NCBI GenBank assembly: GCA_964016885.1
Contig: CAXHJY010000506.1
Coordinates: 1 to 43,430, forward strand
DNA: 43,430 bases
Source of the DNA: Eledone cirrhosa
Lineage: Eukaryota
Reading direction: 5' to 3'
Shown: piece by piece, positions 1 to 43,430 of the stretch
Position numbering within the stretch: position 1 is the first letter of the stretch
How the letters are laid out: each line of letters starts with the position of its first letter
Position numbers and translations under genes: made by a program
The notes under the pieces: generated by a model
What the model saw: the letters and a program-made list of their open reading frames with translations, nothing else
Told to the model about the DNA's origin: nothing
Database searches by the model: none

Positions 1-45
1 GGATGTAAAGTAGTGGCCGTACTCGAAAACGAGTTGGCAGCCACC
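1..45 (+). mobile_element. 3' end of an RTE-derived non-autonomous element (B-type copy, cut by the window edge)
   Basis: Identical to 3426-3470 (GGATGTAAAGTAGTGGCCGTACTCGAAAACGAGTTGGCAGCCACC) and followed by a similar microsatellite. Confidence 0.85.
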
Positions 46-283
46 ATGTATATATGTATGTATGTATATATGTATGTATATGTGTATATATATATATATG
101 TATGTATATATATATATATATATATGTATGTATATGTATATATATATATGTATGTATATGTGTATATGTGTATGTGTCTAATATGTATGTGTATGTATAT
201 ATATATGTATGTATATATGTATGTATATATGTATGTATATATATATATGTATGTATGTATATATATATGTATATATATATATG

Positions 284-314
<31 letters not shown>

Positions 315-715
315 GTATATATATATATGTATATATATATATATGTATATATATATATGTATATATATATATATGTTATATATATATATGTATATATATA
401 TATGTATATATATATATGTATATATATATATGTATGTATATATATATATGTATATTATATATATGTATGTATATATATATATGTATATATATATATGTAT
501 GTATGTATATATATATATGTATATATATATTATATGTATGTATATATATGTATAATGTATATATATATTATGTATGTATATGTAATATATGTATGTATGT
601 ATATATATGTATGTATGTATATATATATGTATGTATATATATATGTATGTATATATGTATGTATATATGTATGTATATATATATGTATGTATATATGTAT
701 GTATATATGTATGTA

Positions 716-748
<33 letters not shown>

Positions 749-777
749 ATATATATGTATGTATGTATATATATATG

Positions 778-810
<33 letters not shown>

Positions 811-847
811 GTATGTATATATATATATATATGTATATATATGTATG

Positions 848-878
<31 letters not shown>

Positions 879-883
879 GTATG

Positions 884-916
<33 letters not shown>

Positions 917-921
917 GTATG

Positions 922-954
<33 letters not shown>

Positions 955-1043
955 GTATGTATATATATATATATGAATGTATATATATATATATATATGT
1001 GTATATATATATATATGAATGTATATATATATATATATATGTG

Positions 1044-1140
<97 letters not shown>

Positions 1141-1280
1141 GAATGTATATATATATATATATATGTGTGTATATATATATATATGTATGTATATATATAT
1201 ATATATATATGTATGTATATATATATATATATGTATGTATATATGTATGTATAATGTGTGTATATGTATATATATGTATG

Positions 1281-1313
<33 letters not shown>

Positions 1314-1344
1314 GTATGTATGTATATATATATATATATGTATG

Positions 1345-1393
<49 letters not shown>

Positions 1394-1745
1394 GTATGTA
1401 TATATATATATGTATATATATGTATGTATATATATATGTATATATATATGTATGTATATATATATATGTATATGTATGTATGTATGTATATATATATGTA
1501 TGTATATATATATGTATATGTATGTATGTATGTATATATATATGTATGTATTATATATATGTATATATATGTATATATATGTATCTATATATATATATGT
1601 GTATATGTATATATGTGTATGTATATATATATGTGTATGGATATATATATATGTGTATGTATATATATATATATGTGTATGTATATATATGTATATGTAT
1701 GTATGTATGTATGTATATATATATGTATGTATATATATATGTATG

Positions 1746-1778
<33 letters not shown>

Positions 1779-1824
1779 ATATATATGTATATATATATAT
1801 ATTGTCTGTATATATATATGTCTG

Positions 1825-1864
<40 letters not shown>

Positions 1865-2039
1865 TATATGTATGTATATATATATATATATATATGTATG
1901 TATATATATATGTATGTTATATATATGTATATATATATGTATGTATATATATGTATATATATATGTATGTATATATATATATATGTATGTATGTATGTAT
2001 AATATATATATGTATGTATGTATGTATATATGTATGTAT
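46..2039. repeat. Compound (TA)n/(TATG)n microsatellite
   Basis: Read directly. Internal landmarks (GTGTCTAAT, GAATGT, GTATCTAT) recur in 3471-5682 and 7096-8759. Confidence 0.98.
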
Positions 2040-2504
2040 AAAACCTGTCAAAGGGCAAAGGAGCTCTTAAGAGTCAATGGCCATCCAAAATCACCGGGAG
2101 AGATGACCCCTTAGCCTTTGTCAAGGCAGAATTCTAGGAGAAGGAAAACTCTGATATCACACCTGCAACCCTGATGATATCCAATGATGTTGACTTGTTC
2201 TTCTTTTTGGTAAATATCATCTTGGTTAAGAGAGTGGGACTGGCTTTGTGCAGTGCCTTTGCTCACTATAAAAACTTCACGGCACAGGCATTGCTTTATA
2301 TCTGGAGATCTCTCTGCACTTGTCGTCACATGGTACCATGGGCCCAGCACTATGTGTCAATAATTGTCACATGTGTAGTGTTTGTACCAAAGTTTTCAAG
2401 TCGCTGGCCGGACTGAAAAGTCACACTCGTTCAGCGCATCGGTAGGGGTCCTCCTACATGGATATAAAGTAGTGGCCGTACTCGAAAACGAGTTGGCAGC
2501 CACC
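2040..2504 (+). mobile_element. RTE-derived non-autonomous retroelement, 5'-truncated A-type copy (~465 bp)
   Basis: Nearly identical to 5683-6146 and 8760-9224. Contains TCTAGGAGAAGGAAAACTCTGA, which resembles RTE-clade 5' UTR motifs (from recollection), a degenerate ORF2 C-terminus and a terminal stem-loop followed by a microsatellite tail. Confidence 0.65.
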
Positions 2505-2523
2505 ATGTATATATATATGTATG

Positions 2524-2563
<40 letters not shown>

Positions 2564-2577
2564 TATATATATGTATG

Positions 2578-2610
<33 letters not shown>

Positions 2611-2830
2611 ATATATATGTATGTATATATATATGTATGTATATATATATGTATGTATATATATATATGTATGTATATATATATATATGTATATATATGT
2701 ATGTATATATATATATATGTATATATATATGTATATATATATATATATGTATATATATATGTATATATATATGTATATATATATATATGTATATATATAT
2801 ATGTATATATATATATATGTATATATATAT
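2505..2830. repeat. (TA)n/(TATG)n microsatellite spacer
   Basis: Read directly. Confidence 0.98.
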
Positions 2831-3470
2831 ACCAGTTGGTCACCAGTTGGTGCTACTGGTAACATGTATCCCAGTACAACCTGTCTCATGGTCGGGTCGT
2901 TGGCGACTAAACTGGCAACCCCACCAAGGTTTCTTGGTGAGGAGGGTGACTTTGGACATCCTGCAGGACTAAAAACAAAACCTGTCAAAGGGCAAAGGAG
3001 CTCTTAAGAGTCAATGGCCATCCAAAATCACCGGGAGAGATGACCCCTTTAGCCTTAGTCAAGGCAGAATTCTAGGAGAAGGAAAACTCTGATATAACAC
3101 CTGCAACCCTGATGGTATCCAATGATGTTGACTTGTTCTTCTTTTTGGTAAATAGCATCTTGGTTAAGAGAGTGGGACTGGCTTTGTGCAGTGCCTTTGC
3201 TCACTATAAAAGCTTCACGGCACAGGCATTGCTTTATATCTGGAGATCTCTCTGCACTTGTCCTCACATGGGCCCAGCACTATGTGTCAATAATTGTCCT
3301 ACCATGGGCCTAGCACTATGTGTCAATGATTGTCACAGGTGTAGTGTTTGTACCAGAGGTTTCAAGTCGCTGGCTGGACTAAAAAGTCACACTCGTTCAG
3401 CGCTTCGGTAGGGGTTATCCTACATGGATGTAAAGTAGTGGCCGTACTCGAAAACGAGTTGGCAGCCACC
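2831..3470 (+). mobile_element. RTE-derived non-autonomous retroelement, longer B-type copy (~640 bp)
   Basis: Same body as the A copies plus ~145 bp of extra 5' sequence. Encodes [19 protein letters not shown], matching the CxxCxRxFxSxxGLxSHxR zinc-finger-like C-terminus of RTE-clade ORF2. Internal ~35-bp duplication at ~3268-3334. Confidence 0.7.
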
Positions 3471-3941
3471 ATGTATATATGTATGTATGTATATATGTAT
3501 GTATATGTGTATATATATATATATGTATGTATATATATATATATATATATGTATGTATATGTATATATATATGTATGTATATGTGTATATGTGTATGTGT
3601 CTAATATGTATGTGTATGTATATATATATGTATGTATATATGTATGTATATATGTATGTATGTATATATATATATGTATGTATGTATATATATATGTAAT
3701 ATATATAGTATTATATATATGTATATATATATATGTATATATATATATGTATATATATATATATGTATATATATATATGTATGTATATATATATATATGT
3801 ATGATATATATATATGTATATATATATATGTATATATATATATGTATGTATATATATATATGTATATATATATATGTATGTATATATATATATGTATATA
3901 TATATATATGTATGTATGTACTATATATATATGTATGTATG

Positions 3942-3972
<31 letters not shown>

Positions 3973-4184
3973 GTATGTATATTATATATATGTATATACA
4001 TATATGTATGTATATGTATATATATGTATGTATGTATATATATATGTATGTATATATATATGTATATATATATGTATATATATATGTATGTATATATGTA
4101 TGTATATATATATGTATGTATGTATATATATATGTATATATATATGTATATATATATATGTATGTATATATATATATATGTATG

Positions 4185-4219
<35 letters not shown>

Positions 4220-4331
4220 GTATGTATATATATATATGTATGTATATATATATATATGAATGTATATATATGTATATATATATATATGAATGTATATATA
4301 TATATATATATGTGTATATATATTATATATG

Positions 4332-4368
<37 letters not shown>

Positions 4369-4418
4369 GAATGTATATATTATATATATATATGTGTGTA
4401 TATATATATATATGTATG

Positions 4419-4450
<32 letters not shown>

Positions 4451-4684
4451 CATGTATGTATATATATATATATATGTATGTATGTATATATATATATATA
4501 TGTATGTATATATGTATGTATATGTGTGTATATGTATATATATGTATGTATATGTATATATATATGTATGTATAATACTATATATATGTATGTATATATA
4601 TATATATATGTATGTATATATATATATATATATGTATGTATATATATATATATATGTATGTATATATATATATATATATGTATG

Positions 4685-4718
<34 letters not shown>

Positions 4719-5430
4719 TGTATGTATATATTGTATGTATATATATATATGTATATATATGTATGTATATATATATATGTATATATATGTATGTATATAT
4801 ATATATGTATATATATGTATGTATATATATATATGTATATATATGTATGTATATATATATGTATATATATATGTATATATATATGTATATATATATGTAT
4901 ATATATATATGTATGTATATATATATATGTATATGTATGTATGTATGTATATATATATGTATGTATATATATATGTATATGTATGTATGTATGTATATAT
5001 ATATGTATGTATATATATATGTATATGTATGTATGTATGTATATATATATGTATGTATATTATATATGTATATATATGTATCTATATATATATATGTGTA
5101 TATGTATATATGTGTATGTATATATATATATGTATGTATTATATATATATGTGTATATGTATATATGTGTATGTATATAATATGTGTATGGATATATATA
5201 TATGTGTATGTATATATATATATGTGTATGTATATATATGTATATGTATGTATGTATGTATGTATATATATATGTATGTATATATATATGTATATATATA
5301 TATATGTATGTATATATGTATATATATATATATGTATATATATATGTATGTATATATATATGTATATATATATATATGTATGTATATATATATGTATGTA
5401 TATATATATGTATATATATATATATGTATG

Positions 5431-5470
<40 letters not shown>

Positions 5471-5643
5471 TATATGTATGTATATAATATATATATATAT
5501 ATGTATGTATATATATATATATATATATGTATGTATATATATATGTATGTATATGTATGTATATATATATGTATGTATATATATGTATATATATATGTAT
5601 GTATATATATGTATATATATATGTATGTATATATATATGTATG

Positions 5644-5674
<31 letters not shown>

Positions 5675-5682
5675 GTATGTAT
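3471..5682. repeat. Compound (TA)n/(TATG)n microsatellite
   Basis: Read directly; paralogous to 46-2039. Confidence 0.98.
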
Positions 5683-6146
5683 AAAACCTGTCAAAGGGCA
5701 AAGGAGCTCTTAAGAGTCAATGGCCATCCAAAATCACCGGAGAGATGACCCCTTAGCCTTTGTCAAGGCAGAATTCTAGGAGAAGGAAAACTCTGATATC
5801 ACACCTGCAACCCTGATGATATCCAATGATGTTGACTTGTTCTTCTTTTTGGTAAATATCATCTTGGTTAAGAGAGTGGGACTGGCTTTGTGCAGTGCCT
5901 TTGCTCACTATAAAAACTTCACGGCACAGGCATTGCTTTATATCTGGAGATCTCTCTGCACTTGTCGTCACATGGTACCATGGGCCCAGCACTATGTGTC
6001 AATAATTGTCACATGTGTAGTGTTTGTACCAAAGTTTTCAAGTCGCTGGCCGGACTGAAAAGTCACACTCGTTCAGCGCATCGGTAGGGGTCCTCCTACA
6101 TGGATATAAAGTAGTGGCCGTACTCGAAAACGAGTTGGCAGCCACC
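5683..6146 (+). mobile_element. RTE-derived element, A-type copy
   Basis: Matches 2040-2504 apart from a 1-bp indel, with the same 5' truncation point (AAAACCTGTCAAAGGG). Confidence 0.65.
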
Positions 6147-6165
6147 ATGTATATATATATGTAGT

Positions 6166-6227
<62 letters not shown>

Positions 6228-6248
6228 ATATATATATATATATGTATG

Positions 6249-6279
<31 letters not shown>

Positions 6280-6490
6280 ATATATATGTATGTATATATA
6301 TATGTATGTATATATATATATGTATGTATATATATTATGTATATATATATGTATGTATATATATATATGTATGTATATATATATATGTATGTATATATAT
6401 ATATGTATGTATGTATATATATATATGTATGTATATATATATATGTATGTATATATATATGTATGTATATATATATGTATGTATATATGT

Positions 6491-7095
6491 CAGGTCACCA
6501 GTTGGTGCTACTGGTAACATGTATCCCAGTACAACCTGTCTCATGGTCGGGTCGTTGGCGACTAAACTGGCAACCCCACCAAGGTTTCTTGGTGAGGAGG
6601 GTGACTTTGGACATCCTGCAGGCTAAAAACAAAACCTGTCAAAGGGCAAGGGAGCTCTTAAGAGTCAATAGCCATCCAAAATCACCGGGAGAGATGACCC
6701 CTTAGCCTTTGTCAAGGCAGAATTCTAGGAGAAGGAAAACTCTGATATAACACCTGCAACCCTGATGGTATCCAATGATGTTGACTTGTTCTTCTTTTTG
6801 GTAAATATCATCTTGGTTAAGAGAGTGGGACTGGCTTTGTGCAGTGCCTTTGCTCACTATAAAAGCTTCACGGCACAGGCATTGCTTTATATCTGGAGAT
6901 CTCTCTGCATTTGTCGTCACATGGTACCATGGGCCCAGCACTATGTGTCAATAATTGTCACAAGTGTAGTGTTTGTACCAGAGCTTTCAAGTCGCTGGCT
7001 GGACTAAAAAGTCACACTCGTTCAGCGCATCAGTAGGGGTTCTCCTACATGGATATAAAGTAGTGGCCGTACTCGAAAACGAGTTGGCAGCCACC
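6491..7095 (+). mobile_element. RTE-derived element, B-type copy (variant)
   Basis: Has the 5' extension and B-diagnostic variants (GATATAACAC, GATGGTATCC, AAAGCTTC, GGCTGGACTAAA) but lacks the internal duplication seen in 2831-3470. Confidence 0.7.
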
Positions 7096-7452
7096 ATATA
7101 TATATGTATGTATATATATATATATATGTATGTATATATATATATATATATATGTATGTATATGTATGTATATATGTATGTATATGTGTATTATGTGTAT
7201 GTGTCTAATATGTATGTATGTGTATGTATATATATATGTATGTATATATGTATGTATATATATATGTATATATATATATGTATGTATGTATATATATATG
7301 TATATATATATATGTATGTATATATATATATGTATATATATGTATGTATGTATGTATATATATATATATGTATATATATATGTATGTATATATATATATG
7401 TATGTATATATATATATGTATATATATATGTATGTATATATATATATGTATG

Positions 7453-7483
<31 letters not shown>

Positions 7484-7570
7484 GTATATATATATGTATG
7501 TATATATATATGTATATATATATGTATGTATATATATATGTATATATATATGTATGTATATATGTATGTA

Positions 7571-7604
<34 letters not shown>

Positions 7605-7625
7605 GTATATATATATATATGAATG

Positions 7626-7656
<31 letters not shown>

Positions 7657-7856
7657 GTATATGTATGTATATGTATATTATATATATGTATATATATATA
7701 CATGTATGTATATATATATATGTATGTATATGTATATATGTATGTATATATGTATATATATGTATGTATATATATATATATATGTATGTATATATATATA
7801 TATATGTATGTATATATATATATATATATGTATGTATATATATATATATATGTATG

Positions 7857-7894
<38 letters not shown>

Positions 7895-7941
7895 GTGTGT
7901 GTATATGTATATATGTATATATATGTATGTATATATATATG

Positions 7942-7976
<35 letters not shown>

Positions 7977-8531
7977 GTATATATATATGTATATGTATAT
8001 GTATATATGTATGTATATGTATGTATATATATATATGTATATATATGTATGTATGTATATATATATGTATATATATGTATCTATATATATATATGTGTAT
8101 ATATATATATGTATGTATATATATATATGTGTATATATATATATGTATGTATATATGTATGTGTATGTATATATATGTATGTGTATGTATATGTATATAT
8201 GTGTATGTATGTGTATGTATATGTATATATGTGTATGTATATATATATGTGTATGTATATATATGTATATGTATGTATATATATGTATATGTATGTATGT
8301 ATATGTATGTATATATATATATATGTATGTATATATATGTATATGTATGTATATTTATATGTATGTATATATGTATGTGTGTATATATATATGTATGTAT
8401 ATATATATGTATGTATATATATATGTATATATATATATATGTATGTATATATATATGTATGTATATATATATATATATATATGTATGTATATATATATGT
8501 ATATATATATGTATGTATATATATATGTATG

Positions 8532-8564
<33 letters not shown>

Positions 8565-8759
8565 ATATGTATGTATGTATATATATGTATGTATGTATAT
8601 ATATATGTATTGTATATATATATATGTATGTATGTATGTATATATATATGTATGTATATATATGTATATATGTATGTATATATATGTATATATATATGTA
8701 TGTATGTATGTATATATGTATGTATATATATATATGTATGTATATATATATGTATGTAT
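7096..8759. repeat. Compound (TA)n/(TATG)n microsatellite
   Basis: Read directly. Confidence 0.98.
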
Positions 8760-9224
8760 AAAACCTGTCAAAGGGCAAAGGAGCTCTTAAGAGTCAATGG
8801 CCATCCAAAATCACCGGGAGAGATGACCCTTAGCCTTTGTCAAGGCAGAATTCTAGGAGAAGGAAAACTCTGATATCACACCTGCAACCCTGATGATATC
8901 CAATGATGTTGACTTGTTCTTCTTTTTGGTAAATATCATCTTGGTTAAGAGAGTGGGACTGGCTTTGTGCAGTGCCTTTGCTCACTATAAAAACTTCACG
9001 GCACAGGCATTGCTTTATATCTGGAGATCTCTCTGCACTTGTCGTCACATGGTACCATGGGCCCAGCACTATGTGTCAATAATTGTCACATGTGTAGTGT
9101 TTGTACCAAAGTTTTCAAGTCGCTGGCCGGACTGAAAAGTCACACTCGTTCAGCGCATCGGTAGGGGTCCTCCTACATGGATATAAAGTAGGTGGCCGTA
9201 CTCGAAAACGAGTTGGCAGCCACC
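8760..9224 (+). mobile_element. RTE-derived element, A-type copy
   Basis: Matches 2040-2504 apart from single-base indels. Confidence 0.65.
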
Positions 9225-14418
<5,194 letters not shown>

Positions 14419-14504
14419 GTGTCCTGTGTTTCATCCATTTTTTTTCCCCAGTATCTTTCCCTACCTTTTTTATTCATTATATAATTATCATTATTTCTTT
14501 TTAG

Positions 14505-14550
14505 GCGAAACTCAGAGGAAATTGATGAAACTACACGATTGATTGGTTGA
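14505..14550 (+). CDS. Possible short terminal coding exon ([14 protein letters not shown]) of an upstream gene
   Basis: Pyrimidine tract and acceptor TTATTTCTTTTTAG|G at 14504/14505, open frame 14506-14550 ending in TGA, followed by AT-rich UTR-like sequence. No homology recognised. Confidence 0.25.
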
Positions 14551-16109
14551 TAACATCAAAAGAGAGAGAGCGATAGCTGGATGAAAATATCAGAAATATG
14601 GTTTAGTGTTAAACATTATCTTTCTCGTCTCTTTTGTTTGTTGGTGTGGAAAGAATTCCTTCCCGAGGAGCCAAACCAAAATTGACAGATATTATTCTTT
14701 AAATAGAAAACTTTGCAAATTTTTTTTTCTAATTTATTATGAAATTTTTCTTTTCATCCCATAATATAGTTATTGTAGGGAATGAAGATGTTTTTTTTTC
14801 TTCAAGAAAAAGAATATAAATTGAGAGGAAAGTCTGACAACTACCTCTTTGGAATATATTTACTATGAATCCCAGAAAGGAAAGAGGGTAGAGGAAATGT
14901 ATGTGTGAGCATCCAATCACAAATACACACTTTCATATATATATATATATATATATATTTATTCTACATAGGGTATGTCAATTTACTGTTGCCACATTAT
15001 GAAAATATATGTGTGTACTCATTGTCATATTATCTAAGTGTATTCTGCATTTGTTTGTTGTCATACTTTGGAAGAATATGCACGCACACACACTCTCTCT
15101 CTCTGTGGATTCTGCCCATTCATTATTGAGATGAAGGTATATACTTAAATATGCCATTTTTGGAGTTCTCATTTGTAAAAAAAATCAATAGTAGTAGTTA
15201 ATATATTTTTTCACTGCCATCTGTTACAATACTCAAGATAAACCCTACATATACTCAGTGGAAATATATTGTTTATTTGGTAAAATCTGTTTCAAATGGC
15301 TGTAATTATATAACAAATCCATGCCTGCAAGTCGGAGATGATTCAGATGTCATGTGTATGTGAATGAGGTGCATCAAACTTAAAAATATTTTATTTGTAT
15401 GAATGCTATCATGATACTGTCTAAGAACTGTTCTCAACATTGTTTACACTTTAGGGGTGTTAGTGGGGTGGAATACATTTACTGCACATGGTAGTATGCA
15501 TGCATCAACTACATCACATCACACTGCACCACTACAACGATGACGATGCCGCAATTTCTTATAATCAAACCTGCAAACCCACACTTCTAATTTACTGAAG
15601 TTAGTGCATGATACAATGAGAATTTGCCGATTGCAATACAATGGATTATAAAAACTACATACATGCAATATATCACAACATTGAAATGCATACACAGATA
15701 TACATACACTTTACCATATAATAAACTGCATTGATAGTATCCAAAACAGTCCTTATTACACATACATACACACACCTTTATGAAATACTCTGATACTCAT
15801 CTTCAATGTTTATCCATACACCATTTAATCTCTACATAGACTAAGGGGTGTGTATTGACAGTGTGTCTTCAATGAGGTAAGTTCATAACTTGGTTTCAAT
15901 TTCTAGTTTCACTTCATTTATATCAGTGTCTTATCAAGACATAAATTCTCATTTCATTCCCTGTCCCTTAAGGAATATTCCTGTGGAATCAGTTGGGCTA
16001 ATTGCCAAATGATTGATACCACCAATTAACAAAAAATAAAATGTCAGAACTCTTGGAGAAATTAATTTAGTTATATTTAAAATATATTTGCTCTTTAAAT
16101 TATACTGCC

Positions 16110-16308
16110 ACTGTTTTCAGTGACAGAGCATCAGATGAAATGCTTTATAGTATTTATATTTGTCCTATAACACTGTTTAAATCTTGCAGTGGTTGACATT
16201 TGATCTCTTCAGGCCAGCTAAAAGTAGTACCAGGCATGTATTCTAGTTGATTCAATTAACTATGCCTTCTTGAAAAATGTGTATCCTTGTGCCAATGAGA
16301 AATTATTA
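16110..16308 (+). mobile_element. Highly decayed SINE copy
   Basis: Patchy similarity to the 16323-16542 family (AAATGCTT, AGTACCAG, CCTTGTGCCAA...AGAAATTATTA tail). Confidence 0.4.
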
Positions 16309-16322
16309 GTATCACTTTGTAA

Positions 16323-16542
16323 ATGGCAGTGGATTGGTAGAATCGTTAGAGTCAGGCAAAAATGCTTAGCGGCATTTAGTTTTGACTCTTTGCAATTCTG
16401 AGTTCAAATACCACAGTCAACTTTGCCTTTCATCCTTCTGAGATTGATAAAATAAAGTACCAGTCAATTACTGAGATTGATTTAACTGACTTCCCTTCTC
16501 AAAAATTGCTGGCTTTGTGTGTCTAAATTAGAAACCATTATT
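16323..16542 (+). mobile_element. tRNA-derived SINE with a Meta-like central domain
   Basis: A-box-like TGGTAGAATCG, B-box GAGTTCAAAT, core GCCTTTCATCCTT...GATAAAATAAAGTACCAG, and an ATT-rich tail. Homologous to 21413-21602 and 21613-21820. Confidence 0.85.
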
Positions 16543-16998
16543 ATAATTATTATATACTATTTGTAAACTGCTTCTGGTTGAACATAAAACATTTACATTA
16601 CATTAAATATATTTTCATATTTCCGTCCAGCTCGTATCAGAATGGAAAAATAAACATAATCATAATGATCATACATTGTTGTTGACTATGAGCAACTGAG
16701 ACTGAACTCCTGCTGCTATTTTGTTAGAAACTATTTTTTTTCCTGTAATTATTTGTATATCTCAGATCAGTTTTAGGTTGAGACTTGGTTGACCAAGCTC
16801 ACTGAAATATATGCTCTTAAGCTTCTGGCAAGCTGAGCCTTTTTTGACTGGAGTTTCAAGCTCAGGGCTGTCACATCCTGAACCAAATGAAAATTGATGT
16901 AATTTATTTAGGATATAGTGACAAGATTGAATGCTCTAGAATGAGAATAATTATGCATCTTGCATCTTCATAATTCTAAGATTCCATTAAAATATTAA

Positions 16999-17182
16999 CA
17001 TCCTGTACCGCATGAGACCGTGTAAGTTAGACCATAAAAAATACAAAACAGCACTATGATTGCATCACATAAAAATTTCAAACTTTTACCCTAATACTGC
17101 AAACTTTCACAATCTATCCACAACAAATAGTGGAATTGATAAATCTGTTTTTAGATATTTTCTGCTAAATCATTACAGGATG
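16999..17182. mobile_element. Candidate piggyBac-like MITE
   Basis: TTAA|CATCCTGTA ... TACAGGATG|TTAA: 9-bp TIR with TTAA on both sides. Confidence 0.5.
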
Positions 17183-17566
17183 TTAAGAGTTAAGAAATTT
17201 ATTAATTTTTGAACTGTGCCGAATAAAAACCTGTTTCTTTATTAAGAAAATGATAAATGGAAGCTATTTTAACAAACTGAATTTTTGTTGTTGTTAATTA
17301 TAAAAACCTCATGTATTAATTTACTGAAATTATGAGATTTATTAATATGAAAATACAGGAAAGAAAAGCCATTCAAAAATTTTTATATAAATATATTTTT
17401 TTGTTGGGTGGGTAATGTATATATTATATGATTCTGATTTGAGCTTTAAAATTGTATCTCCCCTACATCTCATGCTGTCATTTTGAAATAATAAAATCAA
17501 ACTTGATAATAAAAAAAAACACTCTTTTTCATTCAATTTTTAATAACTTGCTGAAACAGTATTTAA

Positions 17567-17744
17567 CCTTTTAGCATTTAAACCGGCAGCCAAAATGTTC
17601 TCACCTCTTTCTGTTTAAATTGGCTACTCATACTGACATTAAGGTATTGTTCTCAAAATAACACCAAAATCTCAGATTAAATATTATGTGAGATAATTAT
17701 AAAGCCTTTACCACAAAAATACATATAATGTAAATGCTAAAGGG
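17567..17744. mobile_element. piggyBac-like MITE
   Basis: TTAA|CCTTTTAGCATTTA ... TAAATGCTAAAGGG|TTAA: 14-bp TIR (1 mismatch) with CC termini and a TTAA target duplication. Confidence 0.75.
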
Positions 17745-17939
17745 TTAAAAGAGTTTGTGTGTGCATGTGCATGTTTATGGGTGTATGCACACGCATGTAT
17801 ATATGTGTTCAATAAAATTTGTGTTTTGAAACATTATTTTGGAGTTTCAATATCTTTTGGTTTGTTTTGATTCCTTTTTTTTTCTGTGCACCCAAAATCT
17901 TATCATGCCTTCTATTGAACCTGGATCTATTATCTAAAA

Positions 17940-18106
17940 CAGTCATAGGCAAACTGTGGCCTGCAAGCTACGTGCAGTCCATTTAGCTTTCTGAATGGCA
18001 TGACTAATTTCAAAATTGCATTGAATTTTTTAGTAGTGCAGCCCACATTATGATAAGCCACATACTACTATGCGGCCCACTGCTTGAAAAAGGTTGTTCA
18101 TGCCTA
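17940..18106. mobile_element. hAT (Charlie-like) MITE, decayed
   Basis: Ends CAGTCATAGGCAAAC... and ...AAGGTTGTTCATGCCTA with GCGGCCC-like subterminal motifs. 8-bp flanks ATCTAAAA (17932-17939) and ATCTAAAG (18107-18114) fit a hAT TSD. Confidence 0.65.
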
Positions 18107-18249
18107 ATCTAAAGTCTAAATTTGATTTTTCATTTCACATCTATCACCTGGTAGCAAGCAAATAAGGCAAATTGTATATAGTTTATATACAGCCTTACCA
18201 GTTATATATATACATATATATAATAGTAATGAGTATAATTGAAGTTGCA

Positions 18250-18335
18250 ATTTACGTCCGACTGAATTTCGAAGACTGCCAATGTCAACTTTGTCTTTCA
18301 TCTTCTCAGTTGATAAATTACTAGTTGTTTTATAT
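18250..18335 (+). mobile_element. Decayed SINE core fragment
   Basis: GTCAACTTTGTCTTTCATCTTCTCAGTTGATAAA matches the core of the SINE family above. Confidence 0.6.
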
Positions 18336-19544
18336 TCTGTCTCTCTAAGGAAGAAGAAATCAGCTGGAGTCAGACCTGAAGAGGTCTGCCATGTTTTAAA
18401 ATGCCCAAGATATGCCATTCCCAATAGTGACTCCATCAGAAGAAAAGCATAGTATCTACTTACAAGATATTAAAATATTCATTAAATGCTTGTTGATTAT
18501 ATCATTTGAGATGAAACATTTAAAAAATATTTACATCAACTGAACAGCTATCTAAAATGTATGCCCTTATACTGATATTAGAAATCAATATTTTACATCT
18601 ACATTGTTTCGATAATTTGATCTCTTATCACAATCATTAAAGAACAAACTGATTGTAATGTAGATGTATTATATTGAACATTTTGCATACCTAAATATCA
18701 GGTTTGGAAAATGATCTTATGAAAATATTCTTTAACAATACACACTTAGATAACAATCCATACCCATATATATCTACTTGAGTAATAGTAAACTGCTGTA
18801 AAGCTGAGTCAATAACCTGATATTGATCCCAGTTGTAACCCTTTCCTGTCAAACATTTTCTTCATCCCCATTAAATGTCTAGTGCCTCTTTGCATACAGA
18901 CTGTTAAAGAAATACAATTCTGATATGGATTTTCAAAGTCTGGATAGGTTCTTATTTAGAATGCTGTCCTTGATTACATGGTTTTCTAACTGGATGCTCT
19001 TAACACCAACCACTGTACTGAGAATACTGAGTGCATTTTATCATAGCACCAACATTAGAGAGTTTGTCTTATCTTCAACAAAACCTCTTCTCTCTATTGC
19101 TTCTGTTTGTTCAGGGTAAACTTAACAAAGAGGATGGGGGGTGGGTGTAAAAGCCCAAAGGGAAGAGAGACTAATAGCTACATGCTAGTTGTTGGTTAGG
19201 AGATTGAACTAGGGAGAAGTGATAAGAAGCAATAGGGATAGACAATGGCAAGCATGAGCTATAGATGTGGATGAAGAGTGAAGTGAGAGAGAGCATGAGA
19301 AATGGCAACAGAATGGGTGATGATAGAATATTGAATATAGACAGTTAATGCCATCTCTTGCTACACTGGTATTGTAAATGGAAGATAAGTTGTGAAAGAG
19401 GTAGATTGATAAAGTATAATGGTGGGGAGATTTGCATATAGACTGACCAAGTGCTCTCCCTTGTTTCAGAGTTGGTGTAGAATTGGAGAAAGGAGTGATA
19501 GATGTGAGGAAGGCAGTATAAGGAATAAATTGCGTAAGATACCC

Positions 19545-19965
19545 AATATGATACATTCCATCCTTCATCTCCGCCTAATTAGGAATTCCTCAATACACCC
19601 AAATCATCCAGTCCTTAACATGGCTGAGGATTCACAGCTGCTAGACCAACACCATTTGATGTCACCAGACCCTTTATCTTGTCATGCAACAAAACTGCAG
19701 AACTCAAATTTCAACATGCTTCTGATGTGGAGAACTAGCTTGCAACATATATCTCAATTTGCTAAACAGGTGTTGGTCGATTCAATGCAGCCATGCACCA
19801 CTGGGAGATGCATCCATCATCAGCTTGCCGGAGCAGACTGCAGAATATATGTTGAGTGAGTGCCCAGATCTCTGCCCACCTGAGAGTGTGGACCTTCTGC
19901 ACCCTGATCCCACTATCATGAGCTGATTCCAGTCCTGGGGAGTGTCCCATGATTGGTGTCTCATA
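19545..19965 (+). mobile_element. RTE-X-like LINE ORF2 C-terminal fragment (frameshifted)
   Basis: Across frames: HPNHPV..HLMSPDPLSCHATKL..MW, then GVGRFNAAMHHWEMHPSSAC, then EQTAEYMLSECPDLCPP. This resembles the RTEX C-terminal LNRxRTGVGR..MHxWG..CxC..QTxxHI..CP motif. Confidence 0.65.
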
Positions 19966-20009
19966 TGCAAGAAGAAATTCAATAGCTACATTCTCTGTAA
20001 TGCATCTGG

Positions 20010-20190
20010 GTGCTTGATCGAACTACTAGAAATAGCAGCCAAATCTAATTTAAATTACACACTACCATCTTAAAAACTGAACACATAATGCATGCATTGT
20101 GCTTGGGTGGGTGGAGGTTAAGACTGGATGGAATGATCATGGCTGAAATGCTTTTCATCGTAGTTTGGTCAACTTGAGATGAAACAATAA
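20010..20190 (+). repeat. Dispersed repeat family (CTAGAAATAGCAGCCAA...), probably a SINE or non-autonomous element
   Basis: Similar to 36560-36760 (+) and, reverse-complemented, to 34330-34520 and ~20690-20890. Confidence 0.6.
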
Positions 20191-20872
20191 AAAACTATTA
20201 AGGTTAATCTTATTTGTAATCAAGTTTTAATATAGTTATGCATAAAAAAGATAATTACTTCTTTAAAAATTGTTAGAAAAATGTTGAAGCATAGATTTTA
20301 AAATTATATATTGACACTGAAAGTCACAGGTAAGTCAGTATTTCCACATGGAGTGTGAAAAGTCTAAATAGAAATTATGTGATGAAGAAAAGACAATATT
20401 AGCCAATAATTAAAATTATTTTAGGCTTTCTGACAAGTATGAGAGATAACTCCATGCATGTTTTTTTTTTGTTTTTGTTTTTTTTTTTGTTTTTTTAATC
20501 TCATTACTATACTTGCTGTAATGTAAAAATAAATATGATTTGAGAATAAATTATTGCAAAAAACTACTTTAGAGGTGCCATCTGAATGAAAAACAGTAGT
20601 CAATTTATTACTATATTCAATATAGTGAGCAAGGTGGTGTCCAAGCATGGCTGCTGTAAAAGAATTAAAAAGCTAATTAGAATTACAGATAGCTGAGTAG
20701 ATAGTTTATACTGCGTCTATAGGCCCTTAGCACTCAATTAGGATTACACAACATCTATAATGCTGTTTAGTCTGTTGTTTAGCTTCAGGTCATCCATGAC
20801 CGAACAGACCTATAATTAAAATTAATCCAGCTGTAACCAGTCCTTAGAACTACATTATTCAATGAAGATTTA

Positions 20873-21050
20873 TTTTTAAAACTGGTAGGGTATGATGTAA
20901 CATACAATATAAGTCATGGATCAATGTAGCCTTTCTTTTTAAAACTGGTAGGGGTTTGATGTAACATACAATATATGTCCTGGATTAATGTAGTCTTTCT
21001 TTTTAAAAATGGCAGGGTATGATGTAATATACGATATAAGTCCTGAATCA
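20873..21050. repeat. Tandem repeat, ~63-bp unit x ~2.8
   Basis: TTTTTAAAACTGGTAGGGTATGATGTAACATACAATATAAGTC... recurs at ~20873, ~20936 and ~21000 with divergence. Confidence 0.9.
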
Positions 21051-21155
21051 AGAGTTACAAGTGAGACCCTCTCTTTTCATTAAAAACTTATACTTGGCAA
21101 CAGTCATTAGTCATCCATGTTATTAAATACCTTTAACACGATTTCAATTAATTCT

Positions 21156-21202
21156 CAGAGATGAAACTAACCTGTTAACAGAGATGAAACTAACCTGTTA
21201 AC
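21156..21202. repeat. Perfect 23-bp tandem duplication
   Basis: CAGAGATGAAACTAACCTGTTAA x2. Confidence 0.95.
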
Positions 21203-21213
21203 TTTAATGGGGT

Positions 21214-21402
21214 AATAATAATTTTCTACTTTTAGCACAAGGCCAGCAATTACCCAGTGTATTACTGGTACTTTATTTTATCGACCCCGTAAGGATGAAA
21301 GGCAAAGTTAACCTCAGCGGGATTTGAACTCAGATCATAAAGGGACGTAATTCTATGCGTCAAAGCATGGCGTCCGACCCTCTACCGCTACTGCCAATCC
21401 AC
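21214..21402 (-). mobile_element. tRNA-derived SINE (left arm of inverted pair)
   Basis: Reverse complement of 21413-21602, with the B-box and core on the minus strand. Confidence 0.9.
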
Positions 21403-21412
21403 CGCTTTGTCT

Positions 21413-21602
21413 GTGGATTGGCAGTATCGGTAGAGGGTCGGACGCCATGCTTTGACGCATAGAGTTACGGCCCTTGCCATTCTGAGTTCAAATCCCGCCG
21501 AGGTTAACTTTGCCTTTCATCCTTACGGCGTCGATAAAATAAAGTACCAGTAATACACTGGGCAATTGCTGGCCTTGTGCCAAAAAGTAGAAATAATTAA
21601 TT
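21413..21602 (+). mobile_element. tRNA-derived SINE (right arm of inverted pair)
   Basis: GTGGATTGGCAGTATCGG head, GAGTTCAAATCCC B-box, GCCTTTCATCCTTACGGCGTCGATAAAATAAAGTACCAG core. Confidence 0.9.
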
Positions 21603-21612
21603 ACTTTCATCG

Positions 21613-21820
21613 GGGTGGTGGATTGGCAGAATAATTAGAGTGTTGGAGAAAATGTGACATTTAGCTCTATACATTTTGAGTTCAAATCCCACCAAGATCA
21701 ATTTTACCTTTCATCCTTCTGGAGTCGATAAAATAAAGTACCTGTCAGGTATTGGGATCGATTTAATCGACCTCCCACTCCCTGAAATTGCTGGCTTTGT
21801 GTCTAAATTCGAAATCATTA
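21613..21820 (+). mobile_element. tRNA-derived SINE
   Basis: Same head, B-box, core and tail as 16323-16542. Confidence 0.85.
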
Positions 21821-22315
21821 AATTTACGCTCTTTCAATAGCATTATCGGTTTATTTTACCAAGAGAGATAACTCATAAATACGCAATGCGGAGATGAGTA
21901 ATATCAAAGTTAATCCATTTATGAACTCTAACCACTATCGCAAATAAATTTCCCAAAAGATCTGATATCTATTCATGGCATCTGAGAGTTTCTGTGTCAT
22001 TTAATGGCTAACATGTCTGGTTACTACATGGCGCCGAAACTATTTACTGCAAGAAATGAGCAGATTAAGAGATGCATAGACTATAAGTGTCATGAACTTC
22101 AACACGTTTTAACACATCGTTTTTCTGCTTACGTTTTCGAATACGAAAACAAGTTTTGGTCATAACAAAATTAAATAAAGAACCCGAATAGTAATACTGG
22201 AGATTTTACGCCGCTAAAATATATTTTAGCGAAGTTTATGTAGCGTTAAGCAGATGAAAAGATACTAGATTTTTTTCTCTCACAATTAAGTAAAGTAATT
22301 TTTTTTTTTACTTGT

Positions 22316-22585
22316 TGACCTAGCTCCATAAACGTCTCGAACATCACAGACTGGAAGAAGTTTACAGATAATTCCCGATATTTCAGAATTTGATTTCGTT
22401 CGGCTACAGAAGCAGTGACCCTCACATTTACTGCAGCATCTAGGATGTGGGAGGGAACAAAAGAGTCATTGACTGTGGCGTTCCAGATGAAACATCTACC
22501 TCTTACCCAGGGACAAAGGGTAAGATGATCTGGTATCTTCCCATTAATTCTGAATAATCCAGCCGGCTCCAGACACTGTTACCAA
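22316..22585 (-). mobile_element. CRE-clade LINE fragment (restriction-like endonuclease region), decayed
   Basis: Reverse complement aligns with 32600-32850 (GGCTGGATTA...ATGGGAAGA.ACCAGA...GGGTCACTGCTTCT...GTTCGAGACGTTTA). Confidence 0.75.
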
Positions 22586-22864
22586 TTATAGCGAGTCTGG
22601 TGCTTAGGAAGGATGGCGGTGTTGATTCATTGTTGTGTGTGAACTCACTTGTGGATTGCTCAGTCGTATGGTCACTGTTGAGTAGAATGTAGGCGAAAGA
22701 GATTGATGTGCTCGATACAGTGTGATCAGAGATTGCGGGTGTGCTCTTAAGTAAGTGTTCATTACGATGATGATGATCATAATGTGATGATTCCATGGGT
22801 AAGTGATCTACCCTGATCACATAGGTAATGAAATATATAAACCACAATAATACAAATCTGCTAT

Positions 22865-24680
22865 GTTACTTCTTCGCAGACTTATTCCTGGGAGGGTTGT
22901 AGAAGCAGAGTTCTCAAACACTCCCTCTAGCGGGTCCTGTCAGAAGCAACCATCTCTAATTGATCCGGCTGGATCCCTAAGCGAGACCAGCCAAGCTCAT
23001 GGATTTTATCCAACTATCTTGCTCGGGGTCTACCCCTGGGTCTCCTGCCGGTTGCCTTTGCCTATAAAATCTGTCCAGCGATTCTTTCCTGAGACATTTT
23101 AATCACATGCCCATAATATCGGAGCTGTGATCTCTCAATTCGGGGAAGTAGCGGCTCTACCTGGAGTGAGTCTCTGATCTCCGTTACTCCAAGAACGCTT
23201 CGGGGAAACCCCATTTTGGCTGCTTGAATTCACGATTGTATTCTTTTTGTCATTACCCAAGATTCTTGACCATAGATAAGGGTTGGCACGAATACCGAAT
23301 TGAAGATAACAAGTTTGGCTTTTACACCTACCGCGCTTTTCTGATTACTGAATGCTGAAGCTGGCACATTACTGCACCAGCTGTTGCAATTCTTGCACTT
23401 AATTCAGCCTCCTGCCTTCCATCACTTGTGAACACGGCCCTGAGATACTCAAACTTCTCCACTTGCTTCAGTGGAACTCCAGGCTTCCTTTAGAGGACAA
23501 GTGTCTCAGTTTTTGCAGCCCCGATTTTCATTCCGGCCATGCAGCACTCGGCATCAAACCTATCGAGTGCAAGTCGGAGATCAGCTTCTGTCAAGTAAAA
23601 TAATACCGTATCGTCTGCAATTCCAGCCGACTGATTTTACACCCGTCAGTCGTGATACCACTTACAATCCGGCTGCATATGTCAATCCTGTTCATGAAAA
23701 TAATGAACAGGAGAGGTGACAGTACGCACCTTTGGTGGAGTTCGATTCCCACATTGAATGGTTTCTATTTAGCACCATTTATCCGAACACAAATTCGTGG
23801 ACATTCGCATACAGACAACCGGGCAACAAGAAGCTGACCATCGACACCATACTCCTGCAAAATATTTCACAGCAGGTCCTGAGGAACGCGGTCATATGCC
23901 TTTTCGGGGTTTACAAAACAAGAATATACCTTTTGGTAATGCTCGCACGATTTCTCAAAGAACTGCCGCAGTATGAATATTTGGTCGGCTGTGCTGTATC
24001 CGCGGCGAAAACCGCACTGTTCATCAGTTAGCTTGGACTCGACAATCTCCTTGCATCTCTTTGCCAGAAACTTAGCATAGACGTCCCGGGGAGGTTTAAC
24101 AAGGAGATCCCTCTGTAATTGGAACAATTTTTCGTCTACCTTTTTGAAAATTGGGATTATTACTCACGATTGCCTTTCCAGAGATCCAGGCCATCCGGCA
24201 CACACGAGTCGGTCAGAGAATGACTTCTCTATTTAAGGCTTTTTATATCTCGTGCCGGATTTTATCTTCCTCAGCGGCTTTGCTACATTTGAGCTCTTTA
24301 ACTGTTCTTGTGATTCAGCCTCTGAGAGATTAGTCACCGCTCCCAGATGCGCCTCGTGTACATCAGAAGATGTTGTTGTGATCAGGTTTAGGAGATCAGC
24401 AAAGTATTCTCTCCACCTCGCGAGGATGCACCTCTCTGAAGAGAGAACCCAGACGTGTTCCGGATAGCATGCGTGGAGGAGAACTTCTTATTACGAAGTC
24501 GGCGGATGGTCTGCGGGAACACTTTATTTGCTGATCTGAAGTCGGATTCCAGCTTAATCCCAAAAGTCCTCCCATGTCTTAACTTTGTACGCCTTTACTG
24601 TCTCTGCTGCGATTCTTTGTGCTTGCTTGTATTGCAATTACAAGAAGGAGGACTTATTTCCAAGCCAAGCTTTGTAGGCC
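22865..24680 (-). mobile_element. RTE-clade LINE (Expander/Rex3-like), 5'-truncated and degenerate; reverse transcriptase pseudo-ORF
   Basis: ORF 23867-24127 gives IVESKLTDEQCGFRRGYSTADQIFILRQFFEK...FVNPEKAYDRVP (RT motifs). Minus strand near 23020-23145 gives RIERSQLRYYGHVIKM...GRRPRGRPR (RTE C-terminus). Contains frameshifts and stops. Confidence 0.9.
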
Positions 24681-24869
24681 TCCTACTAATTGATTAAATA
24701 TAACTTTTATCGAAGTTATAACGACAATACACGAAGAACAAATGATCACAGTTGAATCGTGTGAGGTTATATACCAAATGTGATGTATATGCCTCCTGTT
24801 TGCTGGCAAAGGTACTATTAAAAATGTATTAACCAAACTTCCGTTGGTGGAATGGATTTCGCTGGCCTA

Positions 24870-24883
<14 letters not shown>

Positions 24884-24936
<53 letters not shown>
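24884..24936. repeat. (GA)n microsatellite
   Basis: Read directly. Confidence 0.97.
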
Positions 24937-24938
<2 letters not shown>

Positions 24939-25324
24939 CAAAGGGGTCGGTGGTGTGAAACAGTTGACAACTACATCTTAGCTAGTCGGTATGAACTCTG
25001 CAACTGTTCGAATTGGCTATGGGAGCAGGCTATTTATGACCATTCTTTCCTTTGTCTCTGGGACTCGAGAATAAGCAGATGGCCGTTTGATGTCAAAGTC
25101 TCAGACATATTGGTGACTGGAAAGCCGATTCACAATGGAAACTTATGAGGCCACCAAGGTCAGCTTCATGGTGGCCGCTTGATTGTGTGAAAGAAACTCT
25201 ATTAAGGAGAGTATTATATTACTGCTACATATGTATCTATCCGAGGTAGGGCTCGCTGAATGATCGAATATTGAATAACATTTATGACAAAATCAAAGAC
25301 ATTAATTTTGTATCTATACAATAC

Positions 25325-25336
25325 ATCAATATATTT
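25325..25336 (+). other. Left target-site duplication ATCAATATATTT
   Basis: Identical 12-mer at 32171-32182; each copy directly abuts an end of the repeat array. Confidence 0.9.
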
Positions 25337-28300
25337 GAATATAGACATAGAATATTCGAAAATATTCTGTATGTTTATAATAAACATTTTGAAGACCTAA
25401 TCGCTATAGAATAGAATACGTCACGTATTACAATTAGATTCTCGATAAAAGCAAGGGAAGTAATCTACGCGTTTCATTCTCGTTAGAAATCATCAGGACT
25501 ACATATCCAGTGCTTTTATCGAGAATGACACAGCTAGAGACTTATAGAATACTTAGCTGTGTACAGGAACTGGTTTGAAAGAGCGGTTGCCGGTCCGGCA
25601 GAAATTAGAAATTGGAATAAATGCTCTGAAATAGCGATATATATGTGAATATAGACATAGAATATTCGAAAATATTCTGTATGTTTATAATAAACATTTT
25701 GAAGACCTAATCGCTATAGAATAGAATACGTCACGTATTACAATTAGATTCTCGATAAAAGCAAGGGAAGTAATCTACGCGTTTCATTCTCGTTAGAAAT
25801 CATCAGGACTACATATCCAGTGCTTTTATCGAGAATGACACAGCTAGAGACTTATAGAATACTTAGCTGTGTACAGGAACTGGTTTGAAAGAGCGGTTGC
25901 CGGTCCGGCAGAAATTAGAAATTGGAATAAATGCTCTGAAATAGCGATATATATGTGAATATAGACATAGAATATTCGAAAATATTCTGTATGTTTATAA
26001 TAAACATTTTGAAGACCTAATCGCTATAGAATAGAATACGTCACGTATTACAATTAGATTCTCGATAAAAGCAAGGGAAGTAATCTACGCGTTTCATTCT
26101 CGTTAGAAATCATCAGGACTACATATCCAGTGCTTTTATCGAGAATGACACAGCTAGAGACTTATAGAATACTTAGCTGTGTACAGGAACTGGTTTGAAA
26201 GAGCGGTTGCCGGTCCGGCAGAAATTAGAAATTGGAATAAATGCTCTGAAATAGCGATATATATGTGAATATAGACATAGAATATTCGAAAATATTCTGT
26301 ATGTTTATAATAAACATTTTGAAGACCTAATCGCTATAGAATAGAATACGTCACGTATTACAATTAGATTCTCGATAAAAGCAAGGGAAGTAATCTACGC
26401 GTTTCATTCTCGTTAGAAATCATCAGGACTACATATCCAGTGCTTTTATCGAGAATGACACAGCTAGAGACTTATAGAATACTTAGCTGTGTACAGGAAC
26501 TGGTTTGAAAGAGCGGTTGCCGGTCCGGCAGAAATTAGAAATTGGAATAAATGCTCTGAAATAGCGATATATATGTGAATATAGACATAGAATATTCGAA
26601 AATATTCTGTATGTTTATAATAAACATTTTGAAGACCTAATCGCTATAGAATAGAATACGTCACGTATTACAATTAGATTCTCGATAAAAGCAAGGGAAG
26701 TAATCTACGCGTTTCATTCTCGTTAGAAATCATCAGGACTACATATCCAGTGCTTTTATCGAGAATGACACAGCTAGAGACTTATAGAATACTTAGCTGT
26801 GTACAGGAACTGGTTTGAAAGAGCGGTTGCCGGTCCGGCAGAAATTAGAAATTGGAATAAATGCTCTGAAATAGCGATATATATGTGAATATAGACATAG
26901 AATATTCGAAAATATTCTGTATGTTTATAATAAACATTTTGAAGACCTAATCGCTATAGAATAGAATACGTCACGTATTACAATTAGATTCTCGATAAAA
27001 GCAAGGGAAGTAATCTACGCGTTTCATTCTCGTTAGAAATCATCAGGACTACATATCCAGTGCTTTTATCGAGAATGACACAGCTAGAGACTTATAGAAT
27101 ACTTAGCTGTGTACAGGAACTGGTTTGAAAGAGCGGTTGCCGGTCCGGCAGAAATTAGAAATTGGAATAAATGCTCTGAAATAGCGATATATATGTGAAT
27201 ATAGACATAGAATATTCGAAAATATTCTGTATGTTTATAATAAACATTTTGAAGACCTAATCGCTATAGAATAGAATACGTCACGTATTACAATTAGATT
27301 CTCGATAAAAGCAAGGGAAGTAATCTACGCGTTTCATTCTCGTTAGAAATCATCAGGACTACATATCCAGTGCTTTTATCGAGAATGACACAGCTAGAGA
27401 CTTATAGAATACTTAGCTGTGTACAGGAACTGGTTTGAAAGAGCGGTTGCCGGTCCGGCAGAAATTAGAAATTGGAATAAATGCTCTGAAATAGCGATAT
27501 ATATGTGAATATAGACATAGAATATTCGAAAATATTCTGTATGTTTATAATAAACATTTTGAAGACCTAATCGCTATAGAATAGAATACGTCACGTATTA
27601 CAATTAGATTCTCGATAAAAGCAAGGGAAGTAATCTACGCGTTTCATTCTCGTTAGAAATCATCAGGACTACATATCCAGTGCTTTTATCGAGAATGACA
27701 CAGCTAGAGACTTATAGAATACTTAGCTGTGTACAGGAACTGGTTTGAAAGAGCGGTTGCCGGTCCGGCAGAAATTAGAAATTGGAATAAATGCTCTGAA
27801 ATAGCGATATATATGTGAATATAGACATAGAATATTCGAAAATATTCTGTATGTTTATAATAAACATTTTGAAGACCTAATCGCTATAGAATAGAATACG
27901 TCACGTATTACAATTAGATTCTCGATAAAAGCAAGGGAAGTAATCTACGCGTTTCATTCTCGTTAGAAATCATCAGGACTACATATCCAGTGCTTTTATC
28001 GAGAATGACACAGCTAGAGACTTATAGAATACTTAGCTGTGTACAGGAACTGGTTTGAAAGAGCGGTTGCCGGTCCGGCAGAAATTAGAAATTGGAATAA
28101 ATGCTCTGAAATAGCGATATATATGTGAATATAGACATAGAATATTCGAAAATATTCTGTATGTTTATAATAAACATTTTGAAGACCTAATCGCTATAGA
28201 ATAGAATACGTCACGTATTACAATTAGATTCTCGATAAAAGCAAGGGAAGTAATCTACGCGTTTCATTCTCGTTAGAAATCATCAGGACTACATATCCAG

Positions 28301-31300
28301 TGCTTTTATCGAGAATGACACAGCTAGAGACTTATAGAATACTTAGCTGTGTACAGGAACTGGTTTGAAAGAGCGGTTGCCGGTCCGGCAGAAATTAGAA
28401 ATTGGAATAAATGCTCTGAAATAGCGATATATATGTGAATATAGACATAGAATATTCGAAAATATTCTGTATGTTTATAATAAACATTTTGAAGACCTAA
28501 TCGCTATAGAATAGAATACGTCACGTATTACAATTAGATTCTCGATAAAAGCAAGGGAAGTAATCTACGCGTTTCATTCTCGTTAGAAATCATCAGGACT
28601 ACATATCCAGTGCTTTTATCGAGAATGACACAGCTAGAGACTTATAGAATACTTAGCTGTGTACAGGAACTGGTTTGAAAGAGCGGTTGCCGGTCCGGCA
28701 GAAATTAGAAATTGGAATAAATGCTCTGAAATAGCGATATATATGTGAATATAGACATAGAATATTCGAAAATATTCTGTATGTTTATAATAAACATTTT
28801 GAAGACCTAATCGCTATAGAATAGAATACGTCACGTATTACAATTAGATTCTCGATAAAAGCAAGGGAAGTAATCTACGCGTTTCATTCTCGTTAGAAAT
28901 CATCAGGACTACATATCCAGTGCTTTTATCGAGAATGACACAGCTAGAGACTTATAGAATACTTAGCTGTGTACAGGAACTGGTTTGAAAGAGCGGTTGC
29001 CGGTCCGGCAGAAATTAGAAATTGGAATAAATGCTCTGAAATAGCGATATATATGTGAATATAGACATAGAATATTCGAAAATATTCTGTATGTTTATAA
29101 TAAACATTTTGAAGACCTAATCGCTATAGAATAGAATACGTCACGTATTACAATTAGATTCTCGATAAAAGCAAGGGAAGTAATCTACGCGTTTCATTCT
29201 CGTTAGAAATCATCAGGACTACATATCCAGTGCTTTTATCGAGAATGACACAGCTAGAGACTTATAGAATACTTAGCTGTGTACAGGAACTGGTTTGAAA
29301 GAGCGGTTGCCGGTCCGGCAGAAATTAGAAATTGGAATAAATGCTCTGAAATAGCGATATATATGTGAATATAGACATAGAATATTCGAAAATATTCTGT
29401 ATGTTTATAATAAACATTTTGAAGACCTAATCGCTATAGAATAGAATACGTCACGTATTACAATTAGATTCTCGATAAAAGCAAGGGAAGTAATCTACGC
29501 GTTTCATTCTCGTTAGAAATCATCAGGACTACATATCCAGTGCTTTTATCGAGAATGACACAGCTAGAGACTTATAGAATACTTAGCTGTGTACAGGAAC
29601 TGGTTTGAAAGAGCGGTTGCCGGTCCGGCAGAAATTAGAAATTGGAATAAATGCTCTGAAATAGCGATATATATGTGAATATAGACATAGAATATTCGAA
29701 AATATTCTGTATGTTTATAATAAACATTTTGAAGACCTAATCGCTATAGAATAGAATACGTCACGTATTACAATTAGATTCTCGATAAAAGCAAGGGAAG
29801 TAATCTACGCGTTTCATTCTCGTTAGAAATCATCAGGACTACATATCCAGTGCTTTTATCGAGAATGACACAGCTAGAGACTTATAGAATACTTAGCTGT
29901 GTACAGGAACTGGTTTGAAAGAGCGGTTGCCGGTCCGGCAGAAATTAGAAATTGGAATAAATGCTCTGAAATAGCGATATATATGTGAATATAGACATAG
30001 AATATTCGAAAATATTCTGTATGTTTATAATAAACATTTTGAAGACCTAATCGCTATAGAATAGAATACGTCACGTATTACAATTAGATTCTCGATAAAA
30101 GCAAGGGAAGTAATCTACGCGTTTCATTCTCGTTAGAAATCATCAGGACTACATATCCAGTGCTTTTATCGAGAATGACACAGCTAGAGACTTATAGAAT
30201 ACTTAGCTGTGTACAGGAACTGGTTTGAAAGAGCGGTTGCCGGTCCGGCAGAAATTAGAAATTGGAATAAATGCTCTGAAATAGCGATATATATGTGAAT
30301 ATAGACATAGAATATTCGAAAATATTCTGTATGTTTATAATAAACATTTTGAAGACCTAATCGCTATAGAATAGAATACGTCACGTATTACAATTAGATT
30401 CTCGATAAAAGCAAGGGAAGTAATCTACGCGTTTCATTCTCGTTAGAAATCATCAGGACTACATATCCAGTGCTTTTATCGAGAATGACACAGCTAGAGA
30501 CTTATAGAATACTTAGCTGTGTACAGGAACTGGTTTGAAAGAGCGGTTGCCGGTCCGGCAGAAATTAGAAATTGGAATAAATGCTCTGAAATAGCGATAT
30601 ATATGTGAATATAGACATAGAATATTCGAAAATATTCTGTATGTTTATAATAAACATTTTGAAGACCTAATCGCTATATAATAGAATACGTCACGTATTA
30701 CAATTAGATTCTCGATAAAAGCAAGGGAAGTAATCTACGCGTTTCATTCTCGTTAGAAATCATCAGGACTACATATCCAGTGCTTTTATCGAGAATGACA
30801 CAGCTAGAGACTTATAGAATACTTAGCTGTGTACAGGAACTGGTTTGAAAGAGCGGTTGCCGGTCCGGCAGAAATTAGAAATTGGAATAAATGCTCTGAA
30901 ATAGCGATATATATGTGAATATAGACATAGAATATTCGAAAATATTCTGTATGTTTATAATAAACATTTTGAAGACCTAATCGCTATAGAATAGAATACG
31001 TCACGTATTACAATTAGATTCTCGATAAAAGCAAGGGAAGTAATCTACGCGTTTCATTCTCGTTAGAAATCATCAGGACTACATATCCAGTGCTTTTATC
31101 GAGAATGACACAGCTAGAGACTTATAGAATACTTAGCTGTGTACAGGAACTGGTTTGAAAGAGCGGTTGCCGGTCCGGCAGAAATTAGAAATTGGAATAA
31201 ATGCTCTGAAATAGCGATATATATGTGAATATAGACATAGAATATTCGAAAATATTCTGTATGTTTATAATAAACATTTTGAAGACCTAATCGCTATAGA

Positions 31301-31717
31301 ATAGAATACGTCACGTATTACAATTAGATTCTCGATAAAAGCAAGGGAAGTAATCTACGCGTTTCATTCTCGTTAGAAATCATCAGGACTACATATCCAG
31401 TGCTTTTATCGAGAATGACACAGCTAGAGACTTATAGAATACTTAGCTGTGTACAGGAACTGGTTTGAAAGAGCGGTTGCCGGTCCGGCAGAAATTAGAA
31501 ATTGGAATAAATGCTCTGAAATAGCGATATATATGTGAATATAGACATAGAATATTCGAAAATATTCTGTATGTTTATAATAAACATTTTGAAGACCTAA
31601 TCGCTATAGAATAGAATACGTCACGTATTACAATTAGATTCTCGATAAAAGCAAGGGAAGTAATCTACGCGTTTCATTCTCGTTAGAAATCATCAGGACT
31701 ACATATCCAGTGCTTTT
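25337..31717. repeat. Tandem array: 20 full 310-bp units plus a 181-bp partial unit
   Basis: Units start at 25337+310n (checked at 25647 and 31537). Only one substitution seen by eye (G>T at 30679). Confidence 0.98.
25460..25502 (-). ncRNA. Minimal type I hammerhead ribozyme (first of 21 minus-strand copies, one every 310 bp, last at 31660-31702)
   Basis: Minus-strand RNA GUAGUC-CUGAUGA-U-UUCU-AACG-AGAA-U-GAAA-CGC-GUA/GAUUAC. Stem I GUAGUC/GAUUAC, core boxes CUGAUGA and GAAA, stem II UUCU/AGAA, palindromic helix III ACGCGU. Predicted cleavage after GUA (between 25466 and 25465). Confidence 0.88.
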
Positions 31718-32170
31718 AGAATCTAATTGTAATACGTGACGTATTCTATTCTATAGCGATTAGGTCTTCAAAATGTTTATTATAAACATACAGAATATTT
31801 TCGAATATTCTATGTCTATATTCACATATATATCGCTATTTCAGAGCATTTATTCCAATTTCTAATTTCTGCCGGACCGGCAACCGCTCTTTCAAACCAG
31901 TTCCTGTACACAGCTAAGTATTCTATAAGTCTCTAGCTGTGTCATTCTCGATAAAAGCACTGGATATGTAGTCCTGATGATTTCTAACGAGAATGAAACG
32001 CGTAGATTACTTCCCTTGCTTTTATCGAGAATCTAATTGTAATACGTGACGTATTCTATTCTATAGCGATTAGGTCTTCAAAATGTTTATTATAAACATA
32101 CAGAATATTTTCGAATATTCTATGTCTATATTCACATATATATCGCTATTTCAGAGCATTTATTCCAATT
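31718..32170 (+). repeat. Inverted 453-bp segment of the 310-bp repeat
   Basis: Reverse complement of 31190-31642. Confidence 0.97.
31968..32010 (+). ncRNA. Minimal type I hammerhead ribozyme, plus-strand copy
   Basis: GTAGTC CTGATGA TTTCTAACGAGAAT GAAA CGCGTA GATTAC read directly. Enclosed by a 16-bp perfect stem (31944-31959 / 32017-32032). Predicted cleavage after A32004. Confidence 0.88.
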
Positions 32171-32182
32171 ATCAATATATTT
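32171..32182 (+). other. Right target-site duplication ATCAATATATTT
   Basis: Identical to 25325-25336. Confidence 0.9.
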
Positions 32183-32439
32183 ATTTTATACTTAAACACC
32201 ATTATAGCACCTTTTAGATGACATATTCTCCCTTTCCTACGACTTTTGTCTGGTAGAATAGTGTACTTATTTTTCATTTCAGATTAGGCGTAATTATTTA
32301 TTCAATAAAAAGCATCGTTAAAGTTTAGTGTTTTTCTCTCTCCAATCTTCTATGTAAAGCATAGAATAAAGGTTCAAATCTCCACGGTTAAGTATTCTAG
32401 AGTTGTATCTTTTCTTTTCATCTTTTTTTCTGCAAGTGC

Positions 32440-32945
32440 AAAGATCTCGGGGGATTGGATGGATTGATGTCATGTGGCCAACATTAGTGGTCTTTTCAGT
32501 CAGGACGAGCTCCGCATCTCCATTGCATTCCGAGTGGGAGCCCGCCACACCGAGCTAGACCTGATCATTAAACGGGCCCTAGCTCGAGTAAATATCCCCT
32601 CAGTTTTAGGGCTGGCTGGATTATCCAGAAGTGATGGGAAGAGACCAGACGGCCTTACCTTTTGTCCTTGGCTAAGAGGCAGGTGTCTCATCTGGACGTC
32701 ACAGTCAGTGACACTTTTGCTCCATCCCACGGTAAATGTGGGGTCACTGCTTCTATTGCCGAACGGAATAAAATCCGGAAATTCAGGGATCTATCTAACA
32801 ATTATTTTTTCCAGCCTGTGGTGTTCGAGACGTTTAGTGGAGTTGGGCCGCTGGCGGCTCGCCTTACCGAGTTGTCAGACGATGCCCGTTTGTTTCAGCG
32901 CCTACCCTCGCCATCACCCGTGGTAATACTGCGAGCGTATTAGAT
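32440..32945 (+). mobile_element. CRE-clade non-LTR retrotransposon 3' fragment (RLE endonuclease domain), frameshifted
   Basis: RHTELDLIIKRALARVNIPSVL..GLSRSDGKRPDGLTFCPWLRGRCLIW / DVTVSDTFAPSH...AERNKIRKF...FQPVVFETFSGVG, the typical RPD...D-x-T PD-(D/E)xK motif set. The zinc knuckle before RH appears deleted. Confidence 0.85.
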
Positions 32946-34329
32946 TGCCTCAAAATATTACATGTTCACACTTGTGATGTGCGGCCGATTGTCGCACTTG
33001 GTGGTGAATTGATGGTCGGGTTTGTGCCCCCCCCCTCTATTTCTTCTTTTCTTTTGTATATTTTGGTGCATTGTATTTGTGAAGTTTCTAGCAATAGTTC
33101 ATCGTATTTGTTATATGTATTTATATTTTTATTCTAAAAGAATTGTGAGCAATTTGTAATGGTATTTATGTATATATTTAAAACTTAATGAAACATTCAT
33201 TTGCCTCTAATCCCACCTCATAGTCATGTAGTGAATTTATGTCAAAGTTATGTATAACCATAGGGGTACAAAGAAAATGAAATGAAATAGGTTTCAGATA
33301 CCTTCTTTTACCAAGTATGCGTTTAGCGCTCGCCTTACTAGAGTATGCGGTGATTCTCGATAGCGTGCTTGGCTATTTCAACGCCTTAGCCTTACTATCA
33401 GACGCTAGTGTCTTGTCTACATTCAAAACATTTTTAGAAGGCAACAATAACATTTCCTATGTCATACGAAAAAAAAAAAATCTATATCAATGGCAGGAAA
33501 AAGTTAGATCTTATTATCAGGAGTGAGAGGTACGAAGACGTTCGCACAGCTCTCCGACTATATATAACTGTAGGTCAAAGATGGGATCTGGCTACGTGGT
33601 TGAATAATTTTATTGATAGCTTCATCCTGATTTGAATCAGTTTGAAATAAATTTCCAGATGAAAAACATTTAAAGATTAATATAATAATAAAATAAAAAT
33701 TCATGATCTTTTAGTATTTTTTTATCATGTACTATCGAGCAAATTATGCCAAAACACCGATTTAAAATTTAAACCATTGGTTTAAAGCATACACATTTTA
33801 TCATTACAAATTCCAGACAAAATAGATCACTTCTTGTTAACGACAATAGACGGTTTCATCTTTCGTTCTCCGTAAGATATTATTTTGATGTAACCGAAAT
33901 GGATATATGCGATAAGGGAGATAAACAAAATAATTAGGATAAGTCAAACAGCTGGAACTGTTAATTTTAAAGCTTTGAATATTTTCGTATAATCTAAATT
34001 TAACTTATAGAACTTTTAAAAATACATTTTAACTTTTCACACGCATATATAAATATACTCCATGGCTTTAATTTTTATTATTGCAAAAAATATGTGAAGA
34101 GATTTGTTTTATTCCATATTGAAAATTACTGCGTAATTTTTCATGATTTTACATTAAAAACGTGTTTAATATAATTTAATAATTTTCTTCCATTCTGAGA
34201 AGCTTTGAGAATTTCGATAACTTTAATTGTTTGAGTATAGAGATAGATAAAGGTTAAAGCGGCTTAACTAATCGGCTTTTCAGAAGATTACAGCTTATTG
34301 CATCGTCGTTTTTTAATATCCCAAGTAAC

Positions 34330-34520
34330 TTCGACCTATGATTAAAGACATTCTAACAGACCTATGATTAAAGACATTCTAGCCATGACTATCTGATTTA
34401 TTTATGGGTATGTAGGACTACATTATCCAATGTGTCCTTTTCTTTTCTATATAGATGTGTGTTTTGAGGGATATATGACTACTATTTCTAGCATATCGAG
34501 CGACTACGTAGAGGCTTGCT
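34330..34520 (-). repeat. Dispersed repeat copy with an internal 23-bp duplication
   Basis: Reverse complement resembles 36560-36760. GACCTATGATTAAAGACATTCTA occurs twice (34333 and 34359). Confidence 0.6.
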
Positions 34521-36559
34521 CAATAGCTTCTTATTATGTTGTGTAAATAATTGACTTGTTTATCTCCCCTTAAACCGCGGACCATCTGTAAAACGTTATT
34601 AAGATAAAGAGAGAATCAAATAATGTTATTGAGAAGGGAACAAAATGATGATATTAAGTCGAATTAGTTGATATTAATGTCTCTTCAACAAATGTTTTCG
34701 AATCAGTTACATTAATCAGACAATGGGTGATTTTGATCTGTTGCGAATACAAAGAATTTTCTTCTTCGGCAAATGTATTTTTCAAAGAAGAAATTGTTGT
34801 GTATTATTAATATATACTGCTTTCGCTATTGTTCTTAAATATTTGGTCGGGTAAGCAGCAGCTAAACTTTGGTAGTAATTTACTAAATATAGTAAATTAC
34901 TATGTTAACATTTATCTTTTTCATAATAGAAAGGTTGCTAGAAAATGAACGAAGGATTATAAACTTTCAAAATTAAAAGTTCTTATTAGATTATATTTAA
35001 TAAAAAGGAAGTTGCATTTAGTTATTATTCTAAGTATGAAGAAAATATCTATTTTCTTGGTACTTATTTAGTCCACCAGTTTTCTAAAATCAATGAAAAG
35101 AATCTTTTAAATACTGTTATCATACAGGTTTTCTTTTATTATACAAGCTATGTAATAATTGACTAAAAGTAATTTCGTCTGAAACTTAAAACATGAAAAT
35201 AAAACCAGTCTTTTTTTAAATATGTTGCTTTTGAATGTATTATTAATGTTACGGAACGAATTTAGCGGAATGAAAATTAAGATAATTGATTTAGTCATCT
35301 CAAAGATATATGAAATTAAGTCGAAAAAAAAAAAATTATATCGGAATATATTTATTAGCTGGTAAATTTACATAAAATGTCTTTTTTTTAAAGTAGCATT
35401 TTCTGAACAATTTTACAAATGAAGAATTCCATCACAAATCATGAACATGATTTTAAACGCTTAACAAACACAAACTTAGATTTAATCATTCTATACACTC
35501 TGTATATAGGATATAGTGTTCAAACTCTTCTCTGTATACAAAAATTTCATTTACTCTACACTTTTTGATGTTTTCTTGTTCTAGATAAATACGATTTTTT
35601 TTTGTTAATAAGCAAATCGAATGTTTTATTTGATTTAACAATCCTATTCATTTTTTTCCTCAAAATCAGATGGTTGCTTGAAATGTTTAAATATCTCAAA
35701 TTCTAGGCGCTTTTTCGTTCCTGGAAACTTACAAAATTAGAAATGTTTACCTTGTCAAAAATGGAATATAATTTCATGGGCAAACGAAAGTTCATAAAGG
35801 AACGAAAGAGTTTTCAATAAGAAAAATGAAATAAACAGCAGACTGCACTGGTATCGAATAGATTCTATGAATCATCTAGTGTGACGTTTCTATTAATTCA
35901 GTCAGATCCACCAATTATTTTTGTGATTGCATTCCTAATTAACGTTAGCAGCCGATTAACTACCGAAGTGTATCTAATATTAATATAGAAGTTATCAAAT
36001 AAAAGAGATACAACTACTTTTCTTCTCTTGCATTACAGGCTTTTACATCGTATTCAATTTTGATTTTCATGTGTTGAGGATAATGACGAATTTTAACAAT
36101 TATTTAAAGATATTTGATACGTTATCATTTGTAACAAATAATTAAATAATATTTTTTCCCTTGGGAAAACTCTTTCACCTTCAACAAGATAAACACTGGG
36201 GCTCCGGATACGAAAAAGCGCCAAATTCTATAACGTTAAAAGACGCTGTAAAAACAAACAAACGAAAAACATATTTTGTGCTTTTTTTTATATTATTACA
36301 TCGAAATATTAGCTGAGTAAATAATTTTATTACTTTAGGTTTAATCCTATAAGGCAAAGAAAAACAAAACAAAACAAATATAGAACATGATATATGCCAG
36401 AATCCATTAAGATGAGTTTTAATTATGATAATATTGTTGTTATAAATCCGATAAGAACATTGTCGTTGATAAAGATAGCGTCACTATTTTATCAATTTGC
36501 TATCAAGTTATATATGAATTTCAGAATAACAAACTATCAAACGAGGGAGTTTCTACGTG

Positions 36560-36760
36560 GTGTCTCCATCTGCTAGAAATAGCAGCCAACCCTCCCTCAA
36601 ATCGCACCATTCCGTCTTAAAAAAAAAAGGATGCATTCGATAATGTAATCTTAAATACATGGCCTGATGCAAAACAGGATTGTAACTCACAACTGGAATG
36701 CCTTTGATCAAAAGTCATCAGCTCATTCAGTGCTGATCTGGGGCAAAGGAAAACAACAAA
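36560..36760 (+). repeat. Dispersed repeat family copy
   Basis: CTAGAAATAGCAGCCAA...CGTCTTAAAAA...GATAATGTA...GGAATGCCTTTGATCA, shared with 20010-20190. Confidence 0.6.
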
Positions 36761-37059
36761 TAAATGCTAAAGGCCAATAAATACGCTATTAAACGTAGCT
36801 GTCTATATAATTAGTCTTGTTCCATGTGTTCCGAGATACATTTTTATATAAACATTGTACAAGTCTGTTTTTTTCTTAACAAACTGAAAATTAATTTGTT
36901 TGAAACAAATAAAAAATAAAAGCAATGTACTTTTGGAACACTTGATTAATTCAATAAATAGATTTAATATCTATTTTTTTTAAATTAAAATAATTATTTT
37001 GTTCTGTAAACTAGATTGCCTTACAACACTGCAAGTACTCATTTCTGGCTTGAAGGCCA

Positions 37060-37262
37060 AAGCTGGTTCGGTTTGCTCAAGTCGAGAACGTGACACGCGC
37101 CAGCGAGCATTGCCGAAGTTCTGGCGGAAAGTGCCGAACGCCTTTGCCGGGGACACATAACCTTATTGTCTCAAAATGGCGCTTGCTTTCTATAGTCGCA
37201 AGCCATGGAAAGGAGTAATTGTTCGTTAACACACCCCTCAGGGTGATGTTTCGACGACCGCA
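37060..37262 (+). promoter_or_regulatory. Putative promoter/5' UTR of the ASXL-family gene
   Basis: Local GC/CpG-rich island in an AT-rich background, with a YY1-type AAAATGGCG at 37173-37181, directly upstream of the ASXL start codon. Confidence 0.55.
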
Positions 37263-37337
37263 ATGCAAACGGAGAATTCTAGAGATAAGCAATCGAAGAA
37301 AAAGAAAAGTAGAACTTGGTCAGAAGCATCCAAAATT
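37263..37337 (+). CDS. ASXL: First coding exon of an Additional-sex-combs-like (ASXL) polycomb protein, start of the HARE-HTH/ASXN domain
   Basis: Translates to MQTENSRDKQSKKKKSRTWSEASKI, followed by a perfect phase-0 donor GTAAGT at 37338. Matches the ASXL1/2 N-terminus (MKDKQKKKKERTWAEAARL), with the intron at what I recall as the equivalent position. In-frame stop upstream at 37227. Confidence 0.85.
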
Positions 37338-37789
37338 GTAAGTTGAAACTCACTCTTACCTGTCTCTTCCACTCAATATGTGTATTATTATTATTATTCG
37401 TATCGTTCGTTATTTTATATTCTTTTACAGCAATTTCTTTTATTTCATCATACATATATATATTAGTAATCTATGTATGAAGAACTAATGTATCTATTTA
37501 TTTATGTTAAAACCTATCAATATATATATACTATATACATACAATCTATCAGTATTTATACCTATGTGTGTATATATATATATATATGTGTGTGTATGTA
37601 TGTAAATGTATATATCTATATATCTATATATCTATATATATAGATATATATGTGTATGTATACATACTAATAAAGGCGACGGTGGGGAGGTGATGGTGGT
37701 CGATGTCGAATGAGTAAAATGTATGTATTTATCTCCCCAGAGACGCCGATGTTAACTTGTCTGTTATATACACGCATATCATTCAGTCA

Positions 37790-38621
<832 letters not shown>

Positions 38622-38705
38622 AATATACTCCAAATATTTGTCGAGTGCTTTTATATCAGTTATAAATATTTACTAGTTGTAACACAACAATTTAAATATA
38701 ACTTT

Positions 38706-40736
<2,031 letters not shown>

Positions 40737-40975
40737 GTTGTTTACTCGAGAGAAGGCTACGTTGGTATGGACACGTGATGCGCATGAAAGTCGATAGCTG
40801 TATAACAAAGTGCAGGGCAATAAAGATAGACGGTAGTCACGGAATAGGCAGACCTAGAAAAACCTGGGACGAGCTGATAAACTCCGACATCACACACTTA
40901 CACCTCTCCAAGACAATGTCACTGACCGAGACCTTTGGCGGTACTCAGTAACAGAGAAGACCCGCCTTACCTAAA
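40737..40975 (+). mobile_element. RTE-clade LINE ORF2 C-terminal fragment
   Basis: Frame from 40742: [50 protein letters not shown].../DRDLWR. Confidence 0.85.
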
Positions 40976-41089
40976 TATATAGTAAAACCTACTCCAGCCA
41001 GTAGGCATCTCTAACAAAATACACCCCGTCCCACCACCCCCCACCCCCACCCCATCCACACCACCCCGTTCTATGTAAAGTTATGTTGG

Positions 41090-41375
41090 TGCCGCGCCAT
41101 CGAGGCCGAGACAAATGAGATCGTGTAGGTGTCACGACAAAAAAAACACACAGTCCACGCTGTAATGTGGCCGTGTAGGCAACACGGTAAAAACCTCCCA
41201 GACCCACACTGTAAATGTGGTTGGTGTTAGGAAGGGCATCCAACTGTAGAAAACCTGCCAGACAGTCCTATGCGAGCAAGACAATCACTCTTGCCTCAAG
41301 TGGGACTAGCCCGTCCAAACCCATGCAAGCGTGGAACACGGACGTTAAACGTTGATGATGATGATGATGATGATG
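41090..41375 (+). mobile_element. RTE-related SINE/3' region ending in a (GAT)n tail
   Basis: GGTTGGTGTTAGGAAGGGCATCCAACTGTAGAAAACCTGCC motif, then CCGTCCAAACCCATGCAAGCGTGGAACACGGACGTTAAACG and a (GAT)7 tail. A decayed reverse copy lies near 18950-19060. Confidence 0.65.

Positions 41376-43430
<2,055 letters not shown>

Follow-up and report, generated by a model that had tools for sequence, protein, structure and literature searches.

The metazoan non-LTR retrozymes (Cervera and de la Pena 2020, PMC7229834; PMC7761336) are tandem arrays of ~300-nt, low-GC units, and they are non-coding, carry a type I hammerhead with a weak stem III and are flanked by duplications of more than 4 bp (PMC7229834), features that are all shared by the element described here. 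Circular retrozyme RNAs have been reported in other animals (PMC7229834), and in the proposed life cycle such circles are reverse-transcribed by Penelope-like elements, or PLEs (PMC7229834, PMC7761336). In the main text of PMC7229834, where the word "inverted" has no occurrence, metazoan retrozymes are plain tandem repeats without a motif that points to a helper, whereas the element here has two inverted arms, fixed starts and a PLE tail. A more recent preprint (Li, Clavereau, Pollet 2026, 10.64898/2026.07.22.740005) ties animal retrozymes to PLEs through co-occurrence and terminal-repeat homology, argues for a PLE origin of retrozymes and leans to local tandem amplification. The parts of that preprint drawn on here go without insertion ends, inversions, tails or per-locus haplotypes, whereas our link to PLEs is one of insertion anatomy.

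PLEs typically show inverted 5' copies, carry at one end a tail of 30-40 bp and are biased towards (TA)n (PMC8557442), and their inverted copies are flanked by 8-10-bp duplications (PMC3846280). A purified PLE protein, predicted to be a dimer, cuts and extends both target strands and begins reverse transcription at two fixed positions inside the template, one at each boundary of the tail, and in vitro neither homology nor ribozyme cleavage is required (PMC11167929). EN+ PLEs share with the present element head-to-head inverted copies, a 30-40-nt tail, (TA)n targets, duplications of ~8-12 bp, two internal starts of reverse transcription and an upstream hammerhead (PMC8557442, PMC3846280, PMC11167929); how they make tandem or inverted insertions and tails has been called unresolved (PMC8557442). 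Unlike EN+ PLEs, the element here is protein-less and repeats one 310-nt unit many times over in its arms, and the data below add that each arm uses one, and only one, of the two start sites. A further point of comparison is L1 twin priming, in which both target strands prime on one RNA and the cDNAs are joined by microhomology, leaving an inversion between the duplications. In L1, the second primer acts at variable upstream sites, non-overlapping RNA is copied and only a minority of insertions is involved, whereas here both starts are fixed, the same sequence is copied and two arms are the rule. The class of element is already known, and it is the two-arm, two-start anatomy together with one haplotype per locus that is new mechanistic evidence; no report of two-armed tailed retrozyme loci or of per-locus haplotypes was found by title and abstract, a search that most subscription papers and supplements lie outside.

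The window, by which we mean the whole 43,430-nt contig of Eledone cirrhosa that was analyzed, holds one such element. Its parts are given below, with the hammerheads identified by motif, the other parts read from the sequence, and monomer positions in the RNA sense counted from the predicted ribozyme cut.

25325..25336, plus strand: left copy of the 12-bp target-site duplication (TSD), the last T of which also fits monomer position 130
25337..31718, minus strand: long arm of 20.6 units x 310 bp, with the minus strand as RNA sense
25460..25502, minus strand: first of 21 long-arm type I hammerhead motifs, predicted cut between 25465 and 25466
30679..30679, plus strand: the sole mismatch of the element, G>T, in unit 18
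31703..31733, no strand: head-to-head arm junction, within a 15-16-nt inverted repeat that extends stem I
31718..32170, plus strand: inverted arm of 1.46 units, monomer positions 24 to 166, mismatch-free
31968..32010, plus strand: hammerhead motif of the inverted arm, predicted cut after 32004
32135..32170, plus strand: 36-nt "tail", monomer positions 131-166, the outer end reaching beyond that of the other arm (concept from PMC8557442, PMC11167929)
32171..32182, plus strand: right copy of the TSD

Much of what a preliminary description had read from this sequence stands. The window contains two copies of the 12-mer ATCAATATATTT and no more, one at 25325-25336 and the other at 32171-32182, each flush with an end of the element, and a 12-bp duplication at fixed places has a chance probability of 2.4e-7, or ~1e-4 if 10 nt of slack is allowed on each side. 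The units of the forward array differ by a single mismatch, the G>T at 30679. Measured from the predicted cut, the left end is 129 nt away on the 3' side, or 130 nt if the shared T is counted, and the flank agrees with the continuation of the repeat at 7/8 positions (ATATATTT versus ATATATGT). The reading of these features as one recent target-primed insertion, copied over several rounds, is likewise supported, with a template that appears to have had no end at the cut site. What does not hold is that the 6.8 kb are a single tandem multimer: one TSD bounds all of it, but Tandem Repeats Finder stops the array at 31718 after 20.6 copies, and the final 453 nt (31718-32170) repeat 1.46 units in inverted orientation without a mismatch. 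The outer ends of the element are accordingly inverted rather than direct repeats, with no LTRs. The long arm runs from monomer position 258 at its inner end to 129/130, the short start site, at its outer end, and the short arm from position 24 to position 166, where the end of the tail has zero homology to the target. The arms meet in the stem-forming inverted repeat of the unit, where they overlap by 1 nt and fall 4 nt short of annealing perfectly.

A search of the assembly with the right flank returned one match, the window itself, and among the short-read contigs listed for the left junction from four runs there was no end or joint of an empty allele, in contigs of a kind that drop rare alleles. 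Long degenerate AT microsatellite arrays bound the whole contig (49-14418 and 37805-43430), and broken coding remnants with a DGK(R/I)PD-L--PW--G motif lie at 32468-32943 (plus strand) and 22246-22578 (minus strand), which may represent the endonuclease end of CRE-type non-LTR retrotransposons.

The tandem unit is 310 nt long with ~35% GC, and each copy contains, as read from its sequence, a hammerhead motif consisting of a 6-bp stem I, CUGAUGA, a 4-bp stem II, GAAA and a palindromic short stem III. Rfam gave no hammerhead match for the unit even at an E value of 5, so that the assignment rests on the motif. No open reading frame of at least 100 aa was found over the element, and an RT-GIY-YIG frame is absent, so that this is not an autonomous PLE. 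With low-GC tandem units within the 150-400-nt range, a type I motif, no coding capacity, dispersed loci and TSDs longer than 4 bp, the element is by its sequence a non-coding non-LTR retrozyme with a type I hammerhead motif, for which self-cleavage is predicted. Fixed variants within the ribozyme (positions 2, 276, 277, 284, 287 and 292-295) are free or preserve pairing, 287T>A for example closing stem II. The catalytic core holds none of 34 fixed sites as against 5 of 105 singletons, a difference that is not significant given ~1.5 fixed sites expected.

We found 4,204 perfect matches to the ribozyme 37-mer across the 3.0-Gb assembly, and the family comprises ~1,750 loci in this genome. With patterns designed to match the end of the repeat and not its continuation, we counted 1,796 repeat 3' ends at positions 126-139 and 1,717 at 160-176, as against 30 in a control interval at 206-218, most of which are indel variants. 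For a closer view, 100 listed loci with the short end and 18 tail-only loci were taken from the first 164 Mb of the 443-Mb scaffold C1, leaving out two duplicate views and two old diverged fragments, for 119 elements including the window; the sample represents one chromosome, and because its loci were picked mostly by one end type, the other end is a free test. Two head-to-head arms were present in 98 of these 119, invariably RNA-minus then RNA-plus, while two of the 21 single-armed elements abut gaps. In every one of the 96 complete two-arm loci, one arm has its outer end within 115-142 and the second arm within 152-175 (with modes of 130 and 165 in the first 57), and an AT run occupies at least one flank in 95 of them. 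Loci sampled by the ribozyme 37-mer alone gave the same picture, nine of ten being two-armed with one start of each type. Since the ends fall at two sites and so rarely in the control interval, the outer ends are fixed and not circularly permuted, a point that the preliminary description had proposed to check at other loci. Its suggestion of a single primer at an arbitrary site chosen by microhomology also gives way to two primed ends, with starts fixed family-wide at ~130 and ~165; microhomology to the AU tract merely fine-tunes the short start, and the tail start of the window has none. TSD length is unmeasurable in microsatellite targets, and few loci offer a readable duplication outside them (window, 12 bp; L051, 11-14 bp).

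Three further observations concern single loci or relatives of the family. A sibling hammerhead family (L103:2449-2871; L152-L181), 78-82% identical over monomer positions 59-154, has the two-arm tailed form in L103 and 2,690 first-look candidates in the genome. The elements L065:6190-7441 and L066:5844-7402, beside an N gap, have the same inner junction and variants and are probably one insertion assembled twice. L042 has a four-part layout with 129-nt and 43-nt pieces duplicated at the inner junction, which suggests repeated switching during joining.

If both arms of a locus were copied from one molecule, they should carry the same variants, and this is usually the case. Among 78 loci in which both arms hold at least one unit there are 29 haplotypes, 22 of them seen once and each fixed throughout the units of both arms, and the arms agree, without arm-level discord, in 73 loci, as compared with the 15% expected to match under random pairing, a figure that presumes the whole set of haplotypes, although the templates in use at any given time may have been less diverse. 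The five discordant loci are L069 and L230_1 with arm-specific variants, L073 with one deviating unit, L195 with a difference inside a 16-nt junction overlap, and L201, in which the haplotype changes after two passes in both arms. On this evidence, both arms would usually have been copied from a single RNA molecule. That molecule appears to have had no end at the ribozyme cut site, as a circle or an uncut multimer would not: among 1,052 crossings of the cut there is no sporadic indel within 4 nt, the sole exceptions to a clean crossing being two inherited 1-nt insertions in 8 loci, and the 194 inner arm ends are uniformly distributed (p=0.54), with 3 near the cut as compared with 6.3 expected.

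We consider it likely that the usual template was a circle, because private variants are fixed across whole loci (a 2-nt deletion in L055, for example, is present in all 22 units) and in-register shared unit variants are too few. The preliminary description, which had proposed a circular template, held that fixed endpoints shared by all loci would argue against one, and fixed endpoints are what we found; they are nonetheless compatible with a circle because PLE reverse transcription starts at two fixed internal sites (PMC11167929), and on this point the earlier proposal is probably right. Variants common to both arms in the first pass only (L083 and L098), together with the switch in L201, suggest occasional copying from linear multimers or joint switching of template, in three loci here. 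Of four cross-arm doublets two are in register, near the ~0.9 expected by chance. Among fixed substitutions, A>G accounts for 12 of 34 sites and T>C for 4 (p=0.02, uncorrected; 11 and 4 without position 295, p=0.04, uncorrected), and A>G changes recur at positions 20 and 276 on several haplotype backgrounds, which is a hint of RNA editing of the A-to-I type. T>C singletons were at first in excess (13 vs 2), which was considered as a signature of reverse transcriptase error, but as loci were added the excess faded to 17 vs 8 (p=0.23) and the reading was dropped.

In runs X4 and X5, which come from two other organisms, there is one 340-nt closed contig each that is identical to the unit (window 25336-25645), flank-free and variant-free, at depths of 365 and 6.7. 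The plain reading is cross-contamination from a high-copy source, though a shared circular RNA may also be represented.

The two arms are similar in length without being correlated (rho 0.12, n=56), with a median of 3.4 units per arm, and at least 10 units in 18 and at least 20 units in 5 of 190 arms. At least two units are present in 141 of the 190, even in near-mutation-free loci. Insert-free inner junctions overlap by at least 2 nt in 38 of 62 cases as compared with 18% by chance, and 35 junctions contain inserts; short overlaps and inserts are as expected if two cDNA ends are joined. Singleton substitutions number 105 and partly shared variants 25. The latter include variants in 9/46, 9/46 and 5/46 units of L091 (45 units), two that recur 7 units apart in L055, and others repeated in a subset of units in L052 and L056, and it follows from these repeats that unequal exchange or conversion acts on some long arms. 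The 20.6-unit arm of the window, with one singleton, fits one-step synthesis and later growth alike. Singleton rates separate two classes (2.4e-4 vs 4.9e-4), and the window arm falls in the lower one, which is consistent with a recent insertion.

The link to PLEs rests on the anatomy of the insertions, whose start offset, inversion and (AT)n targeting are by sequence PLE hallmarks, with inversion in 98/119 elements, a tail in 96/96 complete loci and AT-rich targets in 95/96. That PLE-type double priming made the insertions of this family is in our view highly probable. The genome contains 10,596 GIY-YIG candidates, of which 150 were scored, and all five ORFs scanned have RVT_1 and/or GIY-YIG, two having both domains. 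Both L137 and L138 are PLE insertions with head-to-head arms, sited in AT runs. In the hammerhead-bearing L138 family, ends fall ~125 nt (2/7) or 160-170 nt (5/7) past the cut, nearly the spacing of the retrozyme starts, and L138 itself has one of each end type on its two arms; its alignment to the retrozyme unit is weak, with 20 of 500 shuffles scoring as well. A young PLE family represented by L132, L133 and L137 (proteins 96-98% identical, open frames of up to 938 aa) likewise has its arms head-to-head within AT runs, but its tail is longer, at ~60 nt, and a motif scan of its terminal repeat found no hammerhead. By blastn against 50 fetched GIY-YIG loci, no PLE terminal repeat was homologous to the unit save for nested sibling retrozymes, and a partner search (blastn against the 50 loci, a sibling-family search and tblastn of five PLE ORFs against the loci) found no arm that continues into a PLE ORF.

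The model that we think probable is that a PLE RT-endonuclease, primed on both nicked strands of the target, copies one RNA, probably a monomeric circle, into a two-arm element in one event. The target would be nicked at sites staggered by ~12 nt, after which the two target 3' ends would prime, one near position 165 and one near position 130, where pairing to the AUAUAUAU tract would help. Both enzymes would circle the template for a variable number of rounds, and the two cDNA 3' ends would then anneal, each serving as template for the second strand of the other. Some insertions were probably copied from uncut linear multimers, and some of the long arms expanded afterwards by unequal exchange. 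A more specific version, to which we give even chances, is that an RT-endonuclease dimer holds one 310-nt circle, primes both strands 35 nt apart and rolls twice in parallel. If so, the tail would be the offset between active sites, the inversion the normal route of second-strand synthesis, and each locus a clonal record of one RNA, including its A-to-I-type changes.

PLE double priming on a linear multimer, transcribed from a source array and left uncut, with no circle involved, would account for the in-register haplotype switch of L201 and the first-pass variants of L083 and L098, would likewise yield clean crossings of the cut and uniform inner ends, and is in keeping with unprocessed RNA being the main substrate in vitro (PMC11167929) and with the multimeric RNAs of the axolotl (PMC7229834). 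We regard it as unlikely all the same. Over 83.6 kb of paired arms, such a template predicts ~7-27 in-register shared unit variants, a rough figure assuming that source arrays carried a quarter to all of the present singleton load, and we saw 2 plus one switch; nor can it fix a private variant in every unit, yet most haplotypes were seen once, and its arrays would get shorter each generation. Were linear monomers instead copied through repeated template jumps at their ribozyme-cut ends, stem I would keep the ends of a cut monomer together, and the rare switches in L201 and L069 would fit, but the absence of sporadic indels from 1,052 crossings, the lack of an arm-end excess at the cut and the near absence of mosaic arrays despite 29 haplotypes make this very improbable, and a jump that returned to its own template molecule would amount to a circle. 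A single priming followed by fold-back self-copying of the cDNA into an inverted arm, as self-priming has been suggested for PLE inversions (PMC3846280), would account for the shared haplotypes and would be easy in the stem-forming inverted repeat that holds the junctions of the window, L046, L051 and L195. It leaves the fixed end of the second arm in 96/96 loci unexplained, and with arms similar but uncorrelated in length and most junctions away from hairpins, we give it little credence.

Local amplification, which is preferred in the Discussion of the preprint (10.64898/2026.07.22.740005), would mean here that a short PLE-type insertion of about one unit per arm grew afterwards at the DNA level, through unequal exchange or slippage. 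Unequal exchange was also the alternative named in the preliminary description, and it operates in some long arms (L091, L055): partly shared variants occur in L091, L055, L052, L056, L184 and L194, and 5/190 arms have at least 20 units, while the window arm with its one singleton does not discriminate. As the explanation for the whole family it is improbable, since arms of at least two units prevail (141/190) even in near-mutation-free loci, both arms are usually multimeric, and singletons far outnumber partly shared variants (105 vs 25); it accounts for some long arms and not for the family. An assembly artefact, a fold-back chimera in a small 43-kb contig, might be suspected because the window is that entire contig with long AT arrays at both ends, its unit number is read from the assembly, and L065/L066 resemble one insertion assembled twice. 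The same anatomy with fixed ends recurs at 97 other loci on a 443-Mb scaffold, the 12-bp duplication is exact, and a short-read contig from run X1, possibly the assembled sample itself, bridges the left junction (25021-25358), so that we find this explanation scarcely credible.

The movement of retrozymes by way of a circle and a PLE has so far been a hypothesis, for which ~1,750 young loci now provide countable genomic evidence. The loci also bear on the question of how PLEs form inversions and tails, with exact predictions: starts near 130 and 165, one per strand, and one haplotype per locus. If the double-priming model on a circle is true, rolling-circle reverse transcription would, in nature, have laid down arrays of several kilobases in an animal genome in a single step, and the family would offer an example of the birth of a satellite array.
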